Shown one piece after another: positions 1 through 64,000 of a stretch of 64,000 nucleotides of DNA. The stretch is from IMG/VR virus record IMGVR_UViG_3300008952_000006, positions 32,001-96,000 of that record; one strand, given 5' to 3'. Position numbers and translations under genes: made by a program. The stretch comes from a virus. How positions within the stretch are numbered: the first letter of the stretch is position 1; each line of letters starts with the position of its first letter. Under the pieces are notes generated by a model that was given only the letters and a program-made list of their open reading frames with translations, was not told the origin of the DNA and searched no databases.

Positions 1-4
1 AGGA

Positions 5-973
5 TTGGTAGGCGCGCAGCTGCTGAAACGTGGTTCATTTGACCCATTGCTTTGCATCCAACGGGCCAAAAACCAGCTTAAAAGCATCTGGCCAAGTGAG
101 GGTTCTCATGGGTTCAACTATGATAAGTCAAGGCATAAAAGCCGTGACTTTACCATCGTCAGAAACGGGAAGCTCACACCGCTTGGAAACGGGACTGCTC
201 GGGTTGCGGCGCTCAGGGGCTGCCTCGAGAAACTGCTTATCCCTCACGGGATATACATAACCCTAGGCAGTGTGTTTTCGTACCACTCAAAGTGTGAGAA
301 GAGTGGGGGGACTCCATTTGTCGCGGCTAATTTGATCGTCTGTACGGGTGACCAACACGCAGCGATTCAGCAGCTACTCTATAAGCTTGCAGGTGACTTG
401 TTCTGTTTTGAGAACATTCCTGGTGGCGAGAGTAAAACAGCCCTCAGAGAGTACGCTCTTGCGGCCTGTAAAGGCCTAACAAGTGCGCAGGTTGGTCAGC
501 TTTTCGATATCCCAGAAGGCAAGGTGCGCGCTTGGCGAGCACACGACACTATGGGAACCTACGCCGATGACAAGGCGGCAGCGAGTTACCGCGCTGGCAG
601 GGATGGAGAGTCTGGCGCAAAGCGTAGCAGAATAGAATTCGCTTCAAACGAAGATTTAGATGGACGAGGCGCATACATCCAAGCTGGTTGGGGTCGCATG
701 GCCTACAGCCCTAGCGCGGAGGTGCGGAGCCAGTTTAATGAAAACGCGTTTGATGAATTCAAAAATGCAGACCCGGAGCGCGACAACCATCGTCGGGAGA
801 CAATTATAGGAGAATCTGAAAGGCACCTGAATAGAGTGATGGACGGAACGAACCAGGACTACGTCCGCGAGTTCACCAGTAGATTGATATCGCAGTCCGT
901 ACCTACAGAAAAATGTATAACCAATGTCCAAAGACGCAAGAGTGAGAAGAAAGATGGGAAAGGGAACACGTAA
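5..973 (+). CDS. hypothetical protein with possible HTH (may be 5'-partial)
   Basis: 322-aa ORF at the window edge; HTH-like segment LTSAQVGQLFDIPEGKVRAWRAH. Confidence 0.55.
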   Translation: MVGAQLLKRGSFDPLLCIQRAKNQLKSIWPSEGSHGFNYDKSRHKSRDFTIVRNGKLTPLGNGTARVAALRGCLEKLLIPHGIYITLGSVFSYHSKCEKSGGTPFVAANLIVCTGDQHAAIQQLLYKLAGDLFCFENIPGGESKTALREYALAACKGLTSAQVGQLFDIPEGKVRAWRAHDTMGTYADDKAAASYRAGRDGESGAKRSRIEFASNEDLDGRGAYIQAGWGRMAYSPSAEVRSQFNENAFDEFKNADPERDNHRRETIIGESERHLNRVMDGTNQDYVREFTSRLISQSVPTEKCITNVQRRKSEKKDGKGNT

Positions 974-1961
974 CCATAGAAAGCTCAAAAGGGGGCTCAA
1001 AAGGGGGCGCAAGAAAAGGAAAGGACAAAAAGGTGTAACGGGGGAGATCATCCCCGACCCGATCAAACAAATGTTAGGTGGGGGGCCTAACGATCACCGC
1101 CTAATCGGACGCAATGTTGTTGATGTTTACTGTGACGGTGAAGAAGAGAACCCCGTCGAGCAAATTGTTGATGGTTTGGCGACCAGTGTGGAAAAAGATC
1201 GTAGAGAGTCCTTTAGGTCTTTCGCGGAGCCTTTTGTAACAATGGGCCAGGGAGGACTTCCAAGGATAACCCCCGTTATCTTTGAAAGTTCTGACATAGA
1301 GTCGCCCTGGACTAGGAAAGGTAGTGCCGCGTGGACTACCCCTAAAACCGTTACCGAACTAAAATTTGGTGAGATGACTAAAAATCAACAAGTCCTGTAC
1401 AATGCTATTTGCGCTGCAAGTGGTAGGCCACCGGCAGATGTTATTACAAGGAGTAACTTTGGTTGGGACCTCTGCTATCTTAGCGGTAGCGTCAAACTAG
1501 ACCGCCAAGCGGCGGACCCACGCTATCTCCAGTTGGAGAACTGCGATAGATATGCAAAAGTCGTACTTAGCGAAGAAGCACAACAGCTTTGGGAGCTTTT
1601 ACATGAAGGCGGTCACACGTGGGCCCAGTCAAGAACCATAGTTGAGTGGTGCGCGGCGTTTAACGTCCTGTTCAAACAGGCCCTTGAAAGTAGTGTTCGA
1701 GATGCGCAACAGTGGAGCAACCCTATTCCTTGGGGGCGTCTGATAGAGAGTTTAACGCTCAGGCATGTAGCCTACTTAACAAAGGAGTACTTTAAGCCCT
1801 GTTCGTGCTGTGTGGGTGACCCCTGCATAAACGTACACGACTTTGGTTCGGCGGGGACGATGGTATCGTTTTCGTTCATAGACAAGCCCCTAGACCTAAA
1901 AAGCATAGCAAGAGACCTGATAGTGTTAGAAGACGGACATTACGTTGGTGAAGACCCTTAG
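924..1961 (+). CDS. hypothetical protein with highly basic N-terminus
   Basis: 345-aa ORF; K/R-rich first 38 aa; no family recognised. Confidence 0.65.
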   Translation: MSKDARVRRKMGKGTRNHRKLKRGLKRGRKKRKGQKGVTGEIIPDPIKQMLGGGPNDHRLIGRNVVDVYCDGEEENPVEQIVDGLATSVEKDRRESFRSFAEPFVTMGQGGLPRITPVIFESSDIESPWTRKGSAAWTTPKTVTELKFGEMTKNQQVLYNAICAASGRPPADVITRSNFGWDLCYLSGSVKLDRQAADPRYLQLENCDRYAKVVLSEEAQQLWELLHEGGHTWAQSRTIVEWCAAFNVLFKQALESSVRDAQQWSNPIPWGRLIESLTLRHVAYLTKEYFKPCSCCVGDPCINVHDFGSAGTMVSFSFIDKPLDLKSIARDLIVLEDGHYVGEDP

Positions 1962-2020
1962 ATTGATAAAGGCCCCGTAGGCGGCCCAAGGCCTACATAA
2001 ACAAAAAGACAGGAGTAGTT

Positions 2021-2326
2021 GTGACTGAGTTAATTATCGCAAGTTCAACCAAAACAGGTAAAACGAACATGCTTATTGATAGGGCAAACAGGGAATGCGC
2101 GGACGGGAGGAGAGTTATTTTCTACGTCCAAGAGTATGACGAACCGGCCCTCAGGAAAAGAGGTCTGGGTAAGGGAACAGAGGTTATTGTGGAACCCTTT
2201 GATGGGGTAAGCCTAGAACGAATCCATATAGACTTTGGGGATGACAATGAGATGACAGTTATGGCTGTGCGGACAACCAGCAGCCAAGCATTTCAACAGC
2301 TATGTGGCCGTAGCGACCCAGAGTAA
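2021..2326 (+). CDS. hypothetical protein, P-loop-like N-terminus
   Basis: AGGAG RBS before GTG; IIASSTKTGKT resembles a degenerate Walker A. Confidence 0.55.
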   Translation: MTELIIASSTKTGKTNMLIDRANRECADGRRVIFYVQEYDEPALRKRGLGKGTEVIVEPFDGVSLERIHIDFGDDNEMTVMAVRTTSSQAFQQLCGRSDPE

Positions 2327-2348
2327 AATAAACCAAAATTCACAATAG

Positions 2349-2389
2349 AACGCACGCTCTCACAAATGGGGGCGTGCGTTTTTATTTTT
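2349..2389 (+). terminator. intrinsic terminator
   Basis: Stem AACGCACGCTCTCA/TGGGGGCGTGCGTT followed by a T-rich tract. Confidence 0.75.
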
Positions 2390-2401
2390 ATAGGAGAAAG
2401 A

Positions 2402-2653
2402 ATGAGCACACCATGCCTCGAGAAAGTACTCGCGCTAAGCACAGCGCACATGCCAAACAAGTACTCGGACTTCGGAGATCTCCGCGCCATACCATTTGAA
2501 TACGGTATTGTGGTGTGGGTTTCAGAGCCTGGAGACGGTGTCCCAGAGTGGCTAACGCCAGCCATGAGTCTGGCATACAAATCAGAATGCACGCTGGTCT
2601 TGTTTGATCGAGACTGTAACGAAGACCCAGACCTACCAACGTGGGACTGGTAG
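2402..2653 (+). CDS. conserved small protein, DUF5983-like
   Basis: AGGAG RBS; LSTAH motif, YG..VWV and FDRD...LPTWDW pattern. Confidence 0.6.
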   Translation: MSTPCLEKVLALSTAHMPNKYSDFGDLRAIPFEYGIVVWVSEPGDGVPEWLTPAMSLAYKSECTLVLFDRDCNEDPDLPTWDW

Positions 2654-2665
2654 GAGAACTACAAA

Positions 2666-2869
2666 ATGGAAGACGAATACGTTTACGTAAAAGTGAAGTT
2701 GTACCTAAAACCAGGGCAAACAGAAGATTCAATACAAGAAATTGTACAAGAAGTAGACTATTCGTTTAACCACGAACAAGTAATAGAAACAGAGATAGTA
2801 GACATCTACGATGCCCAAACAGGAGGAAGAAGTGAAGCTGACAAATTACCAATTGGGAATTCTCCTTAA
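2666..2869 (+). CDS. hypothetical protein
   Basis: AGGAG RBS; tight packing with neighbours. Confidence 0.6.
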   Translation: MEDEYVYVKVKLYLKPGQTEDSIQEIVQEVDYSFNHEQVIETEIVDIYDAQTGGRSEADKLPIGNSP

Positions 2870-3230
2870 CTGCCCGTACGAGAACCCGGGCCACATCGAT
2901 TTCAGGGGGCTGCCAAGCCACAAAAGGCAACAGTTTTTACAGCTCAGAGATGCTGGGCTGGTGGAAACTGACCCAGGGGATACGCGGGCGTACCGCAGAA
3001 CATTAGCAGGTGATGTTATGGCCAAGAATAATAACCACGTAATGGACGTAGCTGATCTAGCAAAAGAGCTAGGGATAAGCAAGAGCACAGTCTACGGATG
3101 GATACGTAAATCGAAAGTGCAAATTAGAACCCGAACTAACTACCGATGGGGCACCTATCTTGTGTACCTCGATACACTCCCCGAAAAATACAGGCGAATG
3201 TTGGCGGGGGAAGGAGACAAAAATGGCTAA
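2832..3230 (+). CDS. HTH DNA-binding protein (excisionase/MerR-like C-terminal HTH)
   Basis: MDVADLAKELGISKSTVYGWIR; GTG start after AGGAGG. Confidence 0.65.
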   Translation: MKLTNYQLGILLNCPYENPGHIDFRGLPSHKRQQFLQLRDAGLVETDPGDTRAYRRTLAGDVMAKNNNHVMDVADLAKELGISKSTVYGWIRKSKVQIRTRTNYRWGTYLVYLDTLPEKYRRMLAGEGDKNG

Positions 3231-3567
3231 AGAGCTTTACCGCGCCCTGAAGAACTTGGTCGCTACGGCCAGGACCTTCCGTGATGTTCCAAAAGAAGAG
3301 CAGCAGTGGACGCAAACAGATGATGACGCGCTGGGCGAAGCGTTCAGTGCTCTTGATGAGTACGAAAGCGCACCTAAAGAACCATGGCTGAACAACGAGC
3401 TTCAGTTCGCAAGACTCCTCTGTGAGATCGTTGCGAATGAGGAATTACCAAACTGGTCCGAAACCCGTAACTCTATGGACCTAACGGACAAAGAATTACA
3501 GGGGCTGTATGACCGCGCACACGTTGTGTGGGAAGCAGCAAAGGTAGAGGCCAAAGATGGCAGCTAA
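3223..3567 (+). CDS. hypothetical protein
   Basis: AAGGAG RBS; overlaps upstream stop. Confidence 0.6.
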   Translation: MAKELYRALKNLVATARTFRDVPKEEQQWTQTDDDALGEAFSALDEYESAPKEPWLNNELQFARLLCEIVANEELPNWSETRNSMDLTDKELQGLYDRAHVVWEAAKVEAKDGS

Positions 3568-3751
3568 ATATAACCATATGATGGACATGGCGTTCAGTAT
3601 CGAAACCGACGCTGATGAAGAGTCCATCTTTAATAAAGAAAATATGCCCGCACTGCTTGCAAGAGCTAGGGCGAGGCTTGATGACATAGAACGTGAGGGT
3701 TGCACAGAGGCCTTCGGGCTCTGCGACACCTATGAGGTGGATAATGTTTGA
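3557..3751 (+). CDS. hypothetical protein
   Basis: GAGG RBS; coupled to neighbours. Confidence 0.55.
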   Translation: MAAKYNHMMDMAFSIETDADEESIFNKENMPALLARARARLDDIEREGCTEAFGLCDTYEVDNV

Positions 3752-3950
3752 AGACACCGTAATACCAAAAAGGTGCCCGGTCTGCGCTAGCGATAATATC
3801 GAAAGCGAGGGGCTGGGCAATGACGAAGAGCCTCCCATGACGGAGGCGTATGAACGTTGCTCATGCGCGGAATGCAAGAGCCAGTGGATAAACCGAGCGG
3901 AACTCCGCTGGTACCAGTCAGAAGTAACACACGAAAGGATGAGTATATGA
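3744..3950 (+). CDS. small Zn-ribbon protein
   Basis: CPVC...CAEC; GAGGTG RBS. Confidence 0.55.
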   Translation: MFEDTVIPKRCPVCASDNIESEGLGNDEEPPMTEAYERCSCAECKSQWINRAELRWYQSEVTHERMSI

Positions 3951-4144
3951 CAGAGAAGGAATACCAATACGAGTGCTTCGGGGAAACCCTGGAGTTCGCG
4001 GAGTCTCTTGGATGGGTAGACAACCACCCGGACGGGACAAGCAAAGACTACGACGCAAACATGGTTGGTGACGCTATAGAGCAGGAAGCCATCGAGTTTA
4101 TAGAGGGCAAGGGCTACAAAGTGGTGGGGTATGATGATGACTAA
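3947..4144 (+). CDS. hypothetical acidic protein
   Basis: ATGA overlap with upstream gene. Confidence 0.55.
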   Translation: MTEKEYQYECFGETLEFAESLGWVDNHPDGTSKDYDANMVGDAIEQEAIEFIEGKGYKVVGYDDD

Positions 4145-4541
4145 GTCACCAAACGACCAAGACCCGCCTGACTATGTAGCAGGGGATACCCCCCTGGCTG
4201 CGCTGTACGACAAAATCTACGAGAAGTACCCCTATCTAGAGGACTTCGAAGAGACATTGCACAACGAAGTAACCGCTTCAGGTGAGCCCATTGAGGGCAT
4301 CCATAGAATGCTTGAATACGTCATCCACGAGGCTTACGCTGTGGGACTAGACGATGCTAAGTCAGATATGGGTGAGTACATAGATGTCCTAGAGCAAGAA
4401 GCTCTTGGCGCTGTTCGAATGGTCTTAGATGCCGCTACGGAAGAAGGTCACGAACTCAGTGACAGTGAAGTCTGTGACGCCATCGACTGGGACTTACTTA
4501 GAAAGATAGATAAAAAATTCGGGAGAAGAGATGCTAAATGA
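4131..4541 (+). CDS. hypothetical protein
   Basis: 136-aa ORF in a coupled series. Confidence 0.6.
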   Translation: MMMTKSPNDQDPPDYVAGDTPLAALYDKIYEKYPYLEDFEETLHNEVTASGEPIEGIHRMLEYVIHEAYAVGLDDAKSDMGEYIDVLEQEALGAVRMVLDAATEEGHELSDSEVCDAIDWDLLRKIDKKFGRRDAK

Positions 4542-4728
4542 TGACGAAATCCAAGAACACCTAATGCTGTTAAGGGTTGCGTTCGACCCAGAGTCACCCT
4601 TCAAGGGGATGATTAATATGAAGGGCGAGGGTGGCTTACTGTCGCTTCCGCTGCCCGAGCAACACCAAGTAAAAAACGCCATGAGCCCAGAGTTGGTAGA
4701 AATGGTTTTTGGGAGCAAGCGTGGGTGA
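4531..4728 (+). CDS. hypothetical protein
   Basis: GGAG RBS; coupled. Confidence 0.5.
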   Translation: MLNDDEIQEHLMLLRVAFDPESPFKGMINMKGEGGLLSLPLPEQHQVKNAMSPELVEMVFGSKRG

Positions 4729-4921
4729 CGACAGACGAGAAGCGACCAAAGCCAAACGGGCGAAAGCGTTTAAGTCAGAACAGCGTGAGTGTGTATCCCG
4801 CCTGCAGACAATGATAACAGCCGTCCTGGCTGGAAGTATGTACGAAATAAACCATGCCTATTTCTTAGTAGGCGCGTCACTTAAATACTTAGAAGCAAAC
4901 GATCCTGGAAGAGAGAAATAA
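4721..4921 (+). CDS. hypothetical protein
   Basis: GGGAG before GTG; coupled. Confidence 0.45.
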   Translation: MGDDRREATKAKRAKAFKSEQRECVSRLQTMITAVLAGSMYEINHAYFLVGASLKYLEANDPGREK

Positions 4922-4923
4922 AA

Positions 4924-5190
4924 TTGGAAGAAAGAATGAAAGTTAAGCCAGTAGGCGTTGTGGGCTACCATCAATGGGATGAAGCCTCGTATGACGACGA
5001 GGGCAACGTTGTGTTGCCGCAAGGAACAATTGAATGGTACGTATGGTCTCCTCAATGGGACGAGGACGAGGAAGTCTGGGTGAGGGTCTTCGACAACACC
5101 TTGGCAGGCCCCTTTGAAACCGAAGAGGAAGCAAACCAAGCATTAAATAAAATATCGTCACCACTGAGACTAGTGCCCAGGGAGGAGTAA
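4924..5190 (+). CDS. hypothetical protein
   Basis: ORF ending in the common phage motif GPFETEEEA. Confidence 0.55.
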   Translation: MEERMKVKPVGVVGYHQWDEASYDDEGNVVLPQGTIEWYVWSPQWDEDEEVWVRVFDNTLAGPFETEEEANQALNKISSPLRLVPREE

Positions 5191-5193
5191 GAG

Positions 5194-5466
5194 ATGCCAG
5201 CAGAGACAGTAATTAGTGATAATACCAGCCACTGGACCGACTACGGGGTCGGACGGTTGCAGGGGAAACGTGTAATAGAAGTTAGATACTTAACCAGCGA
5301 AGAAGCGAGAGCGATGGATTGGTATAGTCGGTGCTTGGTCATCATCTTTGACGATGGTTCCTACATTTTCCCGTCAAGGGATGACGAGGGAAATGACGCT
5401 GGTGCCCTGTTTGGGACATCAGCAGAAGGTGAGGAATGGACCTTTCCAGTCCTTCGAGTTGCCTAG
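5194..5466 (+). CDS. conserved phage hypothetical protein
   Basis: GGAGGAG RBS; VRYLT..E...FDDG..IFPSRDDEGNDAGALF pattern. Confidence 0.65.
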   Translation: MPAETVISDNTSHWTDYGVGRLQGKRVIEVRYLTSEEARAMDWYSRCLVIIFDDGSYIFPSRDDEGNDAGALFGTSAEGEEWTFPVLRVA

Positions 5467-5744
5467 ACCCAGCAACAATAGTCAAATGTTCTTTTTGTGA
5501 GGGCATCTTCAAATATGGGGATGCCCCACATGACATTAAGGGCCCATTGTGCGTAAGCTGCAACCGTGGTGGTGCACTGGTCGAATTAGACGATTCAGAC
5601 TGGCCTATTACTTGTAATAACTGTGGTGCGGGAACAACGGAAGCCAAAATGAAAAAAGCCCACGGACGGGAAAACTTTGAGGCTATGGGGGATATTTGTC
5701 CCCTCTGTAGCTTTGATGGCGGCCTGATGTGGGACTTCGCGTAG
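5436..5744 (+). CDS. Cys-rich (four CxxC) Zn-binding protein
   Basis: CSFC, CVSC, CNNC, CPLC. Confidence 0.55.
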   Translation: MDLSSPSSCLDPATIVKCSFCEGIFKYGDAPHDIKGPLCVSCNRGGALVELDDSDWPITCNNCGAGTTEAKMKKAHGRENFEAMGDICPLCSFDGGLMWDFA

Positions 5745-5754
5745 GAGCGTTAAA

Positions 5755-6015
5755 ATGAGAAAAAACATAAGGGATTACGGACTGCCTAATAGTGAAGTTC
5801 TTTCGGTGCCGGTCACCAAAGAGCTGCCAGAACACCTTAAAAAGGAGCCTTGCCCCAACTGCGGGTGTCAAAGCCTCGCAATGCTTGAGGTAGACGTTAA
5901 GCAAGACCTTGTAAGGGGTGGGGTTGGCAAAGGTGTCTATATTGGATGCCCCGCCTGTCCGTGGGCAAGCCCCTTATCAATACGACAAACAGTAAAAGGA
6001 GATGAAGATGGGTGA
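5755..6015 (+). CDS. Zn-ribbon protein
   Basis: AGGAG RBS; CPNC...CPAC. Confidence 0.6.
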   Translation: MRKNIRDYGLPNSEVLSVPVTKELPEHLKKEPCPNCGCQSLAMLEVDVKQDLVRGGVGKGVYIGCPACPWASPLSIRQTVKGDEDG

Positions 6016-6493
6016 CCGTTGCTACATGGATATAACAATCCACCCAAGCGATTATCAATTAGCTAAAGACATCCTTGAGGATCAAATCTACGGGGACTGG
6101 CCTGCGCAAATCAGTGGTCTGCTGGATGGGACAGAGCCGCGTCACCGAGACGAGCTTTGGCTCCAGGATGGGGCCGTGTTCGTGTCTATATCCGAAGCTA
6201 ACTATGCTCTCGCAGACGCTATGGAAAACATGGCTAATGCCGGTGTGAGATTCATTGCCTACAACACCCCTGGTGGGGAATACGGTAGCGGAATTCAGTT
6301 CGGGACAGGGGACCCAAAGCGTTTCTACGGAGACGTTTCATGTGACCACGAGAGATACCCAGTCGCCCCTATAAACGAACACGGGAGCGTGCAGGCCCAG
6401 TGGCGAGACCGCTATAGAGAACTAATGAGAAACCTAACAAGACTCGAGAAAGAGTTTGAAAGATTGAAAGAGGAGACTGTTAACAATGCATGA
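6002..6493 (+). CDS. hypothetical protein
   Basis: 163-aa ORF, coupled. Confidence 0.6.
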   Translation: MKMGDRCYMDITIHPSDYQLAKDILEDQIYGDWPAQISGLLDGTEPRHRDELWLQDGAVFVSISEANYALADAMENMANAGVRFIAYNTPGGEYGSGIQFGTGDPKRFYGDVSCDHERYPVAPINEHGSVQAQWRDRYRELMRNLTRLEKEFERLKEETVNNA

Positions 6494-6767
6494 CTACACA
6501 GGAAATTGTATGCGCTGCGGCGAGGAGTCGGGAGCGCATATAATGTCCATGTATAGCAAAGCTATAATTTGTTTAGACTGTAAAGATATAGAGACAGAAA
6601 GGCCAGACTACCAAGCGGCTGTAAAGGCTGATGAGGACGCCATCAGGCGAGGTGACTTTAACTTCGAAGGACTTGGCGAGCCAGTGGTGGTCCCTTTCCC
6701 GGGAAACCCTACGCTTGAGCTAGAGGACCTTCCAGTGTCCATAATAAAAAAGAAAGGTAATTCATAA
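6486..6767 (+). CDS. conserved phage Zn-finger protein
   Basis: GAGGAG RBS; CMRC..IMSMY...ICLDC...PDY..A...D..A...G..NF.G.G. Confidence 0.65.
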   Translation: MHDYTGNCMRCGEESGAHIMSMYSKAIICLDCKDIETERPDYQAAVKADEDAIRRGDFNFEGLGEPVVVPFPGNPTLELEDLPVSIIKKKGNS

Positions 6768-7020
6768 CCTCGGTACAAAATGCTGCGGTGAGATCATGCT
6801 CGCGCAAAAGCATCCTCCAGGCATGCTCGTCTAACCTGACATCTTCATGTTTGGCGTGCATGACCTGGACGGTGGCGACTTCTTCGTCATCGTGGAAAAC
6901 AGATGCCTGAGCCCTAGCTTTTTCGTACTCGCTGTTCCCGCTAGTAACACAGCACTGTACCTCCCAGCTAGCCTTATCTATCGAGAAGTTCATGTGGAAA
7001 ATCATAGAACTCTTATTCAT
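6709..7020 (-). CDS. hypothetical protein (lone minus-strand gene)
   Basis: GGAG RBS upstream of ATG on the minus strand; fills the gap between + genes. Confidence 0.5.
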   Translation of the reverse strand: MNKSSMIFHMNFSIDKASWEVQCCVTSGNSEYEKARAQASVFHDDEEVATVQVMHAKHEDVRLDEHAWRMLLREHDLTAAFCTEVMNYLSFLLWTLEGPLAQA

Positions 7021-7115
7021 TCTAAAGTCTCCATACCAGTAATAATTTTACCTTGGCGGCATAGATGGACGAAGAGATGCGAAGTAAAAATAAACAAAAC
7101 AACAAGGAGAACGGG

Positions 7116-7598
7116 ATGGGACAATATTATTTGATTGTGAACATCGACAAAAAGCAAAAGCTAAACCCCCACAAATTTGGTGCGGGTATGAAATTAATGG
7201 AATTTGGAAACCAGGGAGAAAGCATCATGACCGGACTAGCTGTTCTGCTTGCAGACGGCAATGGACGAGGTGGTGGGGATCTTCGAAGCAGCGACCCAGT
7301 TATCGGCTCATGGGCTGGAGACAGGATCGTCGTAACCGGTGATTATGCAGATAAAGGAAAATTTGTAGACGTTTATGATCTGGCCGCCGTAGAGCAGTTA
7401 AACCTGTTCGAGCATGCAAGTGATAACTTTGAAGATATTTCTGACAAAGTCATCACTGCCATCGCTGATGGTGAGGGCGGGTTTCATTCTCTATCCAAAC
7501 TAGACCTGTCCCAAGAAGGGTGGAGGCGGACGCATAGAGATGTAATCAACGCGGCTCTCAAGCAAGACCTAGAGTCGTCCAAAACAGGAGAACCGTAG
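7116..7598 (+). CDS. conserved phage hypothetical protein
   Basis: AAGGAG RBS; MGQYY..VNIDK...GNGRGGGD...GSWAGDRIV..GDY pattern. Confidence 0.7.
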   Translation: MGQYYLIVNIDKKQKLNPHKFGAGMKLMEFGNQGESIMTGLAVLLADGNGRGGGDLRSSDPVIGSWAGDRIVVTGDYADKGKFVDVYDLAAVEQLNLFEHASDNFEDISDKVITAIADGEGGFHSLSKLDLSQEGWRRTHRDVINAALKQDLESSKTGEP

Positions 7599-8378
7599 AT
7601 GAAGTTATACCACGGGACCACTGAAAAAATTGCTCGCCTAGCCCTGATTGAGGGGCTTAGGCCTAGAGAAGAAACCGGCAGCAAAGGCAATTGGGAGCAC
7701 TCGATTGATTCAGCACTAAACCGCGTCTACTTGTCAGCGGCCTACGCGGGATACTTTGCTTATTGTGCTGCGGGTGTAGATGAGAAGTGGGGTATTGTTG
7801 AAGTAGACACAGAGCTACTCGAGCCTGACAAGTTCTACCCAGATGAGGACTTTATGGAGCAGGCCAGTAGAGCACAGGAAGTGCCAAAGTGGGTAGAGGA
7901 AGACCCCGATGATCCCATGGGAGACCCTTATGAGGAACTTCGTGCAGCAAATGCATTACCAGACAAAGATAGAATGAAAGCTCGGACAGAGTATTTCAGG
8001 AACAACATCTGGTTTTACGCGCACCTTTGGCGCGATAGTGTGGAGCACCTTGGTAACTGCTGTTATTTAGGGGAGATCCCACCAGAAGCTATCACGCGAG
8101 TGTCTGTCTTCGACCCAACGTCGAACATGGGAATCCAGATGTCCGTGGACCCCAGTATTACGCTGCTGAACTACAGAGTTTGCCAAAACAAATACAAGGC
8201 GATAACCCGTTGGTTAGCTGGTTACGAAGACGTAACTGTAGATGACATAACGATGCTCTTTGCTGGCGAAGACGAAAGGGTCGAAGAGGCCAGGGAATAC
8301 TGGCGAACTGAGGTCATCCCTAATCGATCCGGGTTAGAGGTTATCAGGGGCCCTGGAGATAAAAATGAAAGTTACTGA
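7599..8378 (+). CDS. ADP-ribosyltransferase-fold protein (KptA/Tpt1-like H-G-T class)
   Basis: N-terminal LYHGTT, EGLRP, VYLS and Y.GEIPPEAI motifs. Confidence 0.55.
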   Translation: MKLYHGTTEKIARLALIEGLRPREETGSKGNWEHSIDSALNRVYLSAAYAGYFAYCAAGVDEKWGIVEVDTELLEPDKFYPDEDFMEQASRAQEVPKWVEEDPDDPMGDPYEELRAANALPDKDRMKARTEYFRNNIWFYAHLWRDSVEHLGNCCYLGEIPPEAITRVSVFDPTSNMGIQMSVDPSITLLNYRVCQNKYKAITRWLAGYEDVTVDDITMLFAGEDERVEEAREYWRTEVIPNRSGLEVIRGPGDKNESY

Positions 8379-8541
8379 AGTCCAAGCAGCCGTACTTAAG
8401 AAAGCCAAGCAGGGCAAGATCACCCACCCAAGACGATCTCTAGAACTCTTAGAGAAGAAGGGTCTGGTTGAGGGAAACAAACGCAACGGTTGGACCATCA
8501 CCTATAAAGGGTGTGTATGGCTGAACAGGGGCGCGAAGTAG
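8365..8541 (+). CDS. small winged-helix-like protein (58 aa, not in ORF track)
   Basis: GGAG RBS; translated by hand, includes SLELLEKKGLVEG...WTITYKG. Confidence 0.55.
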   Translation: MKVTEVQAAVLKKAKQGKITHPRRSLELLEKKGLVEGNKRNGWTITYKGCVWLNRGAK

Positions 8542-8549
8542 GGTATTTA

Positions 8550-8575
8550 TGGGGGGCCTTTGCCCCCCTATTTTT
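8550..8575 (+). terminator. intrinsic terminator ending the small-gene array
   Basis: GGGGGGC-CTTT-GCCCCCC then ATTTTT. Confidence 0.75.
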
Positions 8576-8713
8576 ACCTACAGCCTACGAAAATCAGAAA
8601 AGTCTGAGGCCCTAGAAAAAATCGCTCGTGACGTAAAATAGGCAAGAGTAAAGGTGATAACCAGTGCTGCTTGCGCTGCTACATAAGCCTTTGCTTGAAT
8701 TCGATCTAACTTA

Positions 8714-8893
8714 CTATTCCTCTGGCGCATCTACCCCCCATTCCAGGGCGGTCATCTCTGCGGGTATATACTCAATAGAAATGATAGGCCCCATCTTTAC
8801 GGTAGCAATTGGCTTAACCGCAGCTGGCTTTTTATTAGCCGTACAACAAAAAAGGGCAGCTACGCCCAACATCGTAAAAAACTTCCAAAACAT
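8714..8893 (-). CDS. small secreted/lipoprotein-like protein (59 aa, not in ORF track)
   Basis: AGAGGA RBS; MFWKFFTMLGVAALFCCTANKKP... has a signal-peptide-like N-terminus. Confidence 0.55.
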   Translation of the reverse strand: MFWKFFTMLGVAALFCCTANKKPAAVKPIATVKMGPIISIEYIPAEMTALEWGVDAPEE

Positions 8894-8903
8894 TATCGTT
8901 CCT

Positions 8904-10379
8904 CTATTTAACTGGTCCGTGTATTACCGCAACTAGCCCTTTTTCTTTGTCATGTAAATAGACTGGTAGCGCTTTTGGTGCACCAACATAACCGCGCACT
9001 GCGTGCCATCTATCAGGGCCAGAAAGACTCGATAACTGTCTGCGAGTCACCCCGTAGGAAACATCAGTCTCTGTCTTCTCGTAATGGAGGTGTCCTGTGT
9101 AAATTGTCTTATGTTCAACCGACCAATGCTCCTTAGCCTCGTTAGCCATAAGGCCTGCTAAGTCCTTGGTCTTGCCAACACCATCACCGTGCACGAAACC
9201 GATTAGGTTCTCACCATATTGGCAGTAGACTCTGGGGGTCCGCGTCCTGTTTACGGTAACGTCTATAGACGTCCTGTAGTAAGCATCCAAGTACAGAAGG
9301 AGCAGTAAACCGGAGTGCCTGTCATGGTTGCCCGACATCAAAACTAGCTCCACAGGGGCTACCTGCCGAAGCCTGTTGACCCAGTCAACCATCAACTCGC
9401 AACCAGAAGCCATGATCTCTGCGGGAGTCCCATCCATGTCTTGCACGGTCCCCCTTGTTGTAGTGCCCAGCTGGTTGTCTATCTGGAAGAAGTCGCTGCC
9501 TACGGGGACGTATATCTTCTCGGGGGCCCCAAAGTGGGCAACGCGTGAAAGAACGTCCTCGGTACAGGAAAACAGCCTCTCCCTAGCAATCTCGCGGTTG
9601 AACGCCTCCCAGTTCTCCCCGGCATCTGAGTACTTACCCCAGTGAAAATCACTCAGGCCAACCACAGCCACGTAGGGGTGGCGGGAGGCTTTTAAGTCTA
9701 ATCTGTCTGGGGCGGACGGTGGCGTGTCACCAACCAGAGAAAGAAACTCCCTTAAGACTGTGTCATCAAAGTTTCTCCACAGCCCCGCCTCCTTCTTGAT
9801 CTCCTTCCACTTATCGCTCTCTATCCTCCGGTAAATGGCGGCCCGTCTAATCTGTAGGGCCTCTTGTGCTAGGTCGTCCTCCGACCTGGACATGATCTCC
9901 TCTGTCGTGAAGGGCTCTTTATCATGCGTAATACCGTGGATGCGCAGGTACTTGACTATCAAGTTCCTAGGTAGCTTGAAGGTCCGAGCTAACTCATTGA
10001 TTGTGGACGGGTGCCCGTCATAGTTACTGTACGCCCTGCATAGCTCCCTGTGAACGGATCCGGGAACCTCCAAGGCATGCGTCTCCCCAGGTATAAACGT
10101 AGTGTAAGAGTCTGCGTCAGGATCGTACCAAACACGCTTATCACTTAAAAAAGAGCCGAGGTCTTCTTCTGTTTCCTCGGCCTGCTGCTCATCAGCAGCC
10201 CCCTCCTGGGACACTATCCACTTCCCCCAGGCGACCAGCTCCTCATAGGAAAAACCGAATTCCTCACCGTATCGCCTATGCAGCCGACGCCAATCACGGC
10301 TTTTTAACTGCTTTAGGAGCCTGTCCCCGTGCGAGCCTCTTAGGCTCTTCCATTTTTCGTTAATGGGTTTCTCTTTCAA
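8904..10379 (-). CDS. calcineurin-like metallophosphoesterase with N-terminal HTH region
   Basis: Motifs LSDFHWG, GSDFF, SGNHD, HGD, GHLH; GGAGG RBS before TTG. Confidence 0.85.
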   Translation of the reverse strand: MKEKPINEKWKSLRGSHGDRLLKQLKSRDWRRLHRRYGEEFGFSYEELVAWGKWIVSQEGAADEQQAEETEEDLGSFLSDKRVWYDPDADSYTTFIPGETHALEVPGSVHRELCRAYSNYDGHPSTINELARTFKLPRNLIVKYLRIHGITHDKEPFTTEEIMSRSEDDLAQEALQIRRAAIYRRIESDKWKEIKKEAGLWRNFDDTVLREFLSLVGDTPPSAPDRLDLKASRHPYVAVVGLSDFHWGKYSDAGENWEAFNREIARERLFSCTEDVLSRVAHFGAPEKIYVPVGSDFFQIDNQLGTTTRGTVQDMDGTPAEIMASGCELMVDWVNRLRQVAPVELVLMSGNHDRHSGLLLLLYLDAYYRTSIDVTVNRTRTPRVYCQYGENLIGFVHGDGVGKTKDLAGLMANEAKEHWSVEHKTIYTGHLHYEKTETDVSYGVTRRQLSSLSGPDRWHAVRGYVGAPKALPVYLHDKEKGLVAVIHGPVK

Positions 10380-10878
10380 GCGGGCCTCCGTGAGTAAGCT
10401 ATCTGTCAGAGACTATTAGCAGTCTCGGCATAAAAATTACTGTTGGAACAGCACCACGCCTCATCAGATTGATATTATACATAATAAAAAGAAAGGATCC
10501 ACCGTGCAGGCGGAGCCTGCGTGAGAGCATCGTCGCAGTGTGGTAATAAATCTAACAACCACGGAAAACATCTGAATAATCACCAGCACCCCATAATCGG
10601 TTAATTTGCTAGCGCCTCAAAATAGGCGATGGGCCATTGCCCGCAGTTACTACGAGCTAATGAGAAAGTGACAAAGTCAATTCCACCTGTATTGTACCCT
10701 TCATGCGTGGTTAGGTCGAAGACCTTAGCAAATACAGGCTAGTGGTGATACAAAGTTCGAACGAAAAAGCAAAACACCACATTACCAAAAATAACACTCC
10801 CAAAAAAATTCAAGGCAGTGTAGTGTTGTCACCTGAAAATATAAGGACGGCCCTAATTGACTTATACCAGTCAGATGT

Positions 10879-10906
10879 ACAAAACTGTGGGATTGCAAGG
10901 TATAAG
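10879..10906 (+). promoter_or_regulatory. putative promoter (RYAAAAY-N13-GGTATAA) upstream of nrdJ
   Basis: ACAAAAC at 10879 and GGTATAAG at 10899; the same 20-nt offset recurs elsewhere. Confidence 0.5.
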
Positions 10907-11039
10907 ACTTCTGAAGAAATTTATCTTTACCCGATTCCATAATCTGTCCAAAAAGGGTAAGATACTTTAACCATAAAACCAGTACAATTTTATACGTAAA
11001 CCGACGACATTACGGCTATTTACCAAGGAGGCCTTGCTA

Positions 11040-13034
11040 ATGATACTAAGCCAAGTTTCTTCCACAGAAGAACGAAAAGTGAACAATTTCTCTCTGAGCA
11101 GTGCTTTCTTAGAGGACTATATAGGAACCCAGCCTGAATGGGGTCCCCTGGGCTATTTTACCTTCAAGCGTACTTACGCTAGGCCCAAAGAAGATGGCAC
11201 GACAGAGGAGTGGTGGGAGACTTGTCAGCGTGTAGTAGAAGGAATCTATAACATACAGAAGATACACTGCAAATCCCTACGATTGCCGTGGGATAATCGA
11301 AAAGCCCGAATCTCCTCCCAAGAGATGTTTCAGAGAATGTGGGAGTTCAAGTGGCTCCCTCCCGGTCGTGGCTTGTGGGCCATGGGCACTGAAATGATCT
11401 TTGAGAAAGGGGGCGCAGCGCTAAATAACTGTGCTTTCGTCTCTACCCAGAACATAGATGTAGACTTTGCGGCCCCCTTCACGTTCCTTATGGATATGTC
11501 AATGCTAGGGGTGGGTGTTGGTGGAGACACTCGAGGCGCGGGGAAGCTAAAAATCCAGGTCCCACGCATGAGTGAGAGGGAGTACGTAGTTGAGGACAGT
11601 CGAGAAGGTTGGGTAGACCTGATACGGGTTGTGCTCAACAGCTTTGTGGGCAAAGGGTATTACCCGCCAGAGCCCGACTACTCGCAAGTCAGAAAGCGGG
11701 GGGCGCTGATCAATGGATTTGGTGGTGTAGCCTCTGGGCCGCAGCCTCTCATTGATCTAGTCAAAAGTCTGACCGAGCTTCTCATGCCTGAAGACGGTGA
11801 GCCATACAAAATAACATCAGCTGTCATCGTAGATATCTTTAACCTTGTGGGCAAATGCGTTGTCGCAGGGGGTATCCGCAGGACAGCCGAAATTATGTTC
11901 GGAGACCCAGAAGACCAGGAATTCGTTACATTAAAGCAAAACGAAGAGAAGCTAAAAAGTCATAGATGGGCGTCTAATAATAGTGTGTTTGGCACAATCG
12001 GTATGGACTATACCGAAGTGGCAAAAAGCATCGCTAAGAATGGCGAGCCTGGAGTGATATGGCTCGATAATATGCAGCACTATCGACGAATGAATGGGGA
12101 GCGCAGTCGTTACGATATGAGAGTTATGGGCAGTAATCCATGCTCTGAGCAGTCTCTAGAGTCTTTTGAGCTGTGTTGCTTGGTAGAAACCTTCCCAGCG
12201 CACCACGAGTCCTTTGAGGACTACATGCGAACACTTAAGTTTGCATACCTATACGCCAAAACTGTAACGCTCATCCCGACCCATGACACGCGAACCAACG
12301 CAGTTATGATGAGGAACAGGCGTATTGGGTGTTCCCAATCGGGGATCATTCAAGCCATGCAAAAGCTTGGTCGGAGAGAATACCTCCGGTGGTCTGATGA
12401 AGGATATACCTACATCAGGGAGCTAGACAGGATCTATAGCGAATGGTTGTGTGTACCACGATCAATCAAAGTAACCTCTGTCAAACCAAGCGGAACGGTT
12501 AGTCTGTTATGTGGGGCAACACCGGGCATCCACTACCCACACTCAGAGTATTACATAAGAAATATTCGAGTAGCCAACACGTCCCCTCTTGTAAGTGCGG
12601 CGAAAGAGGCAGGGTATCCGGTGGAAGATGATACGTATGCCGAAGACACCTCTGTTGTTAGCTTTCCTGTACGGGAGAGGCATTTCATCAAAGGTAAGGC
12701 TGATGCCTCAATCTGGGAACAGTTTGCTAACGCAGCAGACCTCCAAAAGTACTGGGCAGATAATCAGGTCAGCGTAACTGTGTCTTTCCAAAACGGGGAG
12801 CACAGGGACATAAAGACTTGCCTCGAAGTATATGAGACAAGGCTGAAGTCCGTGTCTCTACTGCCGCTTCTGGACACGGACCACGGATATGTACAGGCAC
12901 CCTATATAAAGATCACTAAAGAAGAGTATGAGGAGCTTTCCACCGGCCTGTCTCCGATAAACTTTGAGTCCGCCGTGCACGAAGTCACTGATAAATTTTG
13001 TGACGGAGATAAGTGTGAGATAAAAATTAACTAG
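11040..13034 (+). CDS. nrdJ: class II (adenosylcobalamin-dependent, monomeric RTPR-type) ribonucleotide reductase
   Basis: PPGRGLW, LNNCAF, NPCSEQSLES, VKPSGTVS and C-terminal CDGDKC; AAGGAGG RBS. Confidence 0.93.
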   Translation: MILSQVSSTEERKVNNFSLSSAFLEDYIGTQPEWGPLGYFTFKRTYARPKEDGTTEEWWETCQRVVEGIYNIQKIHCKSLRLPWDNRKARISSQEMFQRMWEFKWLPPGRGLWAMGTEMIFEKGGAALNNCAFVSTQNIDVDFAAPFTFLMDMSMLGVGVGGDTRGAGKLKIQVPRMSEREYVVEDSREGWVDLIRVVLNSFVGKGYYPPEPDYSQVRKRGALINGFGGVASGPQPLIDLVKSLTELLMPEDGEPYKITSAVIVDIFNLVGKCVVAGGIRRTAEIMFGDPEDQEFVTLKQNEEKLKSHRWASNNSVFGTIGMDYTEVAKSIAKNGEPGVIWLDNMQHYRRMNGERSRYDMRVMGSNPCSEQSLESFELCCLVETFPAHHESFEDYMRTLKFAYLYAKTVTLIPTHDTRTNAVMMRNRRIGCSQSGIIQAMQKLGRREYLRWSDEGYTYIRELDRIYSEWLCVPRSIKVTSVKPSGTVSLLCGATPGIHYPHSEYYIRNIRVANTSPLVSAAKEAGYPVEDDTYAEDTSVVSFPVRERHFIKGKADASIWEQFANAADLQKYWADNQVSVTVSFQNGEHRDIKTCLEVYETRLKSVSLLPLLDTDHGYVQAPYIKITKEEYEELSTGLSPINFESAVHEVTDKFCDGDKCEIKIN

Positions 13035-13085
13035 CCACGAACTCCCCCTGTCACGCGGCAGGGGGAGTCTGTGTGGCTAATTTTA
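13032..13085. terminator. probably bidirectional terminator between convergent genes
   Basis: TAGCCAC..ACTCCCCCTG/CAGGGGGAGT..GTGGCTA hairpin with A/T-rich flanks. Confidence 0.75.
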
Positions 13086-13595
13086 TTAGGCTTGACGCTC
13101 TAGTTCTGCGTCGATCTCTTCTATAGCAGTGTTGATGGCCGACCAAACCTCATCGGAAACACAGTCACCTGGAGAATGATCCCAGGCAGCGTCACTAACA
13201 GCCGAACGTGCGTATTCGCTAGCGCAACGCTCAGCCGCATCTTGGGCCGCCTCGATAGCACTACTAAAGTAACTTTCAACAGTGCTGTTTACGCTTCCGC
13301 ACTCCTCCTGCGCCGCCTGCAGACTCTCACGCAGGCTTTCAAGAACGCTTCGGGACGGAGGGGGACCCGCTGAGGACCCCGCTCGGGGGCGTGGTTGGTG
13401 GATGTTTCCGTTGGTGATGTTCCGCTCGAAAGCAGAAAACACCGCATGTAGGTCCAGAGGCTGCCCATCCAGGGTCAGGCCTAGGTTAAGTCTTTCTAAA
13501 TTATATTTTGCAATACCTTCAGGGTTCGCCATAACAGCGCAGGAAAGAAATTTCCCGAACATCGACTCCCCGATAACAGTTAAATTGTAACTCAT
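13086..13595 (-). CDS. hypothetical protein with helical C-terminus
   Basis: AAGGA RBS before MSYNL; GGTATAAG motif upstream (13666-13673, minus). Confidence 0.65.
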   Translation of the reverse strand: MSYNLTVIGESMFGKFLSCAVMANPEGIAKYNLERLNLGLTLDGQPLDLHAVFSAFERNITNGNIHQPRPRAGSSAGPPPSRSVLESLRESLQAAQEECGSVNSTVESYFSSAIEAAQDAAERCASEYARSAVSDAAWDHSPGDCVSDEVWSAINTAIEEIDAELERQA

Positions 13596-13889
13596 AAGTG
13601 TGTCCTTACGGTAGAAAATGTAGGTCAAAGGTCTAATACGGGTAGATTACCCGGACAACAAAAAGCTTATACCAACAAATGTGTTTTTATTACGCAGTAA
13701 GCTAGGACAATCTTGTAAGATATACAGAAGTCGTAAAGTGCCGTTTATAACTAGGTTATTCTAAAGTCTACCTGTACTGCTCTGTATACAGCTATTGCGC
13801 ACAATGGCCCAAGGGCCGGGGGTCTACGACATGTGGGGTGAGTAGAGATAAGATTGTAGGTATGAAGAAACACACACGGAGGACAAACT

Positions 13890-14255
13890 ATGAAATCTGA
13901 TGGTGACGGGGCAATCATAATCCAGTTCCCACCAAGCCGAGGAAAATCGGCTAAGAAACCCCCCAAAGGAAAAATACAGCTAACGCAAGAGGGTGCGCAC
14001 GCCTTGATGGTCGCCATGTCGGCAATAAACATGGCTGCAAGGTACAAGGGAGAATTCGATGAAAACTGCAAGCAAAGCCTGGATGCAGGGAACTTTCCCT
14101 GTGGAGAGAACTGTGGGTGTTACTTCCACATGCTATCCTCTATGGCACTTGAAGTGGCCTTTGAGGGCCCAAGAAAGGACGAAGCAAAGGACGCGCTCAG
14201 GCAGGAGTATTCCACGCTGAGCCGTGAGGGGCCAAAGAAGAAAGATGACCTGTAA
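13890..14255 (+). CDS. hypothetical protein
   Basis: GGAGG RBS. Confidence 0.6.
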   Translation: MKSDGDGAIIIQFPPSRGKSAKKPPKGKIQLTQEGAHALMVAMSAINMAARYKGEFDENCKQSLDAGNFPCGENCGCYFHMLSSMALEVAFEGPRKDEAKDALRQEYSTLSREGPKKKDDL

Positions 14256-14281
14256 TGAGTTAAGAGGTATTCTTGTGGCGT

Positions 14282-14309
14282 GCAAAATAAACAAGTACAC
14301 AGGTATAAG
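14282..14309 (+). promoter_or_regulatory. putative promoter
   Basis: GCAAAAT-N13-GGTATAAG. Confidence 0.55.
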
Positions 14310-14368
14310 AGCGACGAAATAACGCAAACTGTCAATTAGGTCTTTAATGATATCAGGAAGGAAGTCAG

Positions 14369-14662
14369 ATGAAGGAAGACATAAACAAGATACTAGAAAT
14401 TTTAGAGCAAACAATGCCCGAAGTGGTTGAGATGATACGAAGTCTCGATAACCACGAAGAAACTGTTATAAAACTAGCAGAAGAGTTCAAAAAGCTCCAC
14501 GCGGAGTACCCTATGTTGTCAGCGCTTCTGGTTGACTCATTCGATATTGTGAGGGCGCACGAAGCAAAAATAGAGATACTAAAAGACCTGTTGTTGTCTA
14601 TCACGCAGGGAGGAGCGCAGCCAAAGAAGGAGTCCCCTGAGGACAAGTATTGGATCAATTAG
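14369..14662 (+). CDS. hypothetical coiled-coil protein
   Basis: 97-aa helical ORF with RBS. Confidence 0.6.
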   Translation: MKEDINKILEILEQTMPEVVEMIRSLDNHEETVIKLAEEFKKLHAEYPMLSALLVDSFDIVRAHEAKIEILKDLLLSITQGGAQPKKESPEDKYWIN

Positions 14663-14812
14663 TTATAATTAGGTATAACAGGTAAGCTATTATTAGCCTG
14701 CCGTGATGGCCCTCATAGTCGATCACACCTACTTACAATCCCCGCCTATATTATTATTGATAATAATCGGTGAAAGACACCAAGGAGAATATTATGAAAA
14801 CGGGAAAGACCA

Positions 14813-15148
14813 ATGTTTATTGAAGTTCAAAGAAACACTGGTAAGGCTGCTTACCATACGAAAGCAGACACCAGCGAATGCGATGAAAAATGGTGGTACA
14901 AAACAACTCGCATAAGATCTGCTGCAATTGTGCGCGTCGAAGAGATTGGCCCCTGGGAGGGGCACCTAGATCCTGAGAATGGGCCCAAGTGCACCATATT
15001 CCTCATGACCGGGCAGGCGGTAGACGCCAAAGAGACTAGTGATGACGTATTGAGGCTTATTTACAAGTCTGAAAAGTCTGATAATACTAGCTATTCGGTG
15101 ACTCTGGAAGGTGCGGGGTTTAGTACAACCACTCAGTCTGGGCGGTGA
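14813..15148 (+). CDS. hypothetical protein
   Basis: 111-aa ORF. Confidence 0.55.
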   Translation: MFIEVQRNTGKAAYHTKADTSECDEKWWYKTTRIRSAAIVRVEEIGPWEGHLDPENGPKCTIFLMTGQAVDAKETSDDVLRLIYKSEKSDNTSYSVTLEGAGFSTTTQSGR

Positions 15149-15183
15149 CGCCATGCCTACAAATATAAACCAAGGGACAGAAC

Positions 15184-15648
15184 ATGATCTGTATTGACCT
15201 AAGCCGCCTCTATTTCGCGATACGTGAATTAAACGTAACGGTGAACTACGAGAAGCTAATAACTGTCCTTCTGGGAGAAAACAAAGCCCAGAAAATAGAG
15301 GCGTTCACAAAGGCGGACCCAAAGAATGCTAACCAAAGTAAGTTCCTGAAAAGGTTAGAGGACTTGGGGTTTAACCTTCACGTCTACGATGTAGCCAAGC
15401 AGAGTGGATCATTCTCTGCGGAGATCTCTGCATTGGCGGCTCTCGCTAAGGGAGAGAAGGTAACCATCCTGTCAAACGATCAGGCCCTCCTGGGAGTATT
15501 CAGTCTTCTGAAGGAGAGAGGCGTGGATCTGACCCTGTGCTTTTTTAGCGAAAAGCTTGAAAAGGGATGGACCCCAAAGATACTCTGCGGAGACGTAGAA
15601 TTTATAGACTTATCAAATCCGGAAATCCGGAAATCCATCACAAACTAG
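15184..15648 (+). CDS. NYN/LabA (PIN-fold) domain protein, divergent
   Basis: ICIDLSRLY...VNYEKL...FLKRLEDLGF...ILSND...EFIDL follows the NYN layout, but several acidic residues appear lost. Confidence 0.55.
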   Translation: MICIDLSRLYFAIRELNVTVNYEKLITVLLGENKAQKIEAFTKADPKNANQSKFLKRLEDLGFNLHVYDVAKQSGSFSAEISALAALAKGEKVTILSNDQALLGVFSLLKERGVDLTLCFFSEKLEKGWTPKILCGDVEFIDLSNPEIRKSITN

Positions 15649-15657
15649 GAGAATAGC

Positions 15658-16131
15658 TTGGGAGATGAAGCCTTATCTCAAATAGAGTTAAATTTTATAT
15701 CCATGATCCCAGTGCTCGATAAAGGTATCGAGAATGTTTCGAAAGAACATATCAAACAGGACGGGCTGAAAAGCGATATACAGCTTCGGTTTGAAGCTTT
15801 CCATAGACTAAACCCGCACGTGCTCGATGCCGTTATAGATCTAGCCCAGAGGACGAAGAAGGCAGGAAGAACTCGAGGGTCTATTAGTCAGATCTTTGAG
15901 GTGCTGCGGTACAGCTACGCACTCAGAACAGCGGGCGATGATTATAAGCTCGCAAACGCGCATAGAGCATTCTACGCACGGCTTGTCATGTCAGTTGTGC
16001 CGGAACTTTCCAATGGGAAGCCGTTCTTCCTGCTGAGTAGTCAGAGAAGCCCGTATATTATCGACTGGGCGTCCCTGGAAATAGAAAACAAAGGTTGGAT
16101 TTCCTACAATTGGAAGCTGCCAGCCCAGTGA
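15658..16131 (+). CDS. conserved phage hypothetical protein
   Basis: FEAFHRLNPHV...IFEVLRY...YKLANAHRAFYARL pattern; AGGAG RBS. Confidence 0.65.
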   Translation: MGDEALSQIELNFISMIPVLDKGIENVSKEHIKQDGLKSDIQLRFEAFHRLNPHVLDAVIDLAQRTKKAGRTRGSISQIFEVLRYSYALRTAGDDYKLANAHRAFYARLVMSVVPELSNGKPFFLLSSQRSPYIIDWASLEIENKGWISYNWKLPAQ

Positions 16132-16382
16132 AAACGATAGTACATGTAAACCAGCACGTCATAAAACGAAACCGCAAAAGCGGCGCTAGAGAGCCTGTAC
16201 TCACAGTAAAAACATATAAACAAAATGTTTACGGACATGAAGCCATCCTCCTCGACCAAGAAGGTCGAGAGGTGGCCAAAGTCATTTATAGGCCAGACAA
16301 ACCCCTGTCATGCGGGGCGACTGTCTGGATCGAAACACAAAATCCAGTGGACGTTATCGTCCTGGAGAACGAGGAGGAGTGA
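16128..16382 (+). CDS. conserved phage hypothetical protein
   Basis: IVHVNQHVIKRN...PVLTVK...Y.PDKPLSCGA.VWIET pattern; GTGA overlap. Confidence 0.7.
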   Translation: MKTIVHVNQHVIKRNRKSGAREPVLTVKTYKQNVYGHEAILLDQEGREVAKVIYRPDKPLSCGATVWIETQNPVDVIVLENEEE

Positions 16383-17002
16383 TGCATGCATTACACCTAA
16401 TAGCTGTCGAAGCGGACAGTCATGAGGAAGCTGAAGAAGAGGTCGATACGGCCCTGCGCCACTATGGCGACGGAGATGTTTGGGACTACTACGTGATTGG
16501 GGGTGGTTGGAAGGGCATCTTTGGTGACGAAAATAAGTATAGTTTATGCTTTTCAGAAGACCCAGAGGCGTTCAGAAAAAGTATCGAGAGCACGCGGAAG
16601 TGGCAAGACAAAGACTTCAAGGAACTAGTGGATAAAATTACAGGGAGGCAAATCACAGAGACAGATGTAGGAGATACAATATTTGGGATGGCCATCACAG
16701 ACAAAAAGGGAGCCGCTGAGCGAATGTCAGAGTTCAACCGACAAACCCACGAGCTTTTCCTAGAGCTACAAACCTTTGATAGGCTACCAGATGAAAACAC
16801 GACTGATAGCTTCCAGTCGGGGTTTGGTATGGTTGGGTATTACCTTCTGCGGCTTGGGAGGATCCTGTGCGGTCGATATACGTTCGAGTCACACTTCTTT
16901 GACGCGATTGAAGGAGACCCGAGAACTCACGCTGTTTTAGAGCGATGCGAATCAGGAGATGGCGACCGCCAGTACTTGGTGGCTGTCGATCTCCACAACT
17001 AA
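16382..17002 (+). CDS. conserved phage hypothetical protein
   Basis: GAGGAG RBS; WDYYVIGGGW and C-terminal VAVDLHN. Confidence 0.65.
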   Translation: MHALHLIAVEADSHEEAEEEVDTALRHYGDGDVWDYYVIGGGWKGIFGDENKYSLCFSEDPEAFRKSIESTRKWQDKDFKELVDKITGRQITETDVGDTIFGMAITDKKGAAERMSEFNRQTHELFLELQTFDRLPDENTTDSFQSGFGMVGYYLLRLGRILCGRYTFESHFFDAIEGDPRTHAVLERCESGDGDRQYLVAVDLHN

Positions 17003-17013
17003 AAGGAGACGAT

Positions 17014-17886
17014 ATGCCTAACTGGTGTACCAACAATCTAATTGTGTCTGGGGCTGCCGATGAGGTACGCCCTTTTGTAGAAAAAATAACCTCTGGGGAG
17101 GGGCTGCTATCGAGCGTTTACCCGTGCCCAGAGACTCTAAGAAAAGTTACTTCAGGTTCTGAGGACCTTATGTACGACATGTACCACGGAGAAATCCCAT
17201 CTCACATCTGGTCTTGGGGTGACGTAGCCTCCTCAGGAATAAGCCCTCTGGCCCCAGACGTACGAGAGCAGCTCATTAAACTCTTCGTGGAAACCCGTAA
17301 CTGGGAAGATCACAAGGAGAAGGCCGACCTATATAAATACAACCTAGAGACGTACGGCTTTAAGAGTTGGTACAACTGGTGTATTAATAGTTGGGGTACA
17401 AAGTGGGACGTCCACGAATATTCCGGTAGCGATATTTCTGACGACGCTTCCTATTGGGAGGTAACTTTTGACACTGCGTGGGGTCCACCCGGGGAGTGGT
17501 TAGAAAAAGTAGGTGAAGACCACCCAATGTTAAATTTCAGACTAGAATTCTCCGAGCCCGGTATGTGGTTTGCTGGATTTTTAGAGATCAGCGAAGGGAG
17601 CGTTGTGGATTCGGGCAGCGGAGAATGTGACGCGACGGATGGCCTCGGGGAGCTTCTCTTCGAGTGGTGCGAGGTCGATGTAAAATATGCTAGGGAGGCG
17701 CAAGAGGAACTAGCTCGCGAGGAACTGGCCGAGAAAGAAGCGGCGAGCGGTATGTCAGTGGCTTGTTTCTTCTGCGAGGCCCCGGTCCACAAAAGAAATG
17801 CCTTAGAGGCCAATAAATATAATGACAATGCAGGTGGGTACATATGCTACACCTGCTCACGATTGAAGCAGCACGAGGAGGTATAA
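17014..17886 (+). CDS. DUF1281/Api92 (YubB ferredoxin-like) family protein with C-terminal Zn finger
   Basis: MPNWCTN, WYNWCINSWGTKWD, FDTAWGPP, EPGM.FAG. Confidence 0.8.
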   Translation: MPNWCTNNLIVSGAADEVRPFVEKITSGEGLLSSVYPCPETLRKVTSGSEDLMYDMYHGEIPSHIWSWGDVASSGISPLAPDVREQLIKLFVETRNWEDHKEKADLYKYNLETYGFKSWYNWCINSWGTKWDVHEYSGSDISDDASYWEVTFDTAWGPPGEWLEKVGEDHPMLNFRLEFSEPGMWFAGFLEISEGSVVDSGSGECDATDGLGELLFEWCEVDVKYAREAQEELAREELAEKEAASGMSVACFFCEAPVHKRNALEANKYNDNAGGYICYTCSRLKQHEEV

Positions 17887-18158
17887 TGGGTAATAACGTT
17901 AAAGTATTACAGGATATACAGCAAGAAAAAGAAAATAAAAAATTTTACGAGTTCGCGGAAAGGCTGGAAAAAGCTGGGGTTTTCCCGAGAGAGTACGATT
18001 TAGAGTCGTTGAAAACCCTCTATACGGCTGCTGAGGCGGTGCATCGTCACTTATGCAGACTTGACAGGGGGTACTACACAAAAGCTAGGGAGGTTAAGCT
18101 GTTTGAACTGGCAAATGTATACTCTGACGGAAAGTCAGGGTTACGGAAGCTAGTGTAG
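17886..18158 (+). CDS. hypothetical protein
   Basis: GAGGAGG RBS; TAATG coupling. Confidence 0.6.
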   Translation: MGNNVKVLQDIQQEKENKKFYEFAERLEKAGVFPREYDLESLKTLYTAAEAVHRHLCRLDRGYYTKAREVKLFELANVYSDGKSGLRKLV

Positions 18159-18183
18159 CTTAACTAACAGGAGGAGCTATAAA

Positions 18184-18432
18184 ATGAGTAAGTATCTGAA
18201 AATCTGTGGAGCCGCCCTTGCTGCCGCTATTGTTTTAGGTGGCGCGGCCATCAAAATGGGTTGGATGGAGCTTTCAACAATAACGGATGCTATCCCAATG
18301 ATTGGGACAGCAGCCGAAGCTGAACCCACAACTGAATCAGAAGAGGCCGAAGAGCCTGCAGAAGCAACCGCTGAAGCAGAAGAAGCGGCCCCTGAAGAGG
18401 AAGCAAAAGACGAGGGAGACGCCGAAGAATAG
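18184..18432 (+). CDS. membrane-anchored protein with acidic E/A-rich tail
   Basis: AGGAGG RBS; hydrophobic N-terminal helix. Confidence 0.65.
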   Translation: MSKYLKICGAALAAAIVLGGAAIKMGWMELSTITDAIPMIGTAAEAEPTTESEEAEEPAEATAEAEEAAPEEEAKDEGDAEE

Positions 18433-18458
18433 GCGCTCCTCCGGTAAGGAATTTTCCC

Positions 18459-18782
18459 GTGAAGCATGTCATACCAAAAGAAGTCTCTCTCGGCGGCCAC
18501 TCTATCAAAGTAATCCGCAAAGAAGGTCTTCTTGAACATGCAGAAGCCTACGGTATCTTTGATGGCATTGAGTTAACAATAACAATTGACAAAAGCCTCA
18601 ATGATACCATGGCTTGGGAAACCTTCTGGCATGAAATAGTTGAGGCCATTAATTTTTTCTCAGAGGCCGATTTGGAGCATCGAACGATTCAGATCTTCGG
18701 GCTCCTTCTACATCAGACGGTAAACTCCGTACTTTCGGAACAGCAAGCAAAAAAGACTAATAAAAAGGCAGTTCCAAAGTAA
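18459..18782 (+). CDS. small zincin-like phage protein
   Basis: YG.FD...I.ID...ETFWHEIVEAI (HExxE variant of HExxH). Confidence 0.55.
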   Translation: MKHVIPKEVSLGGHSIKVIRKEGLLEHAEAYGIFDGIELTITIDKSLNDTMAWETFWHEIVEAINFFSEADLEHRTIQIFGLLLHQTVNSVLSEQQAKKTNKKAVPK

Positions 18783-18803
18783 GAGCGTAACTCCGCCGAC
18801 TGC

Positions 18804-18831
18804 GCAAAATCACCACATACTTAGGTATAAT
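18804..18831 (+). promoter_or_regulatory. putative promoter for the RNA leader/Ubl operon
   Basis: GCAAAAT-N13-GGTATAAT. Confidence 0.55.
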
Positions 18832-18894
18832 AGAATTGTATGGATCCCAAAAGATCGCGTCTATTCAGATGATCAAGTTCATAGTCACTCTGTA

Positions 18895-19269
18895 CCTCTG
18901 CTCCCTTGGTTGCCATGGCATAACCGACGAGAGCCAGCGTCACACGATACTTCCTGGTTGAAGAACTGATAAGAGGCCCTTAGGGGCGACCTGTACATCC
19001 TGCGCGTAGCCAGACCCATTCGTGGGTAAGATACGATGACTGTCGGGAAAAGACCGCTTTCGAGTATTCAACGTCAATGTGATTCCCATGATAGCGTTTT
19101 ACGCTCGGTATTTGATTTTGTTGTTTGACTAGGCTGGTCCGCCGAAGCAGGACCTTGTAATTGTTGCTCGTGTGCCGAATTAATTCGTCCGTGCACAGGC
19201 AGCATGTCAATAGCAAAAGCCTTACAAATAGGTATCCTCCCAGTGTAGTAGCTGAGCGAAGAGCAGAGG
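18895..19269 (+). ncRNA. candidate structured RNA or long 5' leader
   Basis: No credible ORF; ends pair (CCTCTGCTC 18895-18903 with GAGCAGAGG 19261-19269, extended by CTTGGTTGC/GTAGCTGAG); several internal hairpins. Confidence 0.5.
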
Positions 19270-19273
19270 ATTC

Positions 19274-19645
19274 ATGAAAGAATTTGAAATGGTGCCAGGG
19301 CAAGAAGAGTATTGGGCTCTTGTTTCCCAGTCACTAAAGAACCGTAAAAAAGTTAAAACAACCAGCTATGGTGGCTGGACTATTACTAGTTATGTTGGTT
19401 CTCGACCAACAACTGAGACTGGCACAAATATTACTCATATAGAGTATAGCGCTAGTGCCAAAACGGGTGACTTCGAAAGATCGCAGGAGCCCAATCTGTC
19501 CGATGACCCACGAACGATTCGTGTAGACTTTGATGATACATCTGTTGTTACGCTTTCCGCAAAGACAATGGAAGAACTAACAAACAGACTGAAAGAGATT
19601 TTCAATGGTTTTCATTGGGAACAGGAGAAAGAAAGACATGTCTAA
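19274..19645 (+). CDS. hypothetical protein, first gene of the Ubl operon
   Basis: GAGGA RBS; overlaps the Ubl start. Confidence 0.65.
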   Translation: MKEFEMVPGQEEYWALVSQSLKNRKKVKTTSYGGWTITSYVGSRPTTETGTNITHIEYSASAKTGDFERSQEPNLSDDPRTIRVDFDDTSVVTLSAKTMEELTNRLKEIFNGFHWEQEKERHV

Positions 19646-20204
19646 CTACTTTGAAGAACAATTAAACGAGGCTACCACCGCACGTGATAACTTTGTCGCA
19701 GCTATGGGCGCAGACTACAGCCGAAGCAACCTGGACCGGCTCCAGGCACTACAGTCACAGGTTGACGCCGCACAGGCGCAACTGCAATCTACAACCCCGT
19801 CCAATGGGTCTAACGGATCCAATGGGTCTAACGGGTCTAACGGTATCGCCGTTAACGTTCAGCCTGCAGATAGCAGCGACGAGAACGTCGAGATGTGTGT
19901 CGTAAGCTTCATCAGGCACGGCAAAACAGACCGCTGCCGTGAGGTGCGTGCAGACGCAACAATCGGTGATATTATCCACACCCTTAATCTTGAGGAGCGA
20001 GGGTCGTGGGATGTAAGCAAACTAACGTTCAAACGGCGCGTTGGCCCAGGGCAAACGGCTGATATCACTGATCCAGCAAACACCAAGTTGGGTCCTGGTA
20101 CACACGAAATCTGGGTTGGGGACAAAGTCTCTGGTGGGCGTCGGCCAAAGCATAGCTGGGGGTTTATCCTTGAGCACGTGCTTGTCAATCACTACGTTCA
20201 GTAG
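19638..20204 (+). CDS. ubiquitin-like protein: coiled coil + (SNG)5 linker + beta-grasp domain ending KVSGG + 21-aa extension
   Basis: VVSFIRHG...EVRADATIGDII...L.PG..EIWVGDKVSGG; lies directly before E2/JAB/E1 genes. Confidence 0.75.
   Translation: MSNYFEEQLNEATTARDNFVAAMGADYSRSNLDRLQALQSQVDAAQAQLQSTTPSNGSNGSNGSNGSNGIAVNVQPADSSDENVEMCVVSFIRHGKTDRCREVRADATIGDIIHTLNLEERGSWDVSKLTFKRRVGPGQTADITDPANTKLGPGTHEIWVGDKVSGGRRPKHSWGFILEHVLVNHYVQ
19800..19844 (+). repeat. 5 x 9-bp tandem repeat encoding (Ser-Asn-Gly)5
   Basis: TCYAAYGGN x5. Confidence 0.9.
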
Positions 20205-20226
20205 ACCAGACTTAAGACACGACCAT

Positions 20227-20265
20227 GGCGGGGGGCTCCTTACAGGGCCTCCCGCTATTTTTTTT
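20227..20265 (+). terminator. intrinsic terminator/attenuator between Ubl and E2
   Basis: GGCGGGGGGCTC-CTTACA-GGGCCTCCCGCT followed by A and T8. Confidence 0.75.
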
Positions 20266-20275
20266 GGAGGAAGAA

Positions 20276-21406
20276 ATGGCTGCAACCACTAACTGCTTTG
20301 TTCTAGATATTACAAAAAGCGAAGACCACATTGTTGAACAACTGCGCAGTGCGGTTGAGGCTGACTCAAAGAACGACACTGCGAGGATCCTAGAGCTTAA
20401 TGCTCGCATAAAGAAACTGGAGCCAATCTCTAAAATGAATGGCGTCAAAGTCGAAAAGCGGAGTGAAATATATGAGCGCATGCGTGCCCGTATGTCCGCA
20501 AAACATATAGAATACGAAAGAGCCCGAAACCGGGTTCGAACAGCTAGGGACAAGCACTGGGCAAGAATCACTAAGCAAGCTGAATGCGATGCCAGCATAG
20601 ACAGCCTGAAAACGGAAATATCCCGCATAAAACGAAGACTCGAGCATGCGGCAACTCTGTATGAAGGAGACGCCTTCGAAAGGCGAGCGTTGATGTTGAA
20701 ATTCGTTGCAGACCGCGTGGACACTAGCGTGCCAATTACGGTGCAAACCGTCAATGAAAACGAGCTAACAGTCAAATGGAAGACCAGCGACATCTATATA
20801 AAAGATGGTTTCGGTGGAACTCTCCCATTTAACTTTGGAAGCTTCCAGGTTCACATAACGTACAAAACCAGTTCCGAGCGGGGTAATCGTGTAGATGTAT
20901 ACTGTTACGACGCAGCTGATAACGATAAGAGGGCGGACTACTCACACCCGCACCTAAATGAACATGGGCATGCATGTCTCGGAAATCTAGCACCAATGCT
21001 TCTTAAGTTCCTAGGAGAGAAGGATATCGTCGGTGTTATAGAAAAGGTTACGGAGTTCCTTCAACACTACAATAGAGATAACCCGTATATAAAATTAGAG
21101 AACTGGTGCGAGAATAGGTGGGATAACGCCATTTGTGAGTCTGGTCGGCACATCCTAGCGGATTGCACCTGCCCAAGATGTGCTGGTTGTCGCCAAATTT
21201 TTGAAACCCCAGATATTGAAATAAGCGCCTGCGGGCACTGTCCTAGTTGCTGCATGGTCAGCCATATACACGTACCCACAATGACGGGTGTAAACGGTAC
21301 ACACTGCATCAATAGAGCAGAATACCGGCACGTTGAGTGCAACGAAACAAGCCCAGCGGGCTGTACGTATAAGCCAATTGGCGAGCCAACAAATGAAGGA
21401 GCATAG
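20276..21406 (+). CDS. prokaryotic E2/UBC-like conjugating enzyme with N-terminal coiled coil and C-terminal Cys/His-rich domain
   Basis: YSHPHLNEHGHACLGN (HPH...C active-site motif); FLQHYNRDNPY; GGAGG RBS. Confidence 0.75.
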   Translation: MAATTNCFVLDITKSEDHIVEQLRSAVEADSKNDTARILELNARIKKLEPISKMNGVKVEKRSEIYERMRARMSAKHIEYERARNRVRTARDKHWARITKQAECDASIDSLKTEISRIKRRLEHAATLYEGDAFERRALMLKFVADRVDTSVPITVQTVNENELTVKWKTSDIYIKDGFGGTLPFNFGSFQVHITYKTSSERGNRVDVYCYDAADNDKRADYSHPHLNEHGHACLGNLAPMLLKFLGEKDIVGVIEKVTEFLQHYNRDNPYIKLENWCENRWDNAICESGRHILADCTCPRCAGCRQIFETPDIEISACGHCPSCCMVSHIHVPTMTGVNGTHCINRAEYRHVECNETSPAGCTYKPIGEPTNEGA

Positions 21407-21407
21407 A

Positions 21408-22442
21408 ATGTCGAAAGTTCTAGAAAACCCAACAGTTCGTTTTACATACAAAGCGTATCAACAGATGCGCGACTTAACAAGAGACTGCCCCACTGAAGTC
21501 AGCGCGATGGGAATCATCGCAACGGACCAGCAACGAGAAGACTTGGGTATAGATGAAAGATTCTATATCCTAAGCTTTGTGGTCCCAGACCAAAGTTGTA
21601 CAGGAGTCTCGACCGTAATGAATACAGACTCTCTGAGTGAGATAGCCTTTGACCTTAGAGACAAGGGCATCCTGTCGGAGCAAGTCTGTGTCTGGTGGCA
21701 CAGCCACGTAAATATGGGAACAGGACACAGCGGCACAGACGAAAAACAGATTGAAGACTTCGACTTTGATGAGGTGTGTATATCACTCATCACCAATAAA
21801 GACGGTGATTTAAACTGTAGGGTCGATCTGTATAAGCCGATCAGATACTCCTTTGAGGAATGCGACTGGTGTGTTGATCCTGTAGATGTCTTAGAGAAGG
21901 ACTGGGCGAAAAAGCAGATCGAAGAGCATGTCTCGGTCCCAGCGCCTACCCGCTTAAATGTTGTTAAGGCACCAGTGGTAAAGAAAACCTACACCCCCTA
22001 CCAGTATGGCGGCTGGAACATGGGCGGTAACTATAGCTGGAACGGTGACTGGGAAGAGGAAGCCGAGGCTGAGAAGGATAAGTCGAAGGCGTCTTCCTAT
22101 GATGAGTACTGCAACTACGATAAAGACGTACCTGAAGTAAACTTCCCCGAGGAGCTTAAGCTGCTGGAGGAGCTACATGAAGAACACGTGGTAACCACAC
22201 AGGAGGCCATGGAGTACTACGCAAAATGGTACGCCAACGAGATAGGTACAGAGGAGCTGGAGGATGAGCTGCAAACTCTTTTCTATGAGAAAGAAATGGG
22301 CGGCGGCCAATCAGAGAAGGACGCAGATGAAGATGACGAGGACGCAGCTGGAAGAAAAATTCTAGAGTCCTTTGTCGTGCATGACATCAACGATGAAGTG
22401 GAAACGCCAAAAGTCTGTTCTGTTGTAGGAGGTTCAGAATGA
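21408..22442 (+). CDS. JAB/JAMM (MPN+) metallopeptidase with acidic C-terminal extension
   Basis: EVSAMG plus HSH-x7-SGTD (WWHSHVNMGTGHSGTD). Confidence 0.88.
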   Translation: MSKVLENPTVRFTYKAYQQMRDLTRDCPTEVSAMGIIATDQQREDLGIDERFYILSFVVPDQSCTGVSTVMNTDSLSEIAFDLRDKGILSEQVCVWWHSHVNMGTGHSGTDEKQIEDFDFDEVCISLITNKDGDLNCRVDLYKPIRYSFEECDWCVDPVDVLEKDWAKKQIEEHVSVPAPTRLNVVKAPVVKKTYTPYQYGGWNMGGNYSWNGDWEEEAEAEKDKSKASSYDEYCNYDKDVPEVNFPEELKLLEELHEEHVVTTQEAMEYYAKWYANEIGTEELEDELQTLFYEKEMGGGQSEKDADEDDEDAAGRKILESFVVHDINDEVETPKVCSVVGGSE

Positions 22443-23101
22443 TAGATACAACCCGACAGTCGGGGATTATCCCAGACAATAAGGTTCAAGAAATATCTGT
22501 CGCCATTGTCGGTGCGGGGTCCATTGGATCCCATACCGCCGAGGTGCTTTGTAAGATGGGTATTCGTAAATTACGCATCTTCGACTTCGACGACGTCGAA
22601 GGACACAACGTGGCCAACCAAGGCTATTACGTACCCGAAATTGGGTATAAGAAGTGTGAGGCTCTACGACTCCGACTTGGTTCGGGAACAGGGGTAGAAA
22701 TCATAGCCGAGAACCGGAGGTATGACGCCGGGGAAAAATTTCAAGAAGAATACGTTATCTCGGCAGTAGATAACATGTCTTCTCGAGCGGACATCTGGTC
22801 CGGTTTCCTAGCAAGCTCTGGTTGTCGCTACTTTCTAGACGCTCGTATGGGGGCAAGAAATGGTTCTGTGTTCTTCGTTGATAAGCGAAGCGTAGAATCA
22901 ATCTCCCGCTACGACCGGTCCTTGTTTCCTGACGAAGAAGCAGTTCAGTTACCGTGTACAGAGAAGAGCACCATCTTCTGTGCATATGGCCTCTCAGGTC
23001 TTATTGGTGCGCTCGTTGCCGAAAGTATTATCGGTGATAATGAGTTAAATTTCTCTGTGGATGTAGATTTCTCCAACATCCACATGTTTCGTAATACGTA
23101 A
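22439..23101 (+). CDS. ThiF/MoeB-family E1-like activating enzyme
   Basis: IVGAGSIGS, DFDDVEGHNVANQ, K, AVDNMSSR, DARMG; candidate catalytic Cys in QLPCT. Confidence 0.9.
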   Translation: MIDTTRQSGIIPDNKVQEISVAIVGAGSIGSHTAEVLCKMGIRKLRIFDFDDVEGHNVANQGYYVPEIGYKKCEALRLRLGSGTGVEIIAENRRYDAGEKFQEEYVISAVDNMSSRADIWSGFLASSGCRYFLDARMGARNGSVFFVDKRSVESISRYDRSLFPDEEAVQLPCTEKSTIFCAYGLSGLIGALVAESIIGDNELNFSVDVDFSNIHMFRNT

Positions 23102-23137
23102 ATCCTAGCTAGCTTATACACTTATAGGGAGAATCTT

Positions 23138-23896
23138 ATGGCTACCAATAACCGCGATAAAAATCGTTTCAGCTTCGGGCAAATGGGAGATCAAATGGTC
23201 TCACTGATTGACGAAGAGACGGCACCTGCCGTCATCCGTATTGAATATAATAACGTCATCTGTGAGATGGCGAAAGTCACAAGTGGTGGTCGCACGTACT
23301 ATACGGGCGTCCCAAAGACAAAGGATGGGCACAAGTGTAAATTTGGTTTTACGCTTGATTGTTCTGGGTACTTCGAAGGAAGTGCCGCAATGAACTACAT
23401 CGCAATGGGCGGGTGGCGTCGGGGGACTAAAAAGCCCACCCACGCAGAGAAGGCTAAGCGACGAACAGAGTTCGTGATGCAATTCCTCTCAAACTGCATC
23501 CACCACCGCAGCCCAGACGTCTCCTCTGAGCACGGCTTAGAGGGTCTTAAGAAGCTTGTGTCAAGCAGAACAGGGATGGAAGTGGTCACGGGGGAAATGA
23601 CCCCCGAAGACCTACGAGGATTGGCTTTGATGGCCGTCCCCTTCTATCTCGTAGAAATCTGTAAAGGGCGGGGGTTGAAGATGGTGCTGGACATACCCAA
23701 GTATGTCTCCCGTCTAGTTCAACCGCAGTACGCCAAATGTGAGCTTGGTGAGTGGGACCACGAGAGTGGTCAGGTAGCCATTACCAGTGCGCTCTCCGCA
23801 GCGCAGGCGCAGCTTATGCAGGAAGCAGGGTACCGGTTCCGAAAGGTTCAATACTCTGTTAAAGCGGCAGCTGAGCCTAAAAAGCAAGAAGAGTAG
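23138..23896 (+). CDS. hypothetical protein, last gene of the Ubl operon
   Basis: GGGAG RBS; followed by a terminator. Confidence 0.7.
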   Translation: MATNNRDKNRFSFGQMGDQMVSLIDEETAPAVIRIEYNNVICEMAKVTSGGRTYYTGVPKTKDGHKCKFGFTLDCSGYFEGSAAMNYIAMGGWRRGTKKPTHAEKAKRRTEFVMQFLSNCIHHRSPDVSSEHGLEGLKKLVSSRTGMEVVTGEMTPEDLRGLALMAVPFYLVEICKGRGLKMVLDIPKYVSRLVQPQYAKCELGEWDHESGQVAITSALSAAQAQLMQEAGYRFRKVQYSVKAAAEPKKQEE

Positions 23897-23950
23897 ATAT
23901 GGGTGGGGCGCGGCGTTATGCCGTGCCCCTATCCCATCTAATTTTTATTT
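23894..23950 (+). terminator. intrinsic terminator
   Basis: ATGGGTGGGGCGCGGC/GCCGTGCCCCTATCCCAT hairpin and T-rich tract. Confidence 0.75.
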
Positions 23951-23962
23951 ATGAAGAGGGGT

Positions 23963-24075
23963 GACAACAAAGAGGTTGTCAAATGACAACATTGTTATTG
24001 TCGGGCAAAACGCTGTACCAACGGCTACTTACATAGAATATGTGGTATAAGGCAACTGACAACAACGTATCTGTC
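23963..24075. repeat. three 18-bp GACA-N10-TGTC palindromic sites
   Basis: 23963 GACAACAAAGAGGTTGTC; 23985 GACAACATTGTTATTGTC; 24058 GACAACAACGTATCTGTC. Confidence 0.85.
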
Positions 24076-24108
24076 AGGCATAGACACTTTTCACCCAAAG
24101 GAGGGCCT

Positions 24109-25194
24109 GTGAAAGTCATTGAAATTTTAAACATTAGAGCCACTCCGCACGTAAAAGTGCGCGCTTACCCAACAACGAGTACTAACCGGTGGTCCAGAAA
24201 CGACTTTACTGATCCAGAAGATGATGAAGTCTGGGATGAAGATGACCTTACCCCTGTTGAAAGAGGTCACGTGTATCTATGGAAAGAAGACGATGATGGT
24301 TGGATACATATCTTTATGCCGTTTAAAATAATGGATGAAGAAACAGGTATACTGCTCAGAGGCTTCCAGACATTCCGCAGTACAGCTCCTTTTGTAACTG
24401 GCAGAAATCATGCCTTGGATAAGCTAACTAAAAATCCAAAATCTTGTCTCCAGAACTTTAAATTTACTAAAGAGTATTTTAATACATTTAAAAAGAAAGT
24501 TAAGGCTATAGACGGGGTAGTAGAGAAAGATGAAATTGACGTAGAAGCTCTTCTTTCCCATATCCAGGAAACAAGAGAGACTGTAAAAGCGCTTAATAGC
24601 ACAGTAGCCTCTTTAAGAACCACCTACTGTGTAGCTTCCAGTGAAGTAAAACTAGACACAAGAGAAAAACTAGAAGAGGCATTAAAACAATTCTCTATGC
24701 TAAGAGACTCTTTCAGAGAATCCGGTAAAGAGAGAGTTGTGTTAGCAAAAATTCTAAGTCGTTTAAAAGAAGAGTCTGGAAGGAAAACAGCTTACATTGA
24801 AGCGAGCGAGTGGTTTAGTGTGTTAACAAAAGAACTAAACCTCGTGCGCAGTGCAGACTTCGACAGACTAGAAAGAGAGGCGGTTCATAAACACAGGGTA
24901 GACATTGGGGACCTAGATATGACAGCTAGACCACCCACACTAATGGCTCTTGGAGTTGAATTAGATAGGTTAAAACAGTACTTCCCGTGTCTTATAAAAC
25001 TTAAAGTAGTCAACACTCAAAACACCGAAGCAGTCTACCTGGACTTACCAGGGATAAAAATATCCCTCTTAAGCGATGGTGCTGTAAAAGTAGAAGGTGA
25101 CCCAGCAGTACTTAAACCATTCGTAGAAGGCTCATCCGCAGTTCAGGCTGCGGGGAGGCGTAGACGTACGATCTACACAGAAGATGAAAACTAG
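24109..25194 (+). CDS. hypothetical protein bracketed by palindromic repeats
   Basis: AAGGAGG RBS before GTG; GGTATAAG at 24044; visibly A/T-richer codons than neighbours. Confidence 0.7.
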   Translation: MKVIEILNIRATPHVKVRAYPTTSTNRWSRNDFTDPEDDEVWDEDDLTPVERGHVYLWKEDDDGWIHIFMPFKIMDEETGILLRGFQTFRSTAPFVTGRNHALDKLTKNPKSCLQNFKFTKEYFNTFKKKVKAIDGVVEKDEIDVEALLSHIQETRETVKALNSTVASLRTTYCVASSEVKLDTREKLEEALKQFSMLRDSFRESGKERVVLAKILSRLKEESGRKTAYIEASEWFSVLTKELNLVRSADFDRLEREAVHKHRVDIGDLDMTARPPTLMALGVELDRLKQYFPCLIKLKVVNTQNTEAVYLDLPGIKISLLSDGAVKVEGDPAVLKPFVEGSSAVQAAGRRRRTIYTEDEN

Positions 25195-25202
25195 GGAGGG
25201 GT

Positions 25203-25314
25203 GACAGAATGAAAGTTGTCACTCACCGTTATTCGGTAGAATCCCGTAAACAAAGGTAATACCTAGGTTTTTGGTGACAACAATGAAGTTGTCATCGACA
25301 AGGTGAAAGTTGTC
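25203..25314. repeat. three 18-bp GACA-N10-TGTC palindromic sites
   Basis: 25203 GACAGAATGAAAGTTGTC; 25276 GACAACAATGAAGTTGTC; 25297 GACAAGGTGAAAGTTGTC. Confidence 0.85.
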
Positions 25315-25470
25315 ACCCTCTAGGTACTTGTGGCTTGCATATGGATGAAGTTATTACCAATAATGTTAAATAGAATTTCTATTTTACCAACACGCTCAGC
25401 TACTACGACAGACGAATTGTTAGTAGCTTTATCTGGCAGCAACACAGTGAAACATGCCAAAGGAGAAACT

Positions 25471-26388
25471 ATGGCGCAAGACCAACTAAAACTTAAGAAG
25501 TTTAAGTTTGAAGACATCGAACTCAACGTTGATGGCTTCCAGAATTGTAGAAAGGCAGACATATATGATGTCAAAGAATTAAAGGAGTCCATCAAGCGAG
25601 AAGGGCTTCTAAATCCGCCAATCGTGCGGGTTTATAAAGATGATGACGGAGAGCAAAGAATTGTTCTTTTAGCGGGGTATCGAAGATACCAAGCTATTTC
25701 AGAGGAACGAAACACTCGAAAAGAGGCTGGGGAGAGCACTGCTAAGTTTTACGACATGATTCAGTGCACTGTCTTCTCAGGGTCTTTGGACGAAGCTCTT
25801 GCATTAAACTTGAGTGAGAATATGCAAAGGCAGAAGCTCAATCATGCGGACCAATGCGAAGCCATTGCGAAGCTTGTGGAGCGTGTTGGTAACCAAGAAC
25901 AGGTTTCCGGTATGCTTAGCATCAGCCAGCCTCAAGTAAGTGTTATGACTTCCACCTACCTTGGTCTATGCAAGATGGGTTTAGAGGCGCTCCGACACGG
26001 AAATATCCGCCTGAACCTAGCCAAGAGATTGGCGAGGTACTTAAAAGAAGATGGCTCTCCTGATGTTAAAAAGCAGGAAGAAATCCTCGAAGAGATATTA
26101 ACCGCAAAAGACGGCTCCCTGCCTGAAGATGCTCAACGTAAACGGGCTAAGACATATAGGAGCAAGCGCGAAGTGGAAGAACTGCGTGCCTTGTTAGCGA
26201 ACGCAGAGGGCGATGAAGTTGACGCAGACTACCGTAAAGTATCCATGCAGTGGTGCAAATGGTATTTCTGCGAGCTAAACACCGACACGATGCTTTACCG
26301 AGTGGAGGAGGACACTGTAGAGCTTATCGAAGAAGAAGCGCCAAAGCCCAAGAAAAAGAAGCGTAAGAAAATTCGCGTGGGTGAATAA
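25471..26388 (+). CDS. ParB/Srx N-terminal domain protein with HTH
   Basis: ELKESIKREGLLNPPIV, LLAGYRRYQA, ENMQRQKL, QEQVSGMLSISQPQVS; AAGGAG RBS. Confidence 0.85.
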   Translation: MAQDQLKLKKFKFEDIELNVDGFQNCRKADIYDVKELKESIKREGLLNPPIVRVYKDDDGEQRIVLLAGYRRYQAISEERNTRKEAGESTAKFYDMIQCTVFSGSLDEALALNLSENMQRQKLNHADQCEAIAKLVERVGNQEQVSGMLSISQPQVSVMTSTYLGLCKMGLEALRHGNIRLNLAKRLARYLKEDGSPDVKKQEEILEEILTAKDGSLPEDAQRKRAKTYRSKREVEELRALLANAEGDEVDADYRKVSMQWCKWYFCELNTDTMLYRVEEDTVELIEEEAPKPKKKKRKKIRVGE

Positions 26389-27945
26389 TTGAAAAGTGTC
26401 GAAGAACTCGACCTTTTGATACGTGCAGCCTACCCGGTCATCTTTGTGGTTTCCTACGAAGAAGGCCGGGTAGAGTCTGCGCTGTCAGAAATAGTCGAAC
26501 GCCGTAACGCTAAGGGATCGAATGCCAAACTACATGTTTGGTCGATAACTGAGGGTTGTCGGTGTGGTGATACTGTTCTACAAGATCTCGATGGACCTTT
26601 GGACGTCCTGGAATATATCCAGGGATACAAAGAATCCGGGGTGTTCTTGCTAAGAGACTTCGCAAATTTTCTTAACACAGGCCCAGAGTACCTCATACAG
26701 CGCAAGCTGAGAGATGCTATTTCGGGGCTAGGGCCTGGGGTCAACATAGTAATCGTTGACTCTGAGCTAGAGATACCGCCAAGACTAGAGAAGCTCCTGT
26801 CAGTGATTGACTTCGATCTTCCCAGCCTAGACGAGCTTAGTGTAATCGCTGAGCAACTAATGTCAGACTGTAGCGCCACGGCCTCCCTGAAGGAAGAAGC
26901 GCGGTCTACCATGGTATCGGTCGGAGCCAATACCGCGCTAGGGCTTACCCTGGCCGAGGCTGAGAATGTCTTCGCTAAATCACTAGCTTATAACAGGACG
27001 CTGGACCCACACATTATCATTGATGAGAAGAAGAATATTATCCGAAAATCGGGTGTGCTTCAATTCTATGACGTGGACAGGGACATGAGTTCTGTAGGCG
27101 GTCTAGGAAACCTAAAACGATGGCTTAGCCAAAGGAGTAGCTCCTTTAGTGATGAAGCCAAAGAATACGGCCTACCTAATCCTCGAGGGGTGCTAATTGT
27201 GGGCATCCCAGGGACAGGGAAGAGCCTTGTTTCGAAATGTATTGGGAATGACTGGAACATGCCAGTCCTCCGCATGGATGTGGGGGCCTTGTTTGGCTCC
27301 CTGGTTGGACAATCAGAATCCAATATGCGGAAAGCCTTAAAGACAGCGGAAGCCTTGGCACCCTGCGTGCTATGGATTGACGAGCTTGAGAAAAGCCTAG
27401 GCAGCTCTTCGGGCGTCTCCGATAGTGGGACAACCGCCAGAGTGTTTGGTTCCTTCCTAAGCTGGATGCAAGAAAAGACATCCCCGGTATTCGTCGTTGC
27501 AACAGCAAACGATGTATCGGCACTTCCGCCTGAAATGTTGCGCAAAGGAAGATTCGATGAATTATTCTTCGTAGACCTCCCTAACGCAGTAGACCGCCTC
27601 GAAATCATCGCTATCCATTTGGATAGGCTTGGTAGAAGCTGTACCCGTGACCCAAAAGAGCTATCGTCTCTGGTGGAAGTCACAGAGGGTTTCTCTGGGG
27701 CGGAGTTAGAACAAATCATTATAGATGGGATGTATGCGGCGTTTCCAGAAAACAGGGAACCCACAATAGAAGACTATTTCCAAGCAGCTAGCAACACGGT
27801 TCCCTTGTCATCCACGATGGATGGTAAGATCAGTGACCTGAGAAAGTGGGCGGCTGGAAAGGCTATCCAGGCAAATGAGTCTGGTGACACAGCCAACACA
27901 ATGATCCCAGCTAAAGTTAAACCACGACGGAGAATCATGAATTGA
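26389..27945 (+). CDS. Ycf46-like AAA+ ATPase
   Basis: IRAAYP...YEE.R N-domain; VGGLGNLK.WL; GIPGTGKS; LWIDELEK; PPEMLRKGRFDE. Confidence 0.9.
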   Translation: MKSVEELDLLIRAAYPVIFVVSYEEGRVESALSEIVERRNAKGSNAKLHVWSITEGCRCGDTVLQDLDGPLDVLEYIQGYKESGVFLLRDFANFLNTGPEYLIQRKLRDAISGLGPGVNIVIVDSELEIPPRLEKLLSVIDFDLPSLDELSVIAEQLMSDCSATASLKEEARSTMVSVGANTALGLTLAEAENVFAKSLAYNRTLDPHIIIDEKKNIIRKSGVLQFYDVDRDMSSVGGLGNLKRWLSQRSSSFSDEAKEYGLPNPRGVLIVGIPGTGKSLVSKCIGNDWNMPVLRMDVGALFGSLVGQSESNMRKALKTAEALAPCVLWIDELEKSLGSSSGVSDSGTTARVFGSFLSWMQEKTSPVFVVATANDVSALPPEMLRKGRFDELFFVDLPNAVDRLEIIAIHLDRLGRSCTRDPKELSSLVEVTEGFSGAELEQIIIDGMYAAFPENREPTIEDYFQAASNTVPLSSTMDGKISDLRKWAAGKAIQANESGDTANTMIPAKVKPRRRIMN

Positions 27946-28805
27946 TTAAGTATCGCACTGGGGTATGCCAGTTAGACGAAGCGTTAGCAGGGGGCTTCCC
28001 CTGCGGCGTTTCTGAGATTGTTGGGGGTGACGCCTGCGGCAAAACCTCACTATGCCTTAGTGTGATGCGAGAAGCTTCTCTTGAAGATCTCCCGACAGTC
28101 CTTATCTACACCGAAGGCTTACCCGATAAAGTATATTTTAGTAAGGCGGGTCCAAGCGACTGTGTAGTCGTGACTCCGGGGTTTGGGGAGGCAGCTATTG
28201 AGGCTGGCTTCTCAGCCCTGGTTCACGGGGCGAAGGTTGTCATAATTGACAGCATTACAAACCTGGGGACCTTTACAGAAATGGATTATCCAATTGGGGC
28301 CCGAGAGCCCTATGGTCAGAAGAAGCTCGTTTTCCACGGCCTGAAGGTTCTCCGAGAGGAGGCCATAAAAAGAGAGGCATTAGTCCTCGTGACAAGTCAG
28401 CTAAGAACCCAAATCGGGGCATTAGTCCAAGTACCAGCATCCTCGTTCGAAGGTATTATCAATAATATTTGTAGCACCCGGATAAAAACACGCCGTGCCC
28501 AAGTGAGAACAGAGTACGGTGAGCTAGCCTATGCGAAAATAGAATTCTCTATCTTTCGATCCTTGTCTACCCCTCCGGGGAGCAAGGCATATGGTTTCAT
28601 TTTCAACCAACAGGGCTACAATAAGAACTTTGAATTACTAAGAGCATTGATAGCTAACGGGGTTTTCCGAAAAGCGGGAGCCTACTTTACAGACCCAGAA
28701 GGAAACAATCTTGGGCCTGGGTATCAGCAAGCTTTAGAACAAATAGGAAACAACTTTAACCACTACTGGGAGCTTTATTATGGAAGTCAAAGTAACAATC
28801 AATGA
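27942..28805 (+). CDS. RecA/UvsX-like recombinase-family ATPase
   Basis: TG...LDEALAGGFP, GGDACGKT, VIIDS, SQLR, KAGAYF. Confidence 0.8.
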   Translation: MIKYRTGVCQLDEALAGGFPCGVSEIVGGDACGKTSLCLSVMREASLEDLPTVLIYTEGLPDKVYFSKAGPSDCVVVTPGFGEAAIEAGFSALVHGAKVVIIDSITNLGTFTEMDYPIGAREPYGQKKLVFHGLKVLREEAIKREALVLVTSQLRTQIGALVQVPASSFEGIINNICSTRIKTRRAQVRTEYGELAYAKIEFSIFRSLSTPPGSKAYGFIFNQQGYNKNFELLRALIANGVFRKAGAYFTDPEGNNLGPGYQQALEQIGNNFNHYWELYYGSQSNNQ

Positions 28806-28965
28806 GGACGGGTCAACCGAAATAGAAGTTGACGGCGTCAAAGGCCAGGGATGTACCAAGTACACCGATGCTGTAATCAAGGCACTCGGTGGTACGGTAA
28901 CCTCTGATAAAAAGAAGCCGGAATTTTACGAGAAGGCAGATGAAAACGTAAAGGCGGGGTCATGA
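28780..28965 (+). CDS. DUF2997 family protein
   Basis: V.I..DG..EIEVDGVKG.GC...T...ALG......KPEFY. Confidence 0.8.
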   Translation: MEVKVTINEDGSTEIEVDGVKGQGCTKYTDAVIKALGGTVTSDKKKPEFYEKADENVKAGS

Positions 28966-29381
28966 CTGGCGCTAGAAAAAATAGTCTATTTGTATTAGAC
29001 GATGGCGAGACATATGCTGGCGAAGGTCATGAAATACGTGTAACAGACGAGGAGCTTGCGCGGATTGTAAACGGCGAGAAGATCTACGAAGTTATCCCAG
29101 ATTGGGATGACCCGAATCGGGATGTTCCAGAAGGCGTGCCTACCGAGGCTGCTTTGGAGCCGCGCAGCTCTTTCGAGTATGTCCTAAACAACGATCACGT
29201 AAACAATCGTGTTTGGATAACCGTAAACGAGCCAGATGGCTCAGGTAAAGCCGACATCGGTATCCTGATTAACCATGATGGTGTCTCTATAGATGTTTAC
29301 CCTTTTCAGGCTGACGAAGCCGTGCTCCAACCCTACGTTCTATGGGGGGATATTAGAGAGGCAGAGAAAGATGAAGATTAA
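28962..29381 (+). CDS. hypothetical protein
   Basis: ATGA overlap; 139 aa. Confidence 0.6.
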   Translation: MTGARKNSLFVLDDGETYAGEGHEIRVTDEELARIVNGEKIYEVIPDWDDPNRDVPEGVPTEAALEPRSSFEYVLNNDHVNNRVWITVNEPDGSGKADIGILINHDGVSIDVYPFQADEAVLQPYVLWGDIREAEKDED

Positions 29382-29979
29382 CGTCGCTGCGCTCGCGCAA
29401 GACAGTCTTGTGAATGGTCCTGGACGTCGTAATGTTTTACACGTCCAGGGGTGCTCTGTGGGCTGCCCTGGTTGCTTTAACAAACATACCTGGCCCAAGG
29501 CCGGGGGAACGGAGACAAGCGCTGAGGAGGTCGTCAGGCTGCTCCTGGAGTGGGAACCAGATGGTGTTACCATCTCTGGCGGAGAACCCATGGAGCAGTG
29601 GGAATCCTTGCGCCATATTCTAAAAGAAGTTCATAAAAGAAAGCCAGCAATAGATGTTATAATTTTTACAGGCTGGTCTAAAAACAGACTAAAAAAAGAA
29701 GGACGCCTAGAAGAAATGTCCAAGCCGTTCTACCAAAGTAAAACGCTTGTAAACATGGTTATCGCGGGGCCCTATGTTGAAGAACTTGCATGTGTGAAAC
29801 CACTAATTTCTTCGTCTAATCAAGAAATCATATACATAAACCCTGATTGTGAGAGGGTAGATTTATCTAAGCTCCCACGTGTAGCGGTAGACTGTGGCCC
29901 AAGTGGTTTCGTTATTACAGGTCTCCCAGACAAGGAAACACTAGAAGCGCTAACCAGCCCTGAGGGAGGTGAACGATGA
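29371..29979 (+). CDS. radical SAM protein, NrdG/activase-like (4Fe-4S single cluster)
   Basis: NGPG.R....QGCSVGCPGCFN; GVTISGGEP; SSNQ. Confidence 0.85.
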   Translation: MKINVAALAQDSLVNGPGRRNVLHVQGCSVGCPGCFNKHTWPKAGGTETSAEEVVRLLLEWEPDGVTISGGEPMEQWESLRHILKEVHKRKPAIDVIIFTGWSKNRLKKEGRLEEMSKPFYQSKTLVNMVIAGPYVEELACVKPLISSSNQEIIYINPDCERVDLSKLPRVAVDCGPSGFVITGLPDKETLEALTSPEGGER

Positions 29980-30263
29980 GTAAACACGAGGAAGCGATGA
30001 TGGATGGTGATGCGCGTTTAATAGCAGCGGCCCCCGATATGCTCGCCGCCCTGAAGGCGCTAGACACTGTATGCATGGATGGTTTGGTTTCCGTATGCCC
30101 ACGTACAGGGCTTAGAAAGGAGCTTCACCTCCGAGAGATAATAGATGCAGCTATCAATAAAGCGGAAGGTGAGTGCGAACATGGTCATCCCCCTCAGAAT
30201 TGTATTCTGTGTGAGGATGAACAAGAAAGGGAGGTGAGTAATGTCAGCGTTAATAACGTGTGA
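29976..30263 (+). CDS. hypothetical phage protein
   Basis: ARLIAAAPDML.AL motif; GGAGGT RBS. Confidence 0.65.
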   Translation: MSKHEEAMMDGDARLIAAAPDMLAALKALDTVCMDGLVSVCPRTGLRKELHLREIIDAAINKAEGECEHGHPPQNCILCEDEQEREVSNVSVNNV

Positions 30264-30654
30264 AACGTGTATGAAAGACCAAAATGCCGTAGTAACCGCC
30301 CTGAAAAAATTGGGCATACCAGAAGAGTTAATCTTAATAGCCGAACCTGGGGAGCTTTTACAGCTCTCCGGGTATAGTCGCCAAAGCGCCCAAGTAGAGA
30401 TCTTAATAAAGAAGTCTTACTACGGTGGCTACGGTGACGTTGGGTTTGCTAAAGACAATAAGGGCAACTACAAAATATACGTAGATGACCTAGACGATGG
30501 TGGAGCCCTTGGGGCAAAAGTCGGGGGTAAATTCTCGTCTGGTGTCAGTCAATGGTACGCTGCCTGTGTGGCGCAGAAGGCCCTCAAAAAGCAGGGGCTC
30601 GTGACTAAAGTTAAGAAAAAGGGTAATAAGATTGTAGTTACTGCATCGGGGTAG
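30241..30654 (+). CDS. DUF1257 family protein
   Basis: MS......T..KD...V.AL..LG; L.GY; D.GF; Q.YA; context with Ycf46-AAA and DUF2997. Confidence 0.7.
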   Translation: MSALITCETCMKDQNAVVTALKKLGIPEELILIAEPGELLQLSGYSRQSAQVEILIKKSYYGGYGDVGFAKDNKGNYKIYVDDLDDGGALGAKVGGKFSSGVSQWYAACVAQKALKKQGLVTKVKKKGNKIVVTASG

Positions 30655-30677
30655 CCACTGTGCAGTAGCAACATTGT

Positions 30678-30704
30678 GTGGGCGCTAACGCGCCCCCACT
30701 TTTT
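30678..30704 (+). terminator. weak intrinsic terminator
   Basis: GTGGGCGC-TAAC-GCGCCCCCAC followed by T5. Confidence 0.5.
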
Positions 30705-30719
30705 ATCTAGGAGGTAAGC

Positions 30720-31097
30720 ATGTTTTGGTTAGGTTTATGGGAGAGTATAAAGTCGGGGTCGAAGAAAGCCTGGGCAGCAATTAAAAAGCTGCCCCATTGG
30801 GCAATGATAGCGTTCTTTGTGTTGATCGCTTTGGTCTGGTGGATCTTTCAGCAGTACGTCGGCATCAAAAGAAAAGCCGCTGTAAGAACACAGCAGCTAG
30901 AGATCGAAAAGGAATACGCAAGAAAGGTCGCAGAGATCGAAGGGAATAACAAAGTCGAAGAAGAACGGCTTAGGAACGAATTCGAAGAAGGCAAGAAGAA
31001 GCTAGACGCCGTTAGCCTAGAGATTGACGAAGCAGCCAAGATGGGGCCTGTGGGTATCGCTAACGCTTGGGCGGACTTCCTTGGAGGGAACAAATGA
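30720..31097 (+). CDS. membrane-anchored coiled-coil protein (inner-spanin-like)
   Basis: One TM helix followed by a charged coiled coil; AGGAGG RBS. Confidence 0.55.
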   Translation: MFWLGLWESIKSGSKKAWAAIKKLPHWAMIAFFVLIALVWWIFQQYVGIKRKAAVRTQQLEIEKEYARKVAEIEGNNKVEEERLRNEFEEGKKKLDAVSLEIDEAAKMGPVGIANAWADFLGGNK

Positions 31098-31516
31098 GAC
31101 ACGCTCTTATTACATATCTATCAGTGGGGTTAATAATCCTAACTACCCCCGCAATCGCTTCTGCGGAGCCTACAGACTGTATAGTGCCCCAAGCGATTAC
31201 TACCCCCTGTTCAGGAGTTCTGCTCCCCACAGACGCCGCTGAGGCTGGTTTACGTTGCTTAAGAGTGGACGTCCCCCGACTAACCCTAGAACTCGAGTAC
31301 CAGAAGAACCTATTTGAGTCCCAAAAGAATTATTACACGCTTATATTGAGCGCAGAGCAAAAGAGATCAGCGGGCTTATCTGCACAGATAGACGTGCTAA
31401 TAGCTAAGCCGTTACCAAAGAAGTCTGCGTTTGATAGTCCAGCGTTCTGGACTGTTTTGGGGATGTTTGTTGGCGCGGGTGCAGCTATAGGGATCGCCCA
31501 TTCGCTGCCCCGGTAG
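31094..31516 (+). CDS. exported protein with C-terminal TM helix
   Basis: Signal peptide ending ASA; coiled coil; C-terminal hydrophobic helix; ATGA coupling. Confidence 0.6.
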   Translation: MRHALITYLSVGLIILTTPAIASAEPTDCIVPQAITTPCSGVLLPTDAAEAGLRCLRVDVPRLTLELEYQKNLFESQKNYYTLILSAEQKRSAGLSAQIDVLIAKPLPKKSAFDSPAFWTVLGMFVGAGAAIGIAHSLPR

Positions 31517-31518
31517 CG

Positions 31519-32514
31519 CTATTGCTGCATCTTGCGAGCTATGGAGATAAGCTTATCCGAAACACTGCCCGGATAGAAATCCGGCTTGCCGCTTAGTCTG
31601 CGTATCTCACGAGCCGTTCTTCTTGGGACAGATATAGCGCCCTCGTTTCGCATAATGTCGTAAGCGCCTTTCCCGTACATTTTCTCTATAGGCTTTCGCC
31701 ATTTTTCAGGAAACTTGGTTGGTGGAAGGAAGAAGCCCCCAAGAGGGTGGCCGCCCTTCTTAGGCTGAAGATTCCTTAGGTCTTGCTTCATTAGCTTTCT
31801 TAACGCCCTCTCACCTAGCCTCCCAAGAAGAGGTGTGTCAGCCAGACCTCTGGTAAGCTTACGATGCGCATATTGCATAGGGATTCCCGACGCCAGACCT
31901 GTAGCTCCACGCGACGAGAAGGTAAGACCGAGCGTGTCCATCAATGGGCTCTGTGGACTCTGTCCCTTGGCCGCCAAATACGAACGATGTGACGCGGTTA
32001 GTCCGCCTCCCAAAGCCGCTCCGCTGACGCGTCCCGCCGCGCCCGACAGATAGGTCATGTACGCGTAGCCTAAGTCTCTTCGCGCTTTCCTGTAGGCCCT
32101 CGGGCTAATCCTTCGAAATTTACGTAGAGCTTTTAAGCCATGGTAAGAAGCCAGAAACTCCTCTATAAGCCTCGGGGCCTCACCGGCAGCCTGCAGCCCT
32201 GCGGACTGTAGAGCAACCGCCCCCGGTGCCCTTGATTTCCCCACCCCTTTAGCGGCCCCATAAGCTCGGAGCGTGCTCGCCCCGGTCCCATACATTGGGC
32301 CCTTACCATACAAGTGCATCCTAAGTTTTCGAACTCCGGGCGAGGAGCCCATCAACGTCTTAGCGTGACCGTATTCGTGAGCCAGGATAGAAGCAGGCGA
32401 CTGAGAAGCCACAGCCCTGGTGGTCCTCTCAAGTGAGTGCCCCAGGGCTTGAATTAGTTTTGACTTAGCCGCTTCTTTAGATAGCTCGCCATGGGAGCGA
32501 ATCGGCAATGGCAT
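31519..32514 (-). CDS. basic G/A-rich protein with zincin metallopeptidase motif (possibly virion-internal)
   Basis: ILAHEYGHA...LIEEFLASYHG; N-terminal SKEAA motif. Confidence 0.65.
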   Translation of the reverse strand: MPLPIRSHGELSKEAAKSKLIQALGHSLERTTRAVASQSPASILAHEYGHAKTLMGSSPGVRKLRMHLYGKGPMYGTGASTLRAYGAAKGVGKSRAPGAVALQSAGLQAAGEAPRLIEEFLASYHGLKALRKFRRISPRAYRKARRDLGYAYMTYLSGAAGRVSGAALGGGLTASHRSYLAAKGQSPQSPLMDTLGLTFSSRGATGLASGIPMQYAHRKLTRGLADTPLLGRLGERALRKLMKQDLRNLQPKKGGHPLGGFFLPPTKFPEKWRKPIEKMYGKGAYDIMRNEGAISVPRRTAREIRRLSGKPDFYPGSVSDKLISIARKMQQ

Positions 32515-32526
32515 CTCAGGCCTCTC

Positions 32527-32664
32527 TTAATTCCCCTTGAGTTTATCCAAGGCTTGGCTTGCTTTGCCGCTAAGGTAAGCCCAAGTTCTACCGGCCACAT
32601 GTAAAGTACCGGCGAAATAGGCAATTGGTGTACAGATAGCTGCTGTCCAGAGAATGGTGTCCAT
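32527..32664 (-). CDS. small membrane protein (45 aa, not in ORF track)
   Basis: AGGAG RBS; MDTILWTAAICTPIAYFAGTLHVAGRTWAYLSGKASQALDKLKGN. Confidence 0.5.
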   Translation of the reverse strand: MDTILWTAAICTPIAYFAGTLHVAGRTWAYLSGKASQALDKLKGN

Positions 32665-32672
32665 AGGTGCTC

Positions 32673-33032
32673 CTATTGATTTAGTGGATTGAATTTCTTA
32701 ATGATCGACGTAGTTTGTCGATACAGAAGCACATTAAGAATTGCCCCCGACAAACCAATTGAGACGCCCCACGGCCATTCAATAAAAGCTGAACCAGCAG
32801 CCGCGCCTATAATTAGTGGTAATATTCTAAACGCAAATTGCCACCAGACAGGATCTGATTCGCTTATTTCCAGATCTGCTCCGATGACTTTGCGAAAAGG
32901 TATCTTAAGAACCTGTGTGACGCCGTATGAAATAACGCCACAAAGGAATAAAACAGTTATCAAAGTTGTGTACGAAGGCATAGCACTAAACATGCTAACT
33001 GCCTCCGCAGCTTCAGGAATTGTGCTATCCAT
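32673..33032 (-). CDS. holin-like membrane protein
   Basis: Three hydrophobic segments and a basic C-terminus. Confidence 0.55.
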   Translation of the reverse strand: MDSTIPEAAEAVSMFSAMPSYTTLITVLFLCGVISYGVTQVLKIPFRKVIGADLEISESDPVWWQFAFRILPLIIGAAAGSAFIEWPWGVSIGLSGAILNVLLYRQTTSIIKKFNPLNQ

Positions 33033-33796
33033 TAGGAACCCGAGGATGTGTCTGTAGCAGAAGAAAAGCCGCCAGTCTCATCAGCGAACACACCATTCAA
33101 AAGAGAAAGTTGTGTCATCTTGATCGGCTGCATTCTCTCATATTGAATACCAACAGACTCTTGAACGATCAGACCTTGCGCGTCAACCGCGATTGAATGC
33201 TGCGGAATATAGCACTGGTCTAGATAGACAGAAGCCACTGTATTCTTCTCATTGTCCTTGAAGATCAACAGCAGGCCCATCGGCTGGCTGAACAAGTCCG
33301 AGGCAAGGTTCAAGAACATATCTCCATACCCAGGCGGAATGCGAACAGCGTGTAGACTATCTTTGTACCCGCCAGTGCCGCCTGTGAACCTAGGCATTGC
33401 TGTGGTGGGCGGGACTGTTCCTGTTAGGGAATCAATTGAGTAGGAGCCAGGGTCTGTGCCGTCAGTGGAGTAGTACGCGTACATTGCTCGCAGCAATGAA
33501 GGGCCATGGTAAACAACACGACCGAGAGACAACTGACCAACGCTTCGTCCGGTAATAAAGTAACTTCTGTCCGAACCAATTTCAAAGATCCGGCTGATAG
33601 CTTTATTCTGGGACAGGGCAATATTCTGAGTCAGGCCGATAGGGAATACCAGCATATTATCAGGGTCAGGGTCAAGGTCTGTGTAGTGCGGGGGACCCGC
33701 ACAGATTAAAATAAACTGCCCGTTAAGGAAGTTCCCTTCGCGCAGACCGCCTTGGACGTGGGATTTGTATGGCGACCAGCCTGTTAAATCGGGCAT
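33032..33796 (-). CDS. tail tube protein
   Basis: Directly downstream of the sheath; PIGLTQNI.LSQ...IFEIGS..SYFI.GR; IVQESV.IQYER. Confidence 0.7.
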   Translation of the reverse strand: MPDLTGWSPYKSHVQGGLREGNFLNGQFILICAGPPHYTDLDPDPDNMLVFPIGLTQNIALSQNKAISRIFEIGSDRSYFITGRSVGQLSLGRVVYHGPSLLRAMYAYYSTDGTDPGSYSIDSLTGTVPPTTAMPRFTGGTGGYKDSLHAVRIPPGYGDMFLNLASDLFSQPMGLLLIFKDNEKNTVASVYLDQCYIPQHSIAVDAQGLIVQESVGIQYERMQPIKMTQLSLLNGVFADETGGFSSATDTSSGS

Positions 33797-33814
33797 TTTC
33801 TAACCTCCGCTCTA

Positions 33815-36800
33815 TTAGATGACGATTGTGATCTTTATTCTATTTGCAGGATAGTAAGGAACAAGCGAGACAGTTGCCAAGATCTCGTCCGGACTATCCG
33901 AGGACTGTGATAAGGCATCCAGGGTAGCTTCCGCAACTACGGACCCTGCCACACGATTAAGTGCTGCCTGAATTGAAAGGCTAATGGTTTCCAGAAGCTG
34001 GATGGTAATATTGTTTCTACCAATATACCGTCGCACCATAGACCGAATCATTTTTGCTGTGTAGTCAACAGCTTTCAGGATTGAAAGCTCTCTAGTCTTA
34101 AGAGAGGAAACATCCGTAGTAAGCTGGTGCCTAGAGACAAGTGGGGCTCCCGGGGAATCTTGAATAACCCAGTAGATGCCCCCAGCCGCAGCCGTTGCCA
34201 TCTGGTTTTCACTAAAGATATCACTAGAACCAGAAGGTCTCGTGTAGCCAACCATAGGCAAATTAGTGAAAGGCTGTGATGGGTTCTGCTGTCCAACCAT
34301 GCCTGCAATGCCTGCACAGAGGTAGTAACCAGGAACCAAGACCTCCAAACCGTCAACCGTTGCGCCAACACTTTCTGGTTGTACCATTACCATTCGACGA
34401 TTCTGGAACCCTGATGGACCGCCAGCAATCTCTGCCAGAGTCTCACAAGCCTTCAGTTTTCCAGCCGTAGTGCTTGTATCCACTGCTGCTTGTCGGACTT
34501 TAATCGTGCACAGTTCTCCGTCAGCCTCAAAAGTTGAGAGGCTGCTCAAAGCTCCAGAGCCGACGTTGTAGTAGCTGTCGTCATTGCCGCCAGTGGCTGG
34601 GCCAAACTCACCAGGAATAAACACATCACTGGTCTCAATTGTAACCGTGTCTGCCGAGGGCGTTCCAACAATCAAATAACGGAAAGCGTCTCCTGCGCGG
34701 TCAATGTAGAGACCGTCTGAGGGGAGGTAGGACATTCCGTTCCCGCCAGCCAGAGAGCTACCGCCAGCGTTTAGCAATCCATTAATGGCCATAGGGATGT
34801 TAAAGGCCGCAGCTGCCGCTTCATCAGCAATGGTAAGCTCAAACTTTCCTCCACCGATGTCAGTAATCATAAAGTCAGCGGAGCCCACCAAGGTAGATGC
34901 CTCCTCAGTCGGAAGCGTTGGACAACAAAGAACCATGCGCTCTTTCTTACCTGCGGGCTCAGACATGGAGCTAACATGGAGATTAAACTTCTTAAACACT
35001 TCCATGTCATGCGTCATTGGGGCCAGGGAGTACACTTCGTGCAACTCGAGGAAATCAAGGGCTGTGGAGTAAGCCTCCAAAGTTCCTTGAGGGGCGTCAG
35101 CAGATACGTCACCCACACCAAGACCAGCCACAGAGATATTAGTGGTGTTCAGGAATGCTTGAAACAAGCCCATCGCCAAGGGGTTGTCAGGGTCGATTGG
35201 GCCGACCAAGTCAATAACCTCTTGGATCCCAGAGAACACCAGAAGTCCCGGGTTCGCGGTATCTGCCGACACGTCTTTTCGTAGCGCTTTAATCTGCGCG
35301 TAGACAGGGGCGGTAGAGTTCGCAATAGCAATCCCTGCGGAGTTTCTGTTCACGTTAGGCTTGATTGAGTAGACCTGCATTAAGTCGCTAAATGCCGCCT
35401 CGGGCTCTGGGCGGATGTTCCCACCCGCGTCATCCCCAGCGCCAGCAATCAAGTTTTCTGCTTGTACATACCAGTCTGTTAGGGATGTTCCCCCGGTAAC
35501 CGCAAATTCGGAAATAACCAACTGCGCCCCAGGAAAGGTTAGAGCGTCTAAAGACCACCCTTCAATCCCGACCACGCGACCTTGCACGGAGCCATTGTTC
35601 CAAACAGTGTCACCGGTCATAACTTGGTTGCTACGGCCATGAAAAACACGACTAGTGTACGTGTCAGGGGATGGACCATAAATAGATGGCCAGACCTTGG
35701 TGTACGTAATTACCATGGGGCTTATCGTGGTTGTCGCAAACGTGGTCGCAAAAGCCCCTGTCGGAACGCCCGAAAGAGAATCCCCTGCGGTGCAGATGCC
35801 CACAGTCCCAGTAGAGTAATCAACAAGGCAGTCGTCAATCCCGCGATTTAACATCGCTCCCAGAGTAGAGCCACCCAGGAAGTACTCAGTCAATGTCCCA
35901 ATAGTGGTTGGTGCGGCCAACGGTACAGGGCATGCCTGAGCGAGTGTTGATGTGCAGCCAGTTACGCGTAGGGAGTTATTAGCACCTTGGTCGTCAATAG
36001 TGATTGAGCAAGGCTCCTCGGAAGCCGTAATACTTAGCGCGGGCAGCCCCATAGCATCTTCCAGATCTTGGTCTGTGCCTCCTGCGTTATTTGCAACAAG
36101 GAGAGATGAATTAGTGGTTGCCAAGCCAGTAGTGAGATCTAGCCTGGAGAAACAAAGCGCACCATCTGCCTCATAAGAGATAACGAGGAAAGCGAGAGCC
36201 CCCGCCTGAATCTGGCTGTTAATCTCTGCTGCTAGGTCTGCCAGGAGCAAGAAGGGTCCGCCGCCGTTACCTGTAGCAAGGTCAAGTGTCAGCGTTTGTG
36301 AGAGGGCCCCCTCAACGGTAATAACCAGAGCGCCACCGTCACTCCAGGTGCCACCACCGTTCTGGGAAGCAATCTGCGCCTCCGTACAAGCAGTCCGAAT
36401 GGTCGGGATAGCTATGCCGTCAAGTGTGCAAGAGAGCGTTCCAGGAACGATACTCAATTGATTACGAGACATGGCAAGCATGTTGTACTCAGCGCCGCCC
36501 TGAATCTCGCAGTACCGTCCTTGTCCAACGCCAGCAAACGCGCCGGGGTTAGCAGCGCTTACGTTTGGAACACTTTCTGTTTCTGTTTTAGAACCAGTGA
36601 GCAGACGTTCGATAACAAGCGAATTCGATGCGCTCAAAGAAATAGTCGAGTCATGTCCGAGGGTAGAAGCTGTATTGATTTGTATTGGGTTACCAAGCTC
36701 GCCAAGAGCATTTGGAATCGTAGTAGGAGCACAAGTCCCCAAAGCGCCTAAGGCATTATCAATAGAGACTGTAACTGGAGTTCCCCCTGCCAAAGTGACC

Positions 36801-38272
36801 TCGATTGGAGCGCCGCCATCGATAGAAATATTGAGAATTTCACCACCGATACCAAGCTGCGTAGCTGTTGAGGCACCAACCTCAGTTGCTCCGCATACCC
36901 AGGCTTGCCGTTCATCGCCACTGGGCGCGCCGGGGTCACCATTAAGTGTGAAGTCAACGGGGTCCGTGCCGCCCGTGAGGTTGAATACAGCAGCTCCCGC
37001 AGCCCATGGGGCCGGGGAATCACCGGGAGCAAATCCTCGACAAGGAGATGCGGCATCTGCGGGATCAAACTGAAGATTGATGGATACTTCTCCATTAATA
37101 GAGGAGATCAGTGCGGGATCCGAAAGGGCAGTCTCTAGCTCAGCAAAAGTTGTTGCGTCAGTCATTTGGATCGTAAGAACGTTGGGAGCCCACGAGGCCA
37201 TAGTGGCTCCGTTAGCAAAAACAACAGTAATAAGATTGCCCGCGAAACCAATGTGGGGGCCGATGTCTGCAGGGTTGCCTGTAGCAGCGTAGGTGGCCAA
37301 ACCATTTGCTGTAACCGTAAGGCTATTAGATCCACCAACATCAGGCCAAGCAACTACAGAGGGGTTCACACCCGTGTATTGCGCGCTAGATGTGTGCGCT
37401 AGAGGGATTACTGCACTCGCGTCAGAACCAAGATTGCAGAGCCTGTTGGTCTTTCCAGCGCCCGTTGAGCGAGCCCAGAGAACACTGCTACCGGCACTGA
37501 CAGCGGGCATGTGTCCGTTAGACACGGGAGCCCCCAACCCAGTGAGGGTGATATTTTTAGTGAACTTGTTCCAGCCACAAGCACTATCGGTGGAAAGCTC
37601 ATAGAGGCTGTTCGCAAAGAATCTATAAAGAGTAATATCTGCACCAGCCCAGACACAATCATCAGCATCTGCCATGGGAGAAGGCAGGCTAGTGTAAGGG
37701 ATATCATAAGCAATATTAGTGTAGTTCGTCTGACCAGCGATATTGAGTCCTTCAAGAGCATTCATTTGGACAATGTCGTCACCCCCTGCGCCGTGGGCGG
37801 AGTTACCCGGAACAGCGTTGGTGGTGAGCACAATGCTTGCGGTAGGACCTTTATTAGTGGTTCTAATGATAAGGCGGCTCGGTTGTGCCACCCCATCCAC
37901 CACACCAGGACTAATTTCAGCAATAGCGCCAGTAAGGCCTGCATTAAGTGTGTTAACAATCAGCGCAAAACTCATATCAAAATCACCACCAACAGCGGCG
38001 GGCATAGTGATAGTTTGCGGATTGCCATTAATCGTGAGGGTAAACTCACGACCACGCAGGGCAAGGGGCTCTGTCAGATCCGCCGTGCTAACAGCACGGG
38101 CAGCTATCGAGACAGAAGCCTGGGGGTTAAGTGCGCCGTCATCATCAATCGGGTTAACGATCTGGAAACAAGCGCCCACGATACAAGGCACCAAGGCTGG
38201 TGTTAAAACGGTTGGCGATTCTGTAACAATTTCCTGGGAAATCTCTACGCCGGGACGTGGAAGCGTTGCCAT
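33815..38272 (-). CDS. contractile tail sheath protein, unusually long (1485 aa)
   Basis: N-terminal RPGVEI; C-terminal RHQLTTD...RELSI....DY...YIGR...VPYYPANRIKITI. Confidence 0.85.
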   Translation of the reverse strand: MATLPRPGVEISQEIVTESPTVLTPALVPCIVGACFQIVNPIDDDGALNPQASVSIAARAVSTADLTEPLALRGREFTLTINGNPQTITMPAAVGGDFDMSFALIVNTLNAGLTGAIAEISPGVVDGVAQPSRLIIRTTNKGPTASIVLTTNAVPGNSAHGAGGDDIVQMNALEGLNIAGQTNYTNIAYDIPYTSLPSPMADADDCVWAGADITLYRFFANSLYELSTDSACGWNKFTKNITLTGLGAPVSNGHMPAVSAGSSVLWARSTGAGKTNRLCNLGSDASAVIPLAHTSSAQYTGVNPSVVAWPDVGGSNSLTVTANGLATYAATGNPADIGPHIGFAGNLITVVFANGATMASWAPNVLTIQMTDATTFAELETALSDPALISSINGEVSINLQFDPADAASPCRGFAPGDSPAPWAAGAAVFNLTGGTDPVDFTLNGDPGAPSGDERQAWVCGATEVGASTATQLGIGGEILNISIDGGAPIEVTLAGGTPVTVSIDNALGALGTCAPTTIPNALGELGNPIQINTASTLGHDSTISLSASNSLVIERLLTGSKTETESVPNVSAANPGAFAGVGQGRYCEIQGGAEYNMLAMSRNQLSIVPGTLSCTLDGIAIPTIRTACTEAQIASQNGGGTWSDGGALVITVEGALSQTLTLDLATGNGGGPFLLLADLAAEINSQIQAGALAFLVISYEADGALCFSRLDLTTGLATTNSSLLVANNAGGTDQDLEDAMGLPALSITASEEPCSITIDDQGANNSLRVTGCTSTLAQACPVPLAAPTTIGTLTEYFLGGSTLGAMLNRGIDDCLVDYSTGTVGICTAGDSLSGVPTGAFATTFATTTISPMVITYTKVWPSIYGPSPDTYTSRVFHGRSNQVMTGDTVWNNGSVQGRVVGIEGWSLDALTFPGAQLVISEFAVTGGTSLTDWYVQAENLIAGAGDDAGGNIRPEPEAAFSDLMQVYSIKPNVNRNSAGIAIANSTAPVYAQIKALRKDVSADTANPGLLVFSGIQEVIDLVGPIDPDNPLAMGLFQAFLNTTNISVAGLGVGDVSADAPQGTLEAYSTALDFLELHEVYSLAPMTHDMEVFKKFNLHVSSMSEPAGKKERMVLCCPTLPTEEASTLVGSADFMITDIGGGKFELTIADEAAAAAFNIPMAINGLLNAGGSSLAGGNGMSYLPSDGLYIDRAGDAFRYLIVGTPSADTVTIETSDVFIPGEFGPATGGNDDSYYNVGSGALSSLSTFEADGELCTIKVRQAAVDTSTTAGKLKACETLAEIAGGPSGFQNRRMVMVQPESVGATVDGLEVLVPGYYLCAGIAGMVGQQNPSQPFTNLPMVGYTRPSGSSDIFSENQMATAAAGGIYWVIQDSPGAPLVSRHQLTTDVSSLKTRELSILKAVDYTAKMIRSMVRRYIGRNNITIQLLETISLSIQAALNRVAGSVVAEATLDALSQSSDSPDEILATVSLVPYYPANRIKITIVI

Positions 38273-38294
38273 ATTTGTCACTCCTGTGGGGTCT

Positions 38295-38930
38295 CTATTC
38301 CAAACCCATATGTAGATTAACAGCTCTCATTAGCGAGTAGAAGTCCTTCTCGTCTGCGGTTACCACATCCTGTATGTAGAACGGGATAATTACTTGCACC
38401 ATCTTCCACTCAGGGGAAGATGAACCAGGGACAAGAGCGCCCTGCTGGCTTTCTTGTGTGATGGTTATATTATTACTTATCGCGTGCATTTTTCCTAGCC
38501 GCATAATAGAACTTTTGAACACCGGGATCATCCGAAAGATAAAATACGCGATATTCTGTGCTTCAAGGCCCTCTCTCGCTATTATACTCAATGTCATAGA
38601 TGTACCGATAATATCGGTATAGGTAGTTCTAGGTGATGCCAGATCGTGTTGGATGGACTGCCCCATGGACGTTCCGGCCCATGTAGCTGCGCCTCTAGCG
38701 GTAGCAACGATAGGACGAATGTTCGTCTTTTCAACTTTATCTGGGTTTTGGTCAGTAATAATAATTTCCGTTTCATCCATGCTAGAATCCCAACGATAAT
38801 AACCGCTAGGCCTAGTCCGGAACAACCCCTGTAACCAAATAAGCCAAGCTCGTGTCGCAAGATGCAAACAGTCATCTGGAACACTGAATGGGCTTGGGTC
38901 TGGTAGTAGGGATGGTACGGCGGATGTCAT
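38295..38930 (-). CDS. putative tail completion/terminator protein
   Basis: Position between neck and sheath; 211 aa. Confidence 0.45.
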   Translation of the reverse strand: MTSAVPSLLPDPSPFSVPDDCLHLATRAWLIWLQGLFRTRPSGYYRWDSSMDETEIIITDQNPDKVEKTNIRPIVATARGAATWAGTSMGQSIQHDLASPRTTYTDIIGTSMTLSIIAREGLEAQNIAYFIFRMIPVFKSSIMRLGKMHAISNNITITQESQQGALVPGSSSPEWKMVQVIIPFYIQDVVTADEKDFYSLMRAVNLHMGLE

Positions 38931-39847
38931 AATTGCTCTTGCCCTATTAATTGGGGGGCCCCGCTAAAAACATTATCAAGCACATTTGTTAATTTTGCGC
39001 TCTCGAGCGTTTGAGGGTTGGTGTAATTTCGCTCTGGTGAGGCGACCAAGTTCTTGATTTCCTCTTCTGATAAATTAAGCGGTATACGATATTCAATATC
39101 CCCTGTAGGGATTCTGTGCAAAGCAACTTGTTGTCTAATAAGCGCGCGTGATTTTTTTATCTTAGAAATCGTTGAAGCAACGCGCCATCGTACGTTTTCT
39201 GCCTCAATAATTAAATCACCCTCAGAGACCTCGGGATAATTACCAAGTAATAGTGTCGTGTTTTCGCTCTGCACGTCACCAAAATTAGCATGGATAGTTT
39301 GTTCGTTGGGGGAGATAAGCATACCGTGCGTCTGAACAGGGGCGTGGTATCCACCAACCCAGCTAGTATCATGGCAAGTCGGGCAACCAGATCTCATCTT
39401 TCGTTGGGAGACCTCATCCCAGCATACGCCGCAGCGCTGCCCAGACTGGCGTCTTGGGAATACCCAAAGTTTCCTACCAGAGAATTCTTTTAACCTTAGG
39501 TTATTAAGCCTAGCCATTTCCAATGCGGCCAAGTCTGGTAGGGCGGCCAGTTTGACACCGCCGACCTTAGGCCAGATCTCTTGCTCGGAAGACCCACGCT
39601 TCTGAACCCTGATCCGATAGTATATTTTGTTGTAATAATTGAAGTACCCCGTAACCGTTGTATCTCGGACGTGGTACTGATCAACCATTGGGACAGTTAA
39701 GTCAAAGTAAGGCCCAAACTCGTTATCAGATTTCTCCAAAACGAATTCGTAATCGAGCGCGCTCTCAAAGCTTGGTTCTAGATCCCAATAGACATCTAGG
39801 TATCCCAAGTCAAAGCTTCTCACCCGTATGTTTGTAACCTTAATCAA
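38927..39847 (-). CDS. putative neck/head-closure protein with Zn finger
   Basis: N-terminal FN3-like strands; G.RC..C...CPTC..T..VGGY; position. Confidence 0.55.
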   Translation of the reverse strand: MIKVTNIRVRSFDLGYLDVYWDLEPSFESALDYEFVLEKSDNEFGPYFDLTVPMVDQYHVRDTTVTGYFNYYNKIYYRIRVQKRGSSEQEIWPKVGGVKLAALPDLAALEMARLNNLRLKEFSGRKLWVFPRRQSGQRCGVCWDEVSQRKMRSGCPTCHDTSWVGGYHAPVQTHGMLISPNEQTIHANFGDVQSENTTLLLGNYPEVSEGDLIIEAENVRWRVASTISKIKKSRALIRQQVALHRIPTGDIEYRIPLNLSEEEIKNLVASPERNYTNPQTLESAKLTNVLDNVFSGAPQLIGQEQL

Positions 39848-39850
39848 TTC

Positions 39851-41071
39851 TTAAACCATCCTCACGGGCATGGGTTGTGGCTGCTTCGATTTTTTATTAG
39901 CTCTAATTAATCCAAATGCGCCAAGACCGGCTGCGCCTCCACCAAGCATCAACATTTGGTTATGCTTCTTGGCTGCCGCTTTTGATGCCTGGGCCGCACG
40001 TATCGCACCAACGCCGCCTACACCGAGACCCATGAGGTGCTCTGGGTTAGTAAGCCCTAGCCCTTCAAGCCCTTTGTAGATGCTGGAGGGGGATATTTTC
40101 CCGTCTGGGTCACGAATCGCTCTACCAATATCGCCCATAAGTACCGGAACACCGGACACGGCGCTGCCGCCCTTCCTGCCAGCAACCCCGGCCATGTATT
40201 GATCCTGGTGGCCTTTAAGTTTTTTGGTCCACTCCGCAAGCTCAGTGGCGTCTGTGGGTTTTGGGGTCTTCATTTTCGCGAGCGCGTGCTCATAAGCCCT
40301 TTTATTGACAGCGTTCCATTCGGCTCCCTTGGCTGTATTTGATATCTGGGTTTTAAGCTTTTTCCCACTCTCAGCAAGGGTGCGGCCCGTCTCCCGCAAA
40401 TAGGCTCCCGACCCTGGCGCGACAGCCTCTGCAACGCCTGCGACACCCCTGCCCGTAGCTCTCGCCGCCCCGCCTACTCCGCCCTTTGTGAGATTCCAGG
40501 CTTGTCGGAAATAGCTGGGTGTTGCGGGGGTAGCATCCATCATGCCCTTGGTGTACGAGCTTGCGTCGTCTATCCCAGAGCCGACAAACTTTGCTGCCTC
40601 ATCAACAGCACCTTTAGCTTTTGGTGCAGCGTGTCTGCCAAGCCAAGTAAACGGCTTCATGGCAGTTTTCTCCATGCGGAGAGCCTCTATTAGAGCAGCT
40701 TTTTTATCTTCAGGGCTTGCTGTCTTTACTTTTGGAAGTTTCTTATTTTTAGGGATCTTGATCTTTGGGAGGGCGTCTTTCTTAGCCGTTGTGACTGGCA
40801 CCTTCTTTACTTGTAACTTTTTAAGCTTAGCAAGCTGGCCTACGCCACCTTTTGCGCCACCTTTGGGCTTAATGTCAGGCTGTGGCAACGGCTTCAGGGA
40901 AACAGACTTTCCTTGCTGTTGCGAGATGAGTTCTTTTGTTTTATCACGAGCAACTTGCCGTACCTTTAGCTTGGCCCCGGCGGTCTTCAGTCCAGTAAAG
41001 AATTCAGCAGCCGCTTGGTGTTTTTCAGCGGAGTCTGTTTCTTTTTTTGCTAATGCCTCAAAAGGGTCCAT
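39851..41071 (-). CDS. basic G/A-rich virion-associated protein
   Basis: Three KTA motifs; C-terminal glycine-zipper-like hydrophobic helices. Confidence 0.6.
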   Translation of the reverse strand: MDPFEALAKKETDSAEKHQAAAEFFTGLKTAGAKLKVRQVARDKTKELISQQQGKSVSLKPLPQPDIKPKGGAKGGVGQLAKLKKLQVKKVPVTTAKKDALPKIKIPKNKKLPKVKTASPEDKKAALIEALRMEKTAMKPFTWLGRHAAPKAKGAVDEAAKFVGSGIDDASSYTKGMMDATPATPSYFRQAWNLTKGGVGGAARATGRGVAGVAEAVAPGSGAYLRETGRTLAESGKKLKTQISNTAKGAEWNAVNKRAYEHALAKMKTPKPTDATELAEWTKKLKGHQDQYMAGVAGRKGGSAVSGVPVLMGDIGRAIRDPDGKISPSSIYKGLEGLGLTNPEHLMGLGVGGVGAIRAAQASKAAAKKHNQMLMLGGGAAGLGAFGLIRANKKSKQPQPMPVRMV

Positions 41072-41081
41072 TTGAAAACTC

Positions 41082-41486
41082 CTATGCCCGCCCTGTGGAT
41101 GTTCTTTGTACATGGCCAAACAGGACAAAGGAAATATTTACAACTAAGCTCCCGCCGCCACCAGCGGTCACAGTAAGCTCTAAATCGCGCCCAAGCGGAA
41201 CACCCAGGTCAATAATATTTGTTACACCCTTGGCTGGCTTAAGCGCTCCCGGCATTTGGCCTTCCCACCTAGCTAGAGGCGCTGGCCCCACCGCTGCTCC
41301 AGCGGTCGTGGCCCCAGGGACCGAGCCTTTTAAAATGTACGAGGTCGGGGTAGTGTTTGCGTGATCAGGAAGCGTCAAGCCTAATTTTATGTACTTACCA
41401 CTACCTGGAATAACAAAAGTTTCAGATTGCCCAGCAGCGACGTCTACTTCGATTGTTCCATAAATTGGGTCTCTAGCTTGTGCCAT
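41082..41486 (-). CDS. hypothetical beta-rich virion protein
   Basis: AGGAG RBS; 134 aa. Confidence 0.6.
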   Translation of the reverse strand: MAQARDPIYGTIEVDVAAGQSETFVIPGSGKYIKLGLTLPDHANTTPTSYILKGSVPGATTAGAAVGPAPLARWEGQMPGALKPAKGVTNIIDLGVPLGRDLELTVTAGGGGSLVVNISFVLFGHVQRTSTGRA

Positions 41487-41495
41487 ACTTGTCTC

Positions 41496-42038
41496 CTACG
41501 CGTCCAAGTCTGAAAAGTAACCGTTAATAAACGCGTACTCAGAGGGGACTGCTGAACCATTTAATGCGTTCCCAAGATTGATCGCTTGCTTCAAACGAAA
41601 CTTCTTCTGCTCGTAATTCTGGGTGAACAGGTTCATCCAATTCATAAGTTGCGGTGCTTTATCGGACACACTCACCTGGATGCCCTGCCCGTCAGAATAA
41701 GACATGTGGTTCCGCGTCTGTAACAGCCCTACAGAAGTAAGGATGTGTATTATCGAACCGTTTATTAGTAGTGATACTGACGGAAAGCTTTCCAAGGTGA
41801 ACTGTCCCAGCAAAGGCGGAGTCATATTGAAGTCGTCTATACACTCCATTATCGCAAATGCGATCTCCCTGTCGGAGGTCTCTCGGCCAGCAATCAGTCT
41901 ATTAAGTTCTGGGTAGTCGCGGAGCTTGGCGCGAATCAACGCAATGAGGTTGACTAGTTTTTTTGGCAGCGCCTTAGAAACGGATACCGCTGGACCCACC
42001 GCATTGCTATTCGGATTTTGGGGGTCGTTCGGCATCAC
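41496..42038 (-). CDS. putative head-tail adaptor/connector
   Basis: IR.KLRD.PELNRL...SD.EI......DDFN.TPP...YSDG; position after the capsid gene. Confidence 0.55.
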   Translation of the reverse strand: MMPNDPQNPNSNAVGPAVSVSKALPKKLVNLIALIRAKLRDYPELNRLIAGRETSDREIAFAIMECIDDFNMTPPLLGQFTLESFPSVSLLINGSIIHILTSVGLLQTRNHMSYSDGQGIQVSVSDKAPQLMNWMNLFTQNYEQKKFRLKQAINLGNALNGSAVPSEYAFINGYFSDLDA

Positions 42039-42457
42039 TATTCTCCACGGGCTTCTTTGATCTGCTTAATCAAAACCGTCTTTGTCTCGCTCCCGCTCAG
42101 GGGCAACTTTAAGCTTTTGGCAAGAGAGACCAGTTGGGCTTTTCTTAGTGAGTTTATATTAGTCGGAGCCTGCCCACCAACCCATGCTTCATCGACATCA
42201 GGCGTTGATTTGTCGTCCGCAATAAATTCCCCGTCCTCAGTTCTTGCTCGAGTAGGCTTCTTTTTTGGCACGGGGCCCTTAGCGTCCTTACGGGCTTTTC
42301 GTGCTGCGGCAGCATCTCTCTCATGTAAAGACAGCAGCCCTCGATCAACAAGCGGCTTAAGCTGCGCAAGTAGGTCGTCGGATACTTCCACCGTGTCCCC
42401 TACTTTTACGTAGTCCCCACCAATACGGAGGGGATATTTTTCGCAGCGGATAAACAT
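42038..42457 (-). CDS. protein with C-terminal Rho-N/SAP-like domain
   Basis: RARTEDGEFIADDKSTPDVDEAW; LRKAQLVSLAKSLKL....TK..LI. Confidence 0.65.
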   Translation of the reverse strand: MFIRCEKYPLRIGGDYVKVGDTVEVSDDLLAQLKPLVDRGLLSLHERDAAAARKARKDAKGPVPKKKPTRARTEDGEFIADDKSTPDVDEAWVGGQAPTNINSLRKAQLVSLAKSLKLPLSGSETKTVLIKQIKEARGE

Positions 42458-42945
42458 TAGTTGCTATCCCCTGGCTTGCTTTTTTTATCTTTCTTGGACG
42501 CCTTCTTTTTAGCAGGTTCCTTTTTAGGGGCCTCCGCCTTAGAAGCAGTCTTTGAAATAACCGCACCCTTACCAGACTCTTTTGCGCTCACCGGTGACGC
42601 CTCGGGAGTACTCGCTTTTTTATCAGTGGAGTCCTCTTTTGTTGGTAAAGATGCGGGCGGCTTAGGAGAAGAGGCCTTCTTGGGAGACGGGGTCTCTACC
42701 TGCGCGGGTGCTCCACCAATCGCCAGCAATTCGATAACGCCATGAGCAGCGTACTTGTCAATTAAATCTTTGTTGGCTTTATATGCGGCATCACCGATGG
42801 TGATCTTGCCACCAGTCTTAATGCGCCACGTGCCAATCGCAATACGGCCAACTGCGGAAGCTTTTCTCACCACAGGGTCTTTCTTATAGGCCGCCTTAGC
42901 TGGACCTTTCCGGCTATCTAATACATTTGTAATTTGATAAGGCAT
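42457..42945 (-). CDS. K/A/P/S-rich hypothetical protein
   Basis: AGGAG RBS before MPYQIT; histone-H1-like tail. Confidence 0.65.
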   Translation of the reverse strand: MPYQITNVLDSRKGPAKAAYKKDPVVRKASAVGRIAIGTWRIKTGGKITIGDAAYKANKDLIDKYAAHGVIELLAIGGAPAQVETPSPKKASSPKPPASLPTKEDSTDKKASTPEASPVSAKESGKGAVISKTASKAEAPKKEPAKKKASKKDKKSKPGDSN

Positions 42946-42960
42946 TACTTTCTCCTGAAC

Positions 42961-42998
42961 AATAAAGAGGCACCCCCCAGGAAGCCTGGGGGGATACC
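42961..42998 (-). terminator. terminator downstream of the major capsid gene
   Basis: On minus: GGTATCCCCCCAGG-CTT-CCTGGGGGGTGCC then TCTTTATT. Confidence 0.7.
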
Positions 42999-43012
42999 TA
43001 AAATAACACGAC

Positions 43013-44233
43013 TTAGAACTGCGTAACCTGCGGGAAGGTCTGGCCTTCATCCACAAGGTGGTTACGAGCGCCGAGATCTTCCTCAGCGACAGGCAATCGG
43101 TCACGCTGCGTAGCTGCGTTGTTAGCGGGGGTAGTAAGCGGGTCAACAGAACCAGCATACAGCTCCAACTTACGAACACCGGCAACATTACCAATGTACA
43201 TGCCAATGTCTTCCCAAGCCTCAAACGAGATTCGGTTACGCTCTTTGTCAGCGTAGAACTTCGTCTTGTTGAGGAGCAAGAAGCCACCCAGATATTCAGG
43301 CGCTGTGAACGCATAAATATTACCTGGACGGAGGATGTCAGTTTTCAAAGTACGAACAAACTTACGGCCAATGACCGTGCTGTGCTTGTACCCGTCAACC
43401 ACATTCTCAGCAATGATCTTGTCGCCAAGGTCATTGTGCAACCACGCATTGATATCCTCGAAGTCAGTGTCGGTCAGCAGAAACTGATCGCACCGCATAC
43501 GAGAACCGCGAGTACCTGCGCCAACAGCGCTGCTACCCGTGAACGTTTGGAACAACGCAATCAGGTCCGCTTTGTCAACCGGTACAATTACCGCCTCATC
43601 GCAACCTGCGGCAGCGCCACCAACTGTCGATGGGAACAACGCAGCAGCTTTCACCTTGCCTACTTGAGCGGTAATGGTACCACCACCAGCGGGGTCAAGG
43701 TTAAACGCCGTGAACGCATCAGCGTCAGCATAGGTAGCACCGAACACAAGGCCCTGCGCATCCTGCTGCAATGACTGACAAGCCGACTCGACATGGGTCA
43801 AGAAGACACGGTCTTCAATCTCCTGAATGTCGTTGACGATATTACGCTTAATAATCTGCGTGATTGGCATCACATAGGCCATAAGCTCTTGTTCAGTTTG
43901 TTCAAAACGCTGCGAGCCAACCGTATGGAATGGTACTTCAAAGCGCGGGCCAGTGTAGTATCGAACCGTGGGTTGACCACGGAAAGACATACTCATAGCA
44001 CGGCTTGTTGGTTCCACTTCAACGATCTTAACAAGCGTATCGTGGTTTACACTGACCTGAAGGTCAGATCGGCTTACCGACTTCGGGGGGAGTACTTTGC
44101 GAGCAAAGCTTTCCTCACGCAGACGGTCTCGGATGTAATCGCCACCCAGGGCAGCAATTTTTTCTTTTCCAGCCTCGGTATCGAGCTTACTTACGAAAAG
44201 CTCGTTGAGGACGTCACTAGGTACACTAGACAT
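43013..44233 (-). CDS. major capsid protein (HK97-like fold expected)
   Basis: 406 aa; strong AGGAGG RBS; follows protease/scaffold/decoration genes; IRDRLREESFARKVLPP and IQEIED..F; terminator follows. Confidence 0.8.
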   Translation of the reverse strand: MSSVPSDVLNELFVSKLDTEAGKEKIAALGGDYIRDRLREESFARKVLPPKSVSRSDLQVSVNHDTLVKIVEVEPTSRAMSMSFRGQPTVRYYTGPRFEVPFHTVGSQRFEQTEQELMAYVMPITQIIKRNIVNDIQEIEDRVFLTHVESACQSLQQDAQGLVFGATYADADAFTAFNLDPAGGGTITAQVGKVKAAALFPSTVGGAAAGCDEAVIVPVDKADLIALFQTFTGSSAVGAGTRGSRMRCDQFLLTDTDFEDINAWLHNDLGDKIIAENVVDGYKHSTVIGRKFVRTLKTDILRPGNIYAFTAPEYLGGFLLLNKTKFYADKERNRISFEAWEDIGMYIGNVAGVRKLELYAGSVDPLTTPANNAATQRDRLPVAEEDLGARNHLVDEGQTFPQVTQF

Positions 44234-44247
44234 AATATCCTCCTTCC

Positions 44248-44832
44248 TTAGCTAAGTTGACCGACGAATCGGGGTTTTTCGTACAAATGTACTTTGATTG
44301 GACGATCATCGGCGGGAGCCAAAGCCCCATTTCCGTTATGACCAACGACATATCCAACAGACCAACCATGCAGCATATCAGCTACGGCAGGGCCAGTCGC
44401 CTTCATAGACGCCAAGACAAGACGCCCAGTTGCGCCAGCAACGGCTGTTGTCGATTGAATGACACTCACTGAAGACCCGATAGGGAACTCAGCTGCAATT
44501 GTACCAGCCGTAGCTTCGTACAGAGCGCAATCAACCTCAATTTCACCGTGTGCTAACGTGGCGACACGAGTGTCCCCAAGTGCTTGACGATCCGAACGTA
44601 ATGCTGATCCCCACACCATTGCCAAACTAGAGGCATTGGCGTCGAGGGCCGTAACATTGGCTAGGACCGCGTCATGATAGATGAGGGCCTGAGGGTCCCC
44701 ATCCTGCGGAACAAATTCACCATCTTCAGGCGCTGCAGTCATTCCACTACAATCTACGTCGCGAGTTTGCACTTTTAATGTAGACGAAGTTGGGCTGACG
44801 TTACGCCTTCGGACTGCGCTAAATGTTGCCAT
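44248..44832 (-). CDS. putative capsid decoration/cement protein
   Basis: 194 aa directly upstream of MCP; AAGGAG RBS. Confidence 0.5.
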   Translation of the reverse strand: MATFSAVRRRNVSPTSSTLKVQTRDVDCSGMTAAPEDGEFVPQDGDPQALIYHDAVLANVTALDANASSLAMVWGSALRSDRQALGDTRVATLAHGEIEVDCALYEATAGTIAAEFPIGSSVSVIQSTTAVAGATGRLVLASMKATGPAVADMLHGWSVGYVVGHNGNGALAPADDRPIKVHLYEKPRFVGQLS

Positions 44833-44857
44833 TTTAACTCTCCTTAGTTGTTAACGT

Positions 44858-45205
44858 TTATTCACTTCCGAGAAGAAAATTCTCGAAAGCACTAGCTGCA
44901 TCAGCTTCAGGCACATCTGAAATTGACGCGAAAGACAGATCAGGTGGGGATAGGGCCAACGCCTCTTTAACAATCCGCAAGTCCTTTTTAGAAGCCAGCA
45001 ATGCAGCTACCTTCTGCTTAAAAGGAACAGAATTATCAGAGAAACCTCGAGCATCCATCATAGATACAACCTCTTCCGCCTCATCTCGTTTTTGGTACTC
45101 TTGCAGAGCACTTGCCAACTTTTGATTTTCCTCCACCAATTTACGCAGAGTCTGCGGAACTTGGCTGAGGACTTCTTGAGCTGAGTTTTTGTCGATTGAA
45201 CTCAT
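44858..45205 (-). CDS. scaffold-like protein
   Basis: Helical, QKLAS motif, head module. Confidence 0.5.
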   Translation of the reverse strand: MSSIDKNSAQEVLSQVPQTLRKLVEENQKLASALQEYQKRDEAEEVVSMMDARGFSDNSVPFKQKVAALLASKKDLRIVKEALALSPPDLSFASISDVPEADAASAFENFLLGSE

Positions 45206-45207
45206 GA

Positions 45208-46026
45208 TTATGCCTCCTTACCAATCTGGGCCATCAACTTTCTTTTCAGATTGTCAGTGGCCTGTTTACGAGCCATGGGCCCTTCGCTACCGTGAACCTC
45301 GCCGGTCTCCGCACCTTGTAGGGTACTCTCGCCAAATTGCTCATCAGAGCTGAGTGCTGCATTCAACACATCAGCAAGGCTTTGGCCAGCACTAGCTGCC
45401 TTCACCGCCGCCTCACCATCAGCTTCATTTGAAGCTGGCTCTTCTGGTTCGTCGGGTGCAGTTTTCCCGACGTTAAAGATGTCCTCTTCAGACACAGGGT
45501 CTTCGGAGGTACTGCTGTAAAAAGTGTCAGACTCAGATTTGTCTGCCTCATCCGAATCACTTTCGTCGGACTTCAGATTTCTGAGCTTACCTAAAACGTT
45601 TTGGAACATTTCTTCTTTGGCCTCATCGGCCTTACTTTCCTGTTCCTTCTCTTCTTCTACGACTTCCTGCTTGGCAGAAATTCGTGACCGTAGACCCTCC
45701 CGTAACCGACTAGAAACGTCCGCAAGATTAACTACGTTATCTTCCGCAACTGTTTGTGGCTCTTCTTTGGGTGCGTCTGAGGTGAACCTCCCTGTTACGG
45801 GGTCCCTCCCAACGGCTTCTTTGCTAAGTTCTTGGTCAGCGCTTGTGTCAGCAGGGGCTGAAACAGCGTCTAAATTATCGATAATAAAATCTACCGCCGA
45901 GGCTAACTTTTCTACGTATACCGGATCTGTCAAACCAACACTGTTTTCGTTAGGTTTTTCAGATTCGACTACAGCAGAAGAACCGGCCCCAGCAAGCTTA
46001 TCTATTAGATTATTTAATGAAGACAT
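45208..46026 (-). CDS. acidic scaffold/prohead core-like protein
   Basis: D/E/S/A-rich with several K-x-A motifs. Confidence 0.55.
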   Translation of the reverse strand: MSSLNNLIDKLAGAGSSAVVESEKPNENSVGLTDPVYVEKLASAVDFIIDNLDAVSAPADTSADQELSKEAVGRDPVTGRFTSDAPKEEPQTVAEDNVVNLADVSSRLREGLRSRISAKQEVVEEEKEQESKADEAKEEMFQNVLGKLRNLKSDESDSDEADKSESDTFYSSTSEDPVSEEDIFNVGKTAPDEPEEPASNEADGEAAVKAASAGQSLADVLNAALSSDEQFGESTLQGAETGEVHGSEGPMARKQATDNLKRKLMAQIGKEA

Positions 46027-46080
46027 TTAGTGGTTCCTCCTGTTAAGAGCGGCCCCACCCACAACGGGCGGGACCTCCCA

Positions 46081-46263
46081 TTAAACCTGTTTGCCGGTCT
46101 CGCTCTTCACCTTCTTCATAATACTAGCAGCTAGCAATGTGAACAAGGCAGCCTCTGCTGGTTTCTCTTTTAAAAGAGACCAGCTTTTGGACAAAGTTTC
46201 TTTTCCTACTTTATTAGCAGAGTGAAACTTCGCTTTTAGAGCTTTGACTGCAGCAGGCTTCAT
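46081..46263 (-). CDS. small basic protein
   Basis: 60-aa ORF filling a gap in the head module. Confidence 0.45.
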   Translation of the reverse strand: MKPAAVKALKAKFHSANKVGKETLSKSWSLLKEKPAEAALFTLLAASIMKKVKSETGKQV

Positions 46264-46273
46264 TCATGCACTC

Positions 46274-46903
46274 TTACTGCTGTAGATGCTGCGCAATAGC
46301 GTCAACGTCATAACCAGCTTCGGCAAGCATTTCGCCAGCGCGCTCAGTTACAGCGTTATCTAGTTGCTCATCATCAATAGCAGCGGAAGATTGCTTAACA
46401 GTTCCTGTGTCGAGGAAAGTCAGAATCTCTTGGGCGCGCTCCATAGAAGCTTGCTCAAAAGCCTGTGCAAACTCAGGATCGACTTCTTGGGTTGCCGCAG
46501 GCGCTTCTTCTTCGCTTGCAGTCTTCAAGAATCGATCACTGGGGCGACCAGAGGCGGTTTTTTCAGTACCACCCTGCTGAATCGAAGTGAGTTCGTCGTA
46601 GAAAGCGTGTGCCATCGTTCGGCCAAGAAAGTCAGCTTCTGCAAGCTTAACTTGGCTTTCATCTTCTTCACCTGCTTCAGGAGCAGCGTCAGCAGCAGCG
46701 GCAGTCTTTTCAACTTCTCCACCCATAGCTTCTTGCAAGATTTCAAGAATGTCATCATCATTAAACTCATTAAGATCAATACCTTCTGCGGCTGCGACCT
46801 TCTCGAGTTCTTCCAACAGTGCGGCCTCAGCAGTTTTTTCAACACCAGAATTGGTGTCAATGTTTCCCTGGGTACCATATGCTTGTGCTAGCAGTTCGTT
46901 CAT
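46274..46903 (-). CDS. acidic scaffold/prohead core-like protein
   Basis: AAGGAG RBS; EKTA x3, EKVA, VKLA, LKTA. Confidence 0.6.
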   Translation of the reverse strand: MNELLAQAYGTQGNIDTNSGVEKTAEAALLEELEKVAAAEGIDLNEFNDDDILEILQEAMGGEVEKTAAAADAAPEAGEEDESQVKLAEADFLGRTMAHAFYDELTSIQQGGTEKTASGRPSDRFLKTASEEEAPAATQEVDPEFAQAFEQASMERAQEILTFLDTGTVKQSSAAIDDEQLDNAVTERAGEMLAEAGYDVDAIAQHLQQ

Positions 46904-46985
46904 TTTAATTCTCCTTAAGAATTTTCGGTTTTGACTGCGTCCCAGCATCGTCTCTGATAAAAAATTTCATCTAGATACCCCTGGA

Positions 46986-48674
46986 CTAAGAAAACTTGAC
47001 CGCAAGATTGTTCAACGACTTGTCAAACATACCCGAACTTTTAAAGCCCATACCCAAACGGGTAAGACCTACAAAGACCGATGTGGCCAAGATTGGATGC
47101 CTCTCGATAAACCTATCAAGCGGACCAGTTTTCTGGTGAGTACGCCGTCTTTTGCCTCTTACGTGCGCACCGTAAAGATAAGCCATGGGCAAAACACCAA
47201 CCAACGCTAAAGGCAGCTTAGCTGTTTTTGTTAGTTGAGAACCCATCATAAACTCATCTTCCAGACCTGGGCCGTTAATGGCCGAGAGTAATCCTATATC
47301 ATCACTTGTAATATGAGCAACAATGGAACCTATTTTGTCCATCAATTGCTCACGATAACCATTGTATCCTGCTGCAATACCTTTAAGAAGGATCTTTTCG
47401 TCAGGACTAATATCAATATTGCTCACTTGCCCCTCTTTGTGCAGGCTAAGCATACCCGGAGATAGCTGGCTTGTGGAAGGTGGGGAAGTTCTAATAATCA
47501 TTATACGCCTTGTAATAACAGGGCCAAACATACTACGTTTTGGTATAATGTCCATAAGCATATCTTTAATTGGGCACGAGAACTGGCTACGATTCCCAAT
47601 CTGGATACTTCTGTCTACATCTCCGGACGGCGCAAACGTATGATTTGCCGCAGACAGCCTGTCGGCCAAAGGCTTCTTACCAATCCTTATGAGGATAATC
47701 CTCTGAAACTCTTTTGGCTTGAGAACTATCCCTGCTGACGCGGAGGTTGTCAGCGCTTTCTCAATGGGGCTTTTTGCCATCCTATCCAAAATATTACTAG
47801 AAATATCAGGCTCATGGCGTTCTATGTGGGGCATAACTCGTGCAGAGAGCGCTGGTACCTCTTTAAGAATAGTTGATATTTTACTCCGCGCAGCCATCTT
47901 CTCCTTCAGAACTTGTACCGCGTACCCGTCTCGGATGCCTGCGTCTTCTGCTGCAGCTGCGGAGGAGGTGCCGTAGATGGAAGCCACTTTTGCCATCGCA
48001 TAGCTAGTGCGGTCAGCACCAATAACAACAAAGCTAAGGTCGAAAAACTTAGGCTTTGGGTTGTAGACAAAGACTTTGCGGCCATCCGGGAATGTTTTGC
48101 CCATCATGGTCTTTGTATGAGCGCAGTAGTCCGCCCGGGTCTTGGACTTATGGCCACAGATAGAGCAGATATCATATTTAACGCGACAACCCATACTAAC
48201 TGCAGGGTTTTCGCCAGCGTCTAATTTTCGCACAAGGTCCCCGTGGCCTTCAGCCTCAGCCTTGGCTCTGTCAATCATCAAGATTAACTCAACCCGGTGC
48301 ATCACAGGATTATAAATAGTATGGACCACTTTGCCGACAGAGCGCTCTATGTCTTTGTTTTTGTGGTGTCGGTATATACCCGCGTCGGTAAATGTTTTGT
48401 GCCCAGAATTACAGGTAGGGTCTGTGGGGTTTAGCTCCTTCTCCTCAAAATAATCACCGTTAATATTACTGCCATAATACTCACCGGCCCCTAGAGCGTT
48501 TACTAGAACGTACAGATGGCCGTCACTGGGTTTAATATCATCGATGTATGAAGAAATTTGGGGATGTAGGCTGCTGCAAAAAGCCGTCTTAACAAATCCA
48601 ATTGACGGATTAATGGCCTGTACAAAGATGTTTCCATCTTCATCGGAGCCTGGGAATGTAAGTAACTTAAGCAT
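46986..48674 (-). CDS. prohead maturation protease
   Basis: N.NGD.F...EL; Y.HH.N; VSMGC....D.CSICG...C.H; FFDLSFV..GAD; upstream of scaffold and MCP. Confidence 0.75.
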   Translation of the reverse strand: MLKLLTFPGSDEDGNIFVQAINPSIGFVKTAFCSSLHPQISSYIDDIKPSDGHLYVLVNALGAGEYYGSNINGDYFEEKELNPTDPTCNSGHKTFTDAGIYRHHKNKDIERSVGKVVHTIYNPVMHRVELILMIDRAKAEAEGHGDLVRKLDAGENPAVSMGCRVKYDICSICGHKSKTRADYCAHTKTMMGKTFPDGRKVFVYNPKPKFFDLSFVVIGADRTSYAMAKVASIYGTSSAAAAEDAGIRDGYAVQVLKEKMAARSKISTILKEVPALSARVMPHIERHEPDISSNILDRMAKSPIEKALTTSASAGIVLKPKEFQRIILIRIGKKPLADRLSAANHTFAPSGDVDRSIQIGNRSQFSCPIKDMLMDIIPKRSMFGPVITRRIMIIRTSPPSTSQLSPGMLSLHKEGQVSNIDISPDEKILLKGIAAGYNGYREQLMDKIGSIVAHITSDDIGLLSAINGPGLEDEFMMGSQLTKTAKLPLALVGVLPMAYLYGAHVRGKRRRTHQKTGPLDRFIERHPILATSVFVGLTRLGMGFKSSGMFDKSLNNLAVKFS

Positions 48675-48704
48675 ATTTGTCGCGACCTTCTACCTTTGTA
48701 TATA

Positions 48705-49325
48705 TTACCTGCTTTGGTTCCTGCGTTGAAGGATATTAACAAGTCTTTTTTCACTACGCGTGAGTTTATCACCTTTTCGTATCCTACCGGCAAGTGCGCG
48801 GGCCCAAATAGGCCTAGTCAGCGCAGTCCCTAAAGCCCCAGTGGCTCCCTCTGTCAGAGCCCCTGTTGGGCCGCCAGTCAATAGACCGATTGCTGCACGA
48901 CCCAGGGCATGAGTACTTGGGCTTATGTATGCCTCCGAAAGGCTGCCCACCCCGCCGGTACCTTTCTTCGGGGCGCTGCCCCTTATTAGCTTGGACATCT
49001 CCTGCCCCACAAAGCCACCACGACCAGACTTTAACTTATTAACAAGCCCCCGCGCATATATCTCACGTTCAGGGTAGGCGATAATCCCCGCCAAGGCTCC
49101 TGAGAGCCCTGCAGTTGTCGCTATTTGCTTGTTAGTCGCACCCTTCCCTAAAGTATTCTTAACCCCTAACCTAGTAAAAAACCGCTTCGAGGCCTCCGTT
49201 CCCAGGGCCTTCCTGATAGCCAACATCACTAAGGCAGTGGAGCCCGCACCAGACACGAACTTGCCAACAGGATTGGTGGCCATCCTGGACAGGGGGAAGC
49301 TGCTTTCGGCTTTCGGCTCGGGCAT
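48705..49325 (-). CDS. basic G/A-rich virion-associated protein
   Basis: Glycine-zipper-like helices. Confidence 0.6.
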   Translation of the reverse strand: MPEPKAESSFPLSRMATNPVGKFVSGAGSTALVMLAIRKALGTEASKRFFTRLGVKNTLGKGATNKQIATTAGLSGALAGIIAYPEREIYARGLVNKLKSGRGGFVGQEMSKLIRGSAPKKGTGGVGSLSEAYISPSTHALGRAAIGLLTGGPTGALTEGATGALGTALTRPIWARALAGRIRKGDKLTRSEKRLVNILQRRNQSR

Positions 49326-49328
49326 AGG

Positions 49329-50240
49329 TTAACCCGCGTAGCTTAGAAGCTCGGCACCAGTGCCCGCAAAAGCACCTCGAAGAAGGCTGTCCTTCCTCTT
49401 TGAGTCACTCAAGTGCTTCGAGACCTCTGTAAGAGTTTTTATATCGATTGGTTGGATGCCCTCATCTTTGAACTGTAAGGATCTTTTTAGGAAGGAGCCC
49501 GCTACAAGAGGATCACTAGCCATTACTGGGTTAAACTTATAGAGGGTTCTAAAAATCTTGGAAACATCCCCTGGACGCTCTTTTTTTAGACCAGGATTCT
49601 CGTCCATCATCTTGTTAAAGTATTTCTTCTTCTTCAGAGGCTCCGCTATTAGCTCTTGCATCCCCTCTACGCCTTTGATCCCTCCAGCGAGAGCGGCACC
49701 GCCAGCACCAAACATTAAGGCTTTTCTGCCAACGGTATCTTTACCTATCAGCTCTTGGATAAGAGTTTTCTTGGGGGCTCGCTTTGCCATCGCCGCAGTG
49801 GCGAGTGCCCCTCCGCCAAGCAAAACACCTTTACCCAAAGCACTTCGGATGCTTTTAGCAACATCATCAGCATTAACAGCCTTGCCCCCCACATCTTTGA
49901 AATAGTTCAATATCTTTTTCAGATTGTCACTCTTGGGTGCTGATGCGGGCGGTGGCGTCTTGGGACTGGGTGAGCCCTTGGGAGACGCGCCCATATCTTT
50001 GTCGGCGTTGGGAAACATCCCCTTGATAGCTTTATCAAGGCGCGGGTCATTCTCTAAGCTCTTAAACTTATATTTTGACTTTGGGGGCGTGCTTGCCGAG
50101 TAGCTTGGCTTTCGTGATTTCCGCCGAGTACCAACATTATAAGATTCGACACTCCCTGCATCGATCTTCTTGCCCGTGCCACCAGCGTACGTATAAGCGG
50201 CTAATTTAGTTAGTAATCGTATTCTTCGTTCTAAATCCAT
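49329..50240 (-). CDS. basic G/A-rich virion-associated protein
   Basis: TKLAA near N-terminus; two hydrophobic GGA-rich helices. Confidence 0.6.
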   Translation of the reverse strand: MDLERRIRLLTKLAAYTYAGGTGKKIDAGSVESYNVGTRRKSRKPSYSASTPPKSKYKFKSLENDPRLDKAIKGMFPNADKDMGASPKGSPSPKTPPPASAPKSDNLKKILNYFKDVGGKAVNADDVAKSIRSALGKGVLLGGGALATAAMAKRAPKKTLIQELIGKDTVGRKALMFGAGGAALAGGIKGVEGMQELIAEPLKKKKYFNKMMDENPGLKKERPGDVSKIFRTLYKFNPVMASDPLVAGSFLKRSLQFKDEGIQPIDIKTLTEVSKHLSDSKRKDSLLRGAFAGTGAELLSYAG

Positions 50241-50242
50241 GT

Positions 50243-50782
50243 TTAACCCCATGCCCTTCTCTGGAAGGGATTTTCTACATCCGGTGAGCGCCACTGGCGA
50301 ATAGTCTCTGGTGAAATATCTGTATTAGGGCGCGGGGCTACGCTAGCCGCCACCTGCCTCATGTCAGGATTTTTCGCTAAGTAGTAAGCTAGAAGGGCAC
50401 CGCCACCAGTCAAGATTGGGTGGTTCCGAGCAAATCCCACCACACCCCCGGGCACGAACTTCCGCTTGTAATACTGTGGAAGGGTATGCCCTTCCATGGT
50501 GGCCTTATATGCCTTACCGGGCTTCATCCCAGCTTTAATCTCCGCATACTCCCCCCGGGTAATAGGATCTAAGCCCCGTTGGCCAGGAACCTCTTTTAAC
50601 CGCTTCCCGTACATGGGGTGCATGGGGTTCCACTGTTTAGGGCCAAACATGAGCCCGCCAACCCCACCGGAAACAAGATCACCAGGGACCCTGGCTACAC
50701 GTGCCATCGGGCCATAAATTATGTCCCCAAGGCTTGCGGCAAGCTTTGCTTTTGCGGCTCTTTTTTCAAGGGGGGTCATCAT
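50243..50782 (-). CDS. basic virion-associated protein
   Basis: EKRAA and AKLAA at the N-terminus. Confidence 0.6.
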   Translation of the reverse strand: MMTPLEKRAAKAKLAASLGDIIYGPMARVARVPGDLVSGGVGGLMFGPKQWNPMHPMYGKRLKEVPGQRGLDPITRGEYAEIKAGMKPGKAYKATMEGHTLPQYYKRKFVPGGVVGFARNHPILTGGGALLAYYLAKNPDMRQVAASVAPRPNTDISPETIRQWRSPDVENPFQRRAWG

Positions 50783-50784
50783 GA

Positions 50785-51978
50785 TTAAACGACTCCTGGT
50801 CCTTGGGGCCCCTGGGGTCCGGGAGATCCCGGGGGCGCTGCGGCAGGTGGGCCCGCCATGCCCGGGCCAACAGGTGCGGGTGCGCCTGCAGGGGGTTGCG
50901 CGCCTTGCGGCGGCATCGCTCCCTCAGGCCCGGGCGGTGGCGGCGGTTGGGGAGCGCCAAATAATTGGGCTGCTGAAGATGACATATCGGGGCCTTTCAG
51001 GATAGCCAAAAGCTCCTGCATGCCCATCTGTGTTCTGACAACAGCCGCCTGTGCCATTTGAAGTTTCCCCGAGACGCTCTCAAGCTCTTGGGTTAGACCC
51101 GTAACTGGGTTTGACATCAGCATGCCCATCCCAAGCTTCTTAAGCTCCTCACCGTGCCCAAATTCAACTAAGCTTCCAACATGCTCACCAATAACGTTTA
51201 GTAGCCCTTCGGAAGCACCGCCAGCCTCAATTGCATAACCAATAATACCTGCGCTATTCCCGGCCCGAGAAGCCTCTTTGCACAGGTCCTTAAGAGCTGC
51301 CAGCTTGATGCAGAAGTGGTCGCCAAGAACTTCTTTTTCAGATTCAGCGTTTTTGTTCTCTGCGTGTAGGTCCAAAAATTCACGTGCGGCGTCCCTGGTG
51401 CCGGGGTTAACGTGAGGCTCGATACCAGCCTTCTTTTCTAGCGAGGCCCCGTAAGTGTTGAGGAATCCCTGAACCTGCTCTGGCGTGTAGTCTGGGTATG
51501 CCTGCTTTACGGCGTCCCTGGCTGCCACCCCCTGCTTAATAAGCGTGCGCACGGCGCTGACATTAGCGGTTTTTTCCATACCTGATCCAGTAAACACGTC
51601 CTCCAAATCAATGGCCTCTTGGCCAGCGATATACCGAAAGTGGCTAGGCACAGCAGGCCTGTTCACAGAGGCCGTCTTCTCTTTTGTGGGGGACAGGCTT
51701 TGAGCCACTGCTGTGGCCTCCGCCATGGGGAAAGTGATATTTTTATCGAAGCCAAGCTTAAACATGGTCGAAAAAGTATCATTATTTGCATACTCGGAGA
51801 CACGTTTAATCTGCTCGAGATTCAACCCAGACTCTTTGGCAAACTCTAGAATGGTGTCATTCAGCGGAGTCTTGTTCTGAACATACCGTACAGCAGCCTG
51901 CTTCCCCATGTGCCTAAGCTCCGAAGAAGAGAGACCAGCGTCTTCCTTGGTTAACAAATACTTTTCTAGTTCGTTCAT
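50785..51978 (-). CDS. head-module protein with Pro/Gly-rich C-terminus
   Basis: LN.EQIKRV.E.AN..TF; EKTAS, EKTAN, EKKAG. Confidence 0.65.
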   Translation of the reverse strand: MNELEKYLLTKEDAGLSSSELRHMGKQAAVRYVQNKTPLNDTILEFAKESGLNLEQIKRVSEYANNDTFSTMFKLGFDKNITFPMAEATAVAQSLSPTKEKTASVNRPAVPSHFRYIAGQEAIDLEDVFTGSGMEKTANVSAVRTLIKQGVAARDAVKQAYPDYTPEQVQGFLNTYGASLEKKAGIEPHVNPGTRDAAREFLDLHAENKNAESEKEVLGDHFCIKLAALKDLCKEASRAGNSAGIIGYAIEAGGASEGLLNVIGEHVGSLVEFGHGEELKKLGMGMLMSNPVTGLTQELESVSGKLQMAQAAVVRTQMGMQELLAILKGPDMSSSAAQLFGAPQPPPPPGPEGAMPPQGAQPPAGAPAPVGPGMAGPPAAAPPGSPGPQGPQGPGVV

Positions 51979-53615
51979 TAGTATCTCCGCTTCTTATTAT
52001 CTTCTTTGTCCCCTATAGGACTGATAATATCAGGTCTTGGGTGCTGCATCATAGAGGCCAAAAAACAATACGTTAGCGAATGAAGGGTATCATCCGTGGT
52101 ACCAGGGGTCCTCTGAACAACTGTGGTTCTCCTAGATTCATTATACTCCGTAAATACAGATAACATATCACTACCAAAGGGTTGTTCAATCTCTTCCCAT
52201 TTCGGAAAAGCAAATTCATTTTTTCGATTGAGTGCGTTAATAATCGCCATTAATGCCTCTGTTCGGTTCACCATGAATCTACTAAGGCTCTTATCAAAAT
52301 AGAGCTTTTTAGTGTTTACGTACTGATACCGCGCGATCCTTCGGATGCCAAATGTTCTAATTAGCTTATCATTTCTGTCAAACCCACCACCGTAGTCTAC
52401 ACCAACTACTGCTATATTAAAACGATCAATATAACCACTAATAACGCGCATTAAATTCTCAGGCTCGGCCTCCTCGCCCTCAAAGCGCTTCATAAGCAGG
52501 ATATTAAAGCGGTCCTTAATATAGCAACCTATAGTCATTACCGTGTAGGAATTCTCAGCGGTTCCCCAATCTATCCCCATAAACATTTTACTGCGTCCCC
52601 TGAACTTATCGGCGTCTGCCATGCTCCGGTCGGTGCAGTTCGCTATTAGGGTGTCTCTAGTCAGAGGCTTGCTACCAGAGTCAAATGGGAGCCCGAGCAC
52701 CTCGTTGTAAAACTGGGCTCTGCTGTAGCGTTTCTTCTTATCTAAAATTTCGTGCCAATTCACCCAAGGCGTAATCACCTGAGGAATTCTATACCCCTCG
52801 AAGGGCTCCTTGATTGGTGGGTTCTCCAGCCAGTGGGGGGACCTCATAGAGGCCCACTGGGCCTTCTCGTGGCTAGGGTTTATCTGCTTGTTGCACTTGT
52901 CACACATCAAGAAGTCGGGACCAATATTATCGATCCCTATCTTATTCCAAGCGTTACACCCGTCGCAAGGGATTACCCACTCGTTCTGGGTAGAGAACTG
53001 ACTCCAGTAGTAACTTATTGTATTATCGACGCTTTTGGGGGTTCCTGAATATCGCAGGATCTTGAGGGGGGAGTGTGCTAGAGCCTCTTCGATTACGGGG
53101 ATAACTTCCGTTAGAATGTCTTGGATCTCATCAAGAAGCAACATATCAGCCGAGATGCCACGGACACGATCAGCATGCAGGAAAGCATAGCGCATAGTTA
53201 GATCAGACCCAGTTATGAACTTCTTATACAGAACGTTATTCTTGGTGTTCTCTCCCCTGGAGAACACCTGTAGGTGGGGAGACATCTCGATAGGGGTAGC
53301 GATACGGTCTCTTGAAAACGTCTCAGTCTGCTGCTGGGTGGGGCTTACAAACAGCGCGCGAAAATGGCGTCGGAGCAGTGTATATGTAAGAATAATATTC
53401 CCGAGTGTGGTACTCTTCTCTACCTGCCGCCCACAGAGCAACAAAACTCTACGAGCGGGGGTATCATATATAGGGAGAAGGTATTCACGCCCTTTGAAGG
53501 AAAACTTATTGAGATCACCCCCTGTAGCAATATTCATAAAAGAACCCACAAACTCGGTAGGAAACATCTCCAGCGATTGCTGTATGGTTTCCTCTGTCTC
53601 GTGAACTCGAATCAT
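51978..53615 (-). CDS. terL: terminase large subunit (lambda GpA-like)
   Basis: GRQVEKST (Walker A variant), RVRGISAD..LLDEIQD, GTPK, CxxC..CxxC, FYNEVLGLP, MGIDWG, DDTLHS. Confidence 0.88.
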   Translation of the reverse strand: MIRVHETEETIQQSLEMFPTEFVGSFMNIATGGDLNKFSFKGREYLLPIYDTPARRVLLLCGRQVEKSTTLGNIILTYTLLRRHFRALFVSPTQQQTETFSRDRIATPIEMSPHLQVFSRGENTKNNVLYKKFITGSDLTMRYAFLHADRVRGISADMLLLDEIQDILTEVIPVIEEALAHSPLKILRYSGTPKSVDNTISYYWSQFSTQNEWVIPCDGCNAWNKIGIDNIGPDFLMCDKCNKQINPSHEKAQWASMRSPHWLENPPIKEPFEGYRIPQVITPWVNWHEILDKKKRYSRAQFYNEVLGLPFDSGSKPLTRDTLIANCTDRSMADADKFRGRSKMFMGIDWGTAENSYTVMTIGCYIKDRFNILLMKRFEGEEAEPENLMRVISGYIDRFNIAVVGVDYGGGFDRNDKLIRTFGIRRIARYQYVNTKKLYFDKSLSRFMVNRTEALMAIINALNRKNEFAFPKWEEIEQPFGSDMLSVFTEYNESRRTTVVQRTPGTTDDTLHSLTYCFLASMMQHPRPDIISPIGDKEDNKKRRY

Positions 53616-53844
53616 GAATGAAGAATCCCTTAAAAGAATTGTTGCGTCTCTTTCCAGAGCGATTGGTAATGACCTATTGGCCTATGAGAAAAAGGAAGAC
53701 TCTTGGGAGTTATCCATATGGTCACCCATTCTACCGAGTGAAAAGAAACTTCTCAACGACTTCATTAGAAGCTCCTTGGGGCCACGGGTCAAGGTAAGGA
53801 TTAACTCGAAAAGAGGAAAAATAGTAATATCTAAAAAGAAGTAG
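53614..53844 (+). CDS. hypothetical protein (lone plus-strand gene)
   Basis: 76-aa ORF exactly filling the gap between two minus-strand genes. Confidence 0.45.
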   Translation: MNEESLKRIVASLSRAIGNDLLAYEKKEDSWELSIWSPILPSEKKLLNDFIRSSLGPRVKVRINSKRGKIVISKKK

Positions 53845-53845
53845 G

Positions 53846-54115
53846 TCATTTCTCGCCCCCTACATCCGAAAAATCATTGCAGACAAAGTCAGATCTAACC
53901 GGAGACTGGGCGTACCTTGAGCACCAACCGTCACCCTTCCAAGACCTACCAGCAGTGTAGGTAAAGTTCTCACAGCTTCCACAGGACGCATAATCCTTAG
54001 ACACTCTGAGGTTGGGTGGGTTGGCCTGGGCTAGCTTTTGCCGAATTCCTTCCAAAGAATCTGGAGAAAAGGCCAGGAGACTTCTTTTGGGTTGTGGGTT
54101 TTTTGGCGTAGACAT
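53846..54115 (-). CDS. small four-Cys protein (HiPIP-like spacing)
   Basis: QKLAQ..PNLR....SCGSC..F...GWC......V....VC.DF. Confidence 0.55.
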   Translation of the reverse strand: MSTPKNPQPKRSLLAFSPDSLEGIRQKLAQANPPNLRVSKDYASCGSCENFTYTAGRSWKGDGWCSRYAQSPVRSDFVCNDFSDVGGEK

Positions 54116-55772
54116 AGCGGGTCTTCCCTTGCGAATCTGTATATTTGTACAGGTGCTTTTTGTTCTTATAAGCCTTATAAAATTGCTTTTGCTGCGTAAA
54201 CTTTCCTCGCGCAACACTATCCATCCATTGGTCAGTTGTTCTGGGGGTTGTCTTGCCAAACATTCTTCCAATGACACCCGGCTTTGCGCTTTCCGGCGCA
54301 ACGCTCTGATACCTCCGGACATTGACAACACGCTCTTCTTCGGGGCGATGCTTCTGACCACCCAGCCTTCTAGCGCGGCCCTCGGCCTGCAAGACTCGCT
54401 GAGGGTTGAAGTGGCCGTCAAGAGAGTAAAACGCAGTGGAGTTTCTAAGGTCCAAGCCTTCAGCGCCCGCCCCACTCAGCACGATAACTCGCTTCTTACC
54501 CTCTTTGTAGTCTTTGACCCCAGCCTGTCTCGAAACGCCGGTAACCTTATCACCACCAACGGTGGTGCCCTTGCCCACAAATACTGCGTGAGAGATACCT
54601 AGGTCTTTTAGGCCAGCAGAGATAACGTCTATGCCGCCGCGCACAAGGTTTGAATAGAGGACCACTTTATTATCTGGCGCTTCTGCCAAATGCTGTTTAG
54701 TGTCCTGCAGTAACTTGCTAACTTTGGGGGTTCTCTTTGCGGACTGCGCAAGCGTTATATCGCTCCGCCCAGCCTCAAGAGAGTTCGAGAGTTGACGCGC
54801 CTGGGATATCTGCGCGAAGAGCATCTTGGCGTCTTTTACAGTTATATTAGGGTCTTTCTTCGTGATGTACTTTTTTATGGGGCCCAGTTTATCTAGAGAC
54901 AATTGGTACAGCCTGTACTGCTCCTTAGACATAGGGACTTCAACAACCTTGGTTTCCTTCCGAGGCATTGACTTGCCTTTCAGGCTCTTAGTCTCTACGT
55001 AGTCTATTTTTGTGCCTGTCCGCTCCCGTAACTCTGCGACATTCCGCATGCCGACAACTTTCTTCTTCGAATCGTTAAACCCCTTAGTAAACCCAATTGT
55101 CTCGGTGTACCTCCGCTTAAACTGCTTAGGGGTCATATCCCGAGTCCCCTCGGACAGGGTAAGCAACGTGGCTAACTCAGAAGGTCTATTATTAATCATA
55201 GACGCGGTGAGGCCCATAAAATTAGTAGCTAATTGCCGTGCCGCCTGGAGCGCCTTGTAGGTGCTCGCGCTCTCATTACGTGTCTTGTGAAACTCATCCG
55301 CAATGATGGTGTCTGCGCCCGTTCTCTTCATAAAGCCAATAGGGTCACGGCGAAACATCGCGTAGCTTACAATTGTATAGTCCTTGTCGGACTCCTCCCC
55401 GGGGCGGATGTACCCAGACTTTTTTGACTTCTCTGAGGAAGACCCAATTGCCTGCCATGTACTATTAGTGAACTTCTCAACACCGTTTGTTGCGAAGTTG
55501 TCTCGAAGGCCCGAGGGAACAATGACAATAGCCTTTCTGGCCTTGCCCTCATGCTTCATTTTCTCAAAGCCGTAGATGCTGGTGACAGTCTTCCCTGTGC
55601 CCATCTCATGGGCGAGGATCATCTTGCCCTTATTAGCGAAAAGCCTATCAATGGCCGCCGCCTGATGTTCATAGGGCTTAAACCACTCTTTCAAGGAAGG
55701 AATCCCTGTCCCGTGGGCAGGTTTATCCACTTTCTCAGCAGCCTTCTTTATTAAGTAGTCACCTAAGGGCAC
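53997..55772 (-). CDS. SNF2-family (SF2) helicase/ATPase
   Basis: HEMGTGKT, IIADEFH, GLTAS, AGAEGLDL, QAEGRARRLG. Confidence 0.88.
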   Translation of the reverse strand: MPLGDYLIKKAAEKVDKPAHGTGIPSLKEWFKPYEHQAAAIDRLFANKGKMILAHEMGTGKTVTSIYGFEKMKHEGKARKAIVIVPSGLRDNFATNGVEKFTNSTWQAIGSSSEKSKKSGYIRPGEESDKDYTIVSYAMFRRDPIGFMKRTGADTIIADEFHKTRNESASTYKALQAARQLATNFMGLTASMINNRPSELATLLTLSEGTRDMTPKQFKRRYTETIGFTKGFNDSKKKVVGMRNVAELRERTGTKIDYVETKSLKGKSMPRKETKVVEVPMSKEQYRLYQLSLDKLGPIKKYITKKDPNITVKDAKMLFAQISQARQLSNSLEAGRSDITLAQSAKRTPKVSKLLQDTKQHLAEAPDNKVVLYSNLVRGGIDVISAGLKDLGISHAVFVGKGTTVGGDKVTGVSRQAGVKDYKEGKKRVIVLSGAGAEGLDLRNSTAFYSLDGHFNPQRVLQAEGRARRLGGQKHRPEEERVVNVRRYQSVAPESAKPGVIGRMFGKTTPRTTDQWMDSVARGKFTQQKQFYKAYKNKKHLYKYTDSQGKTRYVYAKKPTTQKKSPGLFSRFFGRNSAKASPGQPTQPQSV

Positions 55773-55833
55773 GTGATAACCTCAACTTCTACGGCTTGTA
55801 GACTTACGCCACGCATGGTTTTCTTCCATCATA

Positions 55834-57729
55834 TTATCGCCTCGTTGCCAATGCTGCACCAGCCCCCGCAAGCATTGGAACTGCTGCGGCCTCCGAAAAG
55901 GTTAATCTAGCAGGGGTAACCCCTCGGTTTAGTAACTGCTGCCCCTTACCAGACATTGCTCCCCTGCCCATCTCCGCAACCCGCCTCGCGGCCCCGCCAA
56001 CTGTGCGAGAAAAGTCTCTAGAGGCGGGGGAAATTCCGTAATCCATACCCAGCTCTAGCGCTGTTGTTGCGCGAGATTTCCGCATCCCCGGCAAGAACGC
56101 CTCACGGACACCCTGCCCAGCAGACTCCAAAGCTTTATCCTGTATTGTTTTCGATTTGGTCCCCAGCCCCTTAAGGGCATTAACTCCTAAGTGAGCGCCA
56201 CCAAAACCAGCTAAACCTGCCGCAACATGGGCGGGTATGGTAGCACCGCCGCTAAGAAGCGCTGACGCGCCTAGTGCGCCGAGGCCCGCACCGCCCACAA
56301 TTAGATCGGGCAAGGCCGAGTTTTTCTTAGGGTCCTGAGCTAACGTTTTAGGGAGACCGCGTACTGCGCGCCCTTCCTGAGACAATGCGCCTCTGCCGCT
56401 GTGAAGCATTGCTTGGTAAGCCTTTTGAATGCTTGCGCCACCCGGAACGCGGCCCATAACCATTCCGGTTGCGAAGGGAGACTTGCCGCCTTTACCTATA
56501 GCTTTATCAATAGCTTCCGGTAATTGGTTCCAGACAGGGGTGGGTTCCCCACGCTTGCTTGTTTTCATTACGGGAGTGATACCTTTCTTGAAAATCTCCA
56601 AGGCTTGCTCTCTGTAGCCAGGGGGCACTCCGCGTAGAAGCTTGCCAAATTCGATCCCCATCTGCCTATTGTACTTCAATGACGGGAGAGCCACTCCTAG
56701 GGCAACGCCGGATCGTAACCCCGGATTTGTCCGACCTGCCAAACCCTCGCGGATGCCGATAGCCAACTGGTCTACCTTATGGCGCTGCATCCACTCCTGG
56801 GTTTTAGGCCCCCCGGGCATGCGTCGGAGCAAAGCCCCAGGTTTTCCGTAGCCCATCATCGCCTTTTCAGCGCCATGGAAAATAGGGAGAGCCGCAACGC
56901 CCACCGCAAGATGGTGCGCCGCTGCACCAGCCAACCCCATGCTGAGGGGGCCAATGGCTTCTTTCGTTATAGAGCTATTCTTTTCCATGGCCTTTAGGGC
57001 ACCATCGACTGCGGCAGACAAGACAAGCCCGCCGAGAAGCCCGCCAGCCGCGCCACCACCAGCCGCTGACGTAGCCTTCCTAAACACCTGATTGAGTCCT
57101 TTTCGGCCACCTGGGCCCATGCCGCCCACGGCCACGCTTTCCGCGCCCCGTGCTAACGCGCCCATTGCAGCACCAGACAACGCAGGCAACATGTACTTTT
57201 TATATGTAGAGGTTGTGCCGTCTTTTTTCTTTTTTCTTCCCGCAGCGATGCTTAACCCCATAGCAAGTGCGGCGGGGGTTTTATAACTAATTCGTGTAGC
57301 GCCAAGACGTAAACCGTGTCGAGCCGCAGCGGACCCAGTGACGCCCTTACTTTTAGCCCTGGCAGCCCTGTACCCTTCTACAAATCCTTTTTGCCCCTGA
57401 TAGATAGCTGCGGTCGAGCCTAAAAGAGCTAGGCCTTTCATCTGGGTGGATTTGTCTTTGGAAGAGACATTTTTCAATCCCTGAAGAAAGATGGGGGCTG
57501 TAAGAATGCCGATACCAGCGCCGATAGCGCGCCCAGAGCCTCGACCCTTAAACCCTTGTTGCAGCAAACTTTTTGTGGTCTTTTTAGACCCGAGAAGTTT
57601 GGATTCTACGGTGTGTTCGATGGTCCCCTTGGGGAGATCACCAATAATAGCCTTGGCCCCAAAAGCCGGTGCTGCCAGAGCTACCGATTTCAAGTAACCG
57701 TGTCCGGTGTCTTTTTTATTGCTGCCCAT
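55834..57729 (-). CDS. large basic G/A-rich virion-associated protein
   Basis: 631 aa; many glycine-zipper-like segments; TKEAI motif. Confidence 0.65.
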   Translation of the reverse strand: MGSNKKDTGHGYLKSVALAAPAFGAKAIIGDLPKGTIEHTVESKLLGSKKTTKSLLQQGFKGRGSGRAIGAGIGILTAPIFLQGLKNVSSKDKSTQMKGLALLGSTAAIYQGQKGFVEGYRAARAKSKGVTGSAAARHGLRLGATRISYKTPAALAMGLSIAAGRKKKKDGTTSTYKKYMLPALSGAAMGALARGAESVAVGGMGPGGRKGLNQVFRKATSAAGGGAAGGLLGGLVLSAAVDGALKAMEKNSSITKEAIGPLSMGLAGAAAHHLAVGVAALPIFHGAEKAMMGYGKPGALLRRMPGGPKTQEWMQRHKVDQLAIGIREGLAGRTNPGLRSGVALGVALPSLKYNRQMGIEFGKLLRGVPPGYREQALEIFKKGITPVMKTSKRGEPTPVWNQLPEAIDKAIGKGGKSPFATGMVMGRVPGGASIQKAYQAMLHSGRGALSQEGRAVRGLPKTLAQDPKKNSALPDLIVGGAGLGALGASALLSGGATIPAHVAAGLAGFGGAHLGVNALKGLGTKSKTIQDKALESAGQGVREAFLPGMRKSRATTALELGMDYGISPASRDFSRTVGGAARRVAEMGRGAMSGKGQQLLNRGVTPARLTFSEAAAVPMLAGAGAALATRR

Positions 57730-58039
57730 TAGTCTGTACCGCCTTCGAGATTTTTTCGACCATCCGCTCTATTAGGCCCTCATTTAGGATAGATAATTCT
57801 TTGACCTCACCATACCAGCTATCAACCTCTGGTACGTACTCTACGATAACGTTGTCCTTGGGGAAAGCTGAAAAGGCGGAGGTAAGTGAGTCCCCAAAAT
57901 CTTTAGGAAACTCGGGTTCTCCCCAAAAGTGGAATTTAACGCCTGTGTCATACTTGTAGTATTCGGTCTTGACACCAGGAACGACCGTCTTGGCTAAAAC
58001 AAAAATAACAGGTTCAATTTTAAAACTGGTGTTAAACAT
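57716..58039 (-). CDS. hypothetical protein
   Basis: GAGGA RBS; coupled. Confidence 0.6.
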   Translation of the reverse strand: MFNTSFKIEPVIFVLAKTVVPGVKTEYYKYDTGVKFHFWGEPEFPKDFGDSLTSAFSAFPKDNVIVEYVPEVDSWYGEVKELSILNEGLIERMVEKISKAVQTNGQQ

Positions 58040-58041
58040 AC

Positions 58042-58833
58042 CTAATCCTCGCCCCTCTTCAAGCTTTCCAAGCTTGTAATATCACGCTTGCCCAGTTTAA
58101 TGGCAACACTTCTCAGTTCTTCTAGAACTTGTTGAACCTCATCCCCGGTTCTATTTAATTCTTCTGTAGCCTTAAAGATGTTTTCAGCCCACATTTTGGC
58201 TGTCATGGCCGTATCTCTATTATTGGGAGACGCAGTAGTTTCGAAAAACCGCATGGCTGACTCGTGAAACACGCTCCGGATAACGTCCTTCTGGGGCAGG
58301 TCTACACGGTACCCTGTGCGCCATAGAGCATATTCAATGCCCTGCTTATAGCATTGCTGGAGCATCTTCCCGTCTGGGTACTTATCGAGGTATGCGAACC
58401 ATTCACGCCCAGACAATAGCTCCCGATTCCAGAAGTAATGTCTATACATATCGATGGTCTTTTGGGCCACCTTTTGACCACCGATCTCCAAAATATAACT
58501 GCTAATATCCTCTAAAGAAGCATCACTCAGTATTAGGGCTTCCAGCAGGGGCCTTATTTTTGTGTCCCCAAGCAGGTCCCTTGCGCGCAGAGCGTGCCTC
58601 TGCTCCGTAGCCATGGACATGATGCGTTGGCGTCTGACCCACGCTTTTGTGGGGCTGTTTGTAATATCGAATCTGGCGGGTTTTGTTTCTCTAAGCTTTG
58701 CGTTAATCCCTCTGAGGTACTCGCTCGACGGCTCTGGCATGCGGTACATACACGCAGCCGCAGCAATTTGCCCCTGGTTCAGACCAGAGAACAAAAGCAT
58801 GTATTTTAGCCAGTACTCATTGGGTTGTTTCAT
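58042..58833 (-). CDS. hypothetical helical protein
   Basis: AGGA RBS; 263 aa. Confidence 0.65.
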   Translation of the reverse strand: MKQPNEYWLKYMLLFSGLNQGQIAAAACMYRMPEPSSEYLRGINAKLRETKPARFDITNSPTKAWVRRQRIMSMATEQRHALRARDLLGDTKIRPLLEALILSDASLEDISSYILEIGGQKVAQKTIDMYRHYFWNRELLSGREWFAYLDKYPDGKMLQQCYKQGIEYALWRTGYRVDLPQKDVIRSVFHESAMRFFETTASPNNRDTAMTAKMWAENIFKATEELNRTGDEVQQVLEELRSVAIKLGKRDITSLESLKRGED

Positions 58834-58856
58834 AACTTCCTATTTATAAGTTCACC

Positions 58857-60845
58857 TTACAAAGAAACGTCTGCCCTAATCTGAAGCTTCTTTAATCCTT
58901 GCGAGGCGCGCTCAATACCCTTTAAAGCGGAAGATACCGCGCTTTCGGGAACATCAGAAAGGCCTAGGCGGATACCCACTAGCAACTCTGCGAGCTTGGA
59001 AGCCGCCTCCTCCAGAGTAGGGATCGCATCCACATACCCCTGGATGTTTTCAGGGGTAACAAAATTCAAAGAAAGGACGGAGTCCACGGTGTTCGGGTTT
59101 GTCAGGGCGGCAGCCTCTTTTACCAAGTCAATATGGATGACTTCTGCCAGCTTCACGGCCTCGCTAGAAACAGTGGGACTTTCCTCGGGAAGCCCAAAGC
59201 TGTTCTTAGCAACAAAGGAAAAGGCTCCTTGTTTGGTGGCAGCAGCCAGTTTTTTCATAGCTCCTGCCGGTGTATCCCCAAGGACCCCAAGGAACAGTAA
59301 TGCGTCTGCAGCGTTAAGCTTAGCGTTGGCGGTTTTGTCCAAGATGGCCACAGGCCGCCCACTAAAGGAGAACTCGGAGCCATCCGAACGGAGACAAACC
59401 TCCATCATTCGGTCCTGACTGGAGGCAATTTTGTCTACACCAACAGTATCGGAAGCGTAGCGGCCTCCGAAGGCAAGAGGAACGAACACAGCGCTATCGG
59501 GAAAAAGGTAGTCATTGCCCTTGATAAGAACTGGCTGGGTTACACTTGCTAATTTCAAAGCGCCACGACCGCGCAAAGGATGATCATATAGATAGGAAGT
59601 CTCCCCATCAAACTCAACCTTATTGAGGACTTTTATAGGCTCTGTGACCGCAGCGGTCTTCAGAACAAAGACGCCATCACCGAGGGGCTCCCCGCCTGAC
59701 AGCGCCGCCAGATTCAGATCTCCACAACGAACACCGGCCACTTTTTCCTGCAACGAGGCTCCGGACTCACCAACTACCAGGCAAAGGTCCATGTCGTGGC
59801 CGTCGAAAGACACAAGGTTGCTAATCACAGCGGCGCGCTGCGCCCGACCCGTTTTAGTCATAACTGAGTACACGCCATCAGCCTTAACGGTCTTTAGATT
59901 GGCTGTTTTCTCCACCGGGACAAGCTCTTTGTTCTCAGCGGAAACAAGCAACGTGTGACCATTATTGATAACGCCCTGCCGGATCTCAACAGGGATTTCT
60001 TGCCCTTCTACATTGTTTAGGAAAATCTCCTGCGAGACCCCATCGACAGAAGCCATCTTAAGCTTGTAGCCGCCACCAACCTTGGACACAACTGTTGCGT
60101 CAAAGTCATCCATTGATTTGTGTTCCTCAACAGCGTCTTCCTTTTCGCCCATTCTCTCTGCCAGCTTCACCACAGCCGCACTAAAAGCCTCATTAAGAAC
60201 AACGGCATCCTTCAAAGATTGGTCACCAGCAACCTTTTCCAGAAAAGAGGCTACCGCTTGCGTGTCAATTCCTTTGCCAAGCGCGTCTAGGACAGATGCT
60301 TGCTTCACTGTAGTATTGACCGCAGTGGCTCCGCCACCAGTCATGGCTGCTGGATCTTGGGGCCCAAAGTTCTGAGCACCCGCAGAGGTGGCTGGTGACA
60401 TTGCGGGCGCAACAACATAGGGGCTCATGTCAAACAACGCTGCGGAGACCCTCTCCTCATTTAGTGGCAGGAAACGCCCATCGGGGGAAATGAAAACATC
60501 AAACGAGTAAGCCTTCTTGTTTTCAACAATAATAGGAATCCTAAGGGCTCGTTCATCTTGCGGGGTTTCCTTTTCGGGGGAACGGATCATCTCGCCCATC
60601 CGCGCCGCACCCGCAGGAGAAGGCATATCGGGAGCCTGGGTAACCTTGAAAACCCCGTACATATACCCAAGGCTCTGGTCTTGCCCCTCAATAGACATAT
60701 TGACCTGATACTTTCCAAGATAGGAATGCTGCTTATACAGGTGTGCCAACAGCTCACTTGGATAAGTGCTAGGGTTATCGCCAAGGATGAACTTGGATGC
60801 CGTTTTCTCAAAAGTTGGCGTTCGAAGTTTTCTAATAAGATCCAT
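58857..60845 (-). CDS. head-module protein with more than 10 K-x-A motifs
   Basis: GAGG RBS before MDLIRK; LVKEAA...TVDSVLSLNF.TPEN. Confidence 0.7.
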   Translation of the reverse strand: MDLIRKLRTPTFEKTASKFILGDNPSTYPSELLAHLYKQHSYLGKYQVNMSIEGQDQSLGYMYGVFKVTQAPDMPSPAGAARMGEMIRSPEKETPQDERALRIPIIVENKKAYSFDVFISPDGRFLPLNEERVSAALFDMSPYVVAPAMSPATSAGAQNFGPQDPAAMTGGGATAVNTTVKQASVLDALGKGIDTQAVASFLEKVAGDQSLKDAVVLNEAFSAAVVKLAERMGEKEDAVEEHKSMDDFDATVVSKVGGGYKLKMASVDGVSQEIFLNNVEGQEIPVEIRQGVINNGHTLLVSAENKELVPVEKTANLKTVKADGVYSVMTKTGRAQRAAVISNLVSFDGHDMDLCLVVGESGASLQEKVAGVRCGDLNLAALSGGEPLGDGVFVLKTAAVTEPIKVLNKVEFDGETSYLYDHPLRGRGALKLASVTQPVLIKGNDYLFPDSAVFVPLAFGGRYASDTVGVDKIASSQDRMMEVCLRSDGSEFSFSGRPVAILDKTANAKLNAADALLFLGVLGDTPAGAMKKLAAATKQGAFSFVAKNSFGLPEESPTVSSEAVKLAEVIHIDLVKEAAALTNPNTVDSVLSLNFVTPENIQGYVDAIPTLEEAASKLAELLVGIRLGLSDVPESAVSSALKGIERASQGLKKLQIRADVSL

Positions 60846-60856
60846 TTTATTACCTC

Positions 60857-61339
60857 TTAGACCCAGGGGATTGGTGGTGACCCTGGTGTAGTTTGCGTTC
60901 CGGATGCTGCCCACAATGATAATACCCCGTTTAGGACTATTGTTGAAGGCATAGTAGTAGCTGAAGGTGGCAATGTTGCCAAAATAATTAAATTTAAGGG
61001 GACCACAGGGGGTGCGTGAACAACCGGTGCGGGTGGCGTTACGTTCCCCGGGGCCGCGCACATTGTGGCGAATACGGTAAACCCCGCCGCCAAAGTTTCG
61101 TGTGATAGAATATTAACAGCGCCCCCCTGGGCGGCTTTAACAGTCGTAATAAATAGTTCCTCTCCTGCGTCTAAGCCGAGCGGGGTCCATTTAGGTATTT
61201 CACCGTTCTTAAAAAAAGCTCGAGCCACCTTTGCCCAACCGGAGACACAGTCCATATCTTCAGCCCCGGCAGCCAGTGCACCAGATACAGCAAGCTGGAT
61301 TGCCTCATCTACGTCTGCAATGGCTGTGGCGTAAGGCAT
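60857..61339 (-). CDS. hypothetical protein, baseplate/spike-associated
   Basis: TAATG-coupled to the baseplate gene; Pro-rich, ends PPIPWV. Confidence 0.55.
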   Translation of the reverse strand: MPYATAIADVDEAIQLAVSGALAAGAEDMDCVSGWAKVARAFFKNGEIPKWTPLGLDAGEELFITTVKAAQGGAVNILSHETLAAGFTVFATMCAAPGNVTPPAPVVHAPPVVPLNLIILATLPPSATTMPSTIVLNGVLSLWAASGTQTTPGSPPIPWV

Positions 61340-62754
61340 TATTTCTTCACCTTTACTGTAGATGACCCAACCTTGTTCCAGGCGGGGGGCTGCGCAGGCG
61401 TTATTTGAATCATCCCGGGACTCGTCGGTCCCCAAGCAGTCAGTACCTGAAGCTGTGTTTTCATGTAGAGATCTAGGTCCGAAAATCTAACGACGCCCGT
61501 GTCAGCCGAATCACCAAGATCAATAGTTGTGGCATTAATATCCACGTGCGGAGACTTAATCTCAACGCTGTCTAGGACGTCCATTACGACTTTCTTGCAC
61601 GCCATTTCGAATTCATTACTCTTGAGAAACTCCATGTAGGCGCTTCCGTCCGCATCCTTTGCTCCCTCACCCCAGTCAAGTCGGGCTGAGCCGTGGACTG
61701 CCGCATAGAAGTCTTTCTCTATTTCGTGACGGATGCTGCCCTTTGTAAAAACAAAGTTGTCCCCATCACGGTTTAGCTGAAACGCATAGGTTACTTTGTC
61801 TTTATTATTACCGTCATCGTGATTATAAATAGTAATACTTATAACGCCCTTCTCCTCTGCGGTAATGCCCTCCTCTGGCGGACTGCCCTTGCCCTGCTTC
61901 AGATCCGCATTTGCAAATATATGCTCTGCGTCCACCTCAGTGTCTAAAGTTTCGTCCGTAAGTCTGCCTACACGCATCTCTACCGTATACTTACCTTTGG
62001 ATACATCTTCCTGCGTTAGGTCCTTAATATTATAACGCACCAATACGGGAGTTTCTTCAGCAGTTTTGAGCGCGTTCTTCTGATTCTCGTCTAAAAAATA
62101 ATTTGAGCTTGGTACGCTCCCAGTGCCTCCGGAGGGGGTTTCTCCATATGCCAGGACGGCATGACCCCATTCAATCTCTCCTACAGGGCTGTATGCCTGA
62201 TATTTTTGGAAGTAGTCCCTAACAACATTTTCGACAGGGATGTAAATTCTCTGCGCCAAACCTGTGGAGCCAATTTGCACTATCCCGCCCCTTCGGACCA
62301 CAATTTGGTTTTCGTCTGCTGTGCCGAGGTAGATGTCCCCGGGCTCTAGCGGGTGACGAAATCCGCGCCAACTGGGGTCTGTGTCCGTTTCATCAATGGT
62401 GGCGTATCTTTCCAGGCTTCCCGAACTAGAGCCCTCCAACCGCTCAGCAAGCGCCTCAGATTCAGTGGGCGCTACCGTGGTGGGGTTCAAAACAAAGCCT
62501 AAAATAAAGTGTGTCCCGTCCCCACAGGTACACACATAACAAGTAGAATCAATCTCAGGCATGAAGTGTACGCCGCCGCCATGATCTCGGTGGCAGTAAG
62601 GGGTTGCAAACGGGATAGGGCCCAATGGTCTAAGGGAGAAAACGGTTTCAAGATCCACAGTCCAATTCTCAAAGTTAACCGCAGTGACTCTAGCCAACGT
62701 TATATTTGCAGGCCCATTAGCATCGGAAACAGTCTTTGCGTACGGATCAGGCAT
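61339..62754 (-). CDS. baseplate hub/spike protein (gp5/Gp138-like N-terminal OB fold)
   Basis: ARVTAVN...TVD...G.HFMPE..S.C.V......ILGF; C-terminal beta repeats and I.LG...VVR. Confidence 0.6.
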   Translation of the reverse strand: MPDPYAKTVSDANGPANITLARVTAVNFENWTVDLETVFSLRPLGPIPFATPYCHRDHGGGVHFMPEIDSTCYVCTCGDGTHFILGFVLNPTTVAPTESEALAERLEGSSSGSLERYATIDETDTDPSWRGFRHPLEPGDIYLGTADENQIVVRRGGIVQIGSTGLAQRIYIPVENVVRDYFQKYQAYSPVGEIEWGHAVLAYGETPSGGTGSVPSSNYFLDENQKNALKTAEETPVLVRYNIKDLTQEDVSKGKYTVEMRVGRLTDETLDTEVDAEHIFANADLKQGKGSPPEEGITAEEKGVISITIYNHDDGNNKDKVTYAFQLNRDGDNFVFTKGSIRHEIEKDFYAAVHGSARLDWGEGAKDADGSAYMEFLKSNEFEMACKKVVMDVLDSVEIKSPHVDINATTIDLGDSADTGVVRFSDLDLYMKTQLQVLTAWGPTSPGMIQITPAQPPAWNKVGSSTVKVKK

Positions 62755-64000
62755 TAATACGGCCCCTTTGTAAGCTTATCCTTCTTGCCAAATTCCGCAG
62801 AGAACGCAAGTCCGGGCGCTGGGTGCAGCCCGTGGATATCAGACTCCCAGCCCTCGTTTGCCGCACGGATGAATGTTTCTTTTAACTTCCTGTACTGAAG
62901 TCTGGCAAGCCAATCTGTTGTTTGGTCAAGCGGTAGTGTTTCTACACCGCGCAACATCGGCTCAGTCTTTATTGGATTTTTCATAGCCTTGTTCAAAGAG
63001 TTCGCATGTGACAAGGAGATGTAGTCCCCACGGATAAACTTGCTGGAATCGCCGGGGTCTGTGACCTTTCCAAGGTTAGTTAAAGCTTTCGTGACCACCT
63101 CAACATTTCTCTTCTTAATGCCCTCCTTCTCGTAGACTTTATGTATCTCGTCTGCGAGGTATCTCTGGACTGTTTCGATATTTGTTTTCTCTAAAAGCTC
63201 GTGCGGGTTTATGATCCCACCAGTCAGCGACTGACCGCGCCTAACCTTTGCGCCGCTCTTAACGGAGACCTCTAGGTTGCCCGGTACGTAGACTTCCTGA
63301 TTACCAATAGTAATGTCATGTCCACCGATTGGGCTTACCTTTACAGAAGATATGGTGCCAGTTGCAGGCGAAAGAATAGCGGAATTAGCAAGCTTTTCTG
63401 GCATTTTTAATAATTGTGAAACACGATGAATCCCGCTAACTACGGAGCTTCCGCCTCCCGCAACGCCACCGGTATGGAATGCCTTCATGGATAGCTGAGT
63501 GCCCCGCTCACCGATAGAGGTCCCAGCAATAAGACCTATATTGACCCCCTTAGCAATTGGGTTGCCATTGTCCGCAATACCGTAACACTTGGAACACAGG
63601 CCCTTGGAAAGCTCACATTTTAGAGGCGACCGGACGAGGACCTTGTCAACTTTTGATGACCTAAGTCTAGAGAGCATATTAGGGGTAATAAGTGACCCAC
63701 TCGGTATTTTTAATCCAGGTGCGGACACGGGCTTCGCAAGGTACCGGTCTACAATGTCTGAGTCAGCAGCCGCCAACGCAATGCCTCTTGTTGTTTTGCA
63801 GTCATCCCCAGCTATAACGTAAGATATAGTAGTATTAGCAATTTGCTTGTTCAAAGCTCCCGGAAGCTGGACGGACTGCACCTTTTTTATCAGGCCTGCT
63901 CGAGCACCAGAAGTGGTAACCCAGTAGTCCGACGATTGGAGTCCCTCAGCATATGACCTAGATACGGGGACCGGTATTACCCGACCTTTTGCGTTCTCAA
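62754..64000 (-). CDS. rpoC: multisubunit RNA polymerase beta' subunit, C-terminal part (5' end beyond window)
   Basis: Frame stays open to the window end: SYAEGL...YW....GAR.G (bridge helix), RSPLKC..LCSKCYG, SIGERGTQLSMKAFHTGG (trigger loop). Confidence 0.9.
   Translation of the reverse strand, partial: ENAKGRVIPVPVSRSYAEGLQSSDYWVTTSGARAGLIKKVQSVQLPGALNKQIANTTISYVIAGDDCKTTRGIALAAADSDIVDRYLAKPVSAPGLKIPSGSLITPNMLSRLRSSKVDKVLVRSPLKCELSKGLCSKCYGIADNGNPIAKGVNIGLIAGTSIGERGTQLSMKAFHTGGVAGGGSSVVSGIHRVSQLLKMPEKLANSAILSPATGTISSVKVSPIGGHDITIGNQEVYVPGNLEVSVKSGAKVRRGQSLTGGIINPHELLEKTNIETVQRYLADEIHKVYEKEGIKKRNVEVVTKALTNLGKVTDPGDSSKFIRGDYISLSHANSLNKAMKNPIKTEPMLRGVETLPLDQTTDWLARLQYRKLKETFIRAANEGWESDIHGLHPAPGLAFSAEFGKKDKLTKGPY

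Follow-up and report, generated by a model that had tools for sequence, protein, structure and literature searches.

What occupies a gap of 491 nt, running from the stop codon at 18782 to the ATG at 19274, in a phage genome that is otherwise densely filled with genes, and does it act on the operon that follows? The window, meaning the whole 64,000-nt stretch of DNA that was analyzed, comprises bases 32001-96000 of a 173,034-bp uncultured-phage record in IMG/VR with direct terminal repeats. The phage encodes a terminase, a ribonucleotide reductase, an SNF2 helicase and an AAA ATPase. The phage has no close cultured relative: blastn against a phage GenBank collection returned no match, and for the terminase the cultured relatives are only ~28% identical. 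ORFs cover ~94% of the genome (rough ORF-based count), and 18783-19273 is among its largest gaps free of long ORFs. A preliminary description of the gap had proposed an unrecognised non-coding RNA or a translational switch ahead of an operon with a ubiquitin-like (Ubl) gene, closed by a long stem that covers the first ribosome-binding site (RBS).

Homologues of the element and its coding potential

Homologues were collected by searches with the flanking proteins, which gave syntenic loci, and by motif scans. A homologous non-coding element of 330-520 nt, with the same promoter ahead of it, was found in nine further lineages. The ten lineages compared were the window (with identical copies L025-L030), L021, L005 (= L006, L007), L012 and L043-L048 (L054 = L046); the window, L021, L005 and L012 are referred to as group 1. 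The relatives are marine phages of ~175-185 kb, most of them on contigs of ~150-184 kb from marine metagenomes. Scans for peptide patterns of the 123-aa and 393-aa proteins yielded no viral loci, and a search with the 107-aa protein returned non-syntenic loci only. The features of the locus, in window coordinates and all on the + strand, are as follows.

18804-18831, +, promoter: GCAAAAT (18804-18810), 13-nt spacer, GGTATAAT (18824-18831)
18838-18948, +, variable 5' extension, which includes the 5' arm (18895-18913) of the long stem described earlier
18949-18971, +, conserved 5' block with the X motif CCUG-GUUG at 18953-18960; 22/23 nt identical to L021
19004-19036, +, hairpin A: outer helix 19004-19008/19032-19036, inner helix 19014-19018/19023-19027, UUCG loop
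19037-19040, +, UGAC motif, nearly invariant (UGAC in 9/10 lineages, CGAC in L043)
19042-19057, +, hairpin B: CGG/CCG stem, GAAAAGA loop
19058-19128, +, middle domain, a long irregular hairpin: CAAC 19069-19072/GUUG 19120-19123, GUCAA 19073-19077/UUGAU 19112-19116
19129-19133, +, CUAGG motif: UAGG invariant in 10/10 lineages, preceding base C in 8, U in L044 and A in L043
19136-19154, +, hairpin C: GGUCC/GGACC stem, GCCGAAGCA loop, of the fixed loop type GCCGAAAC
19165-19205, +, hairpin D: long 3' hairpin, imperfectly paired, CGAAUUAAUUCG at the tip
19228-19273, +, tail outside the ancestral RNA: what is left of the SLT gene's 3' end after deletion, and the RBS of gene 19274
19274-20258, +, rest of the transcription unit: 123-aa gene (19274-19645), Ubl gene (19605-20204), terminator (20225-20258)

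The promoter-like motif at 18804-18831 was present as had been described, and the same motif (GCAAA-N15-GGTATAAK-N4-5-YTG) precedes the element in 10/10 lineages. A TTG at 18836-18838 comes after the GGTATAAT box, and transcription would start at about 18837-18839. GGTATAAK occurs 15 times in the 173-kb genome, with a CAAAA-type (A-rich) box upstream of several occurrences; judged by this recurrence, the putative promoter of the RNA is one of the phage's own.

Identity of the core to L005 was 93% over 59 nt, with the flanking genes at 67-76%. To L021 it was 90% over 275 nt, with the adjoining 123-aa protein 68% identical and the DNA from the RNA core through the downstream genes at 77% on average. 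A covariance model built from group 1 alone detected L047 (E = 1.9e-5). The element is single-copy in the 173-kb genome (covariance-model search and self-similarity). Motif scans did not find it in 185,579 prokaryote genomes, and scans of viral and metagenome collections returned the same lineages and chance matches in coding DNA only, so that no other context was seen. None of these scans gave a clue to the host. The family is narrow, with about ten phage lineages.

The gap had been called non-coding, and no reading frame was conserved in any comparison between lineages. Matches by tblastx between lineages fell in all six frames and switched between segments, three-base periodicity of substitutions was absent from the element, and the longest open frames differed in strand and frame from lineage to lineage. 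The minus-strand ORF at 18980-19303, through which it had been suggested that the region might prove to be translated, had no PHROG match.

For the Rfam scan, the 4,227 covariance models of Rfam 15 were searched against the whole window, and no match was obtained at gathering score. At E <= 10 on 18600-19500, the sole match was to a snoRNA model (13 bits vs. a threshold of 100). At E <= 1 in eight relatives, nothing was found over the element except an insignificant 19.7-bit sRNA match in L045. The gap therefore matched no family, consistent with the earlier term 'unrecognised'. Likeness to RNase P, tmRNA, hammerhead, boxA/boxB, CsrA-sponge and tetraloop-receptor RNAs was considered and rejected, with no model match and no consistent motifs. 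A boxA-like CGCUCU(A/U)A follows hairpin B in L005 and L012 only. For context, a 2023 study (PMC10690425) predicted 8,495 candidate structured RNAs from IMG/VR, cis-regulatory candidates included.

Covariation and architecture of the RNA

Folding energy and covariation gave different answers. The minimum free energy of 18832-19290 was no better than that of shuffled sequences (z = -0.95), nor was that of the core 19000-19210 (z = -0.11), and on this point the preliminary description, which had named such an outcome as grounds for giving up the RNA, fared badly. Folding energy is described in PMC8250186 as a poor discriminator of structured RNA, and because it discriminates poorly by established practice the claim of an RNA survives the failed energy test. 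Neither the stem nor the fold energy exceeds chance; conservation and covariation across relatives do.

For the covariation test in group 1, 19 curated pairs from four helices were scored over four sequences, for which the statistics are modest. Of the cells, 97.3% were paired, vs. 31-50% when the partners were slid by 1-3 columns; five pairs were changed on both sides, and the covariation score was reached in 0/500 shuffles. RNAalifold independently recovered the same helices. Lack of covariation, the other outcome that would have spoken against the RNA, was therefore not observed. Between L045 and L046, 18/63 predicted pairs carried changes at both positions, and 6 of these 18 fall in a single 11-bp hairpin. 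For hairpins B and C, pair tables were made for the ten lineages with a script anchored on the loops, because MAFFT could not put the stems of B and C in common columns; the group-1 covariance model was likewise too narrow to align the distant lineages. In these tables the loops are kept and the stems vary through G-C, C-G, A-U, U-A and G-U. On the opposite strand the G-U pairs would turn into A-C mismatches, which indicates an RNA encoded by the + strand, in agreement with the promoter.

The five internal hairpins listed in the preliminary description all exist, and compensatory changes support three of them: CCCA-UUCG-UGGG, GCGUUUUACGC (replaced by GUGUUUUACAC in L021 and by UGGUUUCACCA in L005), and GGUCC...GGACC. 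The other two are without such support. Hairpin GCCCTTAGGGGC is not conserved among the relatives, and CGAATTAATTCG shows no compensatory change, being unchanged in L021 and not found in L005 or L012.

These results were weighed against an element acting at the DNA level (replication origin, operator array or packaging site) and against a small protein-coding gene that had escaped recognition. Such an element would suit one of the largest long-ORF-free gaps of a genome ~94% covered by ORFs, and palindromic motifs do occur (CCUAGG in relatives, CGAATTAATTCG here). However, the compensatory changes keep pairing on one strand, with G-U pairs that the other strand would carry as mismatches, and a conserved promoter in matching orientation stands at the 5' edge. 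There are also no repeated operator-like sites, no copies elsewhere in the genome and no conserved frame, and both explanations are very improbable. Taken together, the comparison of sequences indicates that the gap holds a real, conserved, folded RNA of ~375 nt (~18838-19212, + strand). That a selected structured RNA exists here is very probable, and the reading as an unrecognised non-coding RNA is supported by its presence in ten lineages, by covariation, and by the lack of a conserved ORF or an Rfam family.

From 5' to 3', the conserved core of the predicted RNA consists of the X motif, hairpin A and UGAC, then hairpin B and a middle hairpin that varies among lineages, and finally CUAGG with hairpins C and D after it. 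The 5' extension before it is 72-76% identical to L021 over part of its length only and could not be aligned with the other lineages. Equivalents of the X motif in relatives include UCCUAG-GUCG, UUCUUA-GUCG and CUCUAG-GUCGG, among others. In 8/10 lineages the X motif is able to pair with both UAGG (19130-19133) and UGAC (19037-19040), and this fails in L012 and L021; in the two-sequence fold of L045 and L046 the GUYA:UGAC helix is retained. The X motif may thus close a multi-helix junction together with UGAC and UAGG. The junction stays tentative and its covariation weak, because the partners of the X motif are nearly invariant.

For hairpin A, three outer pairs and one inner pair were changed on both sides within group 1, and CCCA-UUCG-UGGG becomes CCUC-UUCG-GAGG in L012 (read by eye). 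Each distant lineage forms a hairpin of its own here, immediately ahead of UGAC. For hairpin B, the closing G-C pair is invariant in the ten lineages, whose second pair may be G-C, C-G or A-U and whose third may be C-G, U-A or U-G, and the loop is GAAAGA, GAAAAGA or GAAGAGA. An alternative register of hairpin B (GUC/GAC) was tried by script and by eye and failed in 6/10 lineages.

The helices of the middle domain were read by eye from alignments. The domain also includes a conserved UGUGAUUCCCA (19079-19089) and an apical hairpin (19094-19104), in which a C-G pair becomes U-A in L021. GUCAA/UUGAU becomes UUUCAG/CUGAGA in L005, and AAGUA/UGCUU in L005 becomes AAGCA/UGCUU in L012. In size the domain ranges from none in L043 to ~135 nt in L044, and in L045 and L046 it is built otherwise and holds the 11-bp hairpin.

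For hairpin C, the loop core GCYRAARC is conserved over stems that read GGUCC/GGACC, GGCCC/GGGCC, GCCUU/AAGGY, GCCC/GGGU and GGCCGU/ACG(U)GCC. At the position of hairpin D, a strong hairpin of unrelated sequence was found in 9/10 lineages (missing in L044); by eye, GUGUGC/GUGCAC becomes UUCGCAC/GUGCGGA in L005 and CGCAUAG/CUAUGCG in L012. The purine-rich loops and the invariant single-stranded motifs look like sites of tertiary contact, or of contact with a ligand or protein.

The long-range stem over the ribosome-binding site

The headline of the preliminary description was a translational switch, in which a long closing stem (18895-18913/19252-19269) would hide or expose the Shine-Dalgarno (SD) sequence of gene 19274. 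The stem itself was confirmed: CCTCTGCTC at 18895-18903 and GAGCAGAGG at 19261-19269 are exact reverse complements of each other, and the extension CTTGGTTGC/GTAGCTGAG is present, with four G-U pairs. The exact 9 bp and the 9 further pairs dominate the in silico ensemble in this phage, with a pair probability of 0.98-1.00 on the SD bases of gene 19274. Against shuffled sequence the stem was evaluated in two ways. An exact inverted repeat of at least 9 nt occurred in 64/300 dinucleotide shuffles of the region (21%), which makes such repeats common by chance, whereas an exact complement of the 9-mer that covers the SD was found in only 3/2000 shuffled upstream sequences, a post-hoc count.

Comparison with relatives accounts for the 3' arm. 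In 8/10 lineages, the RNA is separated from the homologue of gene 19274 by an SLT transglycosylase gene (PF01464) whose product bears a signal peptide; in the window and L021 this gene is absent between the RNA and the 123-aa gene, and a search of the window's own genome for an SLT homologue gave none. By alignment with L005 and L012, positions 19228-19273 correspond to the final ~35 nt of SLT together with the spacer and RBS ahead of the 123-aa gene; in these two lineages the counterpart of the 3' arm (19252-19269) lies ~640 nt downstream of the RNA. Because of this alignment with the SLT end and the old RBS, the 3' arm is read as a relic of the SLT deletion and not as part of the ancestral RNA, and the long-range stem as specific to this phage. 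The stem burying the SD of gene 19274 would then have arisen in this phage after the SLT gene was lost.

Among relatives that share the gene order, L021 is the closest, and it bears on the switch from both sides. Both of its outer arms have diverged, and it retains at the same place a 5'-3' helix of different outer sequence, UUCUUG/CAAGAA stacked on UGCGGUUGC/GUAGCUGAG; this helix, however, stops shortly before the SD, which stays uncovered. The predicted partners of the SD are scattered and differ in every lineage, another gene with another RBS follows the RNA in the 8/10 lineages with SLT, and the 5'-3' duplexes are mostly unremarkable (z-scores from -2.8 to +1.2), with weak complementarity. 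As it is not a conserved feature, the closing stem is not supported as the mode of action.

A local hairpin also competes for the same SD. In the window AUCCUC (19234-19239) can pair with GAGGAU (19266-19271), and the counterparts are UCCUC/GAGGA in L021, CCUCU/AGAGG in L005 and CCUCUU/AAGAGG in L012. The CCUC(U) partner lies ~30 nt upstream of the SD, and the pairing is present in 4/4 group-1 lineages. The conserved form of RBS occlusion is thus predicted to be this local hairpin, which would be older than the SLT deletion and would belong to the old junction of the SLT and 123-aa genes, outside the large RNA. A switch worked by the long closing stem is quite unlikely, and the mechanism proposed in the preliminary description appears to be a lineage-specific accident of gene loss.

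The RNA as a probable leader and its likeness to known systems

The position of the RNA relative to genes is constant. In every lineage it lies on the same strand as the operon, 60-100 nt before the first gene. No promoter of the GGTATAAK type was found from 18831 to 22644 in the window, and in the relatives that were read none was seen after the RNA, ahead of the gene that follows. No terminator follows hairpin D in the window, and a terminator-like U-run after it is seen in 2/10 lineages only (L043 and L045). Because of these three observations, the RNA is taken to be co-transcribed with the operon as its 5' leader. Read in this way from the sequence, it is the 5' leader of a short unit that here holds the 123-aa gene, the Ubl gene and a terminator, and in which SLT comes first in most relatives. 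A transcript from the promoter at 18804-18831 would run through the leader, gene 19274 and the Ubl gene to the terminator at 20225-20258, a strong intrinsic one (14-bp stem with 9 G-C pairs, run of 8 T). The enzymes of the cluster, including an E1-like ThiF protein (PF00899), are encoded beyond this terminator.

The best reading of the element is a new phage leader RNA family, with novelty judged against Rfam 15, that is probably cis-regulatory. The layout of a leader (5' UTR, same strand, no promoter in between) recurs in ten lineages, and a cis-regulatory role is the most likely one for the structured leader, at a probability of about 0.5. The leader would act in cis, as a sensor or a regulatory device, and would set the expression of the genes downstream; it may respond to a ligand or protein, or may modify RNA polymerase to pass an internal terminator. 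A bolder version, rather unlikely, would be a new class of large RNA that senses a ligand or protein, as a riboswitch-like sensor or processive antiterminator, and with which a family of marine phages switches on a Ubl-conjugation operon; it might, for example, respond to a signal derived from the host or its defence, or let polymerase pass the terminator after the Ubl gene. The 123-aa protein had a predicted fold with a pLDDT of 83.5 and no PDB match at E <= 0.001, and since its fold matches nothing solved it gave no RNA-binding lead.

The main rival to the leader is a stable RNA that acts in trans, stand-alone or processed, ending or cut after hairpin D, with downstream expression by read-through; it might serve as a protein partner, scaffold or decoy. 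Several observations point this way, and some of them also count against a cis role. The module keeps its own promoter while both of its neighbours change, from a 107-aa gene to a SET-domain gene or others upstream and between the SLT and 123-aa genes downstream. Three independent contigs break exactly at the left edge of the element. The more distant relatives L049 and L050 have the same operon with a short leader and without the large RNA; because they run it from that short leader, the operon does not need the RNA. Hairpin D with its U-run in L043 and L045 would fit a discrete RNA, and the size and multi-domain build are greater than those of most leaders. Also against the cis reading, no conserved expression platform was found, that is, no terminator/antiterminator or sequestor/antisequestor pairing conserved across the ten lineages. 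On the other hand, 8/10 lineages are without a U-run after D, the window among those with no terminator there, the fixed place and strand before the first gene with no intervening promoter are those of a leader, and the RNA was found nowhere else in its own genome, not in the prokaryote genomes, and in no other context in the viral and metagenome collections scanned. A trans-acting RNA is therefore possible, at clearly lower odds than the cis-regulatory leader.

Large conserved multi-domain RNAs of unassigned role are rare, and earlier ones led to new biochemistry, riboswitch classes, ribozymes and RNA-only assemblies among it. The present leader is tied to a phage ubiquitin-like conjugation cluster, which is unusual and little understood; should the leader prove to be a sensor, it would reveal at what point and for what purpose the phage makes use of this system. 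The locus is also a case in which a striking stem over an RBS can be the by-product of a gene deletion, and the true signal lies in modest hairpins that comparison reveals.

In comparison with known systems, the leader RNA shares with riboswitches and other structured 5' leaders its same-strand position between promoter and first gene, and a conserved, covarying core with a more variable 3' hairpin after it, close to the RBS. It differs from riboswitches in that no known aptamer fold was recognised and no conserved terminator or sequestor switch pair was found, and it is about twice the size of most of them. With HK022 put, EAR and the lambda nut boxB it shares the promoter-proximal place at the head of an operon. 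The layout expected of a put or EAR element is also present, in that the intrinsic terminator at 20225-20258 lies inside the operon and co-oriented genes continue beyond it with no promoter before 22644. The short G-C-closed stem and GAAA-rich loop of hairpin B recall lambda boxB, as a lead only, and the loop has 6-7 nt vs. the GNRA-like pentaloop of boxB. No Rfam match to put or EAR was obtained in the window or on 18600-19500, no N-like protein was identified, and put and EAR are far shorter than the leader RNA.

The closest likeness in build is to the large structured bacterial and phage RNAs GOLLD, ROOL, HEARO, OLE and raiA, all Rfam families, which are likewise several hundred nt long and multi-domain, with conserved purine-rich loops, invariant junction motifs and variable peripheral hairpins. 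The association with phages and detection by comparative analysis only are shared as well. Unlike these families, the leader RNA is unmatched in Rfam 15; GOLLD and ROOL both exceed it in size, and it keeps a fixed position at one operon in about ten phage lineages.

Promoter and left boundary of the RNA module

The promoter motif of this phage extends past the -10 box, with GGTATAAK followed 4-5 nt on by YTG, and this extension was present in most copies genome-wide and in the promoters of the leader RNA (~375 nt in the window) in all relatives.

Window 10899, 14302, 18824, 22644 and 24044: example copies of the GGTATAAK motif
L005:3303-3740 and L012:836-1267: SET-domain protein gene, 143-145 aa (PF00856, E = 1.6e-6)

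Three independent metagenome contigs identical to the window (L027, L029 and L030) share the same first base, window 18787, which lies 5 nt past the stop of gene 18459-18782. As the genes upstream of the RNA differ among relatives, this shared start probably reflects a branch in the assembly graph at the boundary of a mosaic module. In two lineages (the related marine phage loci L005 and L012), the SET-domain gene sits between a homologue of the 107-aa gene and the promoter of the RNA; the window lacks it. One relative carried a tRNA gene ~1.9 kb upstream of the RNA (L046:189-262; Rfam tRNA, 65.6 bits); no tRNA genes were found in the window.

SLT gene loss and the 123-aa protein

Window 19228-19273: remnant of the SLT 3' end and old intergenic RBS (counterparts L005:4826-4906, L012:2297-2377)
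Window 19274-19645: 123-aa protein gene, conserved adjoining the RNA or the SLT gene in 12 lineages

The final ~45 nt upstream of gene 19274 are a relic of the 3' end of an SLT (lytic transglycosylase) gene together with the former intergenic RBS. The SLT gene was lost in the lineage of the window and L021, its closest relative with the same gene order, and no SLT homologue was found across the 173-kb genome of the window phage. For the 123-aa protein no family was found in Pfam or PHROG; its fold was confidently predicted (pLDDT 83.5; helix, five strands, helix), with no structural match in PDB.

Terminator and shorter leaders

Window 20225-20258: very strong intrinsic terminator, with 9 G-C pairs in its 14-bp stem and a T8 run
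L049:2413-2500 and L050:2381-2500: GTTATAAG promoter and short leader

The terminator lies directly 3' of the Ubl gene, and the E2/JAB/E1 genes beyond it would therefore depend on read-through. It also overlaps the listed ATG of ORF 20225-21406, so the true start is probably further downstream. In two more distant relatives (L049 and L050), the SLT/123-aa-type operon is preceded by this promoter and a short leader that contains a single hairpin (with a U-run in L049); the large RNA is absent.

Follow-up and report, generated by a model that had tools for sequence, protein, structure and literature searches.

A predicted ubiquitin-like conjugation cassette in a marine myophage belongs to a separate, mainly viral family

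The bacterial Ubl conjugation systems (Bil, Bub, CBASS Cap2) are so far characterised only as weapons of the host, and it is fair to ask what a full set of such genes does in a virus. The window analysed here, 64,000 nucleotides long, comes from the complete 173-kb genome of an uncultured marine myophage (IMG/VR virus record IMGVR_UViG_3300008952_000006, with DTR) and carries four consecutive, unfused + strand ORFs at 19638-23101, encoding a ubiquitin-like protein (Ubl), an E2-like protein, a JAB protease and an E1:

19274..19645, + strand: 123-aa orphan gene that overlaps the start of Ubl, excluded from the cassette core
19638..20204, + strand: pro-Ubl gene, 188 aa
20133..20138, + strand: Gly-Gly codons (residues 166-167), predicted mature C-terminus after trimming
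20225..20268, + strand: predicted terminator-like hairpin and T-run between the Ubl and E2 genes
20276..21406, + strand: E2-like gene, 376 aa
21408..22442, + strand: JAB/JAMM metalloprotease gene, 344 aa
22439..23101, + strand: minimal ThiF/MoeB-like E1 gene, 220 aa

A sequence-only reading had described these as consecutive, tightly spaced + strand genes of a large phage. The arrangement and all the motifs quoted with it are borne out, the motifs at more than chance level, and the E1 start overlaps the JAB stop as ATGA, but tight spacing does not hold between Ubl and E2, where the hairpin intervenes. The assignment to a phage stands: the cassette is phage DNA, because the DTR virus record is complete, GC is flat and synteny is kept in related phage contigs, and the same observations rule out host DNA misassembled into the contig. 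The four genes are under purifying selection. The cassette shares the + strand arm with RNR, ParB-like, AAA and RecA-like genes and is distant from the virion genes, and in the close phage family a Ycf46-like AAA+ gene follows 3 kb downstream. The orphan gene always precedes Ubl in this close family (24-67% identity, close relatives only) and is missing from distant cassettes; no family match was found for it, nor did an atlas search match the gene after E1 (23138-23896). An attempted host assignment did not name a host, the nearest cultured terminases being ~28% identical.

The Ubl has a predicted helical N-terminus (about 1-55), a Ser/Asn/Gly-rich linker, a beta-grasp domain (83-167) and a 21-aa tail. 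The expected fold is supported by both the topology of the AF2 model (pLDDT 91.7) and its Foldseek matches, which are ubiquitin-like domains. In sequence the protein is ThiS-like (Pfam ThiS is matched by 10/47 Ubl homologues), and its dN/dS of 0.09-0.14 indicates purifying selection. The KVSGG motif had been taken for the end of the protein, which it is not, the GG being followed by the 21-aa tail. This tail is the same, without indel, in contigs of two studies, which rules out a frameshift or assembly error as its source. A co-occurring relative's Ubl ends GG-SR-stop, and across the family mostly 0-5 aa follow GG/GA, with longer tails in some members and zero-tail Ubls in 14 loci that still keep JAB. 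Tail length varies freely and the GG/GA end is kept, the first Gly being conserved in at least 90% of Ubl homologues. As the 21-residue tail is genuine, the window Ubl needs trimming, presumably by JAB after the GG, the cleavage itself being inferred.

The hairpin behind the Ubl gene has a 14-bp stem and is the strongest intrinsic-terminator-like site in 11 kb. A similar site was found in 31 of the 56 loci in which Ubl precedes E2, compared with 15/110 other co-directional gaps and 51/1120 shuffles. A conserved terminator at this position suggests that Ubl is made in excess over the enzymes, an inference for which there are no expression data.

The E2-like protein comprises a charged helical N-terminus (19-126), which is probably a coiled-coil, a UBC region (about 131-283) and a Cys/His-rich C-terminal region whose Cys/His residues are conserved in close relatives. 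The HPH-x7-C motif picked out earlier is present as H224-P-H followed by the predicted catalytic C234, which is invariant in 67/67 homologues; the conserved His-Pro lies ten residues upstream of the Cys and no His downstream is conserved. Four lines of evidence agree on the fold, namely the AF2 model (pLDDT 90.7), Foldseek with that model (the top 50 matches are all E2-containing entries), VIA-align (best Z 7.0, rmsd 4.3, 116 aligned, to UbcH7; the tool's mark is 8) and a profile alignment that places HP..C on the Ubc4 HPN..C, with the invariant Cys in register. On these concordant predictions the protein is a divergent member of the UBC fold, its best sequence E-value to a solved structure being 0.03 (Ubc4). 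Canonical E2s rank first among the PDB matches listed for the model; BilB is not listed, which does not exclude it. Atlas searches also found resemblance to unannotated viral clusters. A predicted complex of the E1 dimer with E2 scored 0.01 and is no evidence either way.

Among the genes of the region, E2 usually shows the lowest conservation (53% versus 95% for E1 in the closest relative), its length ranges from about 290 to 810 aa across the family, and some phages carry extra E2-domain genes. Such divergence, size range and extra copies are the pattern expected of an arms-race specificity module. Part of the fast divergence comes from the coiled-coil, and rapid change in phage targets could account for it just as well.

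JAB consists of a domain at 1-172 and a long acidic tail. Its JAMM site is complete, as had been read from the sequence, with E30, H98, H100, S108 and D111 invariant in 39/39 homologues, and its profile matches a Caldiarchaeum Rpn11-like protein (2.5e-9) and yeast Rpn11 (3e-8). PADLOC JAB models match 22/39 members, weakly, and a distant JAB had no match in PLSDB plasmids or INPHARED. We predict that JAB is both the maturase and the deconjugase of Ubl. The E1 is a single adenylation domain of 220 aa without IAD, CYS or UFD domain and without Zn-binding CxxC pairs. Its ThiF identity and candidate Cys in LPC were confirmed (Pfam ThiF, 1.8e-17; GxGxxG and the crossover-loop C173 invariant in 67/67 homologues). 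C173 aligns with MoeB C187, and the MoeB CxxC is absent. The gene evolves at dN/dS 0.08-0.09. Among solved structures UBA5 is the best match (3e-18), barely above TcdA, Uba1 and ThiF. A tree of E1s supports a clade of 12 members that includes the E1 of the window, and places the PRTRC E1s in a separate long-branch clade; it was built by a quick method, left deep branches and the root unresolved and included no Bil or Bub sequences, and it gives no claim of origin or monophyly for the family.

Of the 40 distinct IMG/VR contigs, 36 carry the complete set of four genes, in four different gene orders. The search of phage genomes proposed earlier recovered the order Ubl-E2-JAB-E1 in 27/36 complete viral loci, and this order is kept in phages related to that of the window. 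The catalytic residues are invariant although the proteins are often only 15-35% identical, and there is no conserved fifth gene (the largest flanking family reaches 13/53 loci, and an AAA gene lies beside the cassette in only 7/53). Carriers include 170-190 kb myophages, 40-kb phages, crAss-like phages and a 227-kb Xanthomonas phage; in the small and crAss-like phages the cassette adjoins replication genes. Relatives are found in the cultured phages Xanthomonas PhiXhv-12/15/16 and Flavobacterium Fpv1. PhiXhv-12 has E1, E2 and a Ubl ending exactly in GG, and no JAB of the cassette family was found in it. In cells we detected, on a few CPR chromosomes, intact versions that sit among housekeeping genes and whose E2 bears a hydrophobic N-terminal segment, and a decayed copy in a mobile-element remnant of a Bacteroidota chromosome. 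Given the intact CPR copies, the family cannot be regarded purely as a viral weapon. The cassette is widespread in phages and rare in cells, but the ratio is rough, since GTDB was scanned with a single exact word of 8 residues and the viral contigs with a slightly less strict one of 7; the loci counted are moreover not independent samples. The literature searched (subscription journals were outside the scope) yielded no account of a phage-encoded E1/E2/JAB/Ubl cassette, and the jumbo-phage reviews and crAss papers examined do not mention one.

How does this family relate to known systems? It meets the criteria for Ubl, E1, E2 and JAB of the broad class of prokaryotic Ubl conjugation operons, whereas conjugation to a target, a further criterion, is only inferred. 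The sequence-only reading had placed it beside Bil, Bub and PRTRC; it is a separate, mainly viral family that would work like Bil but lies outside Bil, Bub, PRTRC and CBASS. With Bil (BilABCD, types I and II; Hor et al. 2024, Chambers et al. 2024) it shares the stand-alone Ubl-E2-JAB-E1 order, Cys-based E1 and E2, a JAB-trimmed pro-Ubl (trimming inferred in the cassette) and the lack of an E3, which leaves E2 as the likely target selector. However, BilD is a multi-domain IAD-AAD-CYS protein with a four-Cys Zn site whereas the cassette E1 is a single domain without Zn, the His of BilB follows the Cys whereas the classical His-Pro of the cassette E2 precedes it, and Bil is a chromosomal defence system whereas the cassette family is mainly phage-borne. 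PRTRC (TIGR03734-03742; by description matching class 6d of Iyer et al. 2006) shares a mobile-element setting, a stand-alone small Ubl, a JAB, a ThiF-sized E1 and a Cys-E2, and a ParB-like gene is near in this phage. Nevertheless, all NCBIfam scores fall far below the cut-offs (E1 57.7 vs 144.75 bits, ParB 42 vs 279), the classical His is present in the cassette E2 but missing from that of class 6d, and the cassette has neither the JAB-N domain (its JAB domain starts at residue 1) nor the helical protein.

Bub (class 6e / DUF6527; Ye et al. 2024) is likewise a bacterial Ubl, E2, E1 and JAB operon, but it uses Tyr/Ser oxyesters, gene fusions (Ubl-E2, JAB-E1 or E2-E1) and a DUF6527 protease, whereas in the cassette C173 and C234 are invariant and the genes unfused; no DUF6527 match was found among cassette neighbours. 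Type II CBASS Cap2/Cap3 shares a ThiF-like homodimer-type E1 domain, an E2 domain and a JAB. In Cap2, by contrast, E2 and E1 are fused and the substrate is a CD-NTase, whereas the cassette has separate E1 and E2, its own Ubl and no adjacent CD-NTase, and Cap2 models match its E1 only over the shared ThiF region (14-80). BilC, Cap3 and BubC are not among the PDB matches listed for the cassette proteins, which excludes nothing. The lambdoid TAPI/TAPK tail-assembly module (class 5, Iyer et al. 2006), the sole phage-encoded Ubl + JAB pair found in the literature searched, differs in having no E1 or E2 and in lying in a tail operon rather than in the early/replication arm. The best solved-structure matches point to Caldiarchaeum and eukaryotic proteins (JAB to Rpn11, 1e-8 to 1e-9; E2 to Ubc4, 0.03; E1 to UBA5 of the UBA5-UFM1 pair, 3e-18); such matches are not a phylogeny, and the cassette differs in its ThiS-like Ubl and in the absence of a RING E3, an E1 UFD and a proteasome. 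From the ThiS/ThiF and MoaD/MoeB sulfur relays it differs by its E2 and by the lack of any linked sulfur enzyme found.

That the cassette conjugates Ubl to proteins is, in our judgement, likely, although this is inferred without biochemical or expression data. Given conjugation, there is about an even chance that the targets are host proteins, of the defence or housekeeping machinery, disabled or redirected at takeover; no target has been identified. The best explanation, which we hold only tentatively and at slightly less than even strength, is a self-contained virus-encoded Ubl conjugation pathway that acts early in infection, most likely on host targets. Most transcripts would stop at the terminator and leave Ubl in excess. 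JAB, whose JAMM site and substrate tail are both observed, would cut after Gly167, as inferred from BilC. The E1, which probably forms a homodimer as ThiF, UBA5 and Atg7 do, would adenylate the Ubl C-terminus and form a thioester on C173, a chemistry inferred from the residues present. Ubl would then pass to C234 of E2, a transfer inferred from fold and register. With no E3 gene, the variable flanking domains of E2 may choose the target and ligate Ubl, probably to lysines, and JAB might take it off again. This explanation is favoured by the invariant catalytic residues, the correct folds, four genes kept together without a conserved fifth, the free tail against the kept GG/GA, the GG-ending Ubl of PhiXhv-12 without detected JAB, the lack of sulfur-using genes, the early-arm position and E2 as the least conserved gene. 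Against it stand the missing biochemical and expression data, the divergence of E2 (Z below 8; E-value 0.03), the CPR housekeeping copies and the non-independence of loci.

The same chemistry could instead act on the phage's own replication or transcription proteins as a SUMO-like regulatory tag, with the helical N-terminus and low-complexity linker of Ubl perhaps clustering the tagged proteins; coiled-coil or N/G-rich N-termini are known from Bil/Bub Ubls (10.1101/2024.11.21.623966). We regard this as unlikely but worth keeping in view. The early-arm site beside replication genes recurs in unrelated phage groups, the Ycf46-like AAA+ gene lies nearby in the close family, and JAB is kept where Ubl needs no trimming, which implies reversible tagging. 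Yet no phage gene accompanies the cassette across lineages, adjacency to AAA genes being as rare as noted above, and the neighbouring replication genes diverge more slowly than E2. Decidedly less probable is a Bil-like sabotage of the virion proteins of co-infecting phages, that is, superinfection exclusion or inter-phage warfare. Gene order and components are those of Bil, which tags the tail fibre (PMC13434031), variable and duplicated E2s would fit several foreign targets, and a decayed copy sits in the Bacteroidota mobile-element remnant; however, no tyrosine integrase was found in this phage genome, a lytic phage would need to spare its own virion proteins, and the E1 architecture is unlike that of BilD.

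We give little credence to a sulfur relay (ThiS/ThiF or Urm1-like thiocarboxylate) or a non-protein acceptor (lipid or nucleic acid). The ThiS-like Ubl, the ThiF/MoeB-sized E1 and the hydrophobic segment on the CPR E2s are compatible with it, but nearly every cassette has an invariant-Cys E2, and sulfur-carrier pathways have none (10.1101/2023.09.26.559546). Sulfur-transfer genes had been reported absent nearby, and a search extended to the whole genome likewise found no ThiG, MoaE, cysteine desulfurase, rhodanese or tRNA-thiolase domains; tRNA genes are absent too. Host enzymes could still be used as sulfur donors or acceptors. Counter-defence against host Bil or CBASS Cap2/Cap3, in which JAB strips conjugates of host Ubl or of CD-NTase or the phage Ubl serves as a decoy, seems to us very improbable indeed. 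The JAMM protease is intact and weakly similar to CBASS JAB models, but an E1 and E2 with invariant cysteines would be unneeded, and in PhiXhv-12 the E1, E2 and Ubl are retained although no JAB is detectable. Because only JAB would be needed, this is the least supported of the three roles that the sequence-only reading had offered.

A mainly viral family would move protein conjugation to the phage side, as a new chemistry of host takeover or counter-defence, and crAss-like and jumbo phage genes annotated as 'thiamine biosynthesis ThiF' would gain a function. With an E1 of only 220 aa and a Cys-E2 as a separate protein, the cassette would be among the simplest complete cascades. A broader conjecture, possible but in our view rather doubtful, is that unrelated phage lineages run their own reversible Ubl modification against the cell, with interchangeable E2s selecting the targets, and that the cassette E2 and JAB lie nearer to archaeal/eukaryotic Ubc4 and Rpn11 than do the E2s and JABs of Bil, Bub or CBASS, so that phages would serve as a reservoir of canonical ubiquitin machinery. 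These ideas are directly testable, as relatives exist in cultured phages and the four genes are small enough for co-expression. Codon use is atypical in the Ubl gene alone, which fits a gene that is rich in repeats or strongly expressed.

Our analysis finds the four-gene cassette to be real and places it within prokaryotic Ubl conjugation as a new variant that is mainly viral; its activity is inferred and its target unknown. The cassette (ORF calls) and its surroundings are laid out as follows.

18800-19275, conserved non-coding region 5' of the cassette
19638-20204, + strand, Ubl gene
20276-21406, + strand, E2-like gene
21408-22442, + strand, JAB gene
22439-23101, + strand, E1 gene
23138-23896 and 24040-25194, pair of orphan genes 3' of E1, 30-77% conserved in the close family
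26389-27945, 28780-28965 and 30241-30654, Ycf46-like AAA+ ATPase gene with DUF2997 and DUF1257 genes, downstream of the cassette
62754-64000 and beyond (genome 94754-101029), minus strand, 2091-aa ORF of the virion arm

The four consecutive + strand ORFs lie where the sequence-only reading placed them, but the tight spacing it described does not hold for the Ubl and E2 genes, which a hairpin with a 14-bp stem and a T-run separates. Nor does the Ubl end at GG: 21 further residues follow Gly166-Gly167. The tail region has no indel relative to contigs from runs of two studies, though one of these runs may be that of the source sample. In one run, a loose end reads GG-Ser-Arg-stop, matching the Ubl ending of the closest relative, L097; the tail is therefore real and lineage-specific.

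The Ubl domain is modelled as a beta-grasp (pLDDT 91.7) with ubiquitin-like domains as its Foldseek matches, and 10 of 47 Ubl homologues match Pfam ThiS. In the cassettes L058, L123, L124 and L136, two beta-grasp-like repeats stand in tandem within the Ubl, an arrangement also seen in ISG15 and type I BilA. For the predicted UBC fold of the E2, four individually middling lines of evidence agree: the top 50 Foldseek rows for the domain model (pLDDT 90.7) are all E2 entries, none with E <0.001; the best structural match is UbcH7 (Z 7.0, rmsd 4.3, 116 aligned), the top 26 rows being E2-fold entries; the family profile aligns the Ubc4 active site with the HP-x-C motif and downstream helix; and C234 is invariant (n=67 sequences) at a mean column identity of 15%. 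Phages L061/L063 and L090 carry extra E2-domain genes near the cassette, with the catalytic motif intact in some and not in others. The JAMM motif of the JAB proved intact, all its residues being invariant across the family, and its best solved-structure matches are Caldiarchaeum and yeast Rpn11. The E1 is indeed of ThiF type, a single ThiF-like domain with invariant nucleotide-binding residues and an invariant C173 that aligns with MoeB C187; the Zn-binding CxxC of MoeB is absent. In one relative, L005, a JAB-E1 pair has an E1 without the catalytic-position Cys, and neither E2 nor Ubl of the cassette family was detected beside it.

Misassembly with host DNA, raised earlier as a possible refutation, is ruled out. 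The 173,034-bp virus record containing the window has direct terminal repeats, is rated 100% complete and encodes terminase, head protease, tail sheath and ribonucleotide reductase. GC is flat, and the three enzyme genes show the codon use typical of this genome. The cassette is covered by marine metagenome runs and recurs, with the same flanking genes to either side, in related phages of 150-180 kb. Against the closest relatives, dN/dS of the cassette genes is 0.08-0.14 where dS is measurable. Here as in other lineages, the cassette sits in the early/replication arm, away from virion genes; many virion-arm proteins bear a K-x-A leader motif. No tRNA or tmRNA gene and no tyrosine integrase was found in the whole genome.

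A JAB-based scan of IMG/VR yielded 40 distinct contigs, 36 with all four genes; these complete cassettes show four gene orders, that of the window in 27/36. Metagenome contigs gave 171 further matches, and 185,579 prokaryotic genomes (one per species) gave six. One of the six is nearly identical to an IMG/VR phage, and two are short or phage-like. The other three, L045-L047, are CPR loci in housekeeping contexts that have E2-JAB-E1; their E2 is long and hydrophobic at the N-terminus, and no Ubl was detected in them. In profile searches, the JAB turned up in 2/401 genomes sampled from the CPR phylum and in 2/401 sampled Bacteroidota genomes, one of each being the seed. The new CPR match, L194, is an intact four-gene cassette among housekeeping genes; the Bacteroidota locus (L193:8593-12150), chromosomal and with E1 and E2 frameshifted, Ubl and JAB intact and a RadC-like gene adjoining, looks like a decayed mobile element remnant. 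From these counts, the family is mainly viral and cellular members are rare.

Among known systems, the cassette resembles Bil (type II Bil being class 6C per Chambers et al.) in gene order, Cys chemistry and absence of an E3, but lacks its IAD-AAD-CYS E1 and BilB-type active site. It also lacks the Tyr/Ser chemistry and gene fusions of Bub, scores far below PRTRC cut-offs, and has the classical E2 His missing from class 6d (PMC1779556). Identity with Cap2/Cap3 was rejected. The only phage Ubl-JAB pair we found described, TAPI/TAPK of tail assembly, has no E1 or E2. We found no paper on a complete phage-encoded cassette, most subscription journals being outside our search.

Folds, catalytic residues, linkage and selection are demonstrated here and enzymatic activity only inferred; the cassette probably conjugates its Ubl. 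The residues after GG or GA vary from none to >20 across Ubls while the Gly end is retained, and the Ubl may therefore be made as a precursor and trimmed by the JAB to its Gly end, as BilC trims its own (10.1101/2023.09.26.559546). A terminator-like site lies 3' of the Ubl gene at 31/56 loci, versus 14% of the remaining gaps between co-directional genes and 5% of shuffles, which suggests a stoichiometric tag with enzymes in catalytic amounts. The cassette has no E3 gene and no conserved fifth gene. Conservation across the region is usually lowest for the E2, which has very variable flanks and in some phages is present in duplicate; the E2 therefore probably selects the targets, a role also proposed for BilB.

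Host proteins are the leading candidate targets. Regulation of the phage's own proteins, sabotage of rival phages and action against Bil or CBASS rank after them, as does a sulfur relay, against which a search of the whole genome, extending the earlier look at the neighbourhood, found no sulfur-pathway gene. The Ycf46-like ATPase might serve as an unfoldase for tagged proteins; only within the close phage family are its gene and the DUF2997 and DUF1257 genes conserved at their downstream position. Family and fold searches with the two orphan genes gave no match. The upstream non-coding stretch is 88% identical in L097 over 300 nt, with shorter conserved blocks in the relatives L051, L054 and L098; it has no Rfam match, and the folding z-score of the whole region is 0.04.

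Distant relatives of the cassette occur in cultured phages, in which its function is testable. The cultured Xanthomonas jumbo phage PhiXhv-12 (L178:1808-5684), a ready experimental model, encodes a Ubl terminating in GG, a coiled-coil/E2/Cys-rich protein and an E1, annotated merely as hypothetical and thiamine biosynthesis proteins; no JAB of the cassette family was found in its genome. Flavobacterium phage Fpv1 and crAss-like cr85_1 have JAB and E1, with only weak candidates for E2 and Ubl. In Fpv1 (L177:3184-3933), the JAB gene appears to be interrupted by an ORF of the opposite strand that JAB-like pieces flank on either side, possibly an intron or mobile insert.
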